Below are positions 1 through 64,000 of a stretch of 64,000 nucleotides of DNA, piece by piece. The translations under genes were made by a program, and so were the position numbers. The notes beneath the pieces are model-generated. The model had not been told where the DNA came from. It ran no database searches and worked only from the letters and a program-made list of their open reading frames with translations. Within the stretch, counting starts at the first letter, position 1. Each line of letters starts with the position of its first letter. Origin of the DNA: Escherichia phage vB_EcoM_G53. The stretch lies in sequence record MK327943.1; one strand, written 5' to 3'.

Positions 1-1220
1 ACATATTTGTATCGATTTGGAATAGGTTCCTTAACAAAAGCGCCGGGATAAGGTTGAACCGGGTGAGAACGACCTTGTGGAATCACCTTGTTCTGCTCTT
101 TAAGGCTATTAAAAATAATAGCATCCCATGTTTTAATTGGGCTAAACACAGATTGAATCTGTATCTTAGCATAATAACCCATGTCCAAGCTCAAGTTGAT
201 GAACTGACGCTTAGCATCAATTTGCAATACACGATACACGTCGATAATGTTATAAGAAATATATCGTTGGTGATTGCTTTCACGAAGTTTAGAAATAGGG
301 CCGTCATATTTCAGTTTACCAACGTTCAATTCAAATTCTGAAATGTAATCCAGAGAATACGACGGTTGATTGGTAAAAGAGAATTTTTTGTAAAGGTCAA
401 TGTAATCAAGAACAGAGATACCGAACAATGTAATGATTTCACGAGAACCATACATGTTTTCGATAACTTTAACACGAGTTTTACGATGTGGTGATAAACG
501 TTTCGCAGTAGATTCGCCAAAAATATTCTTGATTCGGTTATACACATATGGAATATCAAATGACTCAACGTTCCATCCAGTCAAAATGACAGGAGTTTTC
601 TGTTGCCAGAAGTTGAGATATTCCATCAACAATTCTTTTTCGTTATCGAACGGCATATAAATGATTTTATCGATAATTTCAGATGGAACTTCATCACCGC
701 CTTGTTCTTGAAGCTTAGCAGCGATTTCAATAGACCATTCTTCTACATTACCATATGGAGAATTCAATAGATCAAATACGTAGAACCTGTCGTCAATTGA
801 GTCATAATGGGTGATAGCATCAATCGGATGTTTTGCTTGTGACGGCTCAGGGAACCCATCCGGAGATGTTACTTCGATGTCGAAGTTAGCCACACGAATT
901 TTTGTATGGTCGTATTTGATTTCATAGTTATAAGTGTCAGACAAATACGCCAATTTGAAATCGTCCATGCCAAGTGCTTCAAGTCCGATATCTTCCATGC
1001 GTTTAATCCATTGGGAGGCATCACGCATATTAGCGAACAACTTACGAGTACACGGCTTACCGTAGATATCGAAATATTTCGTAGCCTGACTTTCTGGACA
1101 ATGAGCAAACAGTGATGGTTTATATTCTACTTCACGAGTACGTTCACGGCCATTAGAATCGATGTAACGTTCAAAAATTGAATCACCAATCTGTTCAACC
1201 GTTAAGTAAAATTCTTTCAT
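1..1220 (-). CDS. 43: DNA polymerase gp43 (family B), N-terminal ~406 aa; gene continues beyond window start
   Basis: Reverse complement of 1191-1220 reads ATG AAA GAA TTT TAC TTA ACG GTT GAA CAG = MKEFYLTVEQ, then IGDSIFERYI; matches remembered RB69 gp43 N-terminus. SD AAAGGAAATTAA upstream. Gene order 45-44-62-regA-43 as in T4. Confidence 0.93.
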   Translation of the reverse strand, partial: MKEFYLTVEQIGDSIFERYIDSNGRERTREVEYKPSLFAHCPESQATKYFDIYGKPCTRKLFANMRDASQWIKRMEDIGLEALGMDDFKLAYLSDTYNYEIKYDHTKIRVANFDIEVTSPDGFPEPSQAKHPIDAITHYDSIDDRFYVFDLLNSPYGNVEEWSIEIAAKLQEQGGDEVPSEIIDKIIYMPFDNEKELLMEYLNFWQQKTPVILTGWNVESFDIPYVYNRIKNIFGESTAKRLSPHRKTRVKVIENMYGSREIITLFGISVLDYIDLYKKFSFTNQPSYSLDYISEFELNVGKLKYDGPISKLRESNHQRYISYNIIDVYRVLQIDAKRQFINLSLDMGYYAKIQIQSVFSPIKTWDAIIFNSLKEQNKVIPQGRSHPVQPYPGAFVKEPIPNRYKY

Positions 1221-1267
1221 TTAATTTCCTTTAGACGAGTTATTGTCTTTTGTTTGTTGATGAACTT

Positions 1268-1297
1268 ATTATACTCCAAATGGGACCGAAGTCCCAT
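1268..1297 (-). promoter_or_regulatory. Hairpin ATGGGAC-CGAA-GTCCCAT abutting a TATAAT -10 box upstream of gene 43
   Basis: Minus-sense reads AATGGGACTTCGGTCCCATTTGGAGTATAATAAG; same TTGGAGTATAAT -10 context as other early promoter cassettes in the window. Confidence 0.4.
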
Positions 1298-1301
1298 TGC
1301 T

Positions 1302-1670
1302 TTAATTACCAATTGTATATTTTGCTTTCAAAGTCCAGTCATCTTTCTGTTTAAAAGAGATAACACGGAAGTTATTAGTCAGGCCAAACAGATCTTCACG
1401 AGCAGAGTCTTCAATAACAATCAATCCCCAGTCTTCAAGCAACTGAGCAATCGAATCACGTCGCTGATAGTCTTCACCGTCAATATCAACCTGACGTCCA
1501 TCCATACGCAGCATTTCTTTAAAGTGGACGATGTAGTATTTACCTTGCTTTTGGAGGATATGACAGGACTGATAAAGGACTTTATCCTTGTTATTAGCGA
1601 TGCCCATACGGGTCAAAGTCTCTTTGACTTTCAGAAAATCTTCAGGGTTCTTCAATTTAATTTCAATCAT
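1302..1670 (-). CDS. regA: RegA translational repressor
   Basis: 122-aa product MIEIKLKNPEDFLKVKETLTRMGIANNKDKVLYQSCHILQK... closely matches T4 RegA; start taken at the second in-frame ATG (MIEIK), right after gene 62 stop. Confidence 0.92.
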   Translation of the reverse strand: MIEIKLKNPEDFLKVKETLTRMGIANNKDKVLYQSCHILQKQGKYYIVHFKEMLRMDGRQVDIDGEDYQRRDSIAQLLEDWGLIVIEDSAREDLFGLTNNFRVISFKQKDDWTLKAKYTIGN

Positions 1671-1672
1671 TT

Positions 1673-2236
1673 TTACCATTCCAATGCTAATTTTTTAAAT
1701 TGTTTTTGTTCTTTCACATTTTTTGTAACTTCTTTGAGAAACTCATCAGTGACCACGGCCTTCAGTTCTTTAAGGACTATTGGCAACTTGTTATTTTTTT
1801 CAAGGAGCCGCTTATACTCGGTAGCATCATTCATGTTGATTGTGTAATGTTTCATCAACAGTTTGATAACTAGTAACTCTGAAGTGTCTTCGACTAGTTT
1901 AGCCCATTTAGAGAATCGTCGGCCACGTGGAATTGCCGCCATCATATAGTTGAAGTGCGCTTCATCACTTAATTCAGAACCAACTAAGTTCATCATGTAA
2001 ACGGCTGGCATACATTCTGGGAACTGGGATAATGAGTTCTCAACCATAAATTTTGAGTAGTCGACCTGAGCAATTGACATAGATTTCTTTTCATTAATAG
2101 CATTAATGATTTTAAAGAATTCATTCTCAGGTTTTTCTTTAAACATGTCAGCACATTTTTGAATCGCATCAGCGTCGTTAGACTTCCATGCAATTTGGTG
2201 CTCGTTAAGTTGGACGTCATCATCAAATAAGTTCAT
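1673..2236 (-). CDS. 62: Clamp loader small subunit gp62
   Basis: 187 aa, same length and position as T4 gp62, between gene 44 and regA. Confidence 0.88.
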
Positions 2237-2237
2237 A

Positions 2238-3200
2238 TTATTTCCAAGTCAGTTCGCAGGTCAGTTGAAGAAGCATATACATAACATGTAATTCAATATT
2301 ACTTGCTAATCCATGAAACTTATTATTTTCGCCTGCAATTTCATAAAGCGAAATAATACTTTTACCTGGTGCAACTTTGTCATAACACTCAGAAACTAAT
2401 TTATCGATGAACCATGAATAATCAGCGGCATATTTTGGAGCTAACGCACGAAGCTGTTTGATATCTTTATTTTTCATTGCTTCTATGACATCATCTACCG
2501 TGCCACGATCATTGGTTACAATCGACAAAATACCTGCATCAAGAACACCTTTAGACGAGTACTGGTCTAATTGACCAATTGTACGTCGAAAGTCCGGGAA
2601 GTTCTTTTTAACCAGAGCTGCAACAACTTTCATATCAGCGATTTCGATATTTTCGTTCTTACAGATTTCAACCATGCGATGAATCATTTTCTTCATCATT
2701 GAGATTTTATCTTCTTCGGTTGGACGTCCGAATTCGATAACTCGACAACGACTACGTAACGGTTCGATAATTCCATCGATGTTGTTGGCAGTAATAATAA
2801 TAGAACAGTTACTAGAGAATTCTTCCATGAATGTACGAAGGTGACGTTGTGATTCAGCGAGGCCACTACGGTCAAATTCATCAATAACAATAACTTTAGG
2901 CTTGCCTTCCATTGAGACTGAACGAGCGAATGCAGTTAACGGACCGCGCACAAAATCAATCTTACAATCAGAACCGTTGACGAACATCATTTCGGCATTG
3001 ATATCATTACATAATGCTTTTGCTACGGTTGTTTTACCGGTACCAGGAGATGGAGAGTGTAAAATAATATGAGGAAGTTTTCCTTTAGATACTAAAGACT
3101 TGAATGTTTCATGGTCATACGCAGGCAGAATACATTCGTCAATGGAAGAAGGACGATATTTCTGTTCTAGAATGTGTTCTTTGGAATTGATAGTAATCAT
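2238..3200 (-). CDS. 44: Clamp loader large subunit gp44 (AAA+ ATPase)
   Basis: 320 aa; Walker [11 protein letters not shown] and DEFD Walker B; strong match to T4 gp44. Confidence 0.93.
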
Positions 3201-3226
3201 GTAATTTTCCTCATTATCATTAAACT

Positions 3227-3242
3227 GGAGGATTTCTCCTCC
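3227..3242 (-). promoter_or_regulatory. Intercistronic hairpin GGAGGA-TTTC-TCCTCC between genes 45 and 44
   Basis: Perfect 6-bp inverted repeat with 4-nt loop in the 75-nt gap upstream of the gene 44 SD; followed on the minus strand by TTTAATGATAATGAGGAAAATTACATG. Confidence 0.45.
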
Positions 3243-3275
3243 ATAATCGTATCACAATAAACGTAAAGCTTTGAC

Positions 3276-3962
3276 TTAGAAGTCGTGAGTAGAATCGGCT
3301 TCCATCGCAATAACATAACTTACTTGAGAGCTTTCAAACTTAGCTGCAACTTTATCACCAGCTCCCCACAACATTACTTTATAGTTACCTGGCTGGATTT
3401 TCATATTAGCCATATTGATTACGAAGTTAAAGTTATTAGAACCGTCATAATCAGTAAGAGTCAAAGAATACTTAGGACGAGTTAGTCCGGAATCTTCAAC
3501 TTTATTATAGCCATTGATAACAATTTTACCATCTTTATTTGTAATAGCAATTGTATCAATCTGAAGACCACGTGAAACTCGAAGCAATTGTTGAAGGTCT
3601 TCGGCTTTAATTTCAGTAATCACAGAAGCCACTGGGAATTGAATTGGCTTATTAGGAAAAACAATGGTGCTCTTGTCGGCAGCAGGCCAATAAACTGTGG
3701 AACGTGTATCTGCAATTTTAATATTGCCATCAGTATGCATTGAAATTTCGGCATCATCAGACACTAGACTCAAAATGCTTAAGAAGCTATTCAAATCATA
3801 AAGTGCTACGTCAAAATCAATTTCATCAGAGATATTTGCTTCCGCATAAGTGGTGCCATTAACTGCACGAGTCATAATAAATTTACCTTGACTCAGCAGA
3901 ATGCCAGAGTTAATAGAGGCAAAGTTTTTCAGAATAGCGATAGTATCTTTAGACAGTTTCAT
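3276..3962 (-). CDS. 45: Sliding clamp gp45
   Basis: 228 aa MKLSKDTIAILKNFASINSGILL... closely matches T4 gp45; start at the second ATG, which has SD AAAGGAAATAAA. Confidence 0.94.
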   Translation of the reverse strand: MKLSKDTIAILKNFASINSGILLSQGKFIMTRAVNGTTYAEANISDEIDFDVALYDLNSFLSILSLVSDDAEISMHTDGNIKIADTRSTVYWPAADKSTIVFPNKPIQFPVASVITEIKAEDLQQLLRVSRGLQIDTIAITNKDGKIVINGYNKVEDSGLTRPKYSLTLTDYDGSNNFNFVINMANMKIQPGNYKVMLWGAGDKVAAKFESSQVSYVIAMEADSTHDF

Positions 3963-4004
3963 TTTATTTCCTTTCAAGACAATTCAAAGTTTATAACAAA
4001 TTTA

Positions 4005-4421
4005 TTATGCAGCAACCATCTGCTTTTTAATAGCTTCAGGCAGTGATTCAATATATTCTGGAATTTTAGAAGCAACAATTTCGCCAGCTGCAATTAGTTG
4101 TTCGTCGGCATCAACACAGTAAAAATCTTCAAGGCGTTCAGAACCGTCTTTATCAAGAACGATTTTAGCACCTGCTTCGATAGAATCTTTATAGTGCTTA
4201 CGCATCAAATGAATCCACATATCAGACACATCGTTATCAATAAAACCATAAATCATAAAACGAGTTTCTTGTGGCAAAGATTGGAGTTTTTTAGCACTTG
4301 CGTCATCACAATGCAGGACCCATGCTTTACGAACACGATTATGGTTATGCGGGTTAGCGTCAGTACGGATAGAAGTAACTTTCAGATCAGCAGCGGTAAA
4401 ACCTTTAGCAGTAGTAAACAT
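4005..4421 (-). CDS. rpbA: RNA polymerase-binding protein RpbA (putative)
   Basis: 138-aa ORF in the position of T4 rpbA between genes 45 and 46; assignment is by synteny and size, sequence not independently recalled. Confidence 0.6.
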   Translation of the reverse strand: MFTTAKGFTAADLKVTSIRTDANPHNHNRVRKAWVLHCDDASAKKLQSLPQETRFMIYGFIDNDVSDMWIHLMRKHYKDSIEAGAKIVLDKDGSERLEDFYCVDADEQLIAAGEIVASKIPEYIESLPEAIKKQMVAA

Positions 4422-4433
4422 ATTATTTCTCTC

Positions 4434-4622
4434 TTATTCGTAGAAGTCGGTAACTGTCCATGCGGAATTGCGATTAGACATTATTTTATTATACTCATCT
4501 TTAAAAGCAGATTTGAGCATTTGTTCAGTGACAATATGTTCTTCACCTGAAAACGTATTGGTCAAAACATATTTTTTAATTTCAGGGACAACGAGAAGAT
4601 GTTGTCCAGTTGAATACTCCAT
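4434..4622 (-). CDS. Small conserved hypothetical protein (T4 45.2 position)
   Basis: 62 aa from the ATG with SD GGAGAA (MEYSTGQHLLVVPE...); lies between rpbA and gene 46. Confidence 0.55.
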   Translation of the reverse strand: MEYSTGQHLLVVPEIKKYVLTNTFSGEEHIVTEQMLKSAFKDEYNKIMSNRNSAWTVTDFYE

Positions 4623-4676
4623 GTTGTTCTCCATTTAATTTGATGTGGTCATTATAACCACATCGTGTTAAAGCGT

Positions 4677-6365
4677 TTATGAAACAGTCATTACAGTAAA
4701 TCGTCCAACTTTGCTCATTTGCAAATGTTGTCCATAACGTTGAGGGTCATGGTCCCTATGAGAAATAATGAACACGTTAGTATTTTGTAAACTTCCAAGA
4801 ATGGTATCTATAGCCTTAACAGCTTCAGAATCAACTGCCCCATCAAAAACCTCATCAAGAATCAGAGTGTTGATTTTAACACCAGAGACCTTTTCAGCAA
4901 TATCTCGCCATGTAAACAACAACGCGATATCAATGCGTGCTTTTTCACCTTGACTAAATGAAGCATAACTAAAATCTTCACGACCACGTGATTTTATAGA
5001 TTCATTGAATTCTTCATCAATAGAAAACACGTAATCAGCTTCCATGATTTTAAGATAATGGTTAATCTGCTTGTTGAACAGAGGCACATATTTTTTAATG
5101 ATAGCACCTTTAATACCAGAATCTTTTAACATATCTGTGATAATACCACGATGGTATTTTTCAAGAACGATATCTGATTTTGTTTTAATGATTTTATCAA
5201 GTTCTTTTTGAAGCAAAGCTATCTCATCGGCATGGTCGATAAATTCTGCTGAGGCTTGCTCTATTGCAGCTTTAACTTTCTTAGCTTTATCAATAGTGGC
5301 AATCATTGCTTGTTTCTTGGTACGAATATCAGATGCAAGGTCCTGTTTAGTCTTAACATTAGCTCTATATTCATCAACTAGGACACTCAGATTATCTCTG
5401 TGACAGGTAAGTTGCTCGAATGAGTGATTACATTCATGAAGCTTATCGGTAATCTTAGAGACAATAGGGTCACCCTGGTGCAATTGTGATGCACAAGTAG
5501 GACATGTGCCACCGTCATGATACATCTTAATAACTTTGTTATATGAGTCGATTTTAGATTTAATCAAGAATGCTTCTTGTCCTATCTTGTTGAATGCCTC
5601 AGTAGGGTCTTCATCAAGAACGATATTAAGTAGTCGCTCATTAGCTTCTTCGATTTCTGCTTTTAATGAACGAGCTTCTTTGGCTAGGTCGTCATACATA
5701 TTCTGTAGACGCGCTACATTATCACCAGATAATTTCTTTTGACGTTCGATATTCTCGTTATAAATCTTAATTTGTTGGATAATACCATCTTTCTTGGCAT
5801 CAAGAACTTGTCCCTGAGAATTAAGTTCGCGAACTTGAGACTTATTGATTTTATCCATTTCAGCGAGTGTGCCGACTTCTAAAAGGTCTTCGACAAGTTT
5901 TCTACGAGCAGGGGTGCTAAGAGCCATGAAAGGGGTATACCCTGCCGTCCCAAGCACAACGATTTGTTTAAAAGACGCGTATGACATTCCGATGCTACGT
6001 TCAAATTCTTCTTGGAAGTCACGACTGCTGGCAGATTCATCGAGACGAACACCGTCAACGGAGATTTCGAAAATATTGGGCTTTTGGCCGCGTCTAATGA
6101 AGTATTTTTTATCATCGAATTCCATCCAAAGCTCAACTAAGAGCTCTTTCTTGTTCGTGCTATTAATGATTTGTCCTTTCTTAACATCACGAAATGGTTT
6201 ACCGAAAAGTCCGAAAGTAATGGCTTCTAACATCGTAGATTTACCACCGCCATTTTTACCGGTGATTAATGTCTTTTGGACTTTATCTAATTGGATATCG
6301 ATAGGATTCCCACCTACCGACATGATGTTTTGATAACGAACACGATTTAATTTAAATGATTTCAT
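4677..6365 (-). CDS. 46: Recombination endonuclease subunit gp46 (Rad50/SbcC-like ATPase)
   Basis: 562 aa; N-terminal Walker A GKNGGGKST, long coiled-coil middle, C-terminal LILDEVFDGAVD signature/Walker B region. Confidence 0.92.
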   Translation of the reverse strand: MKSFKLNRVRYQNIMSVGGNPIDIQLDKVQKTLITGKNGGGKSTMLEAITFGLFGKPFRDVKKGQIINSTNKKELLVELWMEFDDKKYFIRRGQKPNIFEISVDGVRLDESASSRDFQEEFERSIGMSYASFKQIVVLGTAGYTPFMALSTPARRKLVEDLLEVGTLAEMDKINKSQVRELNSQGQVLDAKKDGIIQQIKIYNENIERQKKLSGDNVARLQNMYDDLAKEARSLKAEIEEANERLLNIVLDEDPTEAFNKIGQEAFLIKSKIDSYNKVIKMYHDGGTCPTCASQLHQGDPIVSKITDKLHECNHSFEQLTCHRDNLSVLVDEYRANVKTKQDLASDIRTKKQAMIATIDKAKKVKAAIEQASAEFIDHADEIALLQKELDKIIKTKSDIVLEKYHRGIITDMLKDSGIKGAIIKKYVPLFNKQINHYLKIMEADYVFSIDEEFNESIKSRGREDFSYASFSQGEKARIDIALLFTWRDIAEKVSGVKINTLILDEVFDGAVDSEAVKAIDTILGSLQNTNVFIISHRDHDPQRYGQHLQMSKVGRFTVMTVS

Positions 6366-6601
6366 ATGTATTCTCTTCGAATGAAGTCCTCTACATATTT
6401 TAACATGTCATCTCTATCAGCAAAATATTCATCTAGTTCTGCATACATAACAACACCTGGTGCATACTCACAGGTAACATACATTGTTCCAAAGAAACGA
6501 GGAGTTGATTCCTCGTAATTCTCAGTCCATTCAACGATACCAATATAACCGTCACCAATACTAAATTCATGACGATGGATTTCATAATCAGTCTTCGTCA
6601 T
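6362..6601 (-). CDS. Hypothetical protein between genes 47 and 46
   Basis: 79 aa from ATG with SD GAGGA; acidic small protein; overlaps gene 46 start by ATGA. Confidence 0.55.
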   Translation of the reverse strand: MTKTDYEIHRHEFSIGDGYIGIVEWTENYEESTPRFFGTMYVTCEYAPGVVMYAELDEYFADRDDMLKYVEDFIRREYI

Positions 6602-6845
6602 TATACGCATCCTCAATACACGCTTCAGCCATTTTAAGAATAGAGCCGGGAGTATCGTTGTCCATTATATTAAAGCTAAATTCAATGGCCCAGTCGGTGC
6701 AGACATGAACTGCTTTAACTTCATTGCCTTCAACGCGTAATGGCTCAATCCAATACTTGATAGTGTTCTCGAATCCATCATCGTCTTTAACGTCCATTTC
6801 AACTTCAAGTCCAAGCCCAGCATTATTAAATTCATCTAAAGTCAT
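6588..6845 (-). CDS. Hypothetical protein between genes 47 and 46
   Basis: 85-aa ORF, start overlaps gene 47 stop; acidic. Confidence 0.55.
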   Translation of the reverse strand: MTLDEFNNAGLGLEVEMDVKDDDGFENTIKYWIEPLRVEGNEVKAVHVCTDWAIEFSFNIMDNDTPGSILKMAEACIEDAYNDED

Positions 6846-7861
6846 TGTGTTGCCTCAATATAAAGTTCGTTGGAATATTTGACCAGCGCTTCTCTGTCTT
6901 CGTCTGAGATATCTGGAATCGCGTCAATATATTCTTTAATGATATCTTGAAGTGATTTAATCTCGATTTCCTGGTCGTCATCAGATTCAACACTGTTATC
7001 AACTTTAGAAACCATGCGAAGAGAGTGAACTACTTTTTCAAGTTCAGATTCAAACTTAGTCAACTCTGAATCAATTTCTGATACTATAACACGTAAGGCT
7101 AGATTAGTATAATCAGAATAATTGATTTTGCCTTTAAACGGATAAGTGATTCGTCGATGCCATGTTGTTTCATTAGGAATAAATTCCATACGTTCAACAT
7201 CAGTGTCAAATACCCAGAATCCGCGCGGGTCATTCTCATCACCTGCAGTAAGGGTCCATGGTGTCCCAATATATTTGACGTTAGCAGCTTCAGAGATTGT
7301 GTGGAAGTGGCCGGACCAGACTTGTTTATAGGTCTTTAAGAAATCAGGTTCAAGCCCATGAGACTTCATTCCTTTATAGAAATAAAAGCCATTCAGTTCC
7401 CAGTGCCCAACACAATACGCTGCGGAAGAAGTCTTGATGTGCTCTAAGATTTCACCTGTATTTTCTTCACACATCCATGGAACGATATCAATCAGACATC
7501 CGTCAAAATCTACAGTAGTCGGATGCTCGTAAATAGTAAAGTTTTCAAATTGAGTTAACAATTCAGAAACAGTGTTAGGTGTTATTGTATTCTTAAACGC
7601 CATGTCATGGTTTCCTATCGTGACATGAACGTGAATGCCTGCTTTAGAAATCATATCAACGATTTCACGATTGAATTCCATTGTACGATGTGTTATTGCT
7701 TTACGGACGTCAAACCAATCACCGTACTGAATCCAAGTTTTAATCCCGTGTTTCTTAGAGTATTCAATTGCTTGTTGAATACCATCACGTTGAATATCTT
7801 GAACCCATGGGTCGTCTTGTTTGACTCCGATATGGAAGTCGCCTAAGTGCAAAATTTTCAT
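6842..7861 (-). CDS. 47: Recombination endonuclease subunit gp47 (Mre11/SbcD-like phosphoesterase)
   Basis: 339 aa; MKILHLGDFHIG, GDWFD and GNHD phosphoesterase motifs; same length as T4 gp47. Confidence 0.93.
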   Translation of the reverse strand: MKILHLGDFHIGVKQDDPWVQDIQRDGIQQAIEYSKKHGIKTWIQYGDWFDVRKAITHRTMEFNREIVDMISKAGIHVHVTIGNHDMAFKNTITPNTVSELLTQFENFTIYEHPTTVDFDGCLIDIVPWMCEENTGEILEHIKTSSAAYCVGHWELNGFYFYKGMKSHGLEPDFLKTYKQVWSGHFHTISEAANVKYIGTPWTLTAGDENDPRGFWVFDTDVERMEFIPNETTWHRRITYPFKGKINYSDYTNLALRVIVSEIDSELTKFESELEKVVHSLRMVSKVDNSVESDDDQEIEIKSLQDIIKEYIDAIPDISDEDREALVKYSNELYIEATQ

Positions 7862-7904
7862 ATTATTTCCTCATTAGTTAATTCATTCTATCATCCGTTT
7901 ATAA

Positions 7905-7931
7905 AGCAAAAAAGGAACTCCGAAGAGTTCC
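7905..7931 (-). terminator. Rho-independent terminator-like hairpin (TTCG tetraloop) upstream of gene 47
   Basis: Minus-sense GGAACTC-TTCG-GAGTTCC followed by TTTTTTGCTTT. Confidence 0.6.
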
Positions 7932-8104
7932 TATCCACATAGTACACCGTACAGAGGCTCATTTGAACTTTTAAATCGAATGGGCTTGTACGTAATAGTT
8001 CCTTCGGCTTTAGCTTTATCATAAGACTCTTTAAAACGTCTCATTCTTTCTGCTTTGCCTTTACGGATTTTATCGAAATTTTCAGAAGTCGGGATGTTCG
8101 TCAT
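7931..8104 (-). CDS. Small basic hypothetical protein (57 aa), below the ORF-track size cutoff
   Basis: ATG ACG AAC ATC... = MTNIPTSENFDKIRKGKAERMRRFKESYDKAKAEGTITYKPIRFKSSNEPLYGVLCG; SD GAGAGGTG upstream; fills an otherwise empty 280-nt gap. Confidence 0.4.
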   Translation of the reverse strand: MTNIPTSENFDKIRKGKAERMRRFKESYDKAKAEGTITYKPIRFKSSNEPLYGVLCG

Positions 8105-8143
8105 GCATAAGCACCTCTCAGAAAATACCTAAATCGATTTCTC

Positions 8144-8350
8144 TCATCGTTTCCACCATTTCTTAACTTGAAATGAATCGACCCACACGAGTTGTTTTGG
8201 GTCTGCCTTTACAATAGGCGGACAAATTTCTGTAATAGAACCGTCGTGATATTCCTTTTCAGAAATTTTAACACAAAGAGGACCTCCCAATTTAAGGGTG
8301 AACCCTGCGTTCAGCTTCAGACGTTTAAACTTTGTTTGAACTAGCGCCAT
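8144..8350 (-). CDS. Hypothetical protein
   Basis: 68 aa from the ATG with SD GAGGA (MALVQTKFKRLKLNAG...); the track ORF starts upstream at a TTG. Confidence 0.45.
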   Translation of the reverse strand: MALVQTKFKRLKLNAGFTLKLGGPLCVKISEKEYHDGSITEICPPIVKADPKQLVWVDSFQVKKWWKR

Positions 8351-8648
8351 TAATGATGTCCTCAATAGCCTGACGAGTAGTAACCCACTGGATTTTAATT
8401 AACTTGTCATTGTATGGTTGTCGTAGAATATCCCGAGATTTCTTAATAGCATATTCGTAAGCTTCGAAGTTGTTTTGAATTGCTGCTTCTTGAGCATGAG
8501 CATAAAGACGGTTTAGTTCAAAACGATTCTTTTTAAGAATCTTTTCGGATTTTTTACGTGCTTCAGCTTCATTTTTCTTTTGGATTTCTTGTAGCATTTT
8601 AGCTACTGCATCTTCTGCTTCTTTATTTTCAATAATCTCGGTAGTCAT
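8325..8648 (-). CDS. Hypothetical coiled-coil protein
   Basis: 107-aa ORF, charged and helical-looking. Confidence 0.55.
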   Translation of the reverse strand: MTTEIIENKEAEDAVAKMLQEIQKKNEAEARKKSEKILKKNRFELNRLYAHAQEAAIQNNFEAYEYAIKKSRDILRQPYNDKLIKIQWVTTRQAIEDIINGASSNKV

Positions 8649-8649
8649 A

Positions 8650-8865
8650 TTATCTCATTAAATTAAAATAAAAACGTCCATCCTCTTCAATACAGAACTC
8701 ATATTCAACTGGAGTCCCGTTTATCGAAAATGACACGTCATGTGGGTTCAAAGGGTCGATGTCAAAATTAATTTTAAATTCACGACCCAACAGTTTTACC
8801 AAATAAGGGATTGCTTCGTCAAAAGGTTCTTCTAAGTAGTTAGAGATGTCAATTGTCATCCTCAT
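8650..8865 (-). CDS. Hypothetical protein downstream of gene 55
   Basis: ORF overlapping the 3' end of gene 55; start uncertain (internal ATGs at 8865 or 8859). Confidence 0.45.
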
Positions 8866-9406
8866 ATAAAAAATCCAAACTAGGCGAATCGCTAACAACT
8901 TCCTTCTTTTCAGCCCCAGGAGCTTTATAAGCGGATTCTTCATAATGCGTCATTTTATCGTAGATGTCTTGAATAAATGTTTCATCTACCAACGCTACCA
9001 TATCATCGTCATGACTGTCGTAGACATTATGAACGAAGTAACTATATTTCTTTGCAACTTCCTTACGTTCTTTTTTGATACGTTGGACAAAAGCATTAAA
9101 ACAAGCTCGAGTTATGTATGCATGTGGGTTATTGTACTTAGTTTCGTCGAAATTATGAAGTCCCTTAATAGAGGCTTCAATCCCATCTGCAATCATCTCC
9201 TGCTTCCAAGACTGGGTATATCCTGAAAAGTTGAAACGTTTGGACAGGCCTTCGGCGATAAGCATAATTGCTAAACCGATGGTATCATTCTGACGAATAA
9301 TTTTGTTTGGGTCTTTATTATTTAAGAGCTCCTTTTTCCACTCGATTATAGCGGCGAGAAGCTCTTTATTATTCACATAGTTATTTTTAGGTTTTTGTTC
9401 AGTCAT
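8849..9406 (-). CDS. 55: Late-transcription sigma factor gp55
   Basis: 185 aa from [24 protein letters not shown]... with SD AGAGG; close match in sequence and length to T4 gp55. Confidence 0.92.
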
Positions 9407-9478
9407 AAGTACCTCTTGGCTCAATTCATAGGTCTATTATATCATAATATTTAGAGACCTATCTTAAAGCACGAGATA

Positions 9479-9748
9479 CTATCGGAGCAAACAATAAGCC
9501 TGAAACACTTTTTCCATTAAACGTTTGAACTCATGGATATCGATATAAAGCTCAGTAAGACCGGCATTATAAAGAAAATCTAAAAAGTTCTCATGTGTTT
9601 CGTTATAGTCGCCTTCGTTTAATTGAGATACATGAGTTTCCCAAAAACCAACACCTTTAACGAATGGAAAATACGTGACTTTCATGTATTCGTCAACATA
9701 AAATTCGCCCAGCTTTTCTTCAGTTATACTGATTCGAGTTAATTTCAT
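9479..9748 (-). CDS. Hypothetical protein
   Basis: 89-aa ORF, tightly packed on the gene strand. Confidence 0.5.
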   Translation of the reverse strand: MKLTRISITEEKLGEFYVDEYMKVTYFPFVKGVGFWETHVSQLNEGDYNETHENFLDFLYNAGLTELYIDIHEFKRLMEKVFQAYCLLR

Positions 9749-9972
9749 TCTAGTTCCTTTGCTGCTTCAAGAGCAGCATCCAGCGAATCAAATTGGTCAA
9801 CGAAATCAATATTCAACGCATCGTCAACCGTAGCATATAACCACCATTGTTTGAATTCGTATTCTAGAATAAATCCAGGACCTTCAATCTGAGGAAGACC
9901 TAGACTATTTGTACCAACTTCGTAACCAGCTAGACGCAGGTCATTAATCAAAGTTTCTGTTAATACGCTCAT
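9745..9972 (-). CDS. Hypothetical protein
   Basis: 75-aa acidic ORF; stop overlaps next start. Confidence 0.5.
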   Translation of the reverse strand: MSVLTETLINDLRLAGYEVGTNSLGLPQIEGPGFILEYEFKQWWLYATVDDALNIDFVDQFDSLDAALEAAKELE

Positions 9973-10301
9973 TTTACCGCCTTAACAATTTTAAGGTCAA
10001 CGAATTTTTTCTTACGTTGATTTTTCATACGACGGATAGTCTTTTCAGAGATTTCATGTTTCTGATAAGCTTTAGATTCAACACCAAATGCAGCAACGTC
10101 AAATTCAGAAAGAATATATTGTACTAGAATTTCACGAATAGAATTACGTCCAATTTTCTGGTCGTGTTTTTGCATGATTTCATAAAGACGGAATTCCCAC
10201 GCATCAAGAACTTGAGGAGTAACAATATTGCCAGATTCCAGAAGAGCAACAACTTTATCGAAAGCGAAAGAATTAACTACGTTTTTGATTTTAGTAGACA
10301 T
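9969..10301 (-). CDS. Hypothetical protein
   Basis: 111 aa from MSTKIKNV with SD GAGGAAAATAAT; the track ORF extends 15 codons upstream without an SD. Confidence 0.55.
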   Translation of the reverse strand: MSTKIKNVVNSFAFDKVVALLESGNIVTPQVLDAWEFRLYEIMQKHDQKIGRNSIREILVQYILSEFDVAAFGVESKAYQKHEISEKTIRRMKNQRKKKFVDLKIVKAVK

Positions 10302-10332
10302 ATTATTTTCCTCGGTTATTTTATTATCCAAC

Positions 10333-10367
10333 GAGAGAATTATACTCATCTCTCAAGAGTTTGTATA
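10333..10367 (-). promoter_or_regulatory. Early-type promoter with inverted repeat around the -10 box
   Basis: Minus-sense GTATACA-17 nt-TATAAT; GAGAGA/TCTCTC inverted repeat brackets the -10; near-duplicate of the element at 38841-38875. Confidence 0.55.
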
Positions 10368-10607
10368 CTATTTTTTAAGCATGAAAAGTAAGTAATTTGT
10401 ATCACGTGGAGTAATATCAACACCCATATCAAAGATGCCTTTATAGATTGGGTATTTGTTTTCGGTTGTATCGAAGCTGAAACTATTTCCATCACAACTA
10501 ACAGTAATAGCATCTGTTAAAATGTCATACTCAATCCTAACAATTGAATCCCCAATTTTAACGTCGAGGTGTTTTTTGAATTTGATAAAATCTAATTCTT
10601 GGGCCAT
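10368..10607 (-). CDS. Hypothetical protein
   Basis: 79-aa ORF. Confidence 0.5.
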   Translation of the reverse strand: MAQELDFIKFKKHLDVKIGDSIVRIEYDILTDAITVSCDGNSFSFDTTENKYPIYKGIFDMGVDITPRDTNYLLFMLKK

Positions 10608-10670
10608 GATATTTTCCTCATTTTAAGACGATAGGAAGATAATAACATGTCTTCCTATCGTTGTACATTA

Positions 10671-10871
10671 TTAACCGAACTTTTTAGCGCCTTTCCAGCC
10701 TTCGTACATAACTGCACAAGTCAGTAGTACAGCGTGCTGGCATTCTTTGTATTTGTAAATCCAGAACCAGCGTAAGAAGTCTTCGTCCTCAACACCGTTG
10801 AGTTTCATATTGGCAAAGAATTCGGCACGTTCTTCACGAAGCTTTTGCGATAACATAGATTCAGGATTCAT
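10671..10871 (-). CDS. Hypothetical protein
   Basis: 66-aa ORF. Confidence 0.45.
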   Translation of the reverse strand: MNPESMLSQKLREERAEFFANMKLNGVEDEDFLRWFWIYKYKECQHAVLLTCAVMYEGWKGAKKFG

Positions 10872-11002
10872 TTTGTGTTCCAGGCCCCATTTTCATCGAT
10901 GAACTTAATCCAGTCATTTACAGACCATTTAGTTGTATCACCCTTTGGATTAACATTTAAAGTATATAATCCCTGCTTAAAAAGCATTCGTTTGATATTC
11001 AT
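10868..11002 (-). CDS. Small hypothetical protein (44 aa)
   Basis: Internal ATG with SD GAGGAAATT (MNIKRMLFKQGLYTLNVNPKGD...), chosen to avoid an 86-nt overlap with the upstream gene. Confidence 0.35.
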   Translation of the reverse strand: MNIKRMLFKQGLYTLNVNPKGDTTKWSVNDWIKFIDENGAWNTK

Positions 11003-11009
11003 AATTTCC

Positions 11010-11303
11010 TCAACTGTAACGATAACATTCGTTAGCTTTACGTTTGGCTTCAGTATGAGAAGTATTATAATCATACTCTTCTTTACTGTAAACATCTTTT
11101 TTCAACTTACGAACTTCTTTGCGGAGTTGTCGATTCATTTCGTTCTTGACTTCAGAATCAACGCCTTTCATACGTTTCCATTTATCTGAGCGGAAGATGT
11201 TTTCAACCATGTCTTTGTGGCTAACACCGTCAGGAGCTTTACGCTTACCAAAATAGTCGTAATCGCGAACTTTCAAATCTTTACGACGATATGTTTTACC
11301 CAT
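11010..11303 (-). CDS. Hypothetical basic protein
   Basis: 97 aa from MGKTYRRKDLKVRDYDYF with SD GAGG; lysine/arginine-rich. Confidence 0.5.
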   Translation of the reverse strand: MGKTYRRKDLKVRDYDYFGKRKAPDGVSHKDMVENIFRSDKWKRMKGVDSEVKNEMNRQLRKEVRKLKKDVYSKEEYDYNTSHTEAKRKANECYRYS

Positions 11304-11310
11304 AAGTACC

Positions 11311-11559
11311 TCAGAGGTTGATTGATACAACGCGTTTGATAAAATTCACTTCACTTACTGAAAGGTCTTTAAGACCGATTGATTCTAAACGCTGAGTAAG
11401 CGTCAACATCGGGATATAATCCCAATGAGTTTTATTTGCTTGATAAGTACGAACGCCATTAGCAATTTCAACGTTCAAATCAGAAATGGTAATGAATATC
11501 GGACGTTCGTTATTTACATTAAGAGATAGAACAACTTTCTTTGAATCTAAACTAATCAT
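11311..11559 (-). CDS. Hypothetical protein
   Basis: 82-aa ORF. Confidence 0.5.
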   Translation of the reverse strand: MISLDSKKVVLSLNVNNERPIFITISDLNVEIANGVRTYQANKTHWDYIPMLTLTQRLESIGLKDLSVSEVNFIKRVVSINL

Positions 11560-11738
11560 GGCTTAATTTCCTTCGCAATTGAACAGAAGATACCGCGGTC
11601 ACAAAGCATTTCACCAATTTCTGGATATTTGATTGAACGGTACCAAACATCCAGGTTTGAAACTTTGGTTATCTGTACTGCATTACCGTTGACAGAATAG
11701 TACTGGTCAACCTTAATTTCTTTATCTTCAATTGTCAT
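11556..11738 (-). CDS. Hypothetical protein (60 aa)
   Basis: Start MTIEDKEIKV with SD GAGGAAAATAAA; the longer track ORF runs into the upstream promoter region. Confidence 0.5.
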   Translation of the reverse strand: MTIEDKEIKVDQYYSVNGNAVQITKVSNLDVWYRSIKYPEIGEMLCDRGIFCSIAKEIKP

Positions 11739-11880
11739 TTTATTTTCCTCTATAGTAGATGGTTTAATCTTAACACATTTATTGAGGATGTAAACTGTTT
11801 TATGAAAATATTTTTTGATTTGAGAGGGGCACAAGGAGATAGTGAAGTGAAGATTCCAATGGATTATATTAGAAATGAGA

Positions 11881-11906
11881 TAAAGAAGACCAGGCGGCAC
11901 CTGGTC
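11881..11906 (-). terminator. Terminator-like hairpin GACCAGG-loop-CCTGGTC
   Basis: 7-bp GC-rich stem overlapping the stop codon of the glutaredoxin-like gene; followed by TTCTTTA on the minus strand. Confidence 0.45.
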
Positions 11907-12228
11907 AATCTTCTATGATATCAGAGTCATATCCTAATGAAATCAAGGACTTTTTAAACTCTGCAATATTCTTTTGTTTCTTATCATTTAAAAATATGAC
12001 AGGATAACGAATATTAAGTGAAGTGAATCCTGCACGTTTAGCAAGAGATATGATTAAAGGACGGTCATATTCAATCTTACCATTATTAGTGAGGACTTTA
12101 TAAAATGTATAAGGAGCATTGAGATCCTTTAAAAGTTTTGTAACAGCATAACATCCTGGACAACGTCCTACTTCTTCAGGGATGCCATAAACTTCAATTT
12201 TATTCTTTGGGTTCGAGTTTTGTTCCAC
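11905..12228 (-). CDS. Glutaredoxin-like protein (CxxC), possible NrdH counterpart
   Basis: IEVYGIPEEVGRCPGCYAVTKLLKDL resembles the glutaredoxin active-site region; start ambiguous (GTG at 12228 with SD AAGGAA, or ATG at 12276). Confidence 0.55.
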   Translation of the reverse strand: MEQNSNPKNKIEVYGIPEEVGRCPGCYAVTKLLKDLNAPYTFYKVLTNNGKIEYDRPLIISLAKRAGFTSLNIRYPVIFLNDKKQKNIAEFKKSLISLGYDSDIIED

Positions 12229-12511
12229 GAGAAATAATTCCTTGATAAGCCCAGTACGGCGGGTTAACAGAATCATCACCAGAATTTTCTTCAGGGAAAT
12301 AAACCTGAATAACGAATCCGGATTCGTCAAAGGTAAAATACACTGTAGGCAGTTCACCAAGCAATTCGGAACGAGCGTTAATTTCTTCGAGGTCTTGCTC
12401 ACGTCCAGCCCAGAAACTATGGTTCAGTGTACACTCATAGAAATAATAGTCATTGCCAAACATGTCAAAGCCGTTCCAGCTCTCGGCGACATAACGTTCA
12501 AAACTAAGCAT
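12200..12511 (-). CDS. Hypothetical protein
   Basis: 103-aa ORF (MLSFERYVAESWNGFDMFGNDYYFYECTL...). Confidence 0.5.
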   Translation of the reverse strand: MLSFERYVAESWNGFDMFGNDYYFYECTLNHSFWAGREQDLEEINARSELLGELPTVYFTFDESGFVIQVYFPEENSGDDSVNPPYWAYQGIISRGTKLEPKE

Positions 12512-12513
12512 AA

Positions 12514-12729
12514 TTAGGCCTTTTTATCAAGAATACGTTCGATGCGACGAGTAATTGATTCACAACGTGCTTTAAACTCGGCAGGCGGAAGTCCCTTTTC
12601 AGGAGAAATCGTTCCAATGATGTAGAACATTACTAATGCCGGAATTGTAACCACAGCACCGATGGCCAACAAAATAACCATCACAATAAATCCGAGTGTT
12701 TGTGCTACTGCTAATCGAAATTTATACAT
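12514..12729 (-). CDS. Hypothetical membrane protein
   Basis: 71 aa from MYKFRLAVAQTLGFIVMVILLAIGAVV...; one hydrophobic helix then basic tail; the start overlaps the stop of the upstream 41-aa ORF (TAATG). Confidence 0.45.
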   Translation of the reverse strand: MYKFRLAVAQTLGFIVMVILLAIGAVVTIPALVMFYIIGTISPEKGLPPAEFKARCESITRRIERILDKKA

Positions 12730-12730
12730 T

Positions 12731-12854
12731 AGAAAAAGTTCCCGTACATTGATGCAACAAAAAGCCATTGAGAAGGATACTCAAGGCCCATTAGACGAAC
12801 CGCATCGTTTACTGCTTCTTGTAATGCGTAGAACACATATCCGTAAAAATTCAT
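12731..12854 (-). CDS. Small hydrophobic ORF (41 aa) translationally coupled to gene 49
   Basis: ATG overlaps the gene 49 stop (ATGA); SD GAGGAAA 9 nt upstream; MNFYGYVFYALQEAVNDAVRLMGLEYPSQWLFVASMYGNFF. Confidence 0.4.
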
Positions 12855-13324
12855 TTAAGCGATTTCCTCAGTTGTTTTTTAAATGACGTTACCATTTTAG
12901 CTTTGGTATCGTCTTCATTATAACTAAAACCGTTTGAAAGCATTTCTGCAATCATTTCTTCTTTAGCTAATCTTGAGAACTCTTTAGTTTTGTCCGGAAC
13001 AAAATTAGGATGGATGTTATTAGCAGAATAATCTTGTTTCAAATAAGCAAGAAGAGCTTCAAGCCATTCGAGGTAGTCGACATCACGACCTTTAAGACCA
13101 GAACGGTTGAACTTATGCTTCATTTGACCTTCTGCTGCGTTGCACAGATTACAGAGTAACCCACGAACTCTACCTGCTTTTGGCCCGTTTAATTCGTGGT
13201 CGTGGTCAAGATGGTTACCTTGAACATCAGGGTCTAATTCACGGTGGCAAATAGGACACTTACCGTTCTGTGCATCATAAAATTTTTGTTTTTCTTCTTT
13301 GTATAATTTGCCAGATAATAACAT
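12851..13324 (-). CDS. 49: Endonuclease VII (Holliday junction resolvase) gp49
   Basis: 157 aa MLLSGKLYKEEKQKFYDAQNGKCPICHRELDPDVQGNHLDHDHELNGPKAG... closely matches T4 endonuclease VII. Confidence 0.93.
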   Translation of the reverse strand: MLLSGKLYKEEKQKFYDAQNGKCPICHRELDPDVQGNHLDHDHELNGPKAGRVRGLLCNLCNAAEGQMKHKFNRSGLKGRDVDYLEWLEALLAYLKQDYSANNIHPNFVPDKTKEFSRLAKEEMIAEMLSNGFSYNEDDTKAKMVTSFKKQLRKSLK

Positions 13325-13363
13325 AATAAACCCTTACCATATATAGATAAGGGTATTTATAAT

Positions 13364-13543
13364 TTAGTAAACGTTATAAAAGTCTCGATGAAAACGTTTA
13401 TACTGTCGAATCATTCTTTTAGTAGGACGTGTTACCGAAATGATTGAAGTCCTCATGTTTGGATTGTTTGGAGCCCCAATCATAATAAATTTCCAGGATT
13501 TTTGGCCGTTTGTTCTTTCGCCATAAAATAGTTCAGTTTTCAT
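13364..13543 (-). CDS. Small basic protein (59 aa), paralog of 13968-14138
   Basis: SD AAAGG; ...SIISVTRPTKRMIRQYKRFHRDFYNVY shares its C-terminal motif with the neighbouring small ORF. Confidence 0.45.
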   Translation of the reverse strand: MKTELFYGERTNGQKSWKFIMIGAPNNPNMRTSIISVTRPTKRMIRQYKRFHRDFYNVY

Positions 13544-13552
13544 AATAAACCT

Positions 13553-13966
13553 TTAACTTAAACGTCTTTCTAAATATTCAACGTATTCCGCTGCGGCTTG
13601 CATCAGATTACCTTCATAACCGTCATTATTTTCTTGGGCGGCTAATTTAGCTAAAGCATAAGAAATACGTTCACCTTCGAATTCGCCAAGTCCACCATCA
13701 CAAACTACTTGGTCAATTTCTTCGAGTTCATCTATTGAATGGGATTCCCAGAAGCACCAAAGAGAAGTATCACGGTCATAGATGCAAAGTTTCTCACCTG
13801 TGTTCAACATCACTTCAATAATGCCATGGTCGCCATAACCATCTTCGGTAGTAGTACCAATTACCTTGATGATCGTATCTTTCTTTAATTCAGGAAACTT
13901 GACTTGTAGTTCTTCATCTTCTTTAACAATCTTGAACCATTTACCGCGAGTTTCAGAAATATTCAT
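13553..13966 (-). CDS. Hypothetical acidic protein
   Basis: 137 aa from MNISETRGKWFKIVKEDEEL; the upstream part of the track ORF overlaps the small paralog gene. Confidence 0.5.
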   Translation of the reverse strand: MNISETRGKWFKIVKEDEELQVKFPELKKDTIIKVIGTTTEDGYGDHGIIEVMLNTGEKLCIYDRDTSLWCFWESHSIDELEEIDQVVCDGGLGEFEGERISYALAKLAAQENNDGYEGNLMQAAAEYVEYLERRLS

Positions 13967-13967
13967 A

Positions 13968-14138
13968 TCAATATTCTCTATAAAAGTTACGATGAGAACG
14001 TTTAGCTTTGCGAAGCTGACGTTTAGTAGGACGAACTGTAAACGGTTGTCCAGAGAAAAAATTCGGATCGGTTTTAATAAGCAAATACCAATCATGCTTG
14101 CCATTTTTTAATAAACGGTACAATAATTTAACTTGCAT
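13968..14138 (-). CDS. Small basic protein (56 aa), paralog of 13364-13543
   Basis: MQVKLLYRLLKNGKHDWYLLIKTDPNFFSGQPFTVRPTKRQLRKAKRSHRNFYREY; early-type promoter GTTTACA-17-TATGAT lies just upstream. Confidence 0.45.
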   Translation of the reverse strand: MQVKLLYRLLKNGKHDWYLLIKTDPNFFSGQPFTVRPTKRQLRKAKRSHRNFYREY

Positions 14139-14266
14139 AATAATCTCTTCCCATCTCCATATCAATTAATTCATTTATTGAAGGTTCATCATAACACGTT
14201 TCTTCGTCGTTGTAAACTGTTTCGACGTCCGGCTCGACTGTCTCCCATCGAGCCGAATACCATGGC

Positions 14267-14623
14267 TTAACCCCGGAGTTTATTGAGCTCTTCATAATCA
14301 ATCCAGGATTCTAGCCCTGACGGCAGGTCACATTCAATGTTCCACAGAAGCTCTTCAATGGCTTGCAGGCGATTATATTCTTCAACGGTAATGGTAACCA
14401 TTGGTGCAACCGGTTCTGCCTTTTTAACCATCATGTCGTTCATCAGGACGTAAAGGTCATCACGAACGACAGTGTCGTTCCATCCCCATGATTTGGCTTC
14501 GTAAGCTAATGATGAAGGGAGCACATTTAAAACTTCAATAATAGTTGGAGCATCAGGACCAAGTTCATTGGCACAAACTTCGTATACATCTTGGAAATCT
14601 TTAAGATTTAATGAATATGTCAT
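14267..14623 (-). CDS. Hypothetical acidic protein
   Basis: 118-aa ORF. Confidence 0.5.
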   Translation of the reverse strand: MTYSLNLKDFQDVYEVCANELGPDAPTIIEVLNVLPSSLAYEAKSWGWNDTVVRDDLYVLMNDMMVKKAEPVAPMVTITVEEYNRLQAIEELLWNIECDLPSGLESWIDYEELNKLRG

Positions 14624-14641
14624 TTAAAATTTTCTCGCAGG

Positions 14642-14938
14642 TTATTGTTCTACCCATGAACAAGAGACTTCAAAATCAGGACCACCGTATTCCCAGTGAT
14701 ATTCACCAACAGGAATCCAGTCACCGTGCTCGTTTTCTTCATAGTCCTCAGGCTCAAGGCCAACGAATCGCCATTGGACACCGATGATTCGATTACCCAT
14801 CATTACTCGAAATTCGCCCCATGGATTATCGATAGCATACTGAATATCGTTCTTGGCACGAGAGCACATTTCTTGATATAATAAAGCTTCTAATTCACCC
14901 TTGTCATAAGGACCAGGGAAAGTTAAATCAATACTCAT
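14642..14938 (-). CDS. Hypothetical acidic protein
   Basis: 98-aa ORF, Trp/Glu-rich. Confidence 0.5.
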   Translation of the reverse strand: MSIDLTFPGPYDKGELEALLYQEMCSRAKNDIQYAIDNPWGEFRVMMGNRIIGVQWRFVGLEPEDYEENEHGDWIPVGEYHWEYGGPDFEVSCSWVEQ

Positions 14939-15198
14939 TTAAAATATTCTCGTAGTTGGTCAAATCCACCAATGTGACTTCCGTCAGGAGCAAACACCTG
15001 AGGCATAGTCAATCCAACTTGTGATTCACGTCCAAGCTTAACCAGAAGCTCAGTAATTTTCTCATCATCGAACACACCTTTTTCCGGCATAACATTAATG
15101 AATTCGAATGGTTGTTTCTTAACAGTCAGCAATCGTTTCGCATTATCACAATAAATGCATTTATGAATAGTAGAGTCATACCCGTACACTTTAAACAT
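14935..15198 (-). CDS. nrdC: Glutaredoxin/thioredoxin NrdC
   Basis: 87 aa MFKVYGYDSTIHKCIYCDNAKRLLTVKKQPFEFINVMPEKGVFDDEK... closely matches T4 NrdC; start at the ATG with SD AAAGGAAAAATA. Confidence 0.92.
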   Translation of the reverse strand: MFKVYGYDSTIHKCIYCDNAKRLLTVKKQPFEFINVMPEKGVFDDEKITELLVKLGRESQVGLTMPQVFAPDGSHIGGFDQLREYFK

Positions 15199-15604
15199 TA
15201 TTTTTCCTTTCATCGATTAAATATGCAATGCCAAATACAATACATGTAATAAAACCTGTGATACAGATAGAAACCAACAATACTGTACCAAAGAACCAAA
15301 TCAAGTTATCTTTGGTAGTTTGTTTGATATCCATCTCACGAATTTCTATAGCTATCGTATCACCTTTATTCAGAAGCGTATAAAACGATGGCGATACACG
15401 CCTGTCAAAAACTCGTCCTTGCTCATCTTTATAGACTGCAATAAATTCTAATTTAGAATATTTTCCTGTAGATTGGCCTGAGATTAATTCCACTACCTCC
15501 ACAGGAATTACTTTAGTTTCCATGTAAGTATTCTGGCTGTTCCAAATGAATGGAATAATAGCAAAAACTAAAGCTGCGATAAAACAACGAAGGCTATATC
15601 TCAT
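15191..15604 (-). CDS. Hypothetical membrane protein
   Basis: 137 aa with hydrophobic helices at both ends. Confidence 0.55.
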   Translation of the reverse strand: MRYSLRCFIAALVFAIIPFIWNSQNTYMETKVIPVEVVELISGQSTGKYSKLEFIAVYKDEQGRVFDRRVSPSFYTLLNKGDTIAIEIREMDIKQTTKDNLIWFFGTVLLVSICITGFITCIVFGIAYLIDERKNNV

Positions 15605-15909
15605 TATAATGTTCTCTCAAATTTGTGGAAGCATTTACGGCATTTCAATTTCAAGTTATCAGTGGTCCAGTTAACCAATTGGACTTGGATAGTTCCACAT
15701 TCCGGACACGGGTGTTTTGCTGCCGATTTGGCAGCATTTTCACGTCGTTCAACCATTTTCATTATTTCGTTCCATGCCGGAGGAACAAACTCTTCTTCAC
15801 CGTGGATTTTATCTCGCTGAACAAATTCAATCTTTGAACTATCGTCAATAAACTTAACCAAGCCATGATTAGTGCTCATATCAATATCCTCTAAAAGACG
15901 TAGTTTCAT
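15604..15909 (-). CDS. Hypothetical protein with C-terminal zinc ribbon
   Basis: 101 aa; CPECG...17 aa...CRKC four-Cys arrangement. Confidence 0.55.
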   Translation of the reverse strand: MKLRLLEDIDMSTNHGLVKFIDDSSKIEFVQRDKIHGEEEFVPPAWNEIMKMVERRENAAKSAAKHPCPECGTIQVQLVNWTTDNLKLKCRKCFHKFERTL

Positions 15910-16856
15910 TATAACACCTCAATGGCATTTCGTAAACCATCCGCTTTCGCATTCAGAGCTTTTAACGATTTAGTTTGTTCTGCAATCTGGGCTTCGACTT
16001 CTTTCAGACGAGATTTGAGATATTCGCGTTCTTCTCTTAAGTTATCAACTTTTTCTGCTTTAGGCTCTTTAATAGGCTTAGGCTTATACTCGTTAGGGTT
16101 CTTCAACTTAATTTGAATGCGAGAACTGTATAACATTGAACCATTATCTTCGGTTTCATCATACATTTCTACCACGTCCATGATTCTTAACATCATGCGA
16201 AGTTTATAAGACAGCGAACGAATGGTTTTATTGTGCTTCTTAATTTCTTCAGCTTTCATGGTGCCGAGATTACGCGAGTAATAATAAGGAACCTGAATAT
16301 CAATTGATAATGATGCGGTACCATTACCGGTTGGTTTGAACACTGCAGTAACCCAATCTTTAGCATGAACTGTATTTGTACGATCATCGCCGCCTGTGAA
16401 TAATTTACGAGAATGTTTAAAAAGCATATTCACTTGGTTATTGAATTCACAAGCAAATTTATCAGCAAATTTAGTTTCAGGAATGGTAGTTAACCAATCA
16501 GCCAAATGAGTCTTTTTAACATCATTAACAATAGTGAATTCAACCAAATCGGTTTTAGATGTCACAGATTTAATAAAGCTCGGCTTCATAAAGTTTTTAA
16601 TGTTATCGCGAGCTACAGTAGAAGATAATAAACGAGAACGTTTGAACCATTGAAGCAGCGTCCCTAATGAATGAGAATATGCATTTTGAGTATCTTTACA
16701 GATATGATTTTCTTGGCCTGTGTATGTAAGAAAATCACGAAGAATACTATAAACCACACCTTTATGTGGAACATCAGTCCAAGCACCAGTAGCACGTTGA
16801 GCGTGAGCGTTAGCGATAAGACCGGCAAAGTATTCAATGTAATGTGAACGTGTCAT
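15909..16856 (-). CDS. Lineage-specific hypothetical protein with C-terminal coiled coil (315 aa)
   Basis: Long ORF; the last ~50 aa are heptad-like (KVDNLREEREYLKSRLKEVEAQIAEQTKSLKALNAKADGL); preceded by a promoter cassette. Confidence 0.65.
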   Translation of the reverse strand: MTRSHYIEYFAGLIANAHAQRATGAWTDVPHKGVVYSILRDFLTYTGQENHICKDTQNAYSHSLGTLLQWFKRSRLLSSTVARDNIKNFMKPSFIKSVTSKTDLVEFTIVNDVKKTHLADWLTTIPETKFADKFACEFNNQVNMLFKHSRKLFTGGDDRTNTVHAKDWVTAVFKPTGNGTASLSIDIQVPYYYSRNLGTMKAEEIKKHNKTIRSLSYKLRMMLRIMDVVEMYDETEDNGSMLYSSRIQIKLKNPNEYKPKPIKEPKAEKVDNLREEREYLKSRLKEVEAQIAEQTKSLKALNAKADGLRNAIEVL

Positions 16857-16884
16857 AATATTTTCCTCTCGTTAAGATAAATTC

Positions 16885-16914
16885 ATTATACTCCAACCAT
16901 CCTTGGTTGTAAAC
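16885..16914 (-). promoter_or_regulatory. Early-type promoter cassette (GTTTACA-17-TATAAT) with inverted repeat in the spacer
   Basis: Minus-sense GTTTACAACCAAGGATGGTTGGAGTATAAT; CAACC/GGTTG inverted repeat; near-identical copy at 17905-17933. Confidence 0.6.
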
Positions 16915-16918
16915 TGAT

Positions 16919-17878
16919 TTATGATTTTAACGCATTCATTGCGTTAAAAAGTTTAGAATACTGCAACTGGAGATTCGTTACAACACTTTGAGCATCACGA
17001 AGCTTAGCTTGTGCTTTGTCAAGTTCAACAGACAGTTGGTCCATAGTGGCCTTGATTTGATTGTAATGGTAATCTTCGACCGGAAGAAGGTCATTAGAAA
17101 CATTTAGTTTTACTGCAGACAGTTTGCACACATTTGGCGAACCTTTAAACATTGATTTACCCGAAGTAGAATAAGCACTTAGGACTTCGGCCTGTTCAAT
17201 TGGGGTCCCAGTAAGCGATGCTTCAAACAATGCATTTTCCTTTTTAAGATTTTGATAATATTCGGAGTCTTTGTGCCACCATGGCGCCGGAACCTTTTTA
17301 CCAATAGATACACGAGCCTGGATAGCGATATGGCCCTTATTCTTGATAGGGTTGATAATATTAAGCTCACGAGAATAAATTGCTTTAATCTGGTGAATAT
17401 TATCACCTAAAACTTCCAATGCTTGGTGGAATACACGAGCAACATTATCATTCTTAGGTTTATACGTAAGAGTGAACTCATTCTCACTGATAACCATGAT
17501 TTCCAACTTATCGTAAGTATATTTCAAATGTTTCATGTTAATTGCTTGAGAACGAATACGAGAAGCAATGGCCATCAGATTGTTAAGGTTATTCCGGAAC
17601 TGCTTAGCGAAATATTGTCCTTCACCGCCAATACAAAAATTACGAAGTTTCTGTTTGGCCAATAAACGGCTGAACTCGCCATTTTTAATGAACTCTTTAA
17701 CGGGTGTGTTAGTAACGCATTCAAATTGAGTAAACTTACGAGAATTAATCCCATAATATGAACAGATTTCCTCAATCTCTTCAGGAGTCTTTACAGGCAT
17801 ACGGATAGGATTAGGTCCTGGAGTATATGCGTTCGAGGTAAATTCTTTGATAAGTTCTCTACGTGTAATAAAAGCCAT
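16919..17878 (-). CDS. Lineage-specific hypothetical protein with C-terminal coiled coil (319 aa)
   Basis: Long ORF ending in a coiled-coil-like segment (DQLSVELDKAQAKLRDAQSVVTNLQLQYSKL). Confidence 0.65.
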   Translation of the reverse strand: MAFITRRELIKEFTSNAYTPGPNPIRMPVKTPEEIEEICSYYGINSRKFTQFECVTNTPVKEFIKNGEFSRLLAKQKLRNFCIGGEGQYFAKQFRNNLNNLMAIASRIRSQAINMKHLKYTYDKLEIMVISENEFTLTYKPKNDNVARVFHQALEVLGDNIHQIKAIYSRELNIINPIKNKGHIAIQARVSIGKKVPAPWWHKDSEYYQNLKKENALFEASLTGTPIEQAEVLSAYSTSGKSMFKGSPNVCKLSAVKLNVSNDLLPVEDYHYNQIKATMDQLSVELDKAQAKLRDAQSVVTNLQLQYSKLFNAMNALKS

Positions 17879-17904
17879 TTTATATTCCTCATGTTGAAAA
17901 ATTT

Positions 17905-17933
17905 ATTATACTCCAACCATCCTTGGTTGTACA
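17905..17933 (-). promoter_or_regulatory. Early-type promoter cassette, second copy
   Basis: ttatactccaaccatccttggttgtaca, identical to the 16885 copy except in the -35 region. Confidence 0.55.
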
Positions 17934-18929
17934 TCATTCCTTAAGAAGTTTTACTACTTGAATAAGATTAGCTCGTTCTGTTTTATTTTTACCGTTTAAG
18001 CCTGCTAATCGTGAGATTTCATCGTCAGTCTGTTGAATAGTTACATTAAGTTCGTTAATCAAAGCTTCAAAGTATTTGATTTGCTCAGCATGTTTTGATT
18101 CAAATTTCTGAACCGGAATAACGTCTTGGTTCAGTTCATCAATAAGGTCTTTAAGAGCATCTTCTTGGTTGATATCATATTCAACTTCTTTTATTTCTTC
18201 AACGAGCTCGTCTTTATATCTAACGTCTTTTAGTCCTGGAGCTGGTCCTGAAATCTCTTCTTTAAGAGTACAAACATACCCAATACGGTATCCAATGCCG
18301 TCTCGCTTGATATCAACTTCGTCGATAAATCCACAATGTTTAAGCCCGGAGCCGATTATGTCAAAATATCCTTGACGTCGTCCTTCAAACGTTACACGAA
18401 CTACTAAGACAGTTTTACCTGCAACCTTTTGAAGCTCACATTTATAAAAGTCAGTTGAACCTGAATAACGTGGATGAGTTTTAAAGTTCATCTGACGATC
18501 TAGGCCCATTTGTAAGCGTGCTGTTACGGCCATAAAACGTGTTTGGTTCTCGTTAAGATGAGCAACAATCCATTTCAAAGGCATTTTACACTGTTCACGG
18601 CCGAACAAATCAGTACGTCCTAGATTACGCAGGATGTTGTTAGAGTTAATCATCGACAGAACGTTAAGTTTATTCAGCGCGCTGAAGATTCCATCAGCCA
18701 TTGATTTTCCATAACCTTTACACGCTTTAATAAGTGCTCGCGGCAGATTAGTATAGATTTCAGACGGCATATGAAAATCAAATTTACTAGTCAGTAATTG
18801 ATGAACTTGGATAGCAATTTGCTCATAATTAAGTGCTCTGCGATCGTTATGGTCTTTAAACCATACTTTAATCTGTGAAGCACATAAACCGTTAATTTCA
18901 TGTTTTACCGCATCAGATGTAATGCTCAT
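17934..18929 (-). CDS. Lineage-specific hypothetical protein with C-terminal coiled coil (331 aa)
   Basis: Long ORF; C-terminal ~90 aa acidic and heptad-like. Confidence 0.65.
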   Translation of the reverse strand: MSITSDAVKHEINGLCASQIKVWFKDHNDRRALNYEQIAIQVHQLLTSKFDFHMPSEIYTNLPRALIKACKGYGKSMADGIFSALNKLNVLSMINSNNILRNLGRTDLFGREQCKMPLKWIVAHLNENQTRFMAVTARLQMGLDRQMNFKTHPRYSGSTDFYKCELQKVAGKTVLVVRVTFEGRRQGYFDIIGSGLKHCGFIDEVDIKRDGIGYRIGYVCTLKEEISGPAPGLKDVRYKDELVEEIKEVEYDINQEDALKDLIDELNQDVIPVQKFESKHAEQIKYFEALINELNVTIQQTDDEISRLAGLNGKNKTERANLIQVVKLLKE

Positions 18930-18991
18930 AACTATTTCCTCAGATTGAATTGGAACTCAAAACCATTATAACCCGTCCTTGGGTAAAGCGT

Positions 18992-19519
18992 TTATGCGTG
19001 AACCGTCTTTAAACGTTCTTCAAATTTCCGAAGAGTACTAATACGTTCTGCTTTCTGTTTTGTATAGTTTGCAATACGTTCTGAAGTGAGAGCGTATCGT
19101 TCGTTTACTGTTTCTTTCATGAAGTCAGGGATTTCACGAGAAGCTTTAATTTCATCAAACTTATCGAGTACTGCCTGGTCTTCAGCAATTAAATTTTCGT
19201 ACATCTCGATATCTTTCTTGATGAAGTCGATATCTTCCTGGGTTACTTTGGATAAACGAGATGCTTTATCCTTTTTGTACTGCTCGTTAGTTTCACGAGA
19301 CCAGAATAATGTACGTTTTTTGTTAGTGTTTTTGTAGACTTCCACAATTCCAACTGAATCGATGATAACAATCCAATTCCAGCGAGATTTGAAAATCTGA
19401 CCTCCGTCCACGGTAATCTCGTTACCATAAGCAACGTCATTAAAGAACTTACTTTGTGCTTCAGATTTAAATTTACCGTCGTTATAATTTACCAGGTTGA
19501 AAATATCTTTAGCGTTCAT
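18992..19519 (-). CDS. Hypothetical protein with C-terminal coiled coil (175 aa)
   Basis: ORF with helical charged C-terminal half. Confidence 0.6.
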   Translation of the reverse strand: MNAKDIFNLVNYNDGKFKSEAQSKFFNDVAYGNEITVDGGQIFKSRWNWIVIIDSVGIVEVYKNTNKKRTLFWSRETNEQYKKDKASRLSKVTQEDIDFIKKDIEMYENLIAEDQAVLDKFDEIKASREIPDFMKETVNERYALTSERIANYTKQKAERISTLRKFEERLKTVHA

Positions 19520-19577
19520 GTTTTACCTCCAGTAGTTGATAGGTCTATAATAACATAACCATAGACCTTGTAAACAA

Positions 19578-19865
19578 CTAAAAGAAACTTTTTTCGGTAT
19601 TTTTTCCACTGAACCAAACAGACTTCGGGATTTTTTGTAATTTTTCAGATTTAAGTTTCTCTTCCTGTTCTTTCTTATATACACCCTTGTCGTACTGGAG
19701 CATCTCTATGGCATTCTTTTGCAAACGATCTAAGGTAATTAAGGCTTTAGTTTTTCCTTTCAAGGAAGAGTCCTGGCGAACCTCCTCGCTATATTGCATT
19801 GTAGAACTAACCATACGATGAGCATAGAGTTCGACTGCGGCTTTAATTTTTTGCATAAAATCCAT
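19578..19865 (-). CDS. Hypothetical protein
   Basis: 95 aa; SD AGAGGA upstream of the ATG. Confidence 0.55.
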   Translation of the reverse strand: MDFMQKIKAAVELYAHRMVSSTMQYSEEVRQDSSLKGKTKALITLDRLQKNAIEMLQYDKGVYKKEQEEKLKSEKLQKIPKSVWFSGKNTEKSFF

Positions 19866-20003
19866 AACATATCCTCTTTGATTTGTACATCATTATTTTT
19901 AAATATTTCTATGCCCTCAGTAGGTTCCTGGTGTCCTTCTTTGAGGTAAGCCATATGATTATTCATCTTTATGGCTTTTGTTACCTCAGAACTTCCTATA
20001 AGC

Positions 20004-21005
20004 TTATTTCAGTAAAGTTACTTCAGAGATTTCCTCCCAACCATCTTTATCAGTTGAAATAAAATCTGCTACATAAAGAGCGGTACGTAATGATACATTG
20101 CGAAGACGAGATACATTAGCCTTCATCCAGGACAATGCTTTGTACGTTTCTGCATCCGTCAGGCCACGTTTCTGCATCATGTCAGTAGATAATATTACAT
20201 CTTCAACTCGAACCATAATCTCTTCATTAGAGTGTACTCCAAGGTCGAGATACACTGAACGAGATACTAAAGCTTGAAGGTGTGGAGCAAGTTTCGAACC
20301 CCGTTCTAACTCTTTATCGATATCAACGTTTGTAATGAAAACGATAGTACCTTCAAACTCAAATTCTTTATCAATACCCTTATCCTCGAGATAAGATGAC
20401 GCAGTGCTCCAACAAACTTTGCGTTTATCTCCGGTATCTAATGCTGCTTTAAGAAGGTTCAGGATGTCCATATCTGAGAATACGTCAACGTCATCGATTA
20501 AGAGAACGCTGTCTGCATCACGGTTGAGCCAAAGTTGTTCGTAAAGGCCAATACCAGAGATTTTACCATTAATGCTTTTGTATTTGATGAAACCATTATC
20601 ATTAGCATTATTAAGTGCTTTATCCAGAGAATACGTCTTACCAATACCAGCTGCACCTGAAATAATGAGTGAACGAATTTTGCCATCGATAATACCATTC
20701 GTCATCATGTTCATTACTTTAAAGCGTTTGTTGATACGGGTTTTCATATCTTCAGTGCTTTCAACAACTGCAACTGGTGATGTCTCAACTCCTTCCATTA
20801 CGATGTCTGATTTGAAGACCCATACTCCACGTTCAGAACCATCAATAATAACGAAAATTTTACCATCACCTAAGTGGGAACATTCAGGATTAAGCTTTGC
20901 CGGGAACCAGGTCTTTGTGGCAACATAAGAACCAGAGATTTCGTTATTACGATAGATACCTTTTTTGATTTGAACGTTGAACATTTTATTCTCCAATTTA
21001 CTCAT
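20004..21005 (-). CDS. P-loop NTPase (AAA-like), function unknown
   Basis: 333 aa; Walker A SGAAGIGKT and Walker B-like VLLIDDVD. Confidence 0.65.
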   Translation of the reverse strand: MSKLENKMFNVQIKKGIYRNNEISGSYVATKTWFPAKLNPECSHLGDGKIFVIIDGSERGVWVFKSDIVMEGVETSPVAVVESTEDMKTRINKRFKVMNMMTNGIIDGKIRSLIISGAAGIGKTYSLDKALNNANDNGFIKYKSINGKISGIGLYEQLWLNRDADSVLLIDDVDVFSDMDILNLLKAALDTGDKRKVCWSTASSYLEDKGIDKEFEFEGTIVFITNVDIDKELERGSKLAPHLQALVSRSVYLDLGVHSNEEIMVRVEDVILSTDMMQKRGLTDAETYKALSWMKANVSRLRNVSLRTALYVADFISTDKDGWEEISEVTLLK

Positions 21006-21069
21006 TTCGTTTCGATAGGTCTATAGTATCATATCCTAAAAGCATGTACACTACTTTTTAAAAATATTT

Positions 21070-21098
21070 TAACCCCCTAAAGGGACCCGAAGGTCCCC
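21070..21098 (-). terminator. Terminator-like hairpin GGGACC-loop-GGTCCC
   Basis: Minus-sense hairpin followed by TTTAGGGGGTTAAAATATTTTT, downstream of the 21103-21369 gene. Confidence 0.5.
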
Positions 21099-21102
21099 AA
21101 AT

Positions 21103-21369
21103 TTACTTATCGCACTTAGCAACATAATTAGGCATATCACAGAATACAGAGCGAGTAACTACTCGGCCCTTTGACCATGCTTCAGTTGCTTGTCCGGCCG
21201 TGCTATTAATATAGCTTGATTTGATATTCTCAATACCCTGAGAATGTGATGCATTTACCGAACCGTTGGAAGGCCCAGAAGACTGGTTACCACCAGCTCC
21301 TGTACCTGTGGTAGCACCAACAGAGAATGCCATCATTACTGCGAATAAACCAATTACTAATTTTTTCAT
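21103..21369 (-). CDS. Small secreted protein (signal peptide predicted)
   Basis: 88 aa; MKKLVIGLFAVMMAFSVGA then Gly/Ser/Thr/Asn-rich region and two Cys near the C-terminus. Confidence 0.6.
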   Translation of the reverse strand: MKKLVIGLFAVMMAFSVGATTGTGAGGNQSSGPSNGSVNASHSQGIENIKSSYINSTAGQATEAWSKGRVVTRSVFCDMPNYVAKCDK

Positions 21370-21400
21370 ATTTACCTCAAGTTAAGGGTTATTTATCTAT

Positions 21401-22390
21401 TTATTTATAGTAAGAATTATGATTTTCGAGATAGACTTGCTCAAGGAAATCATCCCAGAAACTCATATCTACTTTTTGTTGCATACCGTTCTTAGCGGCT
21501 TGTTCTGATGCTTGTTCTACCTGGTCAACAATGTCTTCCAGGAATTCTTGTACAGTTTTAAACGTATGTTTACCAAGCTTAACATCGAGAATAAATGGAG
21601 CATCCTGAAGTGGGTAAACCAAGTCACCGGTTTTGTAAATTTCCAATAATTGAAGTCCACCACGACATGCATGGCTCAATGCTTTCCAGTCAATACCTTC
21701 GTTGGCTTCTGCCTTACGAGCACGTTCGCCATAGTTCTCTTCCAGTTTAACCAGGATGGCATTGAACTCTTTATTGGTTAACGTATCTTGGAATTTACGG
21801 TCTAACAGATTATAGAATGTTTGCTTACCTGTTTTCTCGTTTTCGGTTTCAACCCACGAAGCAAATTCACCTACAGGCAGAACATTCTTCATATGTGATA
21901 AACGAATTACTGCACCATTATCAAAGTATCGTCCCCATTCATTAGAACGTTTAAGGGCTTGACGAAGAACAGCCAGTCGAGAACCCTTGACACCGTATTT
22001 AGAAGCTTGCTTACGGACATACCCTAAATAAGATTTCATGTTAGTGGTATAGAAACGAGACCTGTTATCTTGAATATACTTCCATACATCAGGCAAATCA
22101 GATTTAACTACTAGACTTTGTGGAGTGTGAAGCATATCTAATGCGACGGTTTCACCATCCGCAGCTAGTTTAAAGAAATATTTGAGACTATACAACTCAT
22201 GGTCCACGTCGTCTTTTGTGTTCTTAGAAGCCGTGTTGTTAGTGTTCTTGCTCATGTGTTCTTTAACGTTACCGGTCAAGATATCGCGAGCATGAGGGAC
22301 ATAAATTTCTTTAAAATCGACGTCAGAATCAGGAGTAGACGTTCCATAAAGGTGGCTACCAAAGTAAGCCTTAACAATCGTTTTCATCAT
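21401..22390 (-). CDS. Predicted nucleotidyltransferase-fold protein (Pol beta superfamily-like)
   Basis: 329 aa; N-terminal YFGSHLYGTSTPDSDVDFKEIYVP fits the G[GS]x9-13 D-x-[DE] nucleotidyltransferase motif. Confidence 0.55.
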   Translation of the reverse strand: MMKTIVKAYFGSHLYGTSTPDSDVDFKEIYVPHARDILTGNVKEHMSKNTNNTASKNTKDDVDHELYSLKYFFKLAADGETVALDMLHTPQSLVVKSDLPDVWKYIQDNRSRFYTTNMKSYLGYVRKQASKYGVKGSRLAVLRQALKRSNEWGRYFDNGAVIRLSHMKNVLPVGEFASWVETENEKTGKQTFYNLLDRKFQDTLTNKEFNAILVKLEENYGERARKAEANEGIDWKALSHACRGGLQLLEIYKTGDLVYPLQDAPFILDVKLGKHTFKTVQEFLEDIVDQVEQASEQAAKNGMQQKVDMSFWDDFLEQVYLENHNSYYK

Positions 22391-22860
22391 TTAGCCTTAT
22401 ATTCAAGAGTAGGACAGACTTTTTCTTTACGAGCTTTAAGGTATTCACCTATTAATGATTTCTTACGTTCAATAGGCTCAAGTCCATTTTTAATTCGTTC
22501 TTGGTTTTGTGCAATGAGCTCAATTTCTTTATAATATTTTCTGTCGTTATACTTGTCTAACAACCAAGACGGACCAATTACCGCCCCGACAGCAATAAGA
22601 ACCATTACTGATATTGTTAAAATGCCTATACCAATTGAAGCAGGAACTAATGTCCATAAACTACTAAAGACAAAGAATTTAGTTAAAATTTCTTGGCCAA
22701 TGATCGCGGCACCTGCTAAAGTTGCAAATCCAACAATTGAAACAGCTAATACCGGGATAAACGTTTTCCAAAAATAAGCACATAGCGTTTTTGGACGATT
22801 CCACGTACTATTGAACGCGGCATAAATTTTAAAGTGCCAAGAGTTTTCATTGATAATCAT
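22387..22860 (-). CDS. Hypothetical membrane protein
   Basis: 157 aa with two or three hydrophobic helices and a basic C-terminal tail. Confidence 0.55.
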   Translation of the reverse strand: MIINENSWHFKIYAAFNSTWNRPKTLCAYFWKTFIPVLAVSIVGFATLAGAAIIGQEILTKFFVFSSLWTLVPASIGIGILTISVMVLIAVGAVIGPSWLLDKYNDRKYYKEIELIAQNQERIKNGLEPIERKKSLIGEYLKARKEKVCPTLEYKAK

Positions 22861-22869
22861 AATAATTCC

Positions 22870-23400
22870 TTATTTCAAAGTCGGGATAATAGAATCAAGA
22901 TAAGCTTTAAGAGCAACTGCTTCATCTTTGTCTAATGTAATGATATGTTGACGAAGGTCGTCAATTTGATGAATAACTACGACATCACCATCTTCATAAG
23001 AAGGATTAACGCTCAGGACTGTTGTATAGTCAGGGTTGTCCTGATTTGTAATAAAAGCATTACGACATTTAGCCCATTGAAGTTTGGCCTTTTTGACTGT
23101 TTCAGATTCCATGAATTCTTTCACTTTAGTGACGAATGTTTTCCAATTATTAATAGAAAAACATTCGTCTTCAGTTTCGATATTAACCCCACTATAAAGT
23201 CCGTGATAAAAACGAACTTGAAGGTCTTCATCAATGTTAATTACAGATGCATGGCCTGGCGGATTGAGTTTCAAAATCTTGTCTAGTTCCATAGGAAGAA
23301 TAGTAACAGCATCATCTTCTTGCGTCAGAACGTAAGCATAACCGCGTTTTTCAATACATAAATCACCGAACAACTCTGTTGTTTCAATTACAGTTTTCAT
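22870..23400 (-). CDS. Hypothetical acidic protein
   Basis: 176 aa from MKTVIETTELFG; start placed just after the stop of the upstream small ORF. Confidence 0.5.
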   Translation of the reverse strand: MKTVIETTELFGDLCIEKRGYAYVLTQEDDAVTILPMELDKILKLNPPGHASVINIDEDLQVRFYHGLYSGVNIETEDECFSINNWKTFVTKVKEFMESETVKKAKLQWAKCRNAFITNQDNPDYTTVLSVNPSYEDGDVVVIHQIDDLRQHIITLDKDEAVALKAYLDSIIPTLK

Positions 23401-23401
23401 A

Positions 23402-23581
23402 TTATTCACCAATTAAAGTTTCAACAAAATTCACCAAAGCATTCTGGCAAGCGTCAACCTGATTTTCATAAAAATCTCCATTATCATTTACCGCATGATA
23501 AGCTACGTCATTCAAATCTGAATCAGCTTCACGTAAGTCACGGATAAGGTCCATCAATTTATTAGCTTGTTCACGGGTCAT
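23402..23581 (-). CDS. Small acidic hypothetical protein (59 aa)
   Basis: MTREQANKLMDLIRDLREADSDLNDVAYHAVNDNGDFYENQVDACQNALVNFVETLIGE; below the track size cutoff. Confidence 0.4.
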   Translation of the reverse strand: MTREQANKLMDLIRDLREADSDLNDVAYHAVNDNGDFYENQVDACQNALVNFVETLIGE

Positions 23582-23688
23582 TTTACCATACTCGTTTCAA
23601 TAAGATTCACTATGCCGTTTACCATGTTATAGGTAAACATCGGATAATTGTATTGTACTACAACATAAGCGATAAGCAAAAGTTTCAT
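23578..23688 (-). CDS. Small hydrophobic ORF (36 aa)
   Basis: MKLLLIAYVVVQYNYPMFTYNMVNGIVNLIETSMVK with SD GGAGAA; stop overlaps the next start (ATGA). Confidence 0.3.
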   Translation of the reverse strand: MKLLLIAYVVVQYNYPMFTYNMVNGIVNLIETSMVK

Positions 23689-23707
23689 TTTGTTCTCCGT
23701 TTGTTTT

Positions 23708-23746
23708 GATAGGACTACTATAACATAGTCCTACCAAGATGTAAAC
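23708..23746 (-). promoter_or_regulatory. Early promoter / stem-loop cassette (GATAGGACT ... AGTCCTAC inverted repeat around the -10)
   Basis: gataggactactataacatagtcctac...gtaaac; minus-sense -35 GTTTAC and -10 TATAGT. Confidence 0.55.
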
Positions 23747-23952
23747 TACCGATTGTGTTTTAAATGTTGATAAAGTTCTTCAACTTGTTTTGGGTCCAAA
23801 ACAATTAGGTCATTTTCTTGGCGAAGATAAATCCATCCATTATCCCCAGGACCATTTTTACAAAACATCACCACCATATCATCATCTTCAGCGCTTTCAG
23901 GTAAAAGTTCAAGTACACCGTCTTCAGATTTTCCAGTATAATCGTAAAGCAT
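23746..23952 (-). CDS. Hypothetical acidic protein
   Basis: 68 aa from MLYDYTGKSEDGV with SD GAGGA. Confidence 0.45.
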   Translation of the reverse strand: MLYDYTGKSEDGVLELLPESAEDDDMVVMFCKNGPGDNGWIYLRQENDLIVLDPKQVEELYQHLKHNR

Positions 23953-23959
23953 AATATCC

Positions 23960-24139
23960 TCACATAATCTCGTTAACATACATTTGCAATTCGGTGTGGG
24001 CATCGGCCATCTTTTTCATAGCTCTGTTAATGTCGATGTCTCCATCTTCGCAACCATGAGCATTTTCCCAATCAGATACCGCATTAGCGTACTCTTCAAT
24101 CAAAAACATTAACTTAGAAATTTTTTCTTTACGTGACAT
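23960..24139 (-). CDS. Hypothetical protein (59 aa)
   Basis: Start MSRKEKISKLMF with SD GGAGAA; promoter GTTTAC-17-TATAGT just upstream. Confidence 0.45.
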   Translation of the reverse strand: MSRKEKISKLMFLIEEYANAVSDWENAHGCEDGDIDINRAMKKMADAHTELQMYVNEIM

Positions 24140-24205
24140 AACGTTCTCCTCTAGTAAGTAAGGTTTACTATAACACAACCTGAGGAGAAGTAAACTGATA
24201 GATGC

Positions 24206-24234
24206 CAAAAAGCCCCAACCATAAGGAAGGGGCT
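24206..24234 (-). terminator. Rho-independent terminator-like hairpin AGCCCC-12 nt-GGGGCT
   Basis: Minus-sense hairpin followed by TTTTTGG, downstream of the 24241-24543 gene. Confidence 0.55.
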
Positions 24235-24240
24235 AGTAAA

Positions 24241-24543
24241 TTAGATAGATGTAGGCTCTAATTTTATTTTCATGAACTCGGCAAATTGTCTGGCAGTTTT
24301 TATGCCTTGTTCATGACATTCAAATGCATCATCACAGGGACTATTTTTGTAATGCTTTGCCATATACTTATAGAATTTTTCAGAATTCTCGACATTTTGA
24401 ATTTCAAACAAAGTATATACGTTTTTAATCCCTGATTCCATAAAGTTATCAAAATATGGGTCGATATGTGCAGTACCAACGATAGGAGTTGTTGCTGCAA
24501 AAAACCCCAGCATCGCTATGACAGCTATCGCTCTTAAGGCCAT
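24241..24543 (-). CDS. Hypothetical protein with N-terminal signal/membrane helix
   Basis: 100 aa; MALRAIAVIAMLGFFAATTPIVGTA hydrophobic N-terminus. Confidence 0.55.
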   Translation of the reverse strand: MALRAIAVIAMLGFFAATTPIVGTAHIDPYFDNFMESGIKNVYTLFEIQNVENSEKFYKYMAKHYKNSPCDDAFECHEQGIKTARQFAEFMKIKLEPTSI

Positions 24544-24555
24544 ATAGGCCTCCTG

Positions 24556-24768
24556 TTAATTTTGGCCAGTATTTATTTTTCGCCTTTGGACGGCCTTAAC
24601 ATCTGTGAGGTATTTTTCCAGCTTGCGCTTGCGTGTATAATCAGCTTTAGAACCGGTTTGACGGATATCCTCGTTTAAATGAGAAATAGAATGTCCTAAT
24701 TCTCTTCGGATTTCATCTAATTGGGTTACAGTAAGATTACGAAGTTGTCTTTCGTTTAATTGCTGCAT
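24556..24768 (-). CDS. Hypothetical basic protein
   Basis: 70-aa ORF, Arg/Lys-rich. Confidence 0.5.
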
Positions 24769-24795
24769 ATATACCTCTTGGTTAGATATTAGTAT

Positions 24796-25377
24796 TTATA
24801 ACAACCCTGTCAAATCATTCCAATGCTTCCGGCATAATGACACATATCTATCGGTATCACCAATTTCAATTTGACTGCCATCTGTAATTGGAAGTCCGTC
24901 TTCCGTGACTCTAGCTACCATTGTGGCCTTTTTACCACAATGACAGACACCTTTAAGTTCAACAAGCTTATCGGCAATAGCCATTAATGCTTGAGAACCT
25001 TCAAATAGATTACCTTTAAAATCTGTTCGTAGTCCATATGCCATTACCGGCACATTGTACACGTCAACAATACGACTAAGTTGATACACCTTTTCAGTAG
25101 TTAAGAACTGAGCTTCGTCAACAAATACACAATGAATATCCTTTTGTGCTGCAGCCCATTTATAAAATTCAAAGATATCCATGTCTTTTGTAATTATATT
25201 GGCATCCTGACGAATACCAATACGAGAGACTATTTCACCTTTTGAATCGCGAGTATCAATAGCCGGTTTAAGAACTAATACACCCATGCCACGTTCTTTA
25301 TAGTTATGTGCGGCAGTAAGTAATGAAGCAGACTTACCAGCGTTCATAGCGGCATAGGTAAAAATTAAACTAGCCAT
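24796..25377 (-). CDS. tk: Thymidine kinase
   Basis: 193 aa; P-loop AAMNAGKSASL, VFVDEAQF Walker B, C-terminal Cys cluster; same length as T4 Tk. Confidence 0.92.
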   Translation of the reverse strand: MASLIFTYAAMNAGKSASLLTAAHNYKERGMGVLVLKPAIDTRDSKGEIVSRIGIRQDANIITKDMDIFEFYKWAAAQKDIHCVFVDEAQFLTTEKVYQLSRIVDVYNVPVMAYGLRTDFKGNLFEGSQALMAIADKLVELKGVCHCGKKATMVARVTEDGLPITDGSQIEIGDTDRYVSLCRKHWNDLTGLL

Positions 25378-25386
25378 AAGAGTCCC

Positions 25387-25569
25387 TTATAGTGAATTCA
25401 CGTAGTCAATGAGTTCTTGTTCTTTCCTGTCAAATGATTCCAACAATGCTTGATATTCTTCGTCTGTTAAAGGAGCATATTCATCGTACGCATTGGTGGC
25501 TGCTTGCTCATCCAATAGGTCATGGATAAGTTCGAACAGTTTAGTTTTCTCTTCTTTAGTCAATTTCAT
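25387..25569 (-). CDS. Hypothetical acidic protein
   Basis: 60-aa ORF. Confidence 0.45.
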   Translation of the reverse strand: MKLTKEEKTKLFELIHDLLDEQAATNAYDEYAPLTDEEYQALLESFDRKEQELIDYVNSL

Positions 25570-25793
25570 TTAGGTTCACCTTCTTTAACGAAATCTGGGT
25601 AAGGGTAAAATCCTGAGTAAAACCCTTCACCTTTATGATTGCTACAACCTTTGTTCGAACAGTAACACCAATAATCAAAATCACAAGCCATTTCGTCATT
25701 GCATAAAGCAAAAACTACAGGCCATTCGCATTTTTCGCATTTAGCACCTGTAAGAATTTTTGTTTGACTCATAGCCATGTCACCTTTAAGCAA
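25566..25793 (-). CDS. Cys-rich small protein
   Basis: 75 aa with 11 Cys (CEKCEW, CNDEMAC, CYCSNKGC); putative metal-binding. Confidence 0.5.
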   Translation of the reverse strand: MLKGDMAMSQTKILTGAKCEKCEWPVVFALCNDEMACDFDYWCYCSNKGCSNHKGEGFYSGFYPYPDFVKEGEPK

Positions 25794-25981
25794 TATTCTT
25801 CTACATGTTGTTTACGGCCTTTCTTATCAATAAAGGTATATTCAACGAATGTTCCGATGTAGTCTTTATCTACATCATGTGGACTATTAATTGGACATTT
25901 GGTACGACAAATGCGTTCCCATTGACGAATAATTACTGCCTTATTCTTTGGGTCATATGGATGTGGATAATGTATATTCAT
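25769..25981 (-). CDS. Hypothetical protein
   Basis: 70 aa from MNIHYPHPYD, adjacent to the macro-domain gene stop. Confidence 0.45.
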   Translation of the reverse strand: MNIHYPHPYDPKNKAVIIRQWERICRTKCPINSPHDVDKDYIGTFVEYTFIDKKGRKQHVEEYCLKVTWL

Positions 25982-26445
25982 AATAACGGTTCCCAATCAA
26001 CAATCACAATTTCTAGTTTAGTAGAATACGTATCTAAAATCTCTTCGATGACATCCCAGTTTCCACCACCAATACCTGCACCAATTCTTGGCATATAAAT
26101 TACAGGCTTTATTATCTTATTCTTTCCGAATTCATTTAATTCTATTATACAATTCATTAAAGCAGAGTACTCAAAATTAGGTCCCGGCTCAAACTGTGTA
26201 TAAAGATTAAAGCAATAAGCTTTATGGGTCTTAAAATATTTTTCATAAACCGAATAAGTCCCGAGTTTAGACTCGTCTCCGAATTCGGTTTGAAGTTTAT
26301 CGGCTTCCAGAATTTTTGGATAAGCCTTTGCTAATTGTCCTGCCACACCCGCGCCCATTGTATGAAAACAATTACACCCATGAGCAATATTATTACCTTT
26401 AGAAAACAGGGCGACAATATCGCCCTTGATATAGTTTTTAATCAC
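25978..26445 (-). CDS. Macro-domain protein (ADP-ribose binding/processing fold)
   Basis: NNIAHGCNCFHTMGAGVAGQLAKAY and PRIGAGIGGGNW resemble the two glycine-rich macro-domain motifs; start probably GTG at 26445 (SD GAGGA), since the track start at 26475 is a TTG. Confidence 0.6.
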   Translation of the reverse strand: MIKNYIKGDIVALFSKGNNIAHGCNCFHTMGAGVAGQLAKAYPKILEADKLQTEFGDESKLGTYSVYEKYFKTHKAYCFNLYTQFEPGPNFEYSALMNCIIELNEFGKNKIIKPVIYMPRIGAGIGGGNWDVIEEILDTYSTKLEIVIVDWEPLL

Positions 26446-26785
26446 TTGCTGCAAGTCCTCTATTATAAGAGTCAACTAGACGGTCCACCATAGAATTGCA
26501 TGCTGCCTTATCTTTAGGTTCCGCCACCGAGCATTCTAATATTTGCCATTTTTTATAGTATCTTTTAATTAAGGTAGACGCCTTGAACCTACTAGACGCC
26601 CCGTCTTTTTCTCCGTCTTTATACGCATATAACAATTTTTGTGAAAAATCTACTTTACACTCTTGACTTTTACCACAGTAATCAGACGCCGTTCTGTTTG
26701 TATACTCCGTTACATCAGTATATGTAGTATTAGCAAGAGCGTTAAATGAAACCAAGCCAACTATTAAAGCCAACATTTTGGTCAT
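26438..26785 (-). CDS. Secreted/periplasmic hypothetical protein (signal peptide predicted)
   Basis: 115 aa; MTKMLALIVGLVSFNALA signal-like N-terminus; four Cys. Confidence 0.55.
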   Translation of the reverse strand: MTKMLALIVGLVSFNALANTTYTDVTEYTNRTASDYCGKSQECKVDFSQKLLYAYKDGEKDGASSRFKASTLIKRYYKKWQILECSVAEPKDKAACNSMVDRLVDSYNRGLAASD

Positions 26786-27324
26786 TCTTTTATTTCCAGT
26801 AGTTTATTTGATTTAAGGTAATTAGCCTTTTCTAGGACTTCAGAAGCATATTTACTTCCGGCACTTGTCTTCCATCCCGCATTATATGAGGATATAGCTT
26901 TTCTTATATCCCCGTTATGTATATTTAACCAATAAGAAAATTCGATATAAGCCCATCTGGCTGAATTAGACCGCTTAGATAGCATTTTCTTAATTTGGGC
27001 ATCAGTCATATTATAACCAAGTTGGTTAATTCTTGCCCTCATTGTTGGTAGATAATTTTGGAACATTCCATACGCATGGTGACCTTTCTTATCTTTAAGA
27101 TTAATACCGGCAGATGATTCCTGCCATAGTATTGCGGCCATTATGTATCCAAGTCCTTTCTTATGCATATTTTCATGCGTTTTAAATTTTCCATCCTTAG
27201 AAAACTGTTCCCCAAACTGATAAGCATAATTCAAGTTATCGAGTTGGACATTACTAAAAGTATGCTCGGAGCTATGTGCTGATAACGAAAGAGCAAATAG
27301 ACCAGCGAGTAGTGCTTTTCTCAT
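26782..27324 (-). CDS. Periplasmic lytic transglycosylase-like protein (SLT domain) with signal peptide
   Basis: 180 aa; MRKALLAGLFALSLSAHS signal peptide; WQESS, YGMFQ and SYNAG resemble the E-S, GLMQ and AYNAG motifs of SLT-family enzymes. Confidence 0.6.
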   Translation of the reverse strand: MRKALLAGLFALSLSAHSSEHTFSNVQLDNLNYAYQFGEQFSKDGKFKTHENMHKKGLGYIMAAILWQESSAGINLKDKKGHHAYGMFQNYLPTMRARINQLGYNMTDAQIKKMLSKRSNSARWAYIEFSYWLNIHNGDIRKAISSYNAGWKTSAGSKYASEVLEKANYLKSNKLLEIKE

Positions 27325-27332
27325 GTTTACCT

Positions 27333-27791
27333 CTAGATTTTAATCACTGCTTTAGAAGCTTTTCCTGGTAGTCGTTTACTGTTAATAATAGCCATTCTAC
27401 ATCGAAGAGTCTTCATTTTGAATGCCGGATTTTCGCGACAAACTGTAAGTCCTAACCAAAGATTTCCGTCAGTTATTTCTAAACGGCCTGGACGATACTC
27501 GACACCTTCGACAAAATCTTCATCAACATCTGGACGTGCCGGCATTGATAAAAATTCTGCAACTTCTTTAACGTGATTTTTTACTTTATGAAATAATTCA
27601 AAAACGTAATTCTCATCTATTTCTCTCTGGATGGCACGATCTAAGAGATGTTGAGAATACTTGATATGAAAGCCTGGTAGTCCAAGAGACTTTGCAGCAT
27701 CTTTTATACCGGCATTTATTTTGCGGAACTCCGTTTCAAAGATTCGACGGAGTTTATTACGGCGGATAAAAACTTCCGAATTGATAGTCAT
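27333..27791 (-). CDS. regB: RegB endoribonuclease
   Basis: 152 aa MTINSEVFIRRNKLRRIFETEFRKIN...HLLDRAIQREIDENYVFELFHK... closely matches T4 RegB. Confidence 0.9.
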   Translation of the reverse strand: MTINSEVFIRRNKLRRIFETEFRKINAGIKDAAKSLGLPGFHIKYSQHLLDRAIQREIDENYVFELFHKVKNHVKEVAEFLSMPARPDVDEDFVEGVEYRPGRLEITDGNLWLGLTVCRENPAFKMKTLRCRMAIINSKRLPGKASKAVIKI

Positions 27792-27847
27792 TTTGATTTC
27801 TCCTCTAGTTGACAAGTCTATAGTAACACAACTAGAGGAGAAGTAAA

Positions 27848-28147
27848 CTACTCTTTGAAAGGAATTAACTTTTTAACTGCTTTAGATACTTCGTCACGAA
27901 CCTGATGGAAGTTCTTGAGCTGTTCAAGGCGTTGTTCGTAATACGCAATCTCATCTTCTTCAAGACAATCGTCAGCGTCTTCTTTCAGATATGCCTTGTA
28001 CTCATTAAAGAGGGCCCATAGGCGGTTCTCAAAGTCATCAAGGCTTTGAATTTTCTTGTGCTTCGGAACAAGGCCAAAAGGATTGCTTTCAGTTATGCGT
28101 CTAGATGCTTCATAATGAGTTCCAAAGCCTGATAGGATTTGAGCCAT
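27848..28147 (-). CDS. Hypothetical acidic protein
   Basis: 99-aa ORF. Confidence 0.5.
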
Positions 28148-28413
28148 TAGTATTTTTCCTCAGGTCGAAATACCGCACGACATGCCCACATGCTGGCTTC
28201 TTTTAGATGTTGCTTAGCATACTTAAGAGCCTGCACTGCATCCATATCTTCTTTGGTTTGTTGCTCTGTTTCATTTTCTTTCAAGATATATGCTTCTTCA
28301 ATCAGAGCATCAAACAACAATCCAAGACGGACTTCTGCATCTTTAATAGCGTTCACTTTACCGATTTTATCATCGGTATGCGGCTTGTAGCCTTTGATGT
28401 CTTCAATCGACAT
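28147..28413 (-). CDS. Hypothetical protein
   Basis: 88 aa from [18 protein letters not shown] with SD GAGGAAA; the longer track ORF overlaps the upstream gene. Confidence 0.45.
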
Positions 28414-28627
28414 AAGGAATTTCCTCATCTGTGGCAAGGTCATATTCGACCAATTGGATAGGCTCATTAATACCATATCCACGTACAGTGATATCAGTTG
28501 TCGGATAGTTTCCAGTAATATCACCCATTCTAAATGATTCAGTGAATGATTGCTCGCCTGAGCAACTAAACCAGGCGGCAAAACATTTTAAAACATCTTC
28601 AGACCCTTCTATAATCAATTTAGCCAT
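28403..28627 (-). CDS. Hypothetical acidic protein
   Basis: 74-aa ORF. Confidence 0.45.
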   Translation of the reverse strand: MAKLIIEGSEDVLKCFAAWFSCSGEQSFTESFRMGDITGNYPTTDITVRGYGINEPIQLVEYDLATDEEIPYVD

Positions 28628-28989
28628 TATAGACTCTCAGTAAAGGTGCGAGCGATAACGTCACGCTGCTGTTCCGGAGTCAGAGAGTTAAAGCGAACTG
28701 CATAACCGGATACACGGATGGTCAGCTGCGGATATTTTTCCGGATGCTTAACTGCATCTTCCAGAGTTTCACGACGCAGAACGTTAACGTTCAGGTGTTG
28801 ACCACCTTCAATTTTAACTTTAGGTTGATGTTCAATTTCAATTTCACGGGCATTCAAACCGTAGAAAATTTCCGGGTCTACAATAGCGTCTTCTTTAAAA
28901 GTCTTAGAGACAATAATCCGGGCTTGAGTACCGTCTTCAAAATAAATAGTGCCTTTATGTGCACCTTCAAGAATTTGATATGCTTTCAT
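28627..28989 (-). CDS. Glycyl-radical cofactor protein (GrcA/YfiD-like)
   Basis: 120 aa; the C-terminal ~60 aa ([59 protein letters not shown]) carry the RVSGY glycyl-radical motif and match my recollection of enterobacterial GrcA. Confidence 0.8.
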
Positions 28990-28995
28990 ATAACC

Positions 28996-29304
28996 TCAAT
29001 TAGAAAATAAATTTATCCAAGTTTTTTCTTTAATCAAAAATGGGTCGGAATTAAACGCCATTAAACTTTGAGTGATTAATCCCTTAAATGGCCCATCAAT
29101 AAATTCCATTTTGAAATGTGGAATACTAGTCATCAACCGTGCATTAGGAGCAGTACAAAGAACCTGCTGCCCTGCGAACGGACCTTTAGTCAAACGATAT
29201 CGTTTAGGTTTAAAATGGTAAATCTCGTAATTTTCTACAAGGGCCCTTTTATTGCATACTGGGCTGTTATAACAATATTCAAAAACTTCAATAGTGGTCA
29301 TCAT
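28996..29304 (-). CDS. Hypothetical protein
   Basis: 102-aa ORF. Confidence 0.5.
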   Translation of the reverse strand: MMTTIEVFEYCYNSPVCNKRALVENYEIYHFKPKRYRLTKGPFAGQQVLCTAPNARLMTSIPHFKMEFIDGPFKGLITQSLMAFNSDPFLIKEKTWINLFSN

Positions 29305-29840
29305 TGCATTCCAATCACAAAAAATTGAGGACGAGCATTACCGCCGATGCAATATTTGCTTTTGCAACAGTGTTGGACTGTTTTAATATGTACATTGTAA
29401 ATCTTATCCATATCAGGAGCTTTAATAGGCTCGTCAATTATATACAGAATACGAGAAAGCGTTAATCCACGGAATTTAGAACCTTCATTGCCAATAAAAC
29501 TACGAACAGAATCAGTAAATAAACGGAATCGAATATCGTCGCTAGAATAACGAGAAAATTCTTTTTCAATGTTGCCAGCAGAAATTTTAGCATAAGCTGA
29601 AGTATTAGAAAGAACAATAACTGTTCCGCCATCATACAGCCAATTAGCAGCAAAGTTAGTCACAGCAATTGATTTACCTGATTGTCGGCCGCCGTCTAAA
29701 CGAAGTGTACAGTACTGCTTGAGTACGTCTTCAAATGGTGGGACATAACCGTTCTTACAAATTTCTTCTACTCTAGCATCAGAATGGTGTGTAAAAGCAT
29801 TCATCAGGGATAGATAAGGTCCAGTTAAAAATGTTCTCAT
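29301..29840 (-). CDS. P-loop protein, function unknown
   Basis: 179 aa from MRTFLTGPYL; Walker A-like DGGRQSGKS. Confidence 0.55.
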   Translation of the reverse strand: MRTFLTGPYLSLMNAFTHHSDARVEEICKNGYVPPFEDVLKQYCTLRLDGGRQSGKSIAVTNFAANWLYDGGTVIVLSNTSAYAKISAGNIEKEFSRYSSDDIRFRLFTDSVRSFIGNEGSKFRGLTLSRILYIIDEPIKAPDMDKIYNVHIKTVQHCCKSKYCIGGNARPQFFVIGMQ

Positions 29841-30012
29841 ATTATTTCTCTTAAGGTTGGGGCCATTCCGTGGCACATGTTAGGTCCTTCGACTCGCTAT
29901 GTAAACCCATTACCGCATTGCGCTCGACCTTATTACAGGTTGGAAAAGGTACATCACTCAGAGGACTCGACGTTCATGAGGAGAGGTTGCGTTTCCCTTT
30001 ATTAGGCAAGAA

Positions 30013-30342
30013 TTATACTCTAGGCTTTTGAGCTTGTTTGGTATTGGATTCCCATGCGGCTTTGGTAATTTTGTTAGCGGCATAACCAAAGGCATTAGAT
30101 AGAACACCTTTAGAGTTGAATACATCCAATCCAATAAGTACACCGGCTGTGTTAAATTTAGGAGCAAAGTACGCATTAGTTTTAGAAAGAACTTTTTTCA
30201 ATTCAGGGTCTTGAACCAAGCCATCAAAAACGCCTTTACTATTTACTTTGTATGTTACTTTGGGATTTTTACCTTCTTCGATAGCAGCTTTCTGTTCCGC
30301 AGATAATGTAACTTCAGTGATAAACTCCTGATATGTTTTCAT
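30013..30342 (-). CDS. Internal protein (IP) candidate with capsid-targeting N-terminus
   Basis: 109 aa starting MKTYQEFITE, the conserved N-terminal capsid-targeting sequence of T4 internal proteins. Confidence 0.75.
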   Translation of the reverse strand: MKTYQEFITEVTLSAEQKAAIEEGKNPKVTYKVNSKGVFDGLVQDPELKKVLSKTNAYFAPKFNTAGVLIGLDVFNSKGVLSNAFGYAANKITKAAWESNTKQAQKPRV

Positions 30343-30367
30343 TTTGTTCCTATTGTTTTAATTTATG

Positions 30368-30682
30368 TTATTCTTTAGGGAAGTTTTTAGAGTATGCATC
30401 ATAAAGTTTATTACCAATACGACGGAAGACTTTAGCTGCAAAACGGTTTTCAGGGTTTTTAATCATGATTTGCATCATGTAAGTTCCTGCATCCGAAAGA
30501 GCTTCTTCATAGTACCCATTAATTTCTTTAAGAGTCCTACGTTTACCGCCAGGACCATCAACAGTAATTTTCCATTTACCTGTAGAAGTGCGGCTCGGTG
30601 GCTCAACTTGTTCAATCCAAATATAACCACCTTCAACGCGTTGGTTGGCGGATTCTGCAATAAATTCTTTATACGTTTTCAT
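30368..30682 (-). CDS. Internal protein (IP) candidate with capsid-targeting N-terminus
   Basis: 104 aa starting MKTYKEFIAE; body unrelated to the neighbouring IP. Confidence 0.75.
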   Translation of the reverse strand: MKTYKEFIAESANQRVEGGYIWIEQVEPPSRTSTGKWKITVDGPGGKRRTLKEINGYYEEALSDAGTYMMQIMIKNPENRFAAKVFRRIGNKLYDAYSKNFPKE

Positions 30683-30746
30683 TTTTTGTTTCCTTGTTTG
30701 TTTTGATAGAGTAATTATACCATATTAATACTTAAGCGTAAACAAT

Positions 30747-31427
30747 TTAAGCTTTACCGCCAGAAATAATTCCGAAGTTGTTAAAATCGTATCCAATATC
30801 GTCAACATCTACTTTAGGGCTTGCTACAACATAAGCAATTTCACTACGTTTTGCATAGGTGTTGATTTCTTTACCATCGCCACCTAAGAAAGAATACCCA
30901 TTACGTTTTAATGAGCCAAAGTCTTCCGCATCACCAATGAAAGCTTTAACTTTAAATTTGGGGTCTTTGGCATCTGCTTCAATGATAAATTCTTGATACA
31001 TTTTCATTTTTTCCTTAGTAAATTGATTACCATAGTATTTGTACCAAGTCGGACGTTGAGCAATTTTTTCATCTAAGCGTGCTTGACTTATCGCAATGGA
31101 CGCTTCGGACGGGACGTAATTATTACGAAATTCGGCAGGAATGTCGGAAATATCCTGGACAGTCGTGTCCTTGATTTTGAAACCGCGTTTCAAGCATTCA
31201 GCGATTAGCTCGATTTGTCGTAAACGTAAAAATTCGAGTTTGTCGTAAAAGAATGTTACGTGACCTGTGCCTAAGATAAATGTTGGAGAGATTTTAAAAT
31301 CCTTTACACGTTTACCGTTTTGAACATGTTTACGGACTGCACCAAATACGCGTGGTAATTCACGATACTCAGCCATAAGATGTTGGTCGGACAGTTCAGA
31401 AACAAGTGTTAAATTGATACGAGTCAT
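30747..31427 (-). CDS. denV: Endonuclease V (DenV, pyrimidine-dimer glycosylase) with an in-frame C-terminal extension that is an IP-like ORF
   Basis: First ~140 aa [34 protein letters not shown]... match T4 DenV; the frame then continues with no stop through [18 protein letters not shown]... to 30747. An internal ATG at 31007 has SD TAAGGAAAAA. Confidence 0.8.
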
Positions 31428-31485
31428 AATTTCCTCCAAGTAGTTGATGAATGTATAGTATCAAAACCCTTGGAGGAAGTAAACA

Positions 31486-31767
31486 CTATTTTTCTGAAGC
31501 GCCTGAAATATATTTTTCAAGACGTTGTTTCATTAGCGAGCCGTTCTTAGCGATTTCTTCCGGTTTATCGCACATACGTAACAAGGCTTCAAGCTTAGCG
31601 ATATCGCTGGTACGTTCAAATTTGCGAGTATCTATTTTACTAGCAAGTTCAGAAATACGTGCTAATAGACTTTCAGCTTCAACCAAAGCTGCACCTAGCT
31701 TAGTTGCAAATGTGTCGGTAGCTTCGTTAAGAATAGATTCTGATAAAAATTCACTATATGTTTTCAT
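31486..31767 (-). CDS. Internal protein (IP) candidate with capsid-targeting N-terminus
   Basis: 93 aa starting [10 protein letters not shown]; ATG overlaps the lysozyme stop (ATGA). Confidence 0.7.
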
Positions 31768-32252
31768 ATATACGCTTTCCAAGTTCCTGTTTTAAATGTT
31801 GAGATTACGCGTTTCGCGCGATTAGGTGTCTGACGATACCATTTAGATTGGGCTAGATTTACTGCCGCTTCATCCCAACGTTTCTGTTGAAGCATACGAA
31901 GAGAATTAGTAAAACCGGCGACGCCTGCTACACCCATTTGGAAGACCATATTGACCAATGCACAACGACGAACTGCATCTAAAGAATCATACACCGGTTT
32001 AAGTTTAGCATTACCCAAGATTCCGCGAACGGCTTTATCAATGTCTTCATTAAATAGCTTTTCAGCCTCATCAAGGGTAATTGTACCGTTGCATTTATGA
32101 CCGATCATTCTGTCAAGTTCAGCTTTAGCTACGGCTAAAGACGGGTTCTTTGTTACCAAATGGCCTATGCCAATCGTCCAAAAGCCTTCGGTGTCTTTGT
32201 ATAAAGTCAGTCTAAGACCTTCGTCATTACGAAGCATTTCAAATATATTCAT
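31764..32252 (-). CDS. e: Lysozyme (endolysin) e
   Basis: 162 aa [32 protein letters not shown]... closely matches T4 lysozyme, including catalytic Glu11/Asp20 context. Confidence 0.95.
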
Positions 32253-32254
32253 AA

Positions 32255-32278
32255 TACCTCCCACGTTTATAGGAGGTA
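32255..32278 (-). promoter_or_regulatory. Hairpin sequestering the lysozyme SD (T4 e-gene type translational control)
   Basis: Minus-sense TACCTCC-TATAAACGTG-GGAGGTA then TT ATG; the 3' arm contains the SD GGAGG 5 nt from the e start; loop contains a late-promoter-like TATAAA. Confidence 0.6.
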
Positions 32279-32286
32279 TTTATTAC

Positions 32287-32745
32287 TTATAGGAGTGTAG
32301 TGAGCACCTTATATAATGATTTACCCATTACATATTCCCATTGAGAAGGTTTAATTAAAGCGAATGCATCAAATTCAGGAATCTGTCGTCCGTCTGGGAA
32401 TGTATGATAGGAATTACAAACACTGTTTCTGAATTGCTCGTGCTCTACAGGGATGGTATATAGGAACAGATGAATATTCTTATTGTCTGAGTAATGATGT
32501 TCACCTAGGTCTTTCAGGAAGGCAGGGTCATATTGTGTAAACCCGGTTTCTTCTTCGCATTCGCGAATAGCGGCTTCAATAGGAGATTCGCCAGGTTCGA
32601 CACGGCCTTTAGGAATATCCCACCGATGAGCTAATGCACCTTTAGGACGAGAACCAGTTACACGGCCCATGAATAACTCTTTATCTTTTGACATGAAGAT
32701 AATACCGGCTGATAGCTCTTTCACTTTATTTTTCTTACTCATCAT
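32287..32745 (-). CDS. nudE: Nudix hydrolase NudE
   Basis: 152 aa; Nudix box GRVEPGESPIEAAIRECEEETG; position next to e as in T4. Confidence 0.85.
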   Translation of the reverse strand: MMSKKNKVKELSAGIIFMSKDKELFMGRVTGSRPKGALAHRWDIPKGRVEPGESPIEAAIRECEEETGFTQYDPAFLKDLGEHHYSDNKNIHLFLYTIPVEHEQFRNSVCNSYHTFPDGRQIPEFDAFALIKPSQWEYVMGKSLYKVLTTLL

Positions 32746-32971
32746 CTCGGTCCCATGATTTGGCCATTAATTCGGACATAAATTCTTCAATGCGCGTTTC
32801 TTTAGATGGACTTTCACTATTAGAGACCGCAAGTTTGTAATCTGCAATAGGACAGAACATATCAAGGTCCATATTAAGGTCGTCTTTGATTTTTTCTTCT
32901 GACACATCTTTATCGTATGTGTACAGATAACTATCACATGATTCTGATTTAATGTAAATTGCTATACTCAT
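32735..32971 (-). CDS. Hypothetical acidic protein
   Basis: 78 aa from MSIAIYIKSESCD; start overlaps the upstream stop. Confidence 0.5.
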   Translation of the reverse strand: MSIAIYIKSESCDSYLYTYDKDVSEEKIKDDLNMDLDMFCPIADYKLAVSNSESPSKETRIEEFMSELMAKSWDRDDE

Positions 32972-33447
32972 CTCAAATTCCTGCATTCGGTAATAAAACG
33001 TTCAACTTCATTATTCTTGGCTTTTATCTTGTCTTTATGTTCTTGTAAACTACTTTTAATAAGATTAATAATGATAGCGACGGTGCCGCCGCCAATGATG
33101 CCACCAATAATACTTACGATAGTAGATGCTAATAAGATAGCAATAATATCAACAAAACCGAAAGAACTCACCTTAGTACTAAAAAACCATACCGACGGTA
33201 CAAATATAATCCATCCTGTTATCCATTGGCACTTATTGAAAAACTTTTCAAGCTCAGCTTGAGTTGTTCGTATTACTTCATCGATAGGTTGATATCCATT
33301 AATGTATCTGTTCACGATAATACCTGCTGGCTGGTCGATTTTAAATTCTTGGCAAATATGTTTCACTAAGTAGGATGGACATCCTGTCCAATCTACTGAA
33401 TAGTATGAAATACCTTCGTTGCCATCGTCTATATTATTGTTAATCAT
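32968..33447 (-). CDS. Hypothetical membrane protein ending in the FIxECR junction motif
   Basis: 159 aa; hydrophobic helices in the middle; C-terminus ...ERFITECRNLR. Confidence 0.55.
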   Translation of the reverse strand: MINNNIDDGNEGISYYSVDWTGCPSYLVKHICQEFKIDQPAGIIVNRYINGYQPIDEVIRTTQAELEKFFNKCQWITGWIIFVPSVWFFSTKVSSFGFVDIIAILLASTIVSIIGGIIGGGTVAIIINLIKSSLQEHKDKIKAKNNEVERFITECRNLR

Positions 33448-34133
33448 TACCAGCCTTCCATAGGGAATTCCAGATAAACTTGAGCATTGACACGAATTTC
33501 ATTGGTAATCTTTTTAACTCGGTCTGTATTACGAGATACACGTCCGAACCAACGCCATCCATTACTAATTGCACGAGAACCAGTGTGCCATGTTTGCCAA
33601 TCAAACTGAAGAAGAGTACGGTCTGGAGCTTCCCATTTCTCTAGTTCACCTTTTTCAATTTTTTCGAGGACTTCTTTGTGCCACTGACGATAGATAAGTT
33701 CGCCATCAGGAATCTGACTGAACTCTGCAGTTCCTGTTGCAAAATGAGTAGGACACACATCAGCGTTAACAAGACCAAGAATATGTTCAGAATGGTAACG
33801 AGGGTTGTCATAGTCAGGTTGTCCTGCAGTAATAAAGTGTTGTCCAACTGGAATATCAGGGCGTGGAACATCGTCATGGTGATATCCAGGAATAGCAGGG
33901 TACCAACCAGGCATCAGCATATGAACCCGAGAATCAAATACAACATGTTGATTAGTCCAATCAATTGGGAGATTGGCAATAAAGCTACGAGTGATTGAGC
34001 CACCATTATCCCAAGCAAAACCCAAATCACAATTAAAGAACATTGGTTCATTTTTGATTCGGTCATTTTGTACGTTATGTGCAAAACTACCAACTGCACG
34101 AGCTTGACTATTAAACACTTTAGAACTATTCAT
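33447..34133 (-). CDS. Hypothetical protein (228 aa), His/Trp-rich
   Basis: Long ORF; contains HHDD and several His; fold not recognised by eye. Confidence 0.6.
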   Translation of the reverse strand: MNSSKVFNSQARAVGSFAHNVQNDRIKNEPMFFNCDLGFAWDNGGSITRSFIANLPIDWTNQHVVFDSRVHMLMPGWYPAIPGYHHDDVPRPDIPVGQHFITAGQPDYDNPRYHSEHILGLVNADVCPTHFATGTAEFSQIPDGELIYRQWHKEVLEKIEKGELEKWEAPDRTLLQFDWQTWHTGSRAISNGWRWFGRVSRNTDRVKKITNEIRVNAQVYLEFPMEGW

Positions 34134-34134
34134 A

Positions 34135-34440
34135 TTATTTTCCTCGACATTCTTTAATGAAATTTTCTAGATTGGTAGATTCAATAGCTTTTTTACGAGC
34201 TTCTGTGTGTTCTTCTTCGGACAATTTACGTTTATAATTGACCCAGACATTATGGTCGAAACCAGACGTGGCATATAATAACAAAGCTCCAACGAATAGC
34301 AAAAATGGTGATAAAAATATACAACCAGGAACACCATCCATACTGTAAGCCTTTTGTAATACTGCAACAGAAAGAGTTGCGTAAAAAGGTGATGCAAGTA
34401 TTGTTAAAAGGCCAATTCGGTTGGTTTCGCCTAATTTCAT
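34135..34440 (-). CDS. Hypothetical membrane protein ending in the FIKECR junction motif
   Basis: 101 aa; two hydrophobic helices; C-terminus ...NLENFIKECRGK. Confidence 0.55.
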   Translation of the reverse strand: MKLGETNRIGLLTILASPFYATLSVAVLQKAYSMDGVPGCIFLSPFLLFVGALLLYATSGFDHNVWVNYKRKLSEEEHTEARKKAIESTNLENFIKECRGK

Positions 34441-34498
34441 AATATTCTCCTCATGTTTTAATAGGACTACTATAATATAGCCCTATCAGTTTGTACAC

Positions 34499-34699
34499 TT
34501 ATTTTGACATTTCTTCGATGTCACGACGATACCCATCACGAACTTCACGAAGAGCTTCAAGGCCACACATAGGCTCGATACCAGTAATGTGAACTTGATT
34601 AATCTGATACTCTACATCTTCTAACTGAGCGAAAACATAACGACGTTCTGCTGCACAACCAGGTTTAGCTTTACCGAAACGTTTATTCAAAGTAGTCAT
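34499..34699 (-). CDS. Hypothetical protein
   Basis: 66 aa from MTTLNKRFGKAKPG with SD GGAG. Confidence 0.45.
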   Translation of the reverse strand: MTTLNKRFGKAKPGCAAERRYVFAQLEDVEYQINQVHITGIEPMCGLEALREVRDGYRRDIEEMSK

Positions 34700-34779
34700 T
34701 TTTATATCTCCATTCACTCATTTGTTTTGATAGGTCTATAGTATCAACAACTACAGACCTTGTAAACTGTTTTGCGAAA

Positions 34780-35736
34780 TTATTTGAAAGGTTTTACCAT
34801 ATGGAAATTTTGTTTGAAACGTTTGACGTAATCGTCGTGTCCTAAGCTTTGGTACATACTTACTACTTTGCTATAATTTTCCCAAGCGAACTCACGGAAC
34901 CATCCTGATGTGATTGATGTACAGACCTTTTCAAGGGCCATCATAAAACTATCACGTGGATGGATTTTAAAGTCGTTAGGAATCTGTGAACGTTCAAGAG
35001 CTAATACACAAGCTTCTTCATATACACCGGCTAATTTAACCATTTCTGGTAATGATTCGAACTTCTCGCGTGATGTCATAACTTCTGAGCCTTCTTTCAT
35101 ATAAAACTTATAAGCAGGCTGGTCAGTTAGTGCAATGGCTTCATGGATAGTATCATGGTCATACGTATAGATGTCATCTTTAAAGAACGCACTTTTAGAA
35201 GTGTCAAGAACTGGGTGAGCATAATTCAAGGTTTCTTTCTGGCGTTTCAGCATAATTTCAGTAAGTTCATCGTTCAGTGTAACACCTTTACCACGAAGAT
35301 ACTGAATATGGTTCATAGTCTTTAAAAAGAATGGATTATTTTTCTTGAAACGATGAGACATCTTAATTGCAAGACATATCTCAGGAGTTGCCCAGTAAAA
35401 CCCGTTCAAACGGTCTTTAGTCAAATTTTTCTTGGCGTATTTTAAAAGGTCATAAGAAGACGTGAAATCTTCAGGAGTGAGTTCACCGACTAGTTCGCGA
35501 ACGTTAGTGAGAGCCGGAACGATGTATGCTTCAAAATGAGTTTCGCGTCCATTATGGAAGCATTTGAAAACTTGGACATCAGGGTTATCTTGGTGAACAT
35601 ATACACCCATCATTTGATTTTTGAATGCATTCCAAGAACCTTGGTCCGCAATAAAGTCCCAATCACTATTTTTAATAGCGCTAGAATCAATAAGACCGTG
35701 ATAGTGAAGTGCACGAGAACCAATAACTAACATCAT
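34780..35736 (-). CDS. Hypothetical protein (318 aa)
   Basis: Long ORF with dense coding; no motif confidently recognised. Confidence 0.6.
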   Translation of the reverse strand: MMLVIGSRALHYHGLIDSSAIKNSDWDFIADQGSWNAFKNQMMGVYVHQDNPDVQVFKCFHNGRETHFEAYIVPALTNVRELVGELTPEDFTSSYDLLKYAKKNLTKDRLNGFYWATPEICLAIKMSHRFKKNNPFFLKTMNHIQYLRGKGVTLNDELTEIMLKRQKETLNYAHPVLDTSKSAFFKDDIYTYDHDTIHEAIALTDQPAYKFYMKEGSEVMTSREKFESLPEMVKLAGVYEEACVLALERSQIPNDFKIHPRDSFMMALEKVCTSITSGWFREFAWENYSKVVSMYQSLGHDDYVKRFKQNFHMVKPFK

Positions 35737-35764
35737 AATATTTTCCTCGGATTAATTCATTAAC

Positions 35765-36004
35765 TTAAATTTCACGACATGCGATATTATATTCATCCCA
35801 GAGGTCATCATGTGAAGCCTCTACCAATGGAACGATTGTACCGTTTATGTCTTCATTATAAGGGCAAATTGTACAGTGCGCATCTTCGAATCGGATGCCT
35901 TTGTGTTCAGATTTTTTATAACGCATATCGAATATCTTTGCAAACTTTTCACGAGTAATGGTTTTACCAACCACTTTGGTTCCGATACTTTCGTAATAAA
36001 TCAT
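35765..36004 (-). CDS. Hypothetical protein
   Basis: 79 aa from MIYYESIGTK with SD GGAG. Confidence 0.5.
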   Translation of the reverse strand: MIYYESIGTKVVGKTITREKFAKIFDMRYKKSEHKGIRFEDAHCTICPYNEDINGTIVPLVEASHDDLWDEYNIACREI

Positions 36005-36023
36005 TGTGGACTCCATTTGTTTT

Positions 36024-36062
36024 GATAGGACTACTATAACATAGCCCTATCTTGTTGTAAAC
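36024..36062 (-). promoter_or_regulatory. Early promoter / stem-loop cassette
   Basis: gataggactactataacatagccctatc...gtaaac; minus-sense -35 GTTTAC, -10 TATAGT. Confidence 0.55.
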
Positions 36063-36066
36063 TGTT

Positions 36067-36264
36067 TTAGCAAGAATAACTAGATGATACCCAGCCTTGA
36101 ACAGTGATACTATTGTGGGATAATGAGATCGCGTCCTGGAGATTCAGACCTGCGTTATCTTCAATCCATAATGTAACTTCTTCGCGTTCTTCTGTTGCAA
36201 TTTGGAACAGGTTTTCCAGAGCAGCTACTGCCGTACGTACAGCACAATCTAATTCACGAGACAT
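36067..36264 (-). CDS. Small protein, member of the C-terminal GWVSSSxxC family
   Basis: 65 aa ending ...ITVQGWVSSSYSC. Confidence 0.55.
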   Translation of the reverse strand: MSRELDCAVRTAVAALENLFQIATEEREEVTLWIEDNAGLNLQDAISLSHNSITVQGWVSSSYSC

Positions 36265-36273
36265 ATTGTTTCC

Positions 36274-36546
36274 TTAGCAAGTGTGAGAAGATGCGACCCA
36301 ACCACCAGTTTCGAGGCTCAGGTTGTAGTCGTATTGGTAAACGTCAGCCCATTCAGCATAGCCGTTTTTTGTACAACGTTCAAGATCGGCTTTAAGATGT
36401 CCGGGTGAATGATAGGTTCCACCCATACCATAAGCTGGGTACAAGTTGAACGTTGTGTTTTGTTTATCAGCAATTTCTTTGGCAGCCTCAATAGCTGCAT
36501 AGATTTTTGCTACAGCTTCAGCCAGTTCGGTTTGTTCTTTAGACAT
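36274..36546 (-). CDS. Small protein, member of the C-terminal GWVSSSxxC family
   Basis: 90 aa ending ...ETGGWVASSHTC; N-terminal region similar to 36556-36861. Confidence 0.55.
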   Translation of the reverse strand: MSKEQTELAEAVAKIYAAIEAAKEIADKQNTTFNLYPAYGMGGTYHSPGHLKADLERCTKNGYAEWADVYQYDYNLSLETGGWVASSHTC

Positions 36547-36555
36547 AACGATTCC

Positions 36556-36861
36556 TTAGCACAACGCAGAAGACGAAACCCAAGCACCTTCAGTAATAAC
36601 GTAACCATTACCTTCACGCTTAACATCGCCACCATTATTTTCAATTTCATCTTTCATCCACTGGGATACGATTTCACCCTTAGGATAATAAGTACGACCG
36701 CTACCATAATCACCTACAGAAAATGATACGGCATATTGGTCTGCGATCTTTGTTGCTTCTTCTTCGATACGTTCAGCTTGATTCAGAAGTTTATAAATTG
36801 CATCTGAAGCGGATTTGGCATCATTAAACTCTGGTACTTTAATTTCAATAATCTTACTCAT
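36556..36861 (-). CDS. Small protein, member of the C-terminal GWVSSSxxC family
   Basis: 101 aa ending ...EGAWVSSSALC. Confidence 0.55.
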   Translation of the reverse strand: MSKIIEIKVPEFNDAKSASDAIYKLLNQAERIEEEATKIADQYAVSFSVGDYGSGRTYYPKGEIVSQWMKDEIENNGGDVKREGNGYVITEGAWVSSSALC

Positions 36862-37217
36862 TTTCTACATTCCTTAATAAAGTTTTCGATTGTTTCATTT
36901 TCACGTTTAGCTAGAAGTTCATTATAACTAATCATTTGAGAAGCGTAAATCTTTTTATTTTTCTTGTTATGGTTTATAAAATCGTAGTAAAAATAGACTA
37001 CAGTACAAAATGATGCGATGGATGCAAAGGCTTGGGTATACCGTAAGTCCTGCCATTGGTCTGTGAATCCACCAGTGTTCCCTATAAATCCTAACACAAC
37101 GCCGTCAATAAGAAATCCAACTAATCCAAAGGCAAATCCCATGCCAATACTCATAATAAAAATTAGAATGTTCTCACCAAGAGAAGGCCATACGGTTAAG
37201 AGTTGAGGCTTTTGCAT
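36858..37217 (-). CDS. Hypothetical membrane protein ending in the FIKECR junction motif
   Basis: 119 aa; three hydrophobic segments; C-terminus ...ETIENFIKECRK. Confidence 0.55.
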   Translation of the reverse strand: MQKPQLLTVWPSLGENILIFIMSIGMGFAFGLVGFLIDGVVLGFIGNTGGFTDQWQDLRYTQAFASIASFCTVVYFYYDFINHNKKNKKIYASQMISYNELLAKRENETIENFIKECRK

Positions 37218-37591
37218 CTTATTTCCTTAACGAATTCCATAGCTTCTTCATATTCATACTTTTTAACAGCTTCATCATACTGAGCTTGGGCTTTTGCGCA
37301 CTGAACTTTCCATTCTCTTAATCGGGCTCTGTGATGACGGCCTTGGTGCCAATATCCTACCCAATTAATAGGCATTAATAAAAACGGTACAATAAGTGGT
37401 GCGACGAACATTAATGAAAATGCTGCATCAGACGATATAACTTCACTAGAATCTAAAACAGCTCCTATAATCATAAAGATTAAAAATGCTAAAGCTAAAA
37501 TAGGGCCAAATAATACTTCATTTGGGATTAATTTACGCTTGTATTCATACGCCCAGGGCTTACTTGGCATGTATAGGGTTGGCTTTGACAT
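37196..37591 (-). CDS. Hypothetical membrane protein
   Basis: 131 aa from MSKPTLYMPSKPW; two hydrophobic helices; C-terminus ...AMEFVKEIRCKSLNS overlaps the next SD and start. Confidence 0.5.
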   Translation of the reverse strand: MSKPTLYMPSKPWAYEYKRKLIPNEVLFGPILALAFLIFMIIGAVLDSSEVISSDAAFSLMFVAPLIVPFLLMPINWVGYWHQGRHHRARLREWKVQCAKAQAQYDEAVKKYEYEEAMEFVKEIRCKSLNS

Positions 37592-38162
37592 ATTCTCTAC
37601 ATTCCATAATAAATTGCTCAAGGATTAAATTGTTAGTGAAATTAGGACTAACAACCATAGTTTCATAAAGCGCATCAATAGCACTTAAAGCATCAACTCT
37701 TTTAAGCAAAGGCTTGCCTTCATACATAGTTTCAGAATCGATGATTAACGTAAAGTAATATTTTTTATTATCGACTAGAACTTCTGTATCGATATAAAAC
37801 ATATTAGACCTCAGAAGCTTATCTCTAAAGCCATAATAATCTTCAGAGCGTTCGCTGATATATTCCCATTCAGTGTTTAAACAACAAACAGACCACGTAG
37901 GAGCAACGAAATCAGTGAATCTAATATCATGGTCTGCAACTAGTTTAGCAATAGCTCCGATATCATGAATCATAATACCTGGGGCTAATAAAGATTTTCT
38001 GCTATGGCTAGCCGTTTTCTCGGTGGTCTCATAAGAAGACGACCAGTACCATTTACGTCCGGTTGCAACATATCGTAATGAATCAACTAAAGACGTAGGT
38101 GGATTTACCTTATCTCGGAACTCTTCGAACATTGAGTCAATATCATTATTTTGGTTTCGCAT
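37560..38162 (-). CDS. Hypothetical protein (200 aa) with FIMECR near the C-terminus
   Basis: Start MRNQNNDIDSMFEEF with SD AAAGGAG; ends ...LEQFIMECREYVKANPIHAK, overlapping the next gene start by 32 nt. Confidence 0.55.
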   Translation of the reverse strand: MRNQNNDIDSMFEEFRDKVNPPTSLVDSLRYVATGRKWYWSSSYETTEKTASHSRKSLLAPGIMIHDIGAIAKLVADHDIRFTDFVAPTWSVCCLNTEWEYISERSEDYYGFRDKLLRSNMFYIDTEVLVDNKKYYFTLIIDSETMYEGKPLLKRVDALSAIDALYETMVVSPNFTNNLILEQFIMECREYVKANPIHAK

Positions 38163-38180
38163 GTTAACTCCTTTATTATC

Positions 38181-38203
38181 CAAAAGGAGGACCGGAGTCC
38201 TCC
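38181..38203 (-). terminator. Terminator-like hairpin GGAGGAC-CGGA-GTCCTCC (T-runs on both strands)
   Basis: Minus-sense hairpin followed by TTTTGG; plus-sense followed by GTATTATTTTATTT. Confidence 0.55.
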
Positions 38204-38211
38204 GTATTATT

Positions 38212-38805
38212 TTATTTCAAAGAGTTAATATATTCTTGTACATCAGCAGAAGTGGTTTCGACGCCGGCTGGAGTGCCATTGAACGTTTCAACACGAGTCA
38301 GAGTGTCTTCGATATCAACCTTAGTCAGTGCAGCTATTTCAATTACATCATCGGCCGTAGAGATACCAAGGGCATTAGCTGCTCGAGTTTCACGAATGTA
38401 TTCGAGTTTGATTGCCAGATTCTGACGAGCATCGTCAAGTTCAACCACCTTACGAGCAATTTCAATTCGCATAGCGGCATACCCGTCAGCTTTTGTATTA
38501 AGTTGTTCGGCAGTTCGACGATACAGAAGACCAAGCTTAGCATGCATAGTAACATCTTGTCCTTCAGCCAGGAGCTTACGAATTTCACGTTCCTTAGAAG
38601 CGGCTTGCTTGTTCTTTTCATTAACAAGTTCGCGAATACGTTTTTCTTCATTAATAGATTTAACAGAAGCCGTTTTTAGTTCTTTGATTTGGGTAATCAA
38701 CTTATCTGCAGCTGCGTTATACTGTTCTTCGACAGTCAGATTTTTAGCCATAGCAGTACCCAGTTTAGTGCGGATGAATTCAACAAGTTTCTTCAGTGTG
38801 TTCAT
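38212..38805 (-). CDS. Coiled-coil protein (197 aa), possibly PspA/IM30-like
   Basis: From [16 protein letters not shown] with SD AAAGGTAA; almost entirely helical and charged. The PspA-like assignment is a low-confidence guess. Confidence 0.55.
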
Positions 38806-38840
38806 ATTATTACCTTTCAATTGGTGGTTTATTATCCAAT

Positions 38841-38875
38841 GAGAGCATTATACTCTGCTCTCAAGAGTTTGTAAA
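38841..38875 (-). promoter_or_regulatory. Early-type promoter with inverted repeat bracketing the -10 box
   Basis: Minus-sense TTTACA-17-TATAAT; GAGAGCA/TGCTCTC inverted repeat; near-duplicate of 10333-10367. Confidence 0.55.
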
Positions 38876-39103
38876 TTATTTTTTAATCAAATTGACATAA
38901 AACTTGGCGTCTTCTGGGTGCATGCCTTCGCAGTATTCTTCAACCATGAACTTCTTAACAGCTTCATAAGGACCACTCAGATTAAGCTCAGTTGTCCAGA
39001 ACTTGGAATCTTGGGCTGAATCGATATGAACTTCAGGGTGACGGTTGCGAATAACTTCTTCTGTGTATTCATAATCAACGACATCAATACTAACTTTAGC
39101 CAT
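38876..39103 (-). CDS. Hypothetical acidic protein
   Basis: 75-aa ORF. Confidence 0.5.
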   Translation of the reverse strand: MAKVSIDVVDYEYTEEVIRNRHPEVHIDSAQDSKFWTTELNLSGPYEAVKKFMVEEYCEGMHPEDAKFYVNLIKK

Positions 39104-39164
39104 TTTGTTTTCCTCTCATTTGATTTGATAGGTCTATAGTAACACCGTCCTTGGTGTTTGTACA

Positions 39165-39668
39165 TCATTTATTTTTAATTTTGCAAATTTTTCCAGCTTC
39201 AATGCACGCAGCATAGATGATGCTCTGGGCAATTTTATTGCTAGTGGACCTTGCAATCACACTAAGAACAATTTCTTTTTCTTCACCACCACATCCCCAG
39301 CTATTTTGCCCATGTGTACCTTTAACTACGGCTGAAACTTCAACAGAACGTCCACCATCAGAAGTCTTAACATCCACAACCCAATCACCGTCTTTCTCAT
39401 TAACCTGTGGTTTATCCCAAGAAATACTAATATATGATTCACCGTCAATAGAAGTCGCCGGGTTTTTCTCTACAGTAAGACCTTCGCTTTCTAACCATTC
39501 AATAGTATTTGAGCATAAATCTGTAGAACATCTCATCGGAAAGCGGCATGATTTTTCACCTTTAGATGCAGCATCATACATCTTTTCCAAAATACGCTTT
39601 TGTACATTTTTAAAAACAACGTCACGCGATTCTTCAGATTTTTTATTCAGTTCAGTATAAAGACTCAT
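39165..39668 (-). CDS. Hypothetical protein (167 aa)
   Basis: ORF with several Cys (CRFPMRCSTDLC). Confidence 0.55.
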   Translation of the reverse strand: MSLYTELNKKSEESRDVVFKNVQKRILEKMYDAASKGEKSCRFPMRCSTDLCSNTIEWLESEGLTVEKNPATSIDGESYISISWDKPQVNEKDGDWVVDVKTSDGGRSVEVSAVVKGTHGQNSWGCGGEEKEIVLSVIARSTSNKIAQSIIYAACIEAGKICKIKNK

Positions 39669-39805
39669 AATGTTTTCCTCATTTGTTTTGATAGGTCTAT
39701 AGTATCATACCTCAAGGAGAAGTAAACAACTTTGTGAAAAATTTATCTGCCCTAGATGCCCGAAAGCCCCTTCCTATGGTTGGGGCTTAAGTGATTGTAA
39801 CTTAA

Positions 39806-40432
39806 TTATTTACGGGTTTTTGCATACTGAGCAGCGTCAGCAGCCAAACGACCTGCTTGTCGAAGTTTTTCTTTAATCTCATCATGAAGTGGTTGAGTAT
39901 ACTTCAAACCTTCGATAGTCAAATAAAGACGATAAAGGTCTGGGGTATCAAGGTTGTTGATATGTTGGCCATTACGAAGAATATTGAATTCACGAACGAG
40001 TGAAGACGTATCAGATTCAATATCACGAACAAGCGAAGATAGTTGTTTATATTTTTTTTCCAGGCTAGAAGTATCAAACTTAAGAGCAGGAGCTTTAGGA
40101 GTTGCTTTTACTTCCGGCTTAGGCTCAGGTTTTGCTACTGCTTTAGGGGTCGCAGGTTTAGGAGTGGTAGGAGCAGGTTTCACTTTAGGCGAACCAGATT
40201 TAGCAGAAACACCACCACTAACAATATCTTTGAATGCTTTAGAAGCTCTGTAATATTCTTTTTGGCTGGAAGTGTCGATACCGTACATGGCTTGAACGTT
40301 TTTGAAAAACTCTGTACTAGTTTTTGTACCAGAAATAGCATCGTAAGCAGCTTGCCATTTCTCTTTTGTCATACGTACACCGGCTTCGGTGATTACTTCC
40401 GTTTCGGCTAAAAATTCATTAAAAGTATACAT
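39806..40432 (-). CDS. Internal protein I-like protein (divergent capsid-targeting N-terminus, Pro/Lys-rich linker)
   Basis: 208 aa starting MYTFNEFLAETE; middle PKVKPAPTTPKPATPKAVAKPEPKPEVKATPKAPA; sits immediately downstream of the tRNA region, as ipI does in T4. Confidence 0.6.
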   Translation of the reverse strand: MYTFNEFLAETEVITEAGVRMTKEKWQAAYDAISGTKTSTEFFKNVQAMYGIDTSSQKEYYRASKAFKDIVSGGVSAKSGSPKVKPAPTTPKPATPKAVAKPEPKPEVKATPKAPALKFDTSSLEKKYKQLSSLVRDIESDTSSLVREFNILRNGQHINNLDTPDLYRLYLTIEGLKYTQPLHDEIKEKLRQAGRLAADAAQYAKTRK

Positions 40433-40467
40433 TGATGGTCCTTAGAAAGTAGGTTTATTGTTTACTA

Positions 40468-40475
40468 TATTTATA
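40468..40475 (-). promoter_or_regulatory. Late promoter TATAAATA upstream of the ipI-like gene
   Basis: Minus-sense TGTATAAATATAG about 35 nt upstream of the start; SD TAAGGA. Confidence 0.5.
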
Positions 40476-40505
40476 CAAAAAAGCCCCGACCTTTCGGAAG
40501 GGGCT
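40476..40505 (-). terminator. Rho-independent terminator-like hairpin AGCCCC-12 nt-GGGGCT followed by T6
   Basis: Minus-sense AGCCCCTTCCGAAAGGTCGGGGCTTTTTTG; terminates transcripts reading through the tRNA region. Confidence 0.6.
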
Positions 40506-40807
40506 ATATACCTTGTCGGGGTCCCACCTGCTAAGGCAAGTGTTTGTACGAAACGCCGGGATTCGAACCCGGTTATTAAGCAGTTGACGCTACTCAATAT
40601 TTTTAAAAGGCCATATCTCGACCATATCCGAACGTTCCGTCAAAAACGCTACTCGGCTTACGACAAAGATATTTCCTCGAATCGATAATTCTGTGCGCCG
40701 TTTCTGCTGTGATGTAAGGGGATATTAACAAATCGTAAAGATTTATTAAGACCAGTCCTTACTCAGGGAACATCAGTCCGACGTCTTGCCGGTAGCGACC
40801 CGGCTTC

Positions 40808-41152
40808 TTATTTTGGCATATCGTCAATTTGCTCTCGACGCCGACGCCATAGATTAATCGCTTCATAGGCACATTCTGCGTTTGGTATATGACGGCAATA
40901 ATATAATGATTCGCGTTTCTGGAACCGATGTTGCAACGGGATTTCGTTTAAAAGGTCTTTACGGTCAAAGTATTCAAAACTAGTTAACCCAGAACGGTTT
41001 TTAAGAAACTTCCAATGTCCGAATTCATTTTGAAAATAAACATAATCAGCATGCTGATACAGCGAATTAATTAACCTATCGGAAATAACTGTTTCACGTT
41101 CGTTAAAATAAAACGTTAAGTCATGAACTACCAGATAAATATTGCCTTTCAT
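40808..41152 (-). CDS. Hypothetical protein adjacent to the tRNA genes
   Basis: 114 aa from MKGNIYLVVHDL with SD GAGGAAAAT; the track ORF start would overlap tRNA-Arg. Confidence 0.55.
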   Translation of the reverse strand: MKGNIYLVVHDLTFYFNERETVISDRLINSLYQHADYVYFQNEFGHWKFLKNRSGLTSFEYFDRKDLLNEIPLQHRFQKRESLYYCRHIPNAECAYEAINLWRRRREQIDDMPK

Positions 41153-41170
41153 ATTTTCCTCACTTGAAGT

Positions 41171-41247
<77 letters not shown>

Positions 41248-41253
41248 AATATA

Positions 41254-41327
41254 TGACCCAGACCAGATTCGAACTGGTAACCTTTCCCTTATGAGGGGAC
41301 TGCTGCTAACCATTGAGCTACAGGGCC
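41254..41327 (-). tRNA. tRNA with anticodon CAU (Met or Ile2-type)
   Basis: Manual fold: T arm ACCAG-UUCGAAU-CUGGU, anticodon loop CUCAUAA, acceptor GGCCCUG/CUGGGUC with one U-U mismatch, 3-bp D stem; 6 nt from tRNA-Arg. Confidence 0.6.
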
Positions 41328-41406
41328 TAAATAACTTTCTATTATGAAAGGCACTTTAGAGCACCTTTGGTAATAGAGGGTATGAATTAATAATAACACA
41401 TAATTC

Positions 41407-41922
41407 TTAAAGCAAATCAATCATTTTAACAGTCGGCAAAACGATTTCTTCTTCAATATAAGCAAATTCAACACATTCAACTACGCGCAAGAAATCATAA
41501 TCATAATATTCAGAAGCATGGCCAAGAATATCAATGAGACCTTCTGATACTAAATATCCATTCTCATGGAACAGGTCAAATACACGCGATTCGTCTTCTT
41601 CAGATTTATTACCAAGGTCGACTTCAATATCAAAGACCTTTTTAATGAATTCTGGATAAAGCTGGTCTGAGAACAATCCTTCAACCAAGTATTCATAGAT
41701 TAAAAGCGAACAATCACTGAATAGTGTATTACCACAGTAACGTTCAGCTTTAGTGCTGGAATGACGGCTCTTAAATTTCTTCAAAAGATATTTAAACTGT
41801 TGGAGCTCATGCTCTTCCACACCAAATAATGTTTTGGTTTTATAGTTGTCGCCGTCATTTTCCCAAGTAGTGACATCAATTACGTAACCCTTAGGAATTG
41901 TACTGCCTAAACAAATATTCAT
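41407..41922 (-). CDS. Hypothetical acidic protein (171 aa)
   Basis: ORF, Glu/Asp/Tyr-rich. Confidence 0.55.
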   Translation of the reverse strand: MNICLGSTIPKGYVIDVTTWENDGDNYKTKTLFGVEEHELQQFKYLLKKFKSRHSSTKAERYCGNTLFSDCSLLIYEYLVEGLFSDQLYPEFIKKVFDIEVDLGNKSEEDESRVFDLFHENGYLVSEGLIDILGHASEYYDYDFLRVVECVEFAYIEEEIVLPTVKMIDLL

Positions 41923-41926
41923 TTAC

Positions 41927-42217
41927 TCACCGTACCATATTAATGTAATTATATTCAATGCAACATAATTTCAAAGGATTCTTGAAAATATCATATTCAA
42001 GAGGACCTTTTTCTGTTTCAATAAAGAAATCAAAGTTAACTGTGTTAAATTTATCGTCTTCACAGAGTAATTTAACTTGCGAAGATGAACGGTCGATATA
42101 AACCTTTTCAACCTCAAAGTTAGTCAGAATACCGTAGTCGTCGACTAGTGCTTTAGCTGCACGTTGATCGCTTTCATATCCATTCTCAACGGATTTTACC
42201 TTAGCATAAAGAATCAT
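41927..42217 (-). CDS. Hypothetical protein
   Basis: 96-aa ORF. Confidence 0.5.
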   Translation of the reverse strand: MILYAKVKSVENGYESDQRAAKALVDDYGILTNFEVEKVYIDRSSSQVKLLCEDDKFNTVNFDFFIETEKGPLEYDIFKNPLKLCCIEYNYINMVR

Positions 42218-42576
42218 GAATGTTCCACCATTTCAAAGGTATGAGCATCAACAATATGATACCAGTCAAAATTTTCTTCTGCGTTTTTATAAATTTCGCG
42301 AAGAGCCTCAACAGTTTTTCCTGTAGCAACAAGGTCGTCAATACCACCAAGAGGATAACAGTCATAACCAGCAAACAGAAGGAAATTAATAGTTTCTGTA
42401 GGTTCTGGATGCAGAACTCCGTTATCGTCTACCACTTCAAAGAAAGTGTAAGAAGGAGTACAAGTTTTAATCCAGGCCCATGCTTGAGCTGCTGAATCAA
42501 ACGGATTACGGAATAAACGACAATCTGGGTCTTTAGAAGGATTTGCTTCAAAATCCGCATATATGTGATATTTCAT
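42214..42576 (-). CDS. Hypothetical protein
   Basis: 120 aa from MKYHIYADFEANPS with SD AAGGTGA. Confidence 0.5.
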   Translation of the reverse strand: MKYHIYADFEANPSKDPDCRLFRNPFDSAAQAWAWIKTCTPSYTFFEVVDDNGVLHPEPTETINFLLFAGYDCYPLGGIDDLVATGKTVEALREIYKNAEENFDWYHIVDAHTFEMVEHS

Positions 42577-42577
42577 T

Positions 42578-42763
42578 TTACTCACCTTTTGCAATTTTAT
42601 CCATAACGATAGCGATTAAGCCGATTAGAAATGCTACTACCAATGAGATAGAATTTTCTGTTGTTGACAGTAGTCCACAAATGAATCCTACAAACATCGA
42701 AAAACTAAAAGCCATTGAAGCAATTACTACAGCAACATTACGAATCAGTTCAGCGCGTTTCAT
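42578..42763 (-). CDS. Small membrane protein
   Basis: 61 aa from MKRAELIRNVAVVIASMAFSFSMFVGFICGLL with SD GGAG; two hydrophobic helices. Confidence 0.5.
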   Translation of the reverse strand: MKRAELIRNVAVVIASMAFSFSMFVGFICGLLSTTENSISLVVAFLIGLIAIVMDKIAKGE

Positions 42764-42791
42764 TTTATTTCTCCATTTACTCATTTGATTT

Positions 42792-42830
42792 GATAGGACT
42801 ACTATAACATAGTCCTATCATCATGTAAAC
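42792..42830 (-). promoter_or_regulatory. Early promoter / stem-loop cassette (perfect 9-bp inverted repeat around the -10)
   Basis: gataggactactataacatagtcctatc...gtaaac; minus-sense GTTTACA-17-TATAGT. Confidence 0.6.
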
Positions 42831-42832
42831 TA

Positions 42833-43096
42833 TTAAATTCCAGCTTCGCGTTTAACATAATCGACATAAGCTTGGATAGCTTTCTTGCTGGTAATTTTTA
42901 CCTGGCCACGACCATTGCCTTCTTTAGAGTTTTTCTTAACAACTACATTACCATCTTTAACACCCCATACATGGACATAAGTACCGATGTTTCGGTCGTA
43001 GAACATTGCATGGTCGTTGTTGTAAGAGAATGATTCGTAGTTCTCCGACAGAGTAGAAGATTGAGATTCAGCGATAAATTCTTTATACGTTTTCAT
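42833..43096 (-). CDS. Internal protein (IP) candidate with capsid-targeting N-terminus
   Basis: 87 aa starting MKTYKEFIAESQ. Confidence 0.75.
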   Translation of the reverse strand: MKTYKEFIAESQSSTLSENYESFSYNNDHAMFYDRNIGTYVHVWGVKDGNVVVKKNSKEGNGRGQVKITSKKAIQAYVDYVKREAGI

Positions 43097-43122
43097 TTGT
43101 TTTTCCGTTTGGTTGTTGATTT

Positions 43123-43161
43123 GATAGGACTACTATAACATAGTCCTATCTGCATGTAAAC
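43123..43161 (-). promoter_or_regulatory. Early promoter / stem-loop cassette
   Basis: Identical core to the 42792 copy (gataggactactataacatagtcctatc). Confidence 0.6.
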
Positions 43162-43164
43162 TAC

Positions 43165-43452
43165 TTACAGAAGAGTTTTTGCAATAATTTTAAGCTGAGC
43201 TACAGAAATATGCTTAGCTTTAAACAGTGCGGTCTCTTCAGCCGGAGAGATAACAATAGTAGCGCCATCTTTCTTAGCAGACCATCCATCCCCTAAGTAA
43301 ACAGTACCTTTTACTTCTTCGCCATCAACCAGACTAATCATCGGTTTACCCTCACGTCCTTTATTTGCTTTAATAACTTCGGAAGTAAGGGTTGCTTCGG
43401 TCAGAGTAGAAACGTTAGCAACAGGTGATATAAATTCTTTATAGGTTTTCAT
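43165..43452 (-). CDS. Internal protein (IP) candidate with capsid-targeting N-terminus
   Basis: 95 aa starting MKTYKEFISPVANVSTLTEA. Confidence 0.7.
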   Translation of the reverse strand: MKTYKEFISPVANVSTLTEATLTSEVIKANKGREGKPMISLVDGEEVKGTVYLGDGWSAKKDGATIVISPAEETALFKAKHISVAQLKIIAKTLL

Positions 43453-43529
43453 TTTATTTCCTTGAGGTTGTTTATTTGATAGGATGATAGTAACACACCA
43501 TCATCCTTATGTAAACTGTTTTGTGAAAA

Positions 43530-44215
<686 letters not shown>

Positions 44216-44219
44216 TTTA

Positions 44220-44954
44220 TTACCTTAAGATTGTTTCAATTTTAGAATAAAGCTCTTCTAAAGAGCCGTCGTTTGTAATAACTAAATCGCCTTCTTCAAT
44301 AGGCAACCCAGCTTCTGTAATATGTTTATCGGTGGATTCCGTACCAGAGCGAACCACATGAATAACTGTAGCACCCATCGCTCTAGCGGTTTCCATTTCA
44401 TGGACTTGGCGTGTATCGGTTACAACATAGTAATCGAAATCACTTCCAATATAATCCATATAGTTTAATGCAAAAAGCTTAACCCAATACATACGGTCAA
44501 ATAAATTAACGACAACATCCGTACCGAGGGCTTGCATAAGACGGCGGATTGACCATGTGTCGTTGATATTATTTATAGCTTCACGCAGGGCTTCATATGG
44601 TTTAATATCTAGATACGAATATCCACCTTCTAACGATGATAATACTTTAACATTATTAATCGGTAAATATTGACTTTGCAAATAAATTAGCGCTTCTTCC
44701 AATAATTCAATAACATCCAACTTATTGAGATTTAATGGTGTTTCACGGTCGTATCCAATGCCTTCAAAGTATTCGTATTTCAACTCTGTGAATACATCAG
44801 GATTTTCAGCATGCCTACGTCCCCAGGCTATTGCTAGAGCGTCTTTAATTGGATATGCTAATTGGTATTTTACGGATTTAAAGTTTGAATTGATGTAATC
44901 AGCAGTGGTGTCTTTACCACTACGTTTGATGCCACTTAAAAAGATTAGCTCCAT
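44220..44954 (-). CDS. 1: Deoxynucleoside monophosphate kinase gp1
   Basis: 244 aa; P-loop LSGIKRSGKDT; matches T4 gp1 in size and N-terminus. Confidence 0.9.
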   Translation of the reverse strand: MELIFLSGIKRSGKDTTADYINSNFKSVKYQLAYPIKDALAIAWGRRHAENPDVFTELKYEYFEGIGYDRETPLNLNKLDVIELLEEALIYLQSQYLPINNVKVLSSLEGGYSYLDIKPYEALREAINNINDTWSIRRLMQALGTDVVVNLFDRMYWVKLFALNYMDYIGSDFDYYVVTDTRQVHEMETARAMGATVIHVVRSGTESTDKHITEAGLPIEEGDLVITNDGSLEELYSKIETILR

Positions 44955-45007
44955 AGGTTTTCCTCATATAATTTATGAGTGATTATAACATACGGAGCTA
45001 GAAGCGA

Positions 45008-45592
45008 TTAACGTAAGGAAGGGTGTCTAGAAATGGATTTAGATTCGACTGCTTGACGTGGTTGTTGAGATACAATGACTTCACCATCCTTTTCTATCGT
45101 CATATACGCATAGTGAATAGTTGCTACGCACGTAACGGCAGGGTCAGAGTCTTCGGTGTAACTAAATTCAATTTCACTCAAATCAGAAATCCATGGTTTA
45201 TAGAAATTCGCCGTCAAAACTACTTCAGTCTTATTGTTGTTTAAAATGTGCAAAGTAACAAACTCAGGACCATCGGAGTGGGCAGTATTATGTCCGGTTA
45301 TATAGTTATTAGTGCTGAGCATCCATTTATACATGTTCATCCAGGACGTCATGTCTTCATCAACTATAAATCGTACAACAAAAGGGTCATATTCAAATGT
45401 GGTGCCTGCACGCATTGCACGTCCTAACCCCATCGTGCCTGTCACAGTTTCAACAACAGGAATTCTCACACCTGGCAATGGAGCCGTTTGGGCATTGAGC
45501 ACAAAACCTGAAGTTCGTGTACTATCCGGGATATCCACAACAAAGTTTGTTATATTTGTTTGGTTAAAAATCTGTCTCGCTGGACGAGTCAT
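45008..45592 (-). CDS. 3: Tail completion / sheath stabiliser gp3
   Basis: 194 aa from the ATG with SD GAGGTG; position between genes 1 and 2 as in T4. Confidence 0.75.
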   Translation of the reverse strand: MTRPARQIFNQTNITNFVVDIPDSTRTSGFVLNAQTAPLPGVRIPVVETVTGTMGLGRAMRAGTTFEYDPFVVRFIVDEDMTSWMNMYKWMLSTNNYITGHNTAHSDGPEFVTLHILNNNKTEVVLTANFYKPWISDLSEIEFSYTEDSDPAVTCVATIHYAYMTIEKDGEVIVSQQPRQAVESKSISRHPSLR

Positions 45593-45694
45593 AAGCACCT
45601 CAAAAACGCTTTAATAAAAATGCAGTATAATGGTTTTAGGTCTCTTCCATTAATCCGGTTCAACAGAATATCAGAAGAACGGAAGAGAATAGAA

Positions 45695-46516
45695 TTAAGA
45701 TTTCCAAACAGTATTCGCAGAGAAACGTTTTCCTTTTGACATAAACTGCTGAGTAGGTAACATGATTATGTTAGCCCAGTCTTTAGGAGCTATTTCTGTT
45801 ATTGTTCCTCTAATGTGGCCTGGCAGGTATGCTTTAATCATTTTGTCAGCACCTTGAAATCCTTTCACCTTGCTCCAGTCTATCTTCAACTTTGTGTTAT
45901 TAGTAATAGTAGTTGTGCTAGCATATTGCTTCAGCAATTCTTCAAGAAACTGTTGACGTGCTTTAGGTGGGATATAGTGCAAGTTTAACCCATACATCAA
46001 ATTATGTTTACCTAATCCTAAATAAATAATCAAAGGATATCTGTCCCAATACGGCAGAGTATCTTTATGTTTAGCATCATACACGTAAGTATAAATTTTG
46101 CCTGGCGTAGGCTTGACTACTTTATGACCTTTTACACTTTTCTTAATTGTTTCAACAAACCACTTAGATGATTTGTTGTTTACTGCTGCGCCTTCATTTC
46201 TAATCTTTTCTCGTATTGAACTGCGAAACGAGTTTATCATCAGAAGTTGACGTTCTTGCTTATTGAGTTTATTTTTAGGTTTAGATTCAAGCGTTTCAAT
46301 TTTCTGTGCAGTTTTAATAGATGATGCATATCTAGACATTGCAGATGTAAACGACGAGTATTTTATTCCTTTTGATTCTGCAAATGCTTTTGCAGTGATT
46401 CCTTTCTCTTTAGCTTTCTTGTATTCTAATCCTATCTCAATCCATTTTCTTTCATTCATAGACTGAGCAATCTTAGGGGCTTGTACGCCTTCAGATATAA
46501 TTTGGAATATGCTCAT
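45695..46516 (-). CDS. 2: DNA end-protector protein gp2
   Basis: 273 aa, basic; T4 gp2 length and position. Confidence 0.8.
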
Positions 46517-46518
46517 AA

Positions 46519-46968
46519 TTACCCCTTGTATCCGAGTTTTCTAAGACCATCTTCGGTTAGAACTCGAAATTTTATATTTCTCTTTTCAGCAACAGCTGAG
46601 GCAGCTTTCCATTTGTCACAGTTCACAGACCACGTGTAGATTTCATTCATATAACGTTTCTTAGCCGCAGTTGTAAGATTCACCGGTTTAATAGGTGGCT
46701 GAGTTTCTTTCTTTGGTTTTATTTCTACAAAGAACTCTTGACCTGATGCATCTTTCATCCATATGTCCATATAGTATCGACGTTTCTTACCTTCAGCATT
46801 ACAAAAATATGGAATTACTGCTGTTTCACTACCCCATGCAATAATTTCTGGATTTTTATCCAACCATTCGAAAAAGAATTTTTCCCAGTTTGAACGATAC
46901 GTTATTTTGGTATGGTCTCCACGGTATTTTTTTAAATTTTTTGGGACCCATTTACCAGAGTAGGCCAT
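46519..46968 (-). CDS. 4: Head completion protein gp4
   Basis: 149 aa from [19 protein letters not shown] with SD AGGAGG; T4 gp4 is 150 aa. Confidence 0.8.
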
Positions 46969-46979
46969 GTTGTCCTCCT

Positions 46980-46987
46980 TATAAATA
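46980..46987 (+). promoter_or_regulatory. Late promoter TATAAATA (rightward, upstream of gene 53)
   Basis: Exact T4 late-promoter octamer in the divergent gap between genes 4 and 53. Confidence 0.6.
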
Positions 46988-46994
46988 GTATTAT

Positions 46995-47002
46995 TATTTA
47001 TA
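46995..47002 (-). promoter_or_regulatory. Late promoter TATAAATA (leftward, upstream of gene 4)
   Basis: Reverse complement of tatttata at 46995-47002. Confidence 0.55.
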
Positions 47003-47029
47003 CCAATTTCATATTGGAAGGAGACTATC

Positions 47030-47605
47030 TTGTTATTTACATTCTTCGACCCAATAGGATATAGTGCTAAAACAGTTGATAAGAATGCACCTACTATTCC
47101 TATGACAGACATATTTCGTAACTATAAAGAGTACTTTAAGCGTGTTGCTGCCAATTATAGATTACGTTCTTATTACATTAAAGGCTCTCCGCGTCCTGAA
47201 GAATTAGCAAACATAATTTATGGAAACCCTCAATTATACTGGGTTCTTTTGATGTGCAACGATAACTACGACCCGTATTATGGTTGGATTACATCTCAGG
47301 AAGCAGCGTATCAAGCTTCTATTCAGAAATATGCTAATGCTGGCGGCGACCAAATTCTTTATCATATTAACGAGAACCGTGAGAAATTTTACAATTTGGT
47401 TTCATATCCTGACGAGCCTTTAGTTTGGTACGATAAAGGTGATGAAGCTCGTAAGTATCCGCAATATAAAGGACCTTTAGCTGCAGTAGATATTTATGAA
47501 GCGGCTGTATTAGATAACGAAAAACTTCGTAAAATAAAAATTGTTGCAAAAGAAGATATAAACTCGTTTATTACAGATTTGATTCGTGAGATGGAGATTG
47601 CATAA
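47030..47605 (+). CDS. 53: Baseplate wedge protein gp53
   Basis: 191 aa; starts at TTG with strong SD GGAAGGAG 7 nt upstream; MLFTFFDPIGYSAKTV... resembles T4 gp53. Confidence 0.85.
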   Translation: MLFTFFDPIGYSAKTVDKNAPTIPMTDIFRNYKEYFKRVAANYRLRSYYIKGSPRPEELANIIYGNPQLYWVLLMCNDNYDPYYGWITSQEAAYQASIQKYANAGGDQILYHINENREKFYNLVSYPDEPLVWYDKGDEARKYPQYKGPLAAVDIYEAAVLDNEKLRKIKIVAKEDINSFITDLIREMEIA

Positions 47606-49338
47606 TGGAAATGATTAGCAGTAGCCTTAATTGGTTCGTGGGTGTTGTCGAGGACAGAATGGACCCATTAAAACAAGGGCGAGTTCGAGTGCGAGTAGTT
47701 GGACTTCATCCCGCACAGAGAGTACAAGGCGATGTGCAGGGTATTCCTACAGAAAAACTTCCATGGATGACTGTTATTCAACCTATTACGTCTGCATCAA
47801 TGTCAGGTATTGGTGGTTCTGTTACAGGTCCTGTTGAAGGAACTCGAGTATATGGTCATTTCTTAGACAAATGGAAAACAAACGGGATTGTACTTGGTAC
47901 ATATGGCGGAATTGTACGTGAAAAGCCTAATAGACTTGAAGGTTTTTCAGACCCGACAGGCCAGTATCCGCGACGTTTAGGTAATGATACGAACGTATTA
48001 AACCAAGGTGGTGAAGCTGGTTATTATTCAAACTCTAACGTAATTCAAGATAACAACTTAGATTATGGTATAAACCCAGACGATACAGATTTAGCAAATA
48101 TTCCAGAAGATGATGACCCTAATTTTACAATAACAGAAATGTTACGTCGTGACGAAGGTCTTCGTGATAAAGTGTATTGGGACCATCTCGGATATCCTAC
48201 AGTAGGTATTGGACACCTTATAGTAATGGAAAAAACCCGGGATATGTCTCGAATTAATAAATTGTTATCTGATCAAGTAGGGCGTGAAGTAACAGGAAAT
48301 CCGGGAACTATTACATTAGAAGAAGCAACAGCGTTATTTGAGAAAGACCTTGCTAAGATGCAGAAAGACATTCGTTCTAATTCTAAAGTAGGTCCTGTTT
48401 ATGCTAAAATGAACAGATCTCGCCAAATGGCATTAGAAAACATGTGCTTCCAAATGGGCGTTGGTGGTGTAGCAAAATTCAATACTATGCTTAAAGCAAT
48501 GGCCGAAGGTGATTGGAAAACTGCATACAAATCTGGGCGCGATTCATTATGGTTCCAACAGACTAAAGGACGTGCTTCACGCGTAACAACAATTATTTTA
48601 ACTGGTAACATGGAATCATACGGTGTTCCTGTTAAAACACCACCTTCGCCTGGTGTTGGTGCCGATTTAGTTACTAGAAATACAGATCCAGAAGATCCGG
48701 CTAGTCCTCCTGTTCCGTTAGATTCACGCATCCTTTTTAAAGAACCGGAATCAAGTTATCGTGGTGAGTACCCATATGTTCATGCTATGGAAACAGAAAG
48801 TGGTCATATCCAAGAATTTGACGATACTCCAGGTAATGAACGTTATCGCTTAGTTCATCCAACAGGGTCATATGAGGAAGTTTCTCCGTCTGGGCGTCGT
48901 ACTCGTAAAACTGTAGAAGACCTTTTTGACATCACTAATGGCGACGGGAACTTCTTGATTTCTGGCGATAAGCTTGTTAACGTTGGTGCTAATGAAATAT
49001 ATTATAACATGGCAGACCGCCTCCATCAAATAGACGGCAATGACACAATCTTTATTCGTGGTAACCAAGCTAAAACTGTTGAAGGCGATGGAACTCTTTA
49101 CGTTAAGGGTAATATCAAAATAGTTGTTGACGGAAATGCAGATATTCTTGTTAAAGGTGATGCCAAAACTCAGGTCGAAGGGAATCATGATTACACCGTC
49201 AACGGAAACGTTAAATGGACTGTTAATGGTAATGTTGATATGACTGTTGCCGGGGATTGGGCAGAAACAATGTCTACAATGAGCTCAGTAGCTTCAGGAC
49301 AATACACTGTTGATGGATCTCGTATTGATATTGGGTAA
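47605..49338 (+). CDS. 5: Baseplate hub and tail lysozyme gp5
   Basis: 577 aa; lysozyme domain MLRRDEGLRDKVYWDHLGYPTVGIGHL and C-terminal V-x-G-x repeats (VKGNIKIVVDGNADILVKGDAKTQVEGNHDYTVNGNVKWTVNGNV) of the beta-helix needle. Confidence 0.93.
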   Translation: MEMISSSLNWFVGVVEDRMDPLKQGRVRVRVVGLHPAQRVQGDVQGIPTEKLPWMTVIQPITSASMSGIGGSVTGPVEGTRVYGHFLDKWKTNGIVLGTYGGIVREKPNRLEGFSDPTGQYPRRLGNDTNVLNQGGEAGYYSNSNVIQDNNLDYGINPDDTDLANIPEDDDPNFTITEMLRRDEGLRDKVYWDHLGYPTVGIGHLIVMEKTRDMSRINKLLSDQVGREVTGNPGTITLEEATALFEKDLAKMQKDIRSNSKVGPVYAKMNRSRQMALENMCFQMGVGGVAKFNTMLKAMAEGDWKTAYKSGRDSLWFQQTKGRASRVTTIILTGNMESYGVPVKTPPSPGVGADLVTRNTDPEDPASPPVPLDSRILFKEPESSYRGEYPYVHAMETESGHIQEFDDTPGNERYRLVHPTGSYEEVSPSGRRTRKTVEDLFDITNGDGNFLISGDKLVNVGANEIYYNMADRLHQIDGNDTIFIRGNQAKTVEGDGTLYVKGNIKIVVDGNADILVKGDAKTQVEGNHDYTVNGNVKWTVNGNVDMTVAGDWAETMSTMSSVASGQYTVDGSRIDIG

Positions 49339-49341
49339 TAT

Positions 49342-49857
49342 ATGGCACAAATACTTCCTTTAAATACCGACTTAGGAGAAGACATGGAAGGGGCGTCTAT
49401 TGACGTCCTTTTTACTCCACAGTTAGAAACAACCGAAACTTTAGTGTCAATAAATATAACAGATTATGAACCGACACAAGGCATTACGGTAGATGGTAAT
49501 CGTTTATATGGAACATATGAAAGTGTGTTTAGCTTTTCTTCGGATGCATTGAAATATCGATTAAATGATGATTTTAAAACTGCATCTTCATGGGATGATT
49601 TACCGAAAGATGAATCCACCCAGTTATATTTGTGGAGAGCTCCTCAGAATCTTCGTAAAGTGTTTAGTTATACGGTTGAAATGATTTATAACTACCAAGA
49701 AGAAAGTTCATCAGGCGGTTCTAGAAGTGACTCTGGTGCAGAACCTCCACCAGCTCCAGTACAAAAAACTCTTACTAAGGTTTATACAAAAACTATAGTA
49801 GGAAATTGGAGCAAATGGGCTCATCAATTACGAAACTATGTTTATGTGAGGCCGTGA
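49342..49857 (+). CDS. Hypothetical protein in the gene 5.1 position
   Basis: 171-aa ORF between genes 5 and 5.4. Confidence 0.6.
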
Positions 49858-49859
49858 AA

Positions 49860-50153
49860 ATGTCTGGCTTAAGTTACGACAAGTGCGTTACAACAGGTCA
49901 TGAAGCATGGCCTCCTACTGTAATAAATGCTTCCCAATCTAAAGTGTTCACCGGCGGTATTCCTGTTCTTGTGGCAGGAGACCAAATAACACCTCATACA
50001 GAAATTAAAAAACCATACGAGACTCATGGAGGTGTTACTGAACCTCGTACATCTAAAGTATACGTCACCGGTAAAAAGGCCGTTCAAATGGCTGACCCAA
50101 TTTCATGCGGGGATACTGTTTCTCAGGCCTCGTCAAAAGTCTTTATAAAATAG
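49860..50153 (+). CDS. 5.4: Spike-tip protein gp5.4 (PAAR-like)
   Basis: 97 aa from [21 protein letters not shown]; size and position match T4 gp5.4. Confidence 0.75.
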
Positions 50154-50161
50154 GAATTAAA

Positions 50162-52135
50162 ATGGCAAACACTCCTGTAAATTATCAATTAACACGAACA
50201 GCGAATGCTATTCCCGAGATTTTTATCGGGGGCACATTTGCCGAAATCAAACAGAACATTATTGAATGGCTCAATGGGCAGAATGAATTTCTTGATTATG
50301 ATTTTGAAGGTTCACGCTTAAACGTATTGTGCGACCTTTTAGCATATAACACTCTTTACATCCAACAGTTCAGTAATAGTGCAGTGTATGAAAGTTTTAT
50401 GCGTACTGCAAACTTGCGTAGTTCTGTTGTACAAGCGGCTCAAGATAACGGATATCTGCCTTCATCTAAATCAGCAGCACAAACAGAAATTATGCTCACA
50501 TGTACGGATGCATTAAATAGAAACTATATCACCATTCCACGTGGCACTCGTTTCTTAGCATACGCTAAAGATACTTCTGTTAACCCGTATAACTTTGTTT
50601 CTACCGAAGATGTCATTGTAGTTAAAGACAAAAATAACCAATATTTCCCGCGTCTTAGATTAGCTCAAGGGCGTATTGTTCGCACTGAATTAACATTTGA
50701 TAGATTAAAACCTATCATTATTCGTGATAAGAATATTGACCGTAATTTGGTTAAGTTGTATGTTGACGGAGCAGAATGGATTAACTGGACTCGTAAGTCG
50801 ATGGTTCACGCTGGTTCTACGTCAACAATCTATTATATGCGTGAAACAGTTGATGGGAACACCGAATTTTATTTTGGTGAAGGCGAAATCTCTATTAACA
50901 CGTCAGAAGGTGCGTTAACATCTAACTATATTGGTGGCCTTAAACCTGTTCAGGGTTCTAAAATCGTAATTGAGTATATTTCTACTAATGGCGCAGATGC
51001 TAACGGTGCTGTAGGATTTTCTTATGCTGATACATTAGCTAATATCACTGTAATCGATATTAATGAGAACCCTAGCAATAACCCGGACTTTGTCGGGGCC
51101 GATGGTGGTGGTGACCCTGAAGATATTGAACGTATCCGCGAATTAGGCACAATTAAACGCGAAACTCAACAACGTTGTGTAACCGCTTCCGACTATGACA
51201 CATTCGTCTCTGAGCGGTTTGGTTCTATTATTCAAGCGGTTCAAACATTCACAGATTCATCTAAACCAGGGTACGCATATATTGCTGCTAAGCCTAAATC
51301 TGGATTGTATTTGACTTCTGTCCAACGCGATGATATCAAAAACTATTTGAATGATTATAACTTAGGGACTATTACACCTGTTGTTATTTCGCCTGATTAT
51401 TTGTTTATCAAAATGAATATCAAAGTTACATACGCGTTGAATAAACTCCAAGAATCAGAACAATATCTTGAAGGGCAAATTATTAATAAAATTGACCGAT
51501 ATTATATTGAAGATGTAGAAATTTTTAACTCATCGTTTGCAAAATCTAAAATGCTAACTTATGTCGATGATGCAGATATTTCTATTATTGGTTCTTCAGC
51601 TACTATTCAAATGGTTCGCGAAGTACAAAACTTCTATAAAACGCCTGAGGCCGGTATTAAATACAATAATCAGATTAAAGATAGATCGATGGAATCTAAT
51701 ATATTCTCGTTTGATTCGCACAGACCTAATCCAGAAAATGCAAACGAAACTATTAAATATGGTGTTCGCATAGTATCTTCTGACCGTAATGACCGTGGCA
51801 TAGGTCAAGTTATTATTGGTCCATTTGCAGACGGTGATGTTGTTGAAAACGAAAATATACAACCTTATACAGGTAATGATTTTAATAAACTTACTGTTAC
51901 TGACGGACGAAACAAATACTATTCAATTGGTGAAGTGAATTATCCTGCCGATTCGATTTATTGGAACATTGCTAAAATTGACCTCACTTCAGACCGTTTT
52001 GAAGTTCAAACAATTGAACTTTATTCCGACCCTGCAGATGATATTATTTTTACAAAGGATGGTTCTTTAATCGTATTCGAAAATGACTTACGTCCTCAGT
52101 ACTTAACTATAGATTTGGAGCCTATTTCACAATGA
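50162..52135 (+). CDS. 6: Baseplate wedge protein gp6
   Basis: 657 aa from MANTPVNYQLTRTANAIPEIFIGGTF with SD AGGAATTAAA. Confidence 0.9.
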   Translation: MANTPVNYQLTRTANAIPEIFIGGTFAEIKQNIIEWLNGQNEFLDYDFEGSRLNVLCDLLAYNTLYIQQFSNSAVYESFMRTANLRSSVVQAAQDNGYLPSSKSAAQTEIMLTCTDALNRNYITIPRGTRFLAYAKDTSVNPYNFVSTEDVIVVKDKNNQYFPRLRLAQGRIVRTELTFDRLKPIIIRDKNIDRNLVKLYVDGAEWINWTRKSMVHAGSTSTIYYMRETVDGNTEFYFGEGEISINTSEGALTSNYIGGLKPVQGSKIVIEYISTNGADANGAVGFSYADTLANITVIDINENPSNNPDFVGADGGGDPEDIERIRELGTIKRETQQRCVTASDYDTFVSERFGSIIQAVQTFTDSSKPGYAYIAAKPKSGLYLTSVQRDDIKNYLNDYNLGTITPVVISPDYLFIKMNIKVTYALNKLQESEQYLEGQIINKIDRYYIEDVEIFNSSFAKSKMLTYVDDADISIIGSSATIQMVREVQNFYKTPEAGIKYNNQIKDRSMESNIFSFDSHRPNPENANETIKYGVRIVSSDRNDRGIGQVIIGPFADGDVVENENIQPYTGNDFNKLTVTDGRNKYYSIGEVNYPADSIYWNIAKIDLTSDRFEVQTIELYSDPADDIIFTKDGSLIVFENDLRPQYLTIDLEPISQ

Positions 52136-55100
52136 CAGTAAAAGCGCCAGCAGTCACAAGTCTCAGAATATCCAAGTTGTCCGCTAACCAAGTTCAAATA
52201 CGCTGGGATGACGTTGGTGCTAATTTCTACTATTTTGTAGAAATCGCTGAGACTAAAACGGCAGACGGGGAAATAATTCCCCCTGCCAGCTACAGATGGA
52301 TAAATTTAGGATATACTCCTAATAGCAACTGGTTCGAAAGTAGCTTAGACCCATTAACTTCTTATATTATTCGTGTATCAACTGCCGCCGAAGGCTTCGA
52401 GAGATCTGATTGGGTATATACCGAAATATTTGAATCATTTCAGACTAACGCGTATACATTTCAACATATGATTGAAATGCAATTGGCTAACACTTTTATT
52501 AGAGAAAAATTTACAAATAACAACATGGCTTATGTCGATTTTAATAACGACACTATAATGGCAGCTCTAATGAATGAATCGTTCCAATTTAGCCCAGCTT
52601 ATGCGGATATTTCATCTATTAAAAATTTCATTATTGGCGAAAATGAGTATCATGAAATTCAAGGTTCGATTCAACAGGTGTGTCATGATATAAACCGTGT
52701 TTATTTGATGGAATCCGAAGGAATTCTTTATTTGTTTGAACGATATCAGCCTGTGGTTAAAGTCTCTAATGATAAGGGACAAACCTGGAAATCGGTTAAA
52801 TTGTTTAATGACCGTGTAGGGTACCCTGTATCAAGAACAGTGTATTACCAGACAGGTTATACCACGTATGTTCTTGGGTATGATAAATTATTTTACGGCC
52901 GTAAATCAACTGACGTTCGTTGGTCTGCTGATGATGTGAGATTTAGTTCTCAAGATATAACATTTGCTAAAATTGGTGACCAGTTAAATTTAGGATTTGA
53001 TGTAGAAATATTTGGTAACTACGCATCATTACCTGCTAACGTGTCACGTATTGCAGAAGCTATCGTTTGCAATGACGATTATGTATACGTTGCTGCTCGA
53101 GATAAAGTTCGTTTTATTAAAACTAGTAATGCCCCTATTGATTCGGACCCGTTATCTCCGACATATTCCGAACGTTTGTTTGAACAAGAAACATTTAACA
53201 TCACAGGTAACCCTAAGGCAGTTTGCTATAAAATGGATTCTGTCGGTGGTAAAATATTTGCACTGATTATCGGTGAAGTTGTTAATCTTAATGACGACCC
53301 GAGGACCACTCCTATTGTTGATTCTGCTGATAAGGGCGTTTACGTTCTAGACCATGATGCTGGCACATTTAAACGTGTGTTTGGTAATACTGAAGAAGAA
53401 CGCCGTCGTATTGAACCTGGGTACACCAGTATGTCTACTGATGGTGTTGAGTTATCTATTTCATCTAGTAATTTTAAATTTCTAGAATCGGATATTGTTG
53501 ATGACCCAAAAACACAAATCAAGTACGGTTTAATCGGTGCTGTTAAATATGAGTATCCTCGCGAATGGTTGGCTGATAAACATTATCATATGATGGCATT
53601 TATTTCAACTGAAGACTCTCAATGGGAATCGTTCACTCCTCAACCGATGGAATACTATGCTGAGCCATTCTTTAGTTATTCTAGAAAGTCCGGTACTCGA
53701 TGTTGGATTAATAACTCAGACAAGGCTGTTGTAATTTATTCTGATTTACTTTACACTAAGGTTATTGAGAATCATCCACTTAGTTCTTCAGACCGTGAAG
53801 TTCATGAATATTGGAAGGACGGTGACTGTACAATAGTGATGCCTAACGTAGATTTCACCGGATTTAAAAAATATGCATCCGGCATGATTTTCTATAAATC
53901 ATCAGGTGAGATTATTTCTTATTATGATTTTAGTTATCGTGTTAGAGATAATGTTTCTATAATTTGGAAGCCTACTAATATATTCTTAACAGCATCGTTA
54001 CAAAACCAAGAAAAAGATACCACATGGACTCCTGTAGAAGAGAACGGTATTGCAGACCCAGATTTACGACCATTGCTCACTACAATGATGCCAGAGTCTT
54101 ATCTTTTAGATAATACAAACTTTGAAGCATTCTGCGAGGCTTATATTCAGTATCTTTCTGACGGTTATGGGACCCATTATAACAACCTTTTAAATCTTAT
54201 TAAAAATCAATATCCGCGCGAAGAACATGCGTGGGAATATTTATGGTCTGAGATTTATAAACGAAACATTTACTTAAACGCCGAAAAACGCGATTTAGTG
54301 TCTCGTTTCTTTGAATCAAGAAGTTATGACTTCTATTCAACTAAAGGAACTGAAGCGTCATATAAATTCTTGTTTAAAGTGCTTTATAACGAAGATGTTG
54401 AAATTGAAATTGAATCTAGTTCCGGGACCGAATATGATATCATCATTGAATCTGATTCGTTGACAGAAGATTTGGTCGGGCAAACCATATACACCGCTAC
54501 AGGACGTTGTAATGTGACGTATATCGAGAGAAGTTACTCTAAAGGTAAATTACAATGGACTGTAACAATTCACAACCTCTTAGGTCGTTTAATCCAAGGA
54601 CAGGAAGTTAAAGCTGAAAGACTTCCTGGTTTTGAAGGTGAAATTGTTCGTGGTATTAAAGGTAAAGAGCTTTCTCAGAACAACATCGATTACATAAATC
54701 GTGGTAGAGCATACTACGTAATGAAGATTAAATCTAAACTTCCATCATCTCGTTGGAAATCAGACGTATTACGTTTTGTTCATCCGGTTGGATTTGGATT
54801 TATCGCAATTACCCTTCTCACAATGTTTATTAACACCGGATTAACACTTAAACATGTTGAAACCATTATTAATAAATACAAAAACTATAAGTGGGATTCT
54901 GGATTACCGACTAAATATGCAGACCGAGTGGCTAAATTAGACCCACAAGGAAATGTTGAGTTTGACCCTATTACAGGTAAAGCGATATATGAAATAGGCC
55001 CTATGGCTGGTCAAGATTATCCATTGCCTGAAGATTATAACGCTGAAAACAATAACTCCATATTTCAAGGTCAACTTCCATCGGAACGACGTAAACTGAT

Positions 55101-55230
55101 GAGCCCATTATTTGATGCGTCCGGAACAACATTCTCTAGATTTAGAGATTTGGTTGAACAACGGTTAATCGATAATGTAGGAAATCCAAGAGACCCCGTG
55201 AATCCACCACAGGTTAAATTAGATGAATGA
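52132..55230 (+). CDS. 7: Baseplate wedge initiator gp7
   Basis: 1032 aa, the same length as T4 gp7; ATGA overlap with gene 6. Confidence 0.92.
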   Translation: MTVKAPAVTSLRISKLSANQVQIRWDDVGANFYYFVEIAETKTADGEIIPPASYRWINLGYTPNSNWFESSLDPLTSYIIRVSTAAEGFERSDWVYTEIFESFQTNAYTFQHMIEMQLANTFIREKFTNNNMAYVDFNNDTIMAALMNESFQFSPAYADISSIKNFIIGENEYHEIQGSIQQVCHDINRVYLMESEGILYLFERYQPVVKVSNDKGQTWKSVKLFNDRVGYPVSRTVYYQTGYTTYVLGYDKLFYGRKSTDVRWSADDVRFSSQDITFAKIGDQLNLGFDVEIFGNYASLPANVSRIAEAIVCNDDYVYVAARDKVRFIKTSNAPIDSDPLSPTYSERLFEQETFNITGNPKAVCYKMDSVGGKIFALIIGEVVNLNDDPRTTPIVDSADKGVYVLDHDAGTFKRVFGNTEEERRRIEPGYTSMSTDGVELSISSSNFKFLESDIVDDPKTQIKYGLIGAVKYEYPREWLADKHYHMMAFISTEDSQWESFTPQPMEYYAEPFFSYSRKSGTRCWINNSDKAVVIYSDLLYTKVIENHPLSSSDREVHEYWKDGDCTIVMPNVDFTGFKKYASGMIFYKSSGEIISYYDFSYRVRDNVSIIWKPTNIFLTASLQNQEKDTTWTPVEENGIADPDLRPLLTTMMPESYLLDNTNFEAFCEAYIQYLSDGYGTHYNNLLNLIKNQYPREEHAWEYLWSEIYKRNIYLNAEKRDLVSRFFESRSYDFYSTKGTEASYKFLFKVLYNEDVEIEIESSSGTEYDIIIESDSLTEDLVGQTIYTATGRCNVTYIERSYSKGKLQWTVTIHNLLGRLIQGQEVKAERLPGFEGEIVRGIKGKELSQNNIDYINRGRAYYVMKIKSKLPSSRWKSDVLRFVHPVGFGFIAITLLTMFINTGLTLKHVETIINKYKNYKWDSGLPTKYADRVAKLDPQGNVEFDPITGKAIYEIGPMAGQDYPLPEDYNAENNNSIFQGQLPSERRKLMSPLFDASGTTFSRFRDLVEQRLIDNVGNPRDPVNPPQVKLDE

Positions 55231-56227
55231 TTCAAGTGTTATCTATCGTGCAATAGTTACATCAAAATTTAGAACAGAGAAAATGCTGAATTTTTATAAT
55301 TCAGTTGGGGATGGAGACGATAAGAACTCCATTTATATTACGTTTGGACGTTCAGAGCCTTGGGCGTCAAATGAAAATGAGGTGGGCTTCGCCCCACCTT
55401 ATCCTACAGATTCTGTTCTTGGTGTTACTGATATGTGGACCCATATGATGGGTACCGTTAAAGTTTTACCTTCAATGTTAGATTCTGTTATTCCTAGACG
55501 TGATTGGGGAGATGTGCGATATCCAGACCCTTACACGTTTAGAATTAACGATATAGTCGCATGTAATACTGCTCCGTACAACGCGACAGAAGTTGGAGCT
55601 GGTTGGTTAATTTACCGTTGTTTAGATGTCCCTGACGTAGGGCTCTGTTCAATAGAATCTTTAGATAATAAAGATGAATGTCTTAAATTGGGTGGTAAAT
55701 GGACTCCGTCTGTTCGTTCTATGTCTCCTCCTGAAGGCAGAGGCGATGCTAATGGGGTTATCGAAACCGGTGATGGATATATTTGGGAATATCTTTATGA
55801 GATTCCTGCCGATGTGTCAATTAACCGTTGCACTAACGAATATCTTGTAGTTCCATGGCCGGAAGAAATTAAAGAAGACCCCACCCGTTGGGGATATGAA
55901 AATAACTTAACTTGGCAACAAGATGACTACGGTTTGATTTACCGTGTTAAAGCTAATACGATGCGGTTTAAAGCATATTTTGATTCTGTTTATTTCCCTG
56001 AGGCAGCTTTGCCTGGTAACAAGGGTTTTAGACAGATATCAATTATCGCAAACCCGTTAGAAGCTAAGAAAAATCCAAATGACCCTAATGTTAAAGCAGA
56101 AAAGGATTATTACGACCCTAGAGACCTGCAACGTCATTCCGGTGAAATGATTTATATGGAAAACCGACCACCTGTTATTATGGCAATGGACCAAACAGAA
56201 GAAATTAACATTTTGTTTATGTTTTAA
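55223..56227 (+). CDS. 8: Baseplate wedge protein gp8
   Basis: 334 aa MNDSSVIYRAIVTSKFRTEKMLNFYNS... closely matches T4 gp8. Confidence 0.93.
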   Translation: MNDSSVIYRAIVTSKFRTEKMLNFYNSVGDGDDKNSIYITFGRSEPWASNENEVGFAPPYPTDSVLGVTDMWTHMMGTVKVLPSMLDSVIPRRDWGDVRYPDPYTFRINDIVACNTAPYNATEVGAGWLIYRCLDVPDVGLCSIESLDNKDECLKLGGKWTPSVRSMSPPEGRGDANGVIETGDGYIWEYLYEIPADVSINRCTNEYLVVPWPEEIKEDPTRWGYENNLTWQQDDYGLIYRVKANTMRFKAYFDSVYFPEAALPGNKGFRQISIIANPLEAKKNPNDPNVKAEKDYYDPRDLQRHSGEMIYMENRPPVIMAMDQTEEINILFMF

Positions 56228-56230
56228 TTA

Positions 56231-56256
56231 GGGAGCCTTCGGGCTCCCATTTTTGT
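56231..56256 (+). terminator. Rho-independent terminator (TTCG tetraloop) after gene 8
   Basis: GGGAGCC-TTCG-GGCTCCC followed by ATTTTTG. Confidence 0.65.
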
Positions 56257-56259
56257 ATC

Positions 56260-56267
56260 TATAAATA
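56260..56267 (+). promoter_or_regulatory. Late promoter TATAAATA upstream of gene 9
   Basis: Exact octamer 33 nt before the gene 9 ATG. Confidence 0.6.
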
Positions 56268-56299
56268 GAATATAATATCGGACAACAAAAGGCAGAATT

Positions 56300-57172
56300 A
56301 TGGCATTTTTTAAGCAAACTCCTAAACAATTAATCGATACCGGCGAAATTGGTAATGCCTCAACAGGTGATATCTTATTCGACGGCGGTAATAAAATAAA
56401 TGACGATATCAACGCTATTTACAATGCATTTGGCGATCAACGTAAAATGGCCGTAGCAGATGGAACCGGACCTACAGGTCAAACTATTCATGCCACAGGT
56501 TATTATCAAAAAGGAAAGGCGATCGATTATCAAACTCCTATTAAACCCGGCACCATGCATGATATTGATGCTTCTGATGGCGGTGTGATTGTTATTATTG
56601 ACCGTCCTGAATTAGGTGATTCTGTAGAATTCATAAACTCTAATGGGTCTATTTCTGTTAACAATCCTTTAAGTATCCAAGTAACCGATGGTTCAATTAA
56701 AGGTGTTCTTAATAATCTTGTTATTTCCACCCCTTATACCCATGTTGTTCTTCGTTGTGTTGAACTTAACGGGCCAACTTCAGTATGGAATTATTCTACT
56801 GATAGCATGTTTGGGCAGAAAGAATCTCCTGTTGATGGGACTTGGAGTCTTACAGGAAACACAGTTTCTATTCCTCTGTTTTATCGCACAGATTATAACA
56901 TGGCTAAATTGCTTGTTACATGCCAATCCGCCGACGGTAGAAAAATAAAAACATGCGAAATAAATATTCTAATAGATACAATTAACTCAGAAGTTCTTTC
57001 TACCGAATTTGCAGTAATGCGAGTTGGTAATGTAGATGAAACCGACGAGATTGCTAATATTAGCTTTAGTATTATTAACAACTTTGCTACTATGACGATT
57101 ACATCCGATATTATTGGATTACGTTCAGCAGTTAAAATTATCTCAACTCAGAAAATTGGGGTCGCTCAATAA
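56300..57172 (+). CDS. 9: Baseplate wedge / long tail-fibre connector gp9
   Basis: 290 aa; ...KLIDTGEIGNASTGDILFDGGNKIN... resembles T4 gp9. Confidence 0.92.
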   Translation: MAFFKQTPKQLIDTGEIGNASTGDILFDGGNKINDDINAIYNAFGDQRKMAVADGTGPTGQTIHATGYYQKGKAIDYQTPIKPGTMHDIDASDGGVIVIIDRPELGDSVEFINSNGSISVNNPLSIQVTDGSIKGVLNNLVISTPYTHVVLRCVELNGPTSVWNYSTDSMFGQKESPVDGTWSLTGNTVSIPLFYRTDYNMAKLLVTCQSADGRKIKTCEINILIDTINSEVLSTEFAVMRVGNVDETDEIANISFSIINNFATMTITSDIIGLRSAVKIISTQKIGVAQ

Positions 57173-58977
57173 TGAAACAAAATATTAAAATTGGTAACGT
57201 CGTTGATGACGGACAAGGCGATTACCTTCGTCGAGGTGGTGAAAAAATAAATGAGAACTTTGACGAAATCTATTATGAATTAGGTGATGGTGAAGTTCCT
57301 TATGCCGCTGGCGCATGGAAGACTTATGATGCGGCTGATGGTCTTAATCTTAAGGCTGCTTGGGGTAAATCTTATGCAATTAATACTACTTCTGGACGAG
57401 TTTCGGTAAATCTTCCTAAAGGGACAATTGCAGACTATAATAAAGTTATTCGTGCTCGTGACGTATTTGCAACTTGGAACATTAACCCTGTTACTTTAAT
57501 TCCGGCAAACGGGGACACGATTAAAGGTTCTTCATCTCCGGTAGAAATTAACGTTCAGTTCTCTGATTTAGAATTAGTTTATTGTGCTCCTGGTCGTTGG
57601 GAATACATCAAGAACAAACAAATTGATAAAATAGTTAGCTCTGACATTAGTAATGTTGCTCGTAGAGAATATCTGGTTGAAACCCAAGGTCAGACCGATT
57701 TCATGGATGTTTTTAACGGGACCTCTTATAACGTTAACAACATTCGCGTAAAACATCGTGGCAACGAATTGTATTATGGTGATGTATTCAGTGATAATAG
57801 TGATTTTGGTTCTCCAGGCGCTAATCCTGGTGAACTGGTTGCACTCGATGGATTTAATATTAGATTACGCCAACCGTGTAATGTTGGGGACACTGTACAA
57901 ATTGAGACATTCCTAGACGGTGTTTCTCAGTGGCGTAGTTCATATACTCGTCGCCAAGTTCGCATTTTAGATAGTAAATTGACTGCTAAAAAGTCTATTG
58001 ATGGAAGTATTTACGTCACTGATTTGAGTACATTCAGGTCTATTCCATTTACAGCATTTGGTATTAATCCTACAGAACCACCTAACCCGAATTCATTAGA
58101 AGTTCGCTTCAATGGTATTCTCCAAGAATTAGCTGGTACTGTTGGAACTCCTATTTTCCGTTGTGAAGGTGTGGATGCTGATTCTGAAGAGTCGTGCGCT
58201 AATCTAGGTGGGACATGGACTCAATCGTATACAGATTATGCGATTGAGTATACTGATAATACCCCTAGCGCAATTCTGTTTGACCGTCAATTTGAAGACC
58301 AAGACATTATTACCATCACATGGTTTAATAACGATTTAGGAACTCTTCTTGAAATGGAAGAAATCCTTGATGTCGCTGATGAGAAATATGTTTCTCAAGG
58401 GTCTAACATTGAAATTACTGGCGATGTTGCATTAACCGATTTTGATAAAATCGGCTGGCCTAATGTAGAACCTGTTCCTACATATGAACGTGAATTCTCG
58501 ACTATTTCAGCAATATTTGACACAATTTATCCTGTTGGGACTATTTACGAAAATGCTGTTAACCCTAATAATCCGGCCACTTATTTAGGTTTTGGTTCGT
58601 GGAAAATTTGGGGACAAGGCAAAGTATTAGCAGGTTGGAATGACGACGCATCCGATCCTAATTTTGCATTAAATAATAATGACCTTGACGTCAATGGTAA
58701 CCCTACTCATACCGCGGGTGGTACCGTTGGTGTAACAACCATCACATTAGAAAATGCTGATTTACCGGCTACACAAACCGATGAAAAGGTTCTTATTTCT
58801 GATGATAATGGTACAGTAATTATAGGCGGTTGCCAATATGACCCGGATGAAGAAGGTCCTATTTACACTAAATATCGTGAAGACCATGCAAAGACTAATG
58901 AATCTCATGTTCCAGCGCGTTCTATAACTAATATTCAGCCATCTATAACTGTATACCGTTGGGTAAGGATTGCATAA
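57172..58977 (+). CDS. 10: Baseplate wedge / tail pin protein gp10
   Basis: 601 aa; T4 gp10 length and position. Confidence 0.9.
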
Positions 58978-59636
58978 TGACTGTACTTAATACAAAGGCG
59001 GGAGTTATTTCCCGCCATGCTGATTTTTTGAATTACAGAAAAAATCCAGCTCAAATTGATGTTTTAAACAACCAAGCTGTAGGTTCCGTGACTATTTCTC
59101 AGTTAGCTCGCGGTTTTTATGACGCTAACGTAGAATCTGCAATAAATGATGTCCATAATATGGCACGAGCTGATATTGGTACTGTTGTCACAAACACTTC
59201 AGGCATATCGCCTGAAGGTACAGCACAAGTTGATTATTGGACTTTTTCTGGTGATGTTCTCGACGATACTTTGGCCCCTGGAACGCCTGTCGTTATTAAC
59301 GTATTTGGACTTGCTGTTAAAGCAACAATCGGTATGACTGATAACGAATTAACGGCACAAGTTCGTATAGCTTTACAAGAAGCCATTGCTAATCAAATCG
59401 CTATTTCTTCTTATAAAGACCATCCGTCTGAAGGTAATAAACTTCAGGTGACATATTTAGATAACCAACGTCATGTGTTGCCAACATATGCTTCGTTTGG
59501 TGTAACAATTTCGCAAGAAATTTTGTCTGAAGCAAAATCCGGATACGGAACATGGAATTTATTGGGTGCCCAAACGGTTACTCTTGATAACCATGGTACT
59601 CCTACCGTTTTCTACCACTTTGTGAGAGCCTCATGA
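58977..59636 (+). CDS. 11: Baseplate wedge / short-fibre attachment protein gp11
   Basis: 219 aa from [10 protein letters not shown]; the start shares a base with the gene 10 stop (TAATG). Confidence 0.9.
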
Positions 59637-61216
59637 GTAATAACAATACATACCAACACGTTTCAAATGAATCTATTTACGTTGAATTCGACCCCGTAGG
59701 GTCGAATTTTCCAGACACAGTCACTAATGTCCAAGCCGCATTAGCTGCCATTTCTCCTTCAGGTGTTAATGGCGTACCGGAAGCAACAACTACTACACCT
59801 GGAATTATTCAAATAGCTACTCCACAAGAAGTTATTGATGGATTAGATAATAGTAAAGCTGTTACTCCGGCAACACTGAATGCTCGTCTACAATATCCTA
59901 ATGCAACCGAAACTCAATATGGCTTAACTCGTTATGCTACTGAAGATGAAGCAGTAACAGGAACTATTGACGATGCATCAATTACTCCGCTTAAATTGAA
60001 TCAAAAAATAGACAATGTATTTCAGACAAAAGTGTCAACAGAAGCAACAAATGGTGTAATTAAAATTTCAACTTCTGCTGCGGCATTAGCCGGTTCTGAT
60101 GATACGACGGCAATGACTCCGTTAAAAACGCAACAATTAGCAATTAAACTTATTTCGCAAATTGCTCCAAATAATGGTGACGCAACCGAATCTATTACTG
60201 GTGTTGTTCGTTTGGCTACAGTTGCTCAAGCGCAACAAGGCACCCTTCGTGAAGGCTATGCAATTTCACCTTATACCTTTATGAATTCAGTAGCATCAGA
60301 AACTAATAAAGGTGTCGTTAAACTAGGGACACAGACCGAAGTAAATAGTAACAACTCTTCAGTTGTAGTGACCGGCGCAACATTAAACGGGCGTGGGGCT
60401 ACAACTTCTTTACGTGGAGTTGTTCGTTTAACTACACAAGCGGGTAGCCAATCAGGTGGTGATGGTTCTTCTGCCCTTGCTTGGAATGCTGATGTTATCC
60501 ACCAACGAGGCGGACAAACTATTAATGGCACGCTTCGCATTAATAATACGTTGACGGTTGGTTCTGGTGGCGCTAATATAACGGGTAATGTCAATATGAC
60601 CGGTGGTTATATTCAAGGCAATCGTATTGTGACTCAAAATGAATTGGACCGAATTCTTCCAGTTGGCGCTATTACAATGTGGGCTGCAGATAGTTTACCG
60701 AGTTCTGACTGGCGCTTCTGTCATGGTGGGACCGTTTCTGCTTCAGAATGTCCTGTATATGCTTCCAGAATTGGGACACGATATGGTGGTAGCTCTTCTA
60801 ACCCAGGCTTGCCTGATATGCGTGGATTATTTGTTCGCGGCTCAGGTCGTGGTAACCATTTAACTAACCCTAATGTTAATGGTAATGACCAATTCGGTAA
60901 GCCTCGTCTGGCGGTAGGTTGTACCGGTGGATATGTCGGTGAAGTGCAAAAACAACAGATGTCGTATCATAAGCATGCTGGTGGTTTTGGCGAACATGAC
61001 GATTCCGGTGCATTTGGTAATACTCGTCGTTCAAACTTTGTTGGTACTCGTAAAGGACTTGACTGGGATAACCGTTCATATTTTACTAACGAAGGATATG
61101 AAATTGATCCAGCGTCTCAGCGTAACTCTAAATATACCATGAATCGTCCAGAATTAATTGGAAATGAAACTCGTCCATGGAATATTTCTTTAAACTATAT
61201 CATTAAGGTAAAATAA
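59633..61216 (+). CDS. 12: Short tail fibre protein gp12
   Basis: 527 aa, the T4 gp12 length; Gly/Thr/Ser-rich repeats. Confidence 0.9.
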
Positions 61217-62664
61217 TGACTGATATAACTCTGGTAGATTTACCATATGTTGACGGCCCGCCAGACGCGGGTCAGAGTCGTATTGAATGGATTAAAAACG
61301 ATGAAGAAATAACAGGTGCTGACACAAAATACGGTTCTGAAGGTGTAATGAACCGCCCTATTGTTGAAGTTCAACGTAACGTAGAAGCGTTAGATGTTAA
61401 TATTAAAACTATAGCATCTTCTTTGAATACGGCCAATGAAGATATCAAAGTTATTCAAGGTATTTTAGATGTTTCTGGGGATGTTGATGCTCTTGCACAG
61501 ATAGGCCAGAACACCCAAGATATTGATGTCATTAAAGTCACAGTTCAAACCCATGCTAGTGAATTGAATGATTTGAATGAACATATTGATGCGAATACTG
61601 ATGATATTGGTGTTTATAATCAGGAAACAGATTCAGTTTATAGAACGGTTCGTAATGACCTGCTTTGGATTAAAAATGAATTAGGACAATATACTGGTCA
61701 AGATATTAATGGGGTTCCTACTCCAGGAAATGATAGCACTGGTATGAAACGCCGTATTATGACTAATAGCTCCGTAATTGTTGACCACGGTGTTCGATTA
61801 ACTGATTTAGAAACTAAATTTGCTGATTCTGACGTCGGCTCTTTAACTATTGAAGTCGAACACTTGCGCGAAGAAATGGGGCCTCGTACTTCTTTCACTA
61901 CTCCAGTGTTTAGTCGTCTTTCCGGTATTGATTTAACTTTGTCGCGTCAAAATGCTGACTTGGATGGCATTAAACAGTCTATTGGGTATCCTAATACGAC
62001 TTCTATTATTACTACAACTAATGCGAATAGTTCAGCAATAAACGACATTAATCTTGAGCTCAATCAATCAGGTGGTATTAAACCTCGTTTGACTACGGTA
62101 GAAACTGCCATTGGCGCTGATGATTTGCCTACTACAATCCAAGGACGTATTAAACTCAATACTGATGCTATCGGAGCATTGAACACTGTTGTCGGCTCTG
62201 ATTCTTCGTCAGGACTGCGTTTTAATGTGTCATGGTTAAATAACGTAGTTGGTGTTGACGCTTCAGGTGGGAAACCGGAACCAGACGGCTCTTTGCTTTA
62301 TCGTACTCGAGAGCTTGAAGGAACTATCAGTGGGATGAGTAATGACATTCAGAACATTCAAACTGATGTTGGGACTAATAGCACAGGAATTAAGGGTTCT
62401 GTAAACACATTAAATACTCTTATAAATGGCACCAACCCAAATGGTTCGACTGTTGAAGAACGCGGTATATTGCCTACAGTTAAAAGTCATGATATGACAA
62501 TTAATGGTTTAACTTCTAGAATTGCTACTCTTGAAACTGATTTGGCCGCTGCAGAAGCTGAAATCCAAACTCTTAAGGACGCTGGATATATTGAAGATGC
62601 TCCTTCAGACGGTAAATTCTATGTTCGCAAAGATGGCGCATGGGTTGAACTTCCTACAGCTTAA
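61216..62664 (+). CDS. wac: Fibritin (whisker antigen control) with C-terminal foldon
   Basis: 482 aa; C-terminus GYIEDAPSDGKFYVRKDGAWVELPTA is a foldon-type trimerisation domain; coiled-coil body. Confidence 0.92.
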   Translation: MTDITLVDLPYVDGPPDAGQSRIEWIKNDEEITGADTKYGSEGVMNRPIVEVQRNVEALDVNIKTIASSLNTANEDIKVIQGILDVSGDVDALAQIGQNTQDIDVIKVTVQTHASELNDLNEHIDANTDDIGVYNQETDSVYRTVRNDLLWIKNELGQYTGQDINGVPTPGNDSTGMKRRIMTNSSVIVDHGVRLTDLETKFADSDVGSLTIEVEHLREEMGPRTSFTTPVFSRLSGIDLTLSRQNADLDGIKQSIGYPNTTSIITTTNANSSAINDINLELNQSGGIKPRLTTVETAIGADDLPTTIQGRIKLNTDAIGALNTVVGSDSSSGLRFNVSWLNNVVGVDASGGKPEPDGSLLYRTRELEGTISGMSNDIQNIQTDVGTNSTGIKGSVNTLNTLINGTNPNGSTVEERGILPTVKSHDMTINGLTSRIATLETDLAAAEAEIQTLKDAGYIEDAPSDGKFYVRKDGAWVELPTA

Positions 62665-62670
62665 TGAAAA

Positions 62671-62684
62671 GGGCCTTCGGGCCC
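62671..62684 (+). terminator. Hairpin GGGCC-TTCG-GGCCC after wac (weak T-tract)
   Basis: Tetraloop hairpin 7 nt after the wac stop; followed by TAAAGGATTTATATG. Confidence 0.4.
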
Positions 62685-62696
62685 TAAAGGATTTAT

Positions 62697-64000
<1,304 letters not shown>

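What the first reader, a model, noticed from the sequence alone, without database searches (positions are those of the whole stretch)
40548..40639. tRNA-like element with a perfect T-arm but no clean cloverleaf, downstream of the two tRNA genes
The minus-sense sequence ...CCGGG-UUCGAAU-CCCGG-CGUUUCG-U has a canonical T stem-loop and a 7-nt 3' acceptor strand that can pair with CGGAACG 85 nt upstream. That would make a 92-nt type-II-like tRNA, but I could not fold convincing D and anticodon arms by hand. It could be a divergent or degenerate tRNA, or a counterpart of the small stable RNAs encoded in the T4 tRNA cluster. The region 40506-40807 is otherwise non-coding and ends at a strong terminator.
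Basis: seen in the sequence. Interest (0 to 1): 0.5.

Follow-up and report, generated by a model that had tools for sequence, protein, structure and literature searches.

The report
Phage T4 species 1 RNA ortholog
The "tRNA-like element" is the 3' two-thirds of this T4-type phage's copy of the long-known 140-nt stable RNA rnaC (species 1 RNA), a tRNA mimic of still unknown function, and comparison across phage genera gives it a well-supported fold.

Summary
The T stem-loop and 3' acceptor strand are real. The window is a Tequatrovirus, and 40545-40684 (minus) is the ortholog of T4/T2 rnaC (species 1 RNA, 140 nt). It lies after tRNA-Met, tRNA-Arg, an ORF and the rnaD ortholog, and before a hairpin and a terminator.

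Thirty-one distinct homologs from about 12 Tevenvirinae genera, all 139-142 nt, show that CGUUUCG pairs with the RNA's own 5' end (CGAUUCG, 40684-40678).

The supported fold is a four-way junction: a 7-bp acceptor-like stem, a canonical T arm, a 3-bp D-like stem carrying a long bent arm of about 25 bp, and a 10-bp hairpin. The 6-nt loops of the long arm and the hairpin are complementary and covary in three states. A GG next to the D-like stem covaries with the T loop, as in a tRNA elbow.

There is no anticodon loop. The 3' end is U-ACA, not CCA. ARAGORN and Rfam do not call it a tRNA.

The entity is already known and its function is unknown. My best reading is a tRNA-shaped handle for RNase P-type maturation joined to a loop-locked effector domain.

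The parts
40545..40684 (-). Ortholog of T4/T2 rnaC (species 1 RNA), 140 nt: CGAUUCG...CGUUUCG-U-ACA. RNA position p corresponds to window coordinate 40685-p.
   Evidence: Alignment to T4. T2L annotates a 140-nt rnaC with the same ends. Covariance model hit of 163 bits, E 2e-37, the only one in the window.
40678..40684 (-). 5' strand of the acceptor-like stem (CGAUUCG). It pairs with 40549-40555 and carries a conserved tandem U-U mismatch at pairs 4 and 5.
   Evidence: The third pair is A-U in the T4 type and G-C in the other genera. Tegunavirus CGGUCCG/CGGACUG pairs 7 of 7. The unconstrained minimum-energy fold gives the same stem.
40675..40677 (-). 5' strand of the D-like stem (AGG). It pairs with CCU at 40608-40610.
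   Evidence: Invariant and 100% paired in 23 sequences. No covariation, so conservation supports it but does not prove it.
40614..40671 (-). Long arm: helices 14-19/66-71, 21-26/59-64, 29-32/54-57 and the tip stem 36-41/48-53, with a 3-nt bulge and small internal loops that act as a hinge.
   Evidence: Of 22 pairs, 20 show changes on both sides across types 1 and 2. Four do so within type 1 alone.
40638..40643 (-). Tip loop UUGACG, complementary to the hairpin-2 loop.
   Evidence: Three covarying states in 31 variants with no mixed state. 100% paired in 23 sequences, with 2 pairs changed on both sides.
40611..40612 (-). Unpaired GG just 5' of the CCU strand. Candidate equivalent of tRNA G18-G19 that contacts the T loop.
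   Evidence: GG occurs with a YUCRANY T loop in 26 variants. CG occurs with a UGCAU.. T loop in 5 variants from Kanagawavirus and Winklervirus. No mixed states.
40608..40610 (-). 3' strand of the D-like stem (CCU).
40600..40607 (-). A-rich single-stranded linker (UUUAAAAA).
   Evidence: Unpaired in all folds. The first three bases vary and an A-rich run is mostly kept.
40574..40599 (-). Hairpin 2: a 10-bp stem and the 6-nt loop CGUCAA (40584-40589).
   Evidence: 7 of 10 pairs show changes on both sides.
40556..40572 (-). T arm: CCGGG-UUCGAAU-CCCGG, directly abutting the acceptor 3' strand as in tRNA.
   Evidence: Two pairs show compensatory changes (G-C to U-A, C-G to U-A).
40545..40555 (-). 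Acceptor 3' strand CGUUUCG (40549-40555), discriminator U (40548) and the ACA tail (40545-40547) in place of CCA.
   Evidence: T2L annotation. The tail is ACA, UCA or CCA among homologs.
40692..40811 (-). Ortholog of T4 rnaC's neighbour rnaD (species 2 RNA). Ends are approximate. Same transcript as rnaC, separated from it by a 7-nt spacer (40685-40691).
   Evidence: Alignments to T4 and T2L.
40525..40542 (-). Conserved 7-bp hairpin (CACUUGC-CUUA-GCAGGUG) between rnaC and the terminator.
   Evidence: Fold. Conserved in T4, T2L, VR7, LHE83 and AV115.
40476..40505 (-). Intrinsic terminator of the tRNA operon: a G+C-rich stem followed by a U run.
   Evidence: The literature says transcription of the T4 cluster terminates after the species I gene (PMC2330249).
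41171..41327 (-). tRNA-Met (41254-41327) and tRNA-Arg (41171-41247), the upstream genes of the same operon.
   Evidence: ARAGORN and Rfam.

Best explanation
WHAT IT IS. Positions 40545-40684 (minus strand) encode this Tequatrovirus's ortholog of T4/T2 rnaC (species 1 RNA), a 140-nt stable non-coding RNA.

SHOWN HERE. It is co-linear with tRNA-Met, tRNA-Arg, an ORF and the rnaD ortholog, and it lies upstream of the operon terminator. Its 5' and 3' ends pair into a 7-bp acceptor-like stem that abuts a canonical 5-bp T arm, giving a tRNA-type 12-bp minihelix. The rest of the RNA forms three further elements:
- a 3-bp D-like stem from which a long arm of about 25 bp with a hinge emerges;
- an A-rich linker;
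- a 10-bp hairpin.
The 6-nt tip loop of the long arm (UUGACG) and the hairpin loop (CGUCAA) are complementary and covary. A GG beside the D-like stem covaries with the second base of the T loop, as in a tRNA elbow. There is no anticodon loop, and the 3' end is U-ACA rather than CCA.

INFERRED. The tRNA-like module serves as a maturation handle. RNase P cuts at C40684, as at the 5' end of a tRNA. In other genera the RNA lies directly between tRNA genes, so the neighbouring tRNA's processing frees its 3' side. Host exonucleases then trim to the ACA tail. The loop-loop lock makes a compact, nuclease-resistant particle. The RNA does not decode and is probably not aminoacylated.

MOST SPECULATIVE STEP (about 0.3). 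The mature RNA acts in trans as a tRNA-shaped decoy or scaffold for a host or phage factor that recognises the acceptor, T arm and elbow. The loop-locked arm would be the specific effector surface. Its biological role has been unknown since the 1970s.
For: Identity:
- About 95-97% identity to T4 and T2L rnaC, with the same neighbours.
- About 750 phage records carry it.
- Covariance model R1 scores 163 bits, E 2e-37, with a single hit in the window.

Fold:
- Unconstrained minimum-energy folds of 10 of 12 representative homologs from different genera give the same four-way junction, including the window (-44.6 kcal/mol, z -2.85). The two Marfavirus RNAs fold differently, although constraining the acceptor recovers the junction for one of them.
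- On 20 type-1 sequences, 96.1% of cells are paired, 15 pairs changed on both sides, and 0 of 500 shuffles reach this.
- On 23 sequences including type 2, 94.1% are paired, 33 of 55 pairs changed on both sides, 0 of 500 shuffles reach this, and slid controls give about 40%.

Acceptor partner:
- The third pair switches from A-U to G-C.
- The two U-U positions become U-A and C-G in Tegunavirus.
- The rival 5' strand shows no compensatory change and three pairs that only break.

Loop-loop contact:
- UUGACG/CGUCAA occurs in 25 variants, UUGAUG/CAUCAA in 2 and UUGGCG/CGCCAA in 4, with no mixed state.
- These pairs are not part of the covariance model, so fitting does not bias them.

Elbow: GG or CG against the T loop, with no mixed state.

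tRNA likeness:
- Real tRNAs score 10-25 bits on R1 through the acceptor and T arm.
- In other genera the RNA lies next to tRNA-Trp or tRNA-Gly genes, usually with spacers of only a few bases.
- T2L annotates ends exactly at the acceptor's first base and at the ACA tail.

Length is fixed at 139-142 nt even though the long arm comes in two unalignable sequence types.

Literature:
- The primary transcript runs through the whole cluster and ends after the species I gene (PMC2330249).
- RNAC is detected by northern blot in T4 infection, function unknown (PMC9697503; PMC3014915).
Against: - Nothing here measures the RNA. The ends, RNase P dependence and stability are taken from homology with T4/T2 annotation and from the literature.
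- The trans-acting decoy or scaffold role has no direct support.
- The RNA is dispensable in some lineages. Two T4-like contigs carry an ORF in its place. Mosigvirus AV115 has deleted most of it.
- Two genera have lost the canonical T-loop sequence, so any partner that needs a T-loop motif cannot be universal.
- The acceptor carries a conserved tandem U-U mismatch and is only about 74% paired by standard rules.
- Covariation cannot tell an intramolecular loop-loop contact from an intermolecular one.
- The elbow covariation may stem from a single ancestral event.
- Alignment A4 was fitted to the nested structure, which inflates its nested-pair counts.
Confidence: 0.85

Rival explanations
1. A divergent or degenerate type-II-like tRNA of 92 nt (40548-40639). 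CGGAACG would be the 5' acceptor strand, the hairpin would be a long variable or anticodon arm, and the A-rich linker would be a decayed anticodon loop.
For: - The 92-nt stretch alone folds that way.
- Rfam's tRNA-Sec model aligns end to end at 16.6 bits.
- The stem is 7/7 paired in the T4 type, and 7/7 Watson-Crick in contig L143. There ARAGORN even calls a 95-nt 'tRNA-Met' on the equivalent stretch.
- The stem is 92% paired across type-1 sequences.
Against: - There is no ARAGORN or Rfam call in the window.
- The stem has no compensatory change, and three of its pairs only break when they vary.
- CGGAACG is held in a hairpin that covaries (U-G, U-A, A-U).
- Type-2 homologs lack this strand but keep the terminal stem.
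- The full-length minimum-energy fold uses the 5' end.
- The annotated mature 5' end in T2L is the 5' end of the terminal stem.
- There is no 7-nt anticodon loop and no CCA.
Confidence: 0.03
2. Purely a cis-acting processing and punctuation element. Its tRNA-like shape would only recruit RNase P and exonucleases to process and stabilise the tRNA operon transcript, and the stable RNA would be a by-product with no function of its own.
For: - It always lies inside or at the end of tRNA clusters.
- It is dispensable in some lineages.
- No phenotype is reported in the papers I could read.
Against: - In most genera it lies between genuine tRNAs, which already provide RNase P sites.
- Punctuation does not explain a fixed length of 139-142 nt, two different long-arm sequences with the same hinge geometry, or a loop-loop contact kept by compensatory changes in three states.
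Confidence: 0.15
3. The two complementary loops pair between molecules rather than within one. The tRNA-like module would then be displayed on an RNA-only assembly.
For: - The loops are complementary to each other and not self-complementary, and they covary.
- The two arms are very unequal, about 25 bp against 10 bp, so an intramolecular contact needs a sharp hinge.
- ROOL and GOLLD are phage RNAs near tRNA islands that multimerise through kissing loops. One ROOL quaternary kissing loop had first been read as a tertiary contact from covariation (PMC12286853).
- RNAs shorter than 200 nt can form kissing-loop oligomers (bioRxiv 10.64898/2026.07.01.735769).
Against: - There is no experimental indication.
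- Both long-arm types place a bulge hinge about 16-17 bp from the junction, with about 10 bp beyond it. That would allow an intramolecular triangle (my geometric estimate).
- Species 1 RNA was historically purified and sequenced as a 140-nt species (my recollection, not checked here).
Confidence: 0.15
4. Short protein-coding genes, as many GenBank records annotate 'hypothetical protein' over this stretch.
For: ORFs of 42, 51 and 76 codons overlap the region. Many records annotate CDSs there.
Against: - Substitutions come as base-pair-preserving doublets.
- Homologs differ by 1- and 2-nt indels, which would shift the reading frame of any ORF spanning them.
- T4 and T2L curators annotate RNAs there.
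Confidence: 0.01

Closest known systems
Bacteriophage T4/T2/T6 species 1 RNA (rnaC; NC_000866 70908-71046; AJ880101 1812-1951)
   Same: Orthologous sequence with about 95-97% identity. Same 140-nt unit, same position after rnaD at the 3' end of the tRNA operon, and the same downstream hairpin and terminator.
   Different: Only a few substitutions, each keeping its base pair (for example C-G to U-G at pair 22:63). This phage, like T2L, has an ORF between tRNA-Arg and rnaD and only two tRNAs upstream in the window. The T4 RefSeq coordinates are shifted by 1-2 nt relative to T2L's.
Canonical tRNA (Rfam RF00005)
   Same: A 7-bp acceptor stem stacked on a 5-bp T stem with a UUCGAAU loop, and a four-way junction. 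A GG appears to contact the T loop. It lies in a tRNA operon, and its annotated 5' end is at the first acceptor base. Real tRNAs score weakly on its covariance model.
   Different: 140 nt long, with no anticodon loop. The D arm is replaced by a 3-bp stem carrying an arm of about 60 nt. The linker is 8-10 nt instead of 1 nt. The acceptor has a tandem U-U mismatch, and the 3' end is ACA. It scores below the tRNA thresholds.
tRNA-like domain of tmRNA
   Same: An acceptor and T-arm minihelix whose other arms are replaced by non-tRNA structure. It is processed like a tRNA.
   Different: No G3-U70 pair in the supported stem, no encoded CCA except in Marfavirus, and no tag reading frame or pseudoknot ring. 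ARAGORN and Rfam are negative.
Bacterial Y-RNA-like YrlA (tRNA-like module). Comparison from my own knowledge.
   Same: A stable non-coding RNA that combines a tRNA-like acceptor, T and D module with a long helix.
   Different: In YrlA the RNA termini form the Ro-binding stem rather than the acceptor. No Rfam match here.
ROOL and GOLLD phage RNAs, and phi29 pRNA (the latter from my own knowledge)
   Same: Phage non-coding RNAs of unknown or structural role. ROOL and GOLLD are often found next to tRNA genes and are built around covarying loop-loop contacts (PMC12286853).
   Different: ROOL and GOLLD are far larger (GOLLD members often exceed 800 nt), are unrelated in sequence and have no tRNA-like ends. 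Multimerisation of rnaC is untested.

Membership tests
T4-type rnaC (species 1 RNA) | Sequence homology to the T4/T2 rnaC gene over its whole length | tested here: met
   Alignment A1. Covariance model R1 scores 163 bits in the window against 167 bits for T4. Same ends as the T2L annotation.
T4-type rnaC (species 1 RNA) | Location in the phage tRNA operon, downstream of rnaD and upstream of the operon terminator | tested here: met
T4-type rnaC (species 1 RNA) | Accumulates as a discrete stable RNA of about 140 nt in infected cells | not testable with these tools
   Reported for T4 by northern blot (PMC9697503). Not measured for this phage.
tRNA (RF00005 / ARAGORN cloverleaf) | Detected as a tRNA by covariance model or cloverleaf search | tested here: not met
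   ARAGORN gives no call. Rfam gives nothing at the gathering score, and the best match is tRNA-Sec at 16.6 bits against 47.
tRNA (RF00005 / ARAGORN cloverleaf) | Anticodon stem with a 7-nt loop | tested here: not met
   The only candidate hairpin has a 10-bp stem and a 6-nt loop that pairs with another loop.
tRNA (RF00005 / ARAGORN cloverleaf) | 7-bp acceptor stem directly stacked on a 5-bp T stem with a T-loop consensus | tested here: met
   Caveats: a tandem U-U mismatch in the acceptor, and the T-loop consensus is lost in Kanagawavirus and Winklervirus.
tRNA (RF00005 / ARAGORN cloverleaf) | 3' CCA end and aminoacylation | tested here: inconclusive
   The encoded tail is ACA here, UCA in Tegunavirus and CCA in Marfavirus. 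Post-transcriptional CCA addition or charging cannot be tested.
tmRNA | tRNA-Ala-like acceptor with G3-U70, a tag-peptide reading frame and pseudoknots, detectable by ARAGORN or Rfam | tested here: not met
   ARAGORN finds no tmRNA. The Rfam permuted tmRNA model matches only the T loop at 10 bits. The third acceptor pair is A-U or G-C.

The most novel reading that the evidence does not exclude
rnaC would be a modular RNA. A tRNA-shaped handle gets it excised and stabilised by the host tRNA machinery. This particle would act in phage-host conflict as a decoy or scaffold for a tRNA-binding factor. It would be a small T4 counterpart of the tRNA-island RNAs ROOL and GOLLD.
Probability: 0.15. Interest if true: 0.7.

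Novelty: already known. Interest (0 to 1): 0.35.

Why it matters
The entity itself is a rediscovery. Species 1 RNA of T-even phages has been known since the 1970s, and this window simply carries its ortholog.

Three points still matter.
- Its function is a 50-year-old open question (reviews still say "unknown").
- No Rfam family reached its threshold here, and many GenBank genomes annotate it as "hypothetical protein".
- The comparative model built here turns the question into precise mutational tests. That model comprises the terminal acceptor stem, the loop-loop contact in three compensatory states, the elbow-type covariation, the fixed 140-nt size with two interchangeable long arms, and the placement beside tRNA-Trp and tRNA-Gly in about 12 genera.

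The work also shows how a tRNA finder or a human reader can be misled by the internal CGGAACG strand. ARAGORN makes the same error on one homolog.

Tried and rejected
1. G3-U70, an alanine or tmRNA-like identity element.
2. The linker CCU-NNN-AAAAAU as an anticodon loop. The T4 type reads CUUUUAA, like tRNA-Lys, and other genera read UUG, CUU, UCU, UAC or UAU. I rejected this because CCU is paired with AGG and there is no closing stem. The triplet simply varies. ARAGORN's 'tRNA-Met' in L143 is the same artefact.
3. The hairpin loop CGUCAA pairing in trans with an invariant target. From memory, 16S rRNA contains UUGACG. I rejected this because the loop changes together with the tip loop.
4. rnaD as a decayed tRNA. 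No tRNA-model signal at E up to 10, no conserved CCA, and only a weak consensus fold.
5. Metagenome pattern scan. It gave 4 loci, of which 3 were chance matches and 1 a known type.
6. Bacterial genome pattern scan. It gave 91 pattern matches. The covariance model confirmed none of the 80 loci searched.
7. A badly specified pattern returned only chance matches and was ignored.
8. Anchoring on gene 1 protein to collect distant T4-like loci. It gave only 11 loci.
9. The classic papers (Paddock and Abelson; Broida and Abelson; Miller et al. 2003) are not held in the library. Statements about RNase III cleavage and precursor processing therefore rest on my memory or on secondary citation.

Full report
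OBSERVATION. On the minus strand the window reads ...UAA-CCGGG-UUCGAAU-CCCGG-CGUUUCG-U-ACAAACAC.... CGGAACG at 40639-40633 can pair with that strand. ARAGORN and Rfam at gathering thresholds find only tRNA-Met (41254-41327) and tRNA-Arg (41171-41247). A permissive Rfam scan of 40400-40900 gives a tRNA-Sec alignment of 16.6 bits against a threshold of 47, with E 1.6, and nothing else of note. A terminator-like hairpin with a U run closes the region.

WHAT IT IS. BLAST places the window in Tequatrovirus. About 800 phage records match 40440-40860, the best at 98% identity. The T4 reference annotates two "small, stable RNAs" directly after tRNA-Arg: rnaD (species 2) and rnaC (species 1). The window aligns with them base for base. 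The T2L tRNA-cluster record has the same order as the window: tRNA-Arg, ORF trna.2, rnaD, rnaC. It annotates rnaC as 140 nt, from the C of CGAUUCG to the A of ...CGUUUCG-U-ACA. By homology the window's rnaC is 40684-40545 (minus). Papers I could read say the T4 cluster is transcribed as one precursor that ends after the species I gene (PMC2330249). They also say RNAC and RNAD are seen on northern blots (PMC9697503) and that their roles are unknown (PMC3014915; PMC12685909).

WHICH STRAND PAIRS WITH THE 3' END. I collected homologs from the phage database and IMG/VR. This gave 31 distinct sequences from Tequatrovirus, Gaprivervirus, Dhakavirus, Kanagawavirus, Winklervirus, Moonvirus, Karamvirus, Tegunavirus, Gelderlandvirus, Marfavirus and unclassified contigs. 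All are 139-142 nt long.
- The 3' strand varies as CGUUUCG, CGUUCCG or CGGACUG.
- The RNA's 5' end varies in step as CGAUUCG, CGGUUCG or CGGUCCG. The third pair goes from A-U to G-C, and the two U-U mismatches become U-A and C-G in Tegunavirus.
It shows no compensatory change, and three of its pairs only break when they vary.
- That strand belongs to the tip hairpin GCGUUU-UUGACG-GAACGU, whose closing pair runs through U-G, U-A and A-U.
- Homologs with the second type of long arm (Melville, fGh-Ecl01, KLB31, MY02, Clarke) have no such strand at all but keep the terminal stem.
- Unconstrained minimum-energy folds give the terminal-stem architecture for 10 of the 12 representative homologs folded, including the window. 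The two Marfavirus RNAs (MY02, Clarke) are the exceptions; constraining the acceptor recovers the junction for Clarke but not cleanly for MY02.
The 5' strand of the tip hairpin (GCGUUUU) resembles the acceptor 3' strand (GCGUUUCG). ARAGORN falls into the same trap on one homolog, calling a 95-nt "tRNA-Met" inside it.

THE FOLD. RNA position p corresponds to window coordinate 40685-p.
- Acceptor-like stem: 1-7 with 130-136.
- D-like stem: AGG 8-10 with CCU 75-77.
- Long arm: 14-71. It has four helices, a 1x1 mismatch, a 2x1 loop, a 3-nt bulge and the tip loop at 42-47.
- Unpaired GG: 73-74.
- A-rich linker: 78-85.
- Hairpin 2: 86-111, a 10-bp stem with loop 96-101.
- One unpaired A: 112.
- T arm: 113-129.
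- Discriminator U137 and tail ACA 138-140.
On the MAFFT alignment of 20 type-1 sequences, 96.1% of cells are paired and 15 pairs changed on both sides. None of 500 shuffles reach this, and slid controls give 37-43%. A covariance model built from that alignment aligns type-2 RNAs at 69-93 bits. On the resulting 23-sequence alignment, 33 of 55 pairs changed on both sides, 94.1% are paired and 0 of 500 shuffles reach this. That alignment is fitted to the nested structure, so those counts lean towards it. The independent folds and the MAFFT-based one search do not share that bias.

TWO TERTIARY CONTACTS. The tip loop UUGACG and the hairpin-2 loop CGUCAA are perfectly complementary. In Tegunavirus they are UUGAUG and CAUCAA, and in Marfavirus UUGGCG and CGCCAA. 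Among 31 variants there is no mixed state. These pairs are outside the covariance model. Second, the base two positions before the CCU strand covaries with the second T-loop base. It is G with U in 26 variants. It is C with G in 5 variants from Kanagawavirus and Winklervirus, whose T loops read UGCAUGC, UGCAUUC, UGCAUCC or UGCAUC. The neighbouring G and the third T-loop base C are invariant. This pattern matches the G18-U55 and G19-C56 contacts of a tRNA elbow. It may reflect a single ancestral change, so I rate it as suggestive.

GEOMETRY (INFERENCE). The two long-arm types cannot be aligned by sequence. Both nonetheless place bulges about 16-17 bp from the junction, with about 10 bp beyond them, and the total length stays at 139-142 nt. 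That pattern fits selection on shape. A triangle of the proximal arm, the distal arm plus half of the loop-loop helix, and hairpin 2 plus the other half could close within one molecule. Covariation cannot exclude pairing between molecules. For ROOL, a kissing loop first read as tertiary turned out to be quaternary (PMC12286853). RNAs shorter than 200 nt can form kissing-loop oligomers.

HOW IT MOST LIKELY WORKS.
- Shown: gene order, fold and tRNA-type minihelix. Real tRNAs score 10-25 bits on the rnaC model through the acceptor and T arm. Outside the T4-type genera the RNA usually lies next to tRNA-Trp or tRNA-Gly genes, often with only a few bases between; in Marfavirus and KLB31 it follows the last tRNA at a distance.
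- Inferred: RNase P cuts at the first acceptor base, which is T2L's annotated 5' end. The 3' side is freed by processing of the next tRNA or, here, trimmed back from the terminator-proximal hairpin to the ACA tail. The compact fold makes the RNA stable.
- Not a decoder: it has no anticodon loop. The encoded tail is ACA, with UCA in Tegunavirus and CCA only in Marfavirus.
- Function: what the mature RNA does is unknown. I think a tRNA-shaped decoy or scaffold is the most likely role (about 0.3). A pure processing by-product is less likely (about 0.15), because it does not explain the conserved loop lock and size.
- Dispensability: two T4-like contigs carry an ORF in its place. Mosigvirus AV115 has deleted rnaD and most of rnaC.

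COMPARISON AND NOVELTY. The element is a member of the T4 rnaC family and is therefore already known. It works like the acceptor, T arm and elbow part of a tRNA but fails the tRNA and tmRNA membership tests. No Rfam family reaches its threshold on this region. No bacterial genome copy was confirmed. The fold, the loop-loop contact and the distribution across genera may be new as a description, but I could not check the old literature.

VERDICT. The 92-nt tRNA reading is rejected. The reading as a counterpart of the T4 stable RNAs is correct. Interest is modest at 0.35: a known RNA, but an old unsolved function that now has sharp structural tests.

Noticed in passing
window 40808-41152 (-): A 114-aa ORF lies between tRNA-Arg and rnaD, and its stop codon overlaps the start of rnaD. 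It matches PHROG 3355 (unknown function, E 3e-50) and corresponds to T2L 'trna.2'. T4 has no ORF at this position, where rnaD follows tRNA-Arg by one base.
   Followed up: partly
window about 40692-40811 (-): In the rnaD (species 2 RNA) ortholog, the 5' third (a CCGGGUCGCUACCGG hairpin plus GUCGUCGGACUGAUGUUCCCUG) and the 3' end (UCACAGCAGAAACGGCGCAC) are conserved. The middle is replaced by different hairpins in T2L-type and L012-type phages. It gives no tRNA-model signal and has no conserved CCA. A 2025 paper reports a convergent SNP in rnaD of phage BW-1 evolved on ECOR34 (PMC12685909).
   Followed up: partly
L138 (Escherichia phage AV115, Mosigvirus) 1451-1600: The annotated 'tRNA-Asn' is a hybrid. 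Its 5' three-quarters look like a tRNA. From GGTTCGAATCC onward it is 100% identical to the 3' end of rnaC, including the downstream hairpin and terminator. This looks like a deletion of rnaD and most of rnaC by recombination between a tRNA T arm and the rnaC T arm. The resulting acceptor stem pairs poorly.
   Followed up: partly
L046 14360-14729; L044 14398-15096: Two T4-like IMG/VR contigs with full tRNA clusters lack rnaC. L046 carries a small ORF between tRNA-Ser and tRNA-Gly, exactly where relatives carry rnaC. L044 has a 700-nt gap between tRNA-Met and tRNA-Gly that I did not inspect.
   Followed up: partly
L143 8491-8585 (-): ARAGORN calls a 95-nt 'tRNA-Met (CAU)' inside this contig's rnaC homolog. 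It uses the internal CGGAACG strand, which is 7/7 Watson-Crick there, and reads the linker UUCAUAA as an anticodon loop. This is a likely false tRNA call that automated annotation may propagate.
   Followed up: partly
L030, L031, L139, L140, L142 (Klebsiella Marfavirus-type phages): Their rnaC homologs encode U-CCA at the 3' end instead of U-ACA. They have the changed loop pair (UUGGCG/CGCCAA) and a tandem U-U mismatch inside hairpin 2. They follow tRNA-Met at a distance of about 70 nt and precede a CDS rather than a tRNA.
   Followed up: no
window 40440-40860 and many GenBank records: Many deposited T4-like genomes annotate one to three 'hypothetical protein' CDSs across rnaC and rnaD, and others annotate nothing. 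Only a few records (T4, T2L) mark the RNAs.
   Followed up: no
window 40468-40475 (-): A T4 late-promoter-like TATAAATA lies just after the operon terminator and about 35 nt upstream of the 208-aa ORF 39806-40432 (PHROG 2280, unknown function). The motif count in the window equals the chance expectation.
   Followed up: no
window 40525-40542 (-): A 7-bp hairpin with a CUUA loop lies between the rnaC 3' end and the terminator. It is conserved in T4, T2L, VR7, LHE83 and AV115. Its role (3' processing signal, or protection of the precursor) is unknown.
   Followed up: no

Follow-up and report, generated by a model that had tools for sequence, protein, structure and literature searches.

What occupies the interval between gene 57B and trna.4 in this T-even coliphage, and how many of the genes found there could act against host defences? 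The DNA analysed is a single stretch of 64 kb, called the window here. Over 1.8 kb it is 95-99% identical to many phage records, mostly labelled Mosigvirus, and NicPhage, phage 55, JK45 and O157 typing phage 3 are among the near-identical ones. An earlier note on this DNA, made from the letters alone, had proposed two ORFs at 42833-43096 and 43165-43452, and both exist exactly there, on the minus strand.

Gene order and borders of the locus

The genes are read from right to left, in the order gene 1, 57A, 57B, ipI (95 aa), ORF87 (87 aa), trna.4, trna.3 and trna.2.

44220-44954, minus strand: gene 1, dNMP kinase
43985-44215, minus strand: 57A
43530-43985, minus strand: 57B (Acb1); Pfam PF23474, E=1.3e-58, 197 bits; synteny with T4 57B
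43165-43452, minus strand: ipI (internal protein I, Ip1), 95 aa, starting MKTYKEFISPVANV...; PF11634 IPI_T4, E=1.3e-50
42833-43096, minus strand: ORF87, internal-protein-like, 87 aa, starting MKTYKEFIAESQ...; phrog_13302 (function unassigned), E=2e-37
42578-42784, minus strand: trna.4 homologue, small hydrophobic protein; phrog_1692, E=3.8e-32; synteny with T4 trna.4

Gene 57B is Acb1, the anti-CBASS 2H phosphodiesterase, and the HxT motifs LHSTI and PHITL are visible in its translation. The Pfam match confirms that the locus adjoins 57B, as the earlier note had said. That note had also placed the two ORFs upstream of 57B, which is wrong, since transcription from right to left puts both ipI and ORF87 downstream of that gene.

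In the direction of transcription, 57B is the conserved left border of a variable locus, and trna.4 is its conserved counterpart on the right, found beside the variable slot in nearly all of the loci surveyed. The interval between them is the hypervariable ipI internal-protein (IP) locus of T-even coliphages, here with two cassettes. A hypervariable IP locus with flanking cassettes has been described in this interval since 1994 (Repoila et al., via Arbiol et al. 2010, PMC2839356). T-even phages carry two IP loci of this variable kind, and the count of IP variants exceeds 30 (Arbiol et al. 2010, PMC2839356).

Within the 64 kb of the window, no more than four ORFs start with the pattern MK[TS][YF][KQ][ED]F, namely ipI, ORF87 and a pair at 30013-30682:

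30013-30342, minus strand: 109-aa ORF with a capsid-targeting leader (MKTYQEFITE...)
30368-30682, minus strand: 104-aa ORF with a capsid-targeting leader (MKTYKEFIAES...)

The pair presumably lies in the ipII/ipIII region, which forms the second internal-protein locus.

Internal protein I

T4 IPI (Ip1) is injected into the host and inhibits the GmrSD enzyme of E. coli CT596. The 95-aa ORF of the window is ipI, judged by its sequence an orthologue of T4 IPI. Its product scores 169.7 bits against Pfam IPI_T4 (cut-off 25) and covers positions 1-76 of the 76 in the profile; it falls in phrog_4363 ('internal virion protein'), lies between 57B and trna.4 as in T4, and is 88% identical to T4 IPI over 95 aa. 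Residues 20-95 match the mature chain, IPI* (PDB 2JUB), with E=5.8e-42 and 4/76 differences (95% identity), the substitutions relative to T4 being I46V, A83V, H85Q and N93T. The leader, or capsid-targeting sequence (CTS), comprises residues 1-19 (43396-43452) and ends in STLTE, followed by ATLTSEV; the solved mature chain begins at A20. The mature IPI* has 76 aa (43168-43395; 8.0 kDa, pI 9.0). T4 IPI and the protein encoded here are equal in length, in locus and in having a 19-residue leader that ends x-T-E before A.

The label on most of the closest records is Mosigvirus; RB69, whose DNA carries arabinosyl-hmC, belongs to this genus. The RB69 allele of IPI has four differences in the mature part and is reported to be protective (PMC6024577).

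The mode of action would be that of T4 IPI, by orthology (PMC3012670; PMC12373910). The N-terminal CTS would bring the precursor into the prohead core, where the gp21 prohead protease would cut after L-T-E19, and the 76-aa IPI* would be injected with the DNA and block a GmrSD-type type IV restriction nuclease that cuts sugar-modified hmC DNA. With a mature part 95% identical to T4 IPI*, ipI would be expected to inhibit GmrSD restriction of such DNA.

What remains of the proposal that two more internal-protein genes lie here, and three candidate anti-defence genes in a row? The IPI_T4 match makes one of the two ORFs the known ipI and leaves ORF87 as the uncharacterised one. As ipI is Ip1 and 57B is Acb1, two of the three anti-defence genes are already established, and ORF87 is the true candidate among them.

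ORF87, a second gene with a capsid-targeting leader

Is ORF87 a gene at all? It is annotated as 'hypothetical protein' in every record, and an ORF that is short and belongs to no Pfam family might have arisen by chance between two regulatory repeats. Its alleles argue otherwise. Synonymous differences among them number up to 14, against 5 non-synonymous ones (pN/pS 0.04-0.15), and residues 19-74 of the body are invariant among seven alleles at a pS of up to 0.26. The replacements cluster in linker residues 12-17 of the leader, and the L-x-E site is kept there as LSE or LTE in the seven alleles. Purifying selection acts on ORF87, and the gene is real. The PHROG family match (E=2e-37) also speaks against a chance origin, which has next to no likelihood of being right: it is refuted by the selection seen in pN/pS together with the high-confidence fold model that the eight-cluster family of ORF87 gives (see below).

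Both ORFs begin with MKTYKEFI, a T4-type leader, and in this the earlier note, which had called both of them capsid-targeted, was correct. In the CTS of T4 IPIII, residues 4 and 7 serve targeting and residues 8 and 10 processing; gp21 cuts after L/I-x-E, and propeptides have 10-19 residues (PMC9026906). ORF87 shows every one of these leader features. Its residues 1-18 (43043-43096) read MKTYKEFIAE followed by SQSSTLSE, and each of these two parts ends in an L/I-x-E site; the first contains Y4 and F7 (targeting) and I8 and E10 (processing), and the second site is L16-S-E18. With a cut between LSE18 and N19, the predicted mature body has 69 aa (42836-43042; 7.9 kDa, pI 9.4) and resembles IPI* in size and charge. 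The leader is equal to that of the CTS ORF at 30368-30682, and at the DNA level the leaders of ipI and ORF87 are homologous (repeat families D2 and D7, with STLTE and STLSE aligned).

Could the leader be vestigial, and ORF87 an early protein that stays unpackaged and acts only in the cytoplasm of the producing cell? Directly upstream of ORF87 there is only an early-type promoter, with no adjacent late promoter, and homologues of ORF87 work without a leader. T4 ipI, however, is packaged despite the same promoter layout; Y4, F7, I8 and E10 are intact in 7/7 aligned ORF87 alleles; and the L-x-E site survives S17T, although linker residues 12-17 vary. A vestigial leader is thus very improbable, and we keep to the reading of a packaged product. 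No late promoter was found directly upstream of ipI or of ORF87, and the motif nearest to them is the following:

44570-44577, minus strand: late-promoter motif TATAAATA inside gene 1, 1.5 kb upstream

Gene 1 of T4 also holds a TATAAATA motif (L003 5006-5013). If the motif in gene 1 of the window is used as a promoter, late transcripts could start there and read through 57A-57B-ipI-ORF87. A literature search for virion proteomics of Mosigvirus found nothing relevant.

Promoter/hairpin cassettes

A cassette of about 48 nt is repeated before ipI, ORF87 and trna.4. It consists of GTTTACA (-35), a hairpin, and TATAGT or TACTAT (-10).

43471-43518, minus strand: cassette upstream of ipI, a divergent copy; repeat family D1, 69% identical to the reference copy; inverted repeat I8
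43116-43163, minus strand: cassette upstream of ORF87, exact pattern match; D1, 96%; inverted repeat I7, 100% complementary
42785-42832, minus strand: cassette downstream of ORF87 and upstream of trna.4, the D1 reference copy; repeat spacing 331

The 46-nt cassette pattern has three matches in the window against 0 expected. A promoter scan over the cassettes gives 9-10/12 matches with a TG extension and a 17-nt spacer, and the hairpin overlaps both the spacer and the -10 hexamer. Upstream of ipI, the hexamers TTTACA and TACTAT span 43515-43487 and the hairpin arms lie at 43481-43491 and 43497-43507 (-16.8 kcal/mol, z -3.4). Upstream of ORF87, TTTACA, the 17-nt spacer and TATAGT span 43160-43132 (10/12, with the TG extension), and the arms at 43123-43132 and 43141-43150 form a hairpin of -17.3 kcal/mol (z -4.6). 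The hairpin of the trna.4 cassette reaches -18.2 kcal/mol (z -5.4). Each of the two ORFs does sit behind a promoter/stem-loop cassette of its own, as had been claimed, with promoters at 9-10/12 and hairpin z values of -3.4 to -5.4.

T4 carries the same promoter/hairpin composite before ipI and before trna.4. The ipI cassette of the window aligns with the T4 sequence upstream of ipI, its stem being kept via compensatory changes, and such changes are found in 5/11 pairs of the stem when six copies are compared.

How do these elements relate to the PeSLs of RB49 and phi1 (Arbiol et al. 2010; Comeau et al. 2014)? In both cases, a composite of early promoter and stem-loop is repeated around accessory ORFs, and the 331-bp indel seen here, with its breakpoints within the repeats, is of the kind expected of a PeSL-type recombination site. 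The PeSL as defined in RB49/phi1, however, has a Sigma-70-consensus promoter and a GC-rich GGGG...CCCC stem, whereas the -35 element of the window cassettes is GTTTACA, of the T4 early type, and their stems are AT-rich, without polyG or polyC. Elements at T-even IP loci have been described as analogues, not homologues, of PeSLs, built on T4 early promoters, and 'PeSL-like' elements at both variable T-even IP loci are credited to Repoila et al. 1994 (Arbiol et al. 2010, PMC2839356).

One more copy of the cassette is present in the window, far from the IP locus:

23701-23746, minus strand: fourth cassette copy, 3 mismatches to the 46-nt pattern

This copy may mark another shuffling hotspot.

ORF87 as a mobile unit

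In the window, two cassette copies bracket ORF87 to form a unit of 331 bp, the trna.4 cassette being the second copy of the direct repeat. Gain, loss and replacement of ORF87 all involve this unit as a whole, with breakpoints that fall within the repeated cassette. ORF87 is absent from T4. At the ORF87 slot, AV117 has only one promoter/hairpin copy, without an ORF, and Mizar has a different CTS ORF, of 102 aa. ST0 has the order 57B-ORF87-trna.4, without ipI; in RPN187, 57B-ORF87 is followed by a 90-aa CTS ORF, and in O157 typing phage 6, ipI-ORF87 is followed by a membrane ORF. In 33 T4-like loci from IMG/VR, between 0 and 3 CTS ORFs occupy the slot, and their bodies are diverse.

About 260 records hold the locus, and full-length ORF87 is found by tblastn in 28 phage records, all at an identity of at least 95% and mostly labelled Mosigvirus. 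The labels are inconsistent for JK45 (L001, NC_054940), which is Tequatrovirus according to RefSeq and whose ORF87 protein is labelled Mosigvirus in UniRef; the JK45 locus is 98.5% identical to Mosigvirus records. Between phage pairs, pS of ORF87 reaches 0.26 as against at most 0.10 for the adjacent 57B, i.e. it is 2-5 times as high (comparison with records L042-L045), which is consistent with a separate history of the cassette. We suggest that the ORF87 cassette moves, vanishes or is swapped via recombination between the flanking early-promoter/hairpin repeats.

Fold and relatives of the ORF87 body

What is the body that follows the leader? ORF87 has zero matches in scans of Pfam, NCBIfam and PADLOC, and a sequence-profile search of the PDB returned only noise (E of at least 0.43). 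Homology between the bodies of ORF87 and IPI was considered and rejected, as the hhalign probability is 0.06% and BLASTP aligns the leader only. No homology to IPI or to any Pfam, PADLOC or PDB entry marks ORF87 as an inhibitor of GmrSD or of type IV restriction. Searches by sequence and structure found no homology of the two bodies to structural or housekeeping proteins, a result by which the earlier claim of anti-defence candidates is left standing.

The AF2 model of the ORF87 body, obtained with distant homologues in the alignment, has a pLDDT of 92 and a pTM of 0.79 and consists of a beta-sheet and a C-terminal helix. An alignment of three sequences gave an unusable model (pLDDT 51.7), and confidence was reached only once the distant homologues were added. 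An independent BFVD model agrees with this fold (TM 0.99). The fold has no convincing likeness to any solved structure. An AcrIF13-like fold (PDB 7FI4, an anti-CRISPR) was also considered and was rejected, as significant structural similarity by two methods was not obtained.

The family is tiny, with 6 hits in a profile search of 1.84 billion representatives and 8 clusters in a database of 5.8 billion sequences. One of the 6 hits, a protein of 3562 aa (P0003), has 14 short repeated stretches that match positions 34-59 of the ORF87 profile (E=1.9e-11); this match is probably a compositional or repeat artefact of a K/G-rich loop.

All distant relatives are without the leader, and those that could be located lie in early-gene regions of T4-like phages. 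In the Dhakaviruses IME08 and IME341, the relative is found between gene 52 and motA. The IME08 copy (NC_014260; L004 2992-3216), which is unannotated in RefSeq, is 63% identical to the ORF87 body and has a repeated early-promoter element of its own, of 80 nt, in front. On metagenomic contig L038, the leaderless relative adjoins uvsX, gene 41 and a dexA-like gene, and on contig L039, it adjoins cef and the gene 39 topoisomerase. Pectobacterium phage PM2 carries a relative of 47 aa. The clade that bears the leader is narrow and near-identical, whereas the leaderless forms are broad and divergent, which argues that the leader was gained recently. The body of ORF87 was probably recruited from this small family of leaderless early T4-like proteins by leader fusion.

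As the distant relatives have no leader, the ORF87 body can evidently work unpackaged, and its target need not act on incoming DNA. Might ORF87 then be an injected or early factor for host takeover, acting on transcription, replication or nucleoid function, and not on defence? The neighbours of the leaderless relatives are early takeover and replication genes (gene 52-motA; uvsX/gene 41; cef/gene 39), and Alt, a packaged T4 protein, modifies host RNA polymerase (PMC9026906). Yet the cassette has a patchy distribution in an arms-race hotspot, beside two proven anti-defence genes, which favours counter-defence, and all members of the locus class with a known target inhibit a restriction enzyme (PMC12373910). 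We regard a takeover role as unlikely and return to ORF87 as a candidate agent of counter-defence.

A further thought is that the protein is packaged without having any specific target, as a generic small basic protein for neutralisation of DNA charge or for packaging or ejection. The mature body is certainly basic (pI 9.4, with 11 K+R in 69 residues), and in T4, internal proteins touch DNA phosphates through their lysines (PMC3012670). It is, however, a folded and strictly conserved domain, not merely a basic one, and its leaderless homologues in early regions cannot play a capsid role. The gene is moreover dispensable and patchy, found in about 28 records out of the roughly 260 with the locus, and IPII and IPIII, which were long seen as generic, proved to be specific GmrSD inhibitors (PMC12373910). 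A generic function is decidedly unlikely by comparison with a specific one.

A proposed role for ORF87

The locus is read here as a set of ipI and ORF87 cassettes, in which the ORF87 product would be packaged, processed by gp21 and co-injected, most likely as an inhibitor of one target, and in which the gene is mobile via the repeats. We give this reading a probability of about 0.72. ORF87 probably encodes another injected protein. We infer this delivery route from three features, its leader, the locus it occupies, and a product like IPI* in size and charge. Packaging, cleavage and injection would proceed as proposed for ipI, and cleavage would release a basic 69-aa protein of beta-sheet plus helix, co-injected with the DNA. 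By analogy with Ip1-Ip3, the protein would most likely bind and neutralise a single host factor directed at incoming DNA, either a nuclease or a defence protein.

How far does the analogy carry? Ip1, Ip2 and Ip3 each block one distinct GmrSD subtype, whereas for Ip4-10, from other T-even phages, none of 15 GmrSD groups was reproducibly inhibited (Silas et al. 2025, PMC12373910). The latter result makes 'Ip means GmrSD inhibitor' unsafe as a generalisation. The two results together make a specific anti-nuclease or anti-defence role the most likely reading for ORF87, yet not a secured one, and by this analogy its chances come close to even.

A bolder version is tentative and may well be wrong: ORF87 could enter with the DNA and inhibit a host defence against which no phage antagonist is known, and could at the same time exemplify 'leader capture'. 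Candidate targets would be GmrSD subtypes that are active on T-even phages and uninhibited by Ip1-10, or a nuclease that recognises arabinosyl-hmC DNA. If this version is true, 'leader capture' would mean that an early cytoplasmic anti-host protein is made to come pre-packaged and co-injected through fusion to a CTS at the cassettes.

Comparison with T-even internal proteins and significance

Features common to ORF87 and the T-even internal proteins (Ip2, Ip3, Ip4-10 and the more than 30 variants of Repoila 1994 and Comeau 2007) are the leader, the locus, the flanking promoter/hairpin repeats, a small basic mature product and a presence/absence polymorphism. It lies in the variable IP locus, flanked by early-promoter/stem-loop repeats, and is non-essential and polymorphic, being absent from T4 and AV117, replaced in Mizar and alone in ST0. 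It differs in that its body is unrelated to IPI in sequence (hhalign probability 0.06%) and is unusual in having leaderless homologues outside IP loci. None of the records or clusters compared, a set without the historic Ip4-Ip10 sequences, offers a named counterpart of ORF87.

What is new, then, is modest. Earlier work had already described the architecture of the locus, ipI, Acb1 and the cassettes; ORF87 is an unnamed, internal-protein-like addition to them, new relative to the records and clusters compared. As locus architecture, ipI and Acb1 are textbook matter, the general significance is modest also. Host immunity nevertheless meets injected internal proteins before any other phage molecule, and in 50 years, to our knowledge, targets have become known for only three of them (Ip1-3). 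ORF87 is a clean orphan candidate, being small and having a confident fold model. Nature has provided contrasts that are close to isogenic, in AV117 without the gene, Mizar with a replacement and ST0 with ORF87 in place of ipI, and these could be used directly for target finding in wild E. coli or Shigella. The leaderless relatives of ORF87 illustrate in a concrete case how early accessory genes may refill the stock of internal proteins.

Sequences beyond trna.4

Does the variability stop at trna.4? Further along in the direction of transcription, an ORF follows trna.2 here and in many relatives:

41407-41922, minus strand: 171-aa ORF, phrog_2290 (function unassigned)

Its counterpart is not among the annotated features of the T4 stretch NC_000866 70000-78000, in which the tRNA cluster comes directly after trna.2. 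In O157 typing phage 6 (L045), trna.4 and trna.3 are replaced by the 101-aa membrane-like ORF (1625-1930) and a second ORF (1932-2618), a layout which indicates that the variable region reaches beyond the IP slot.
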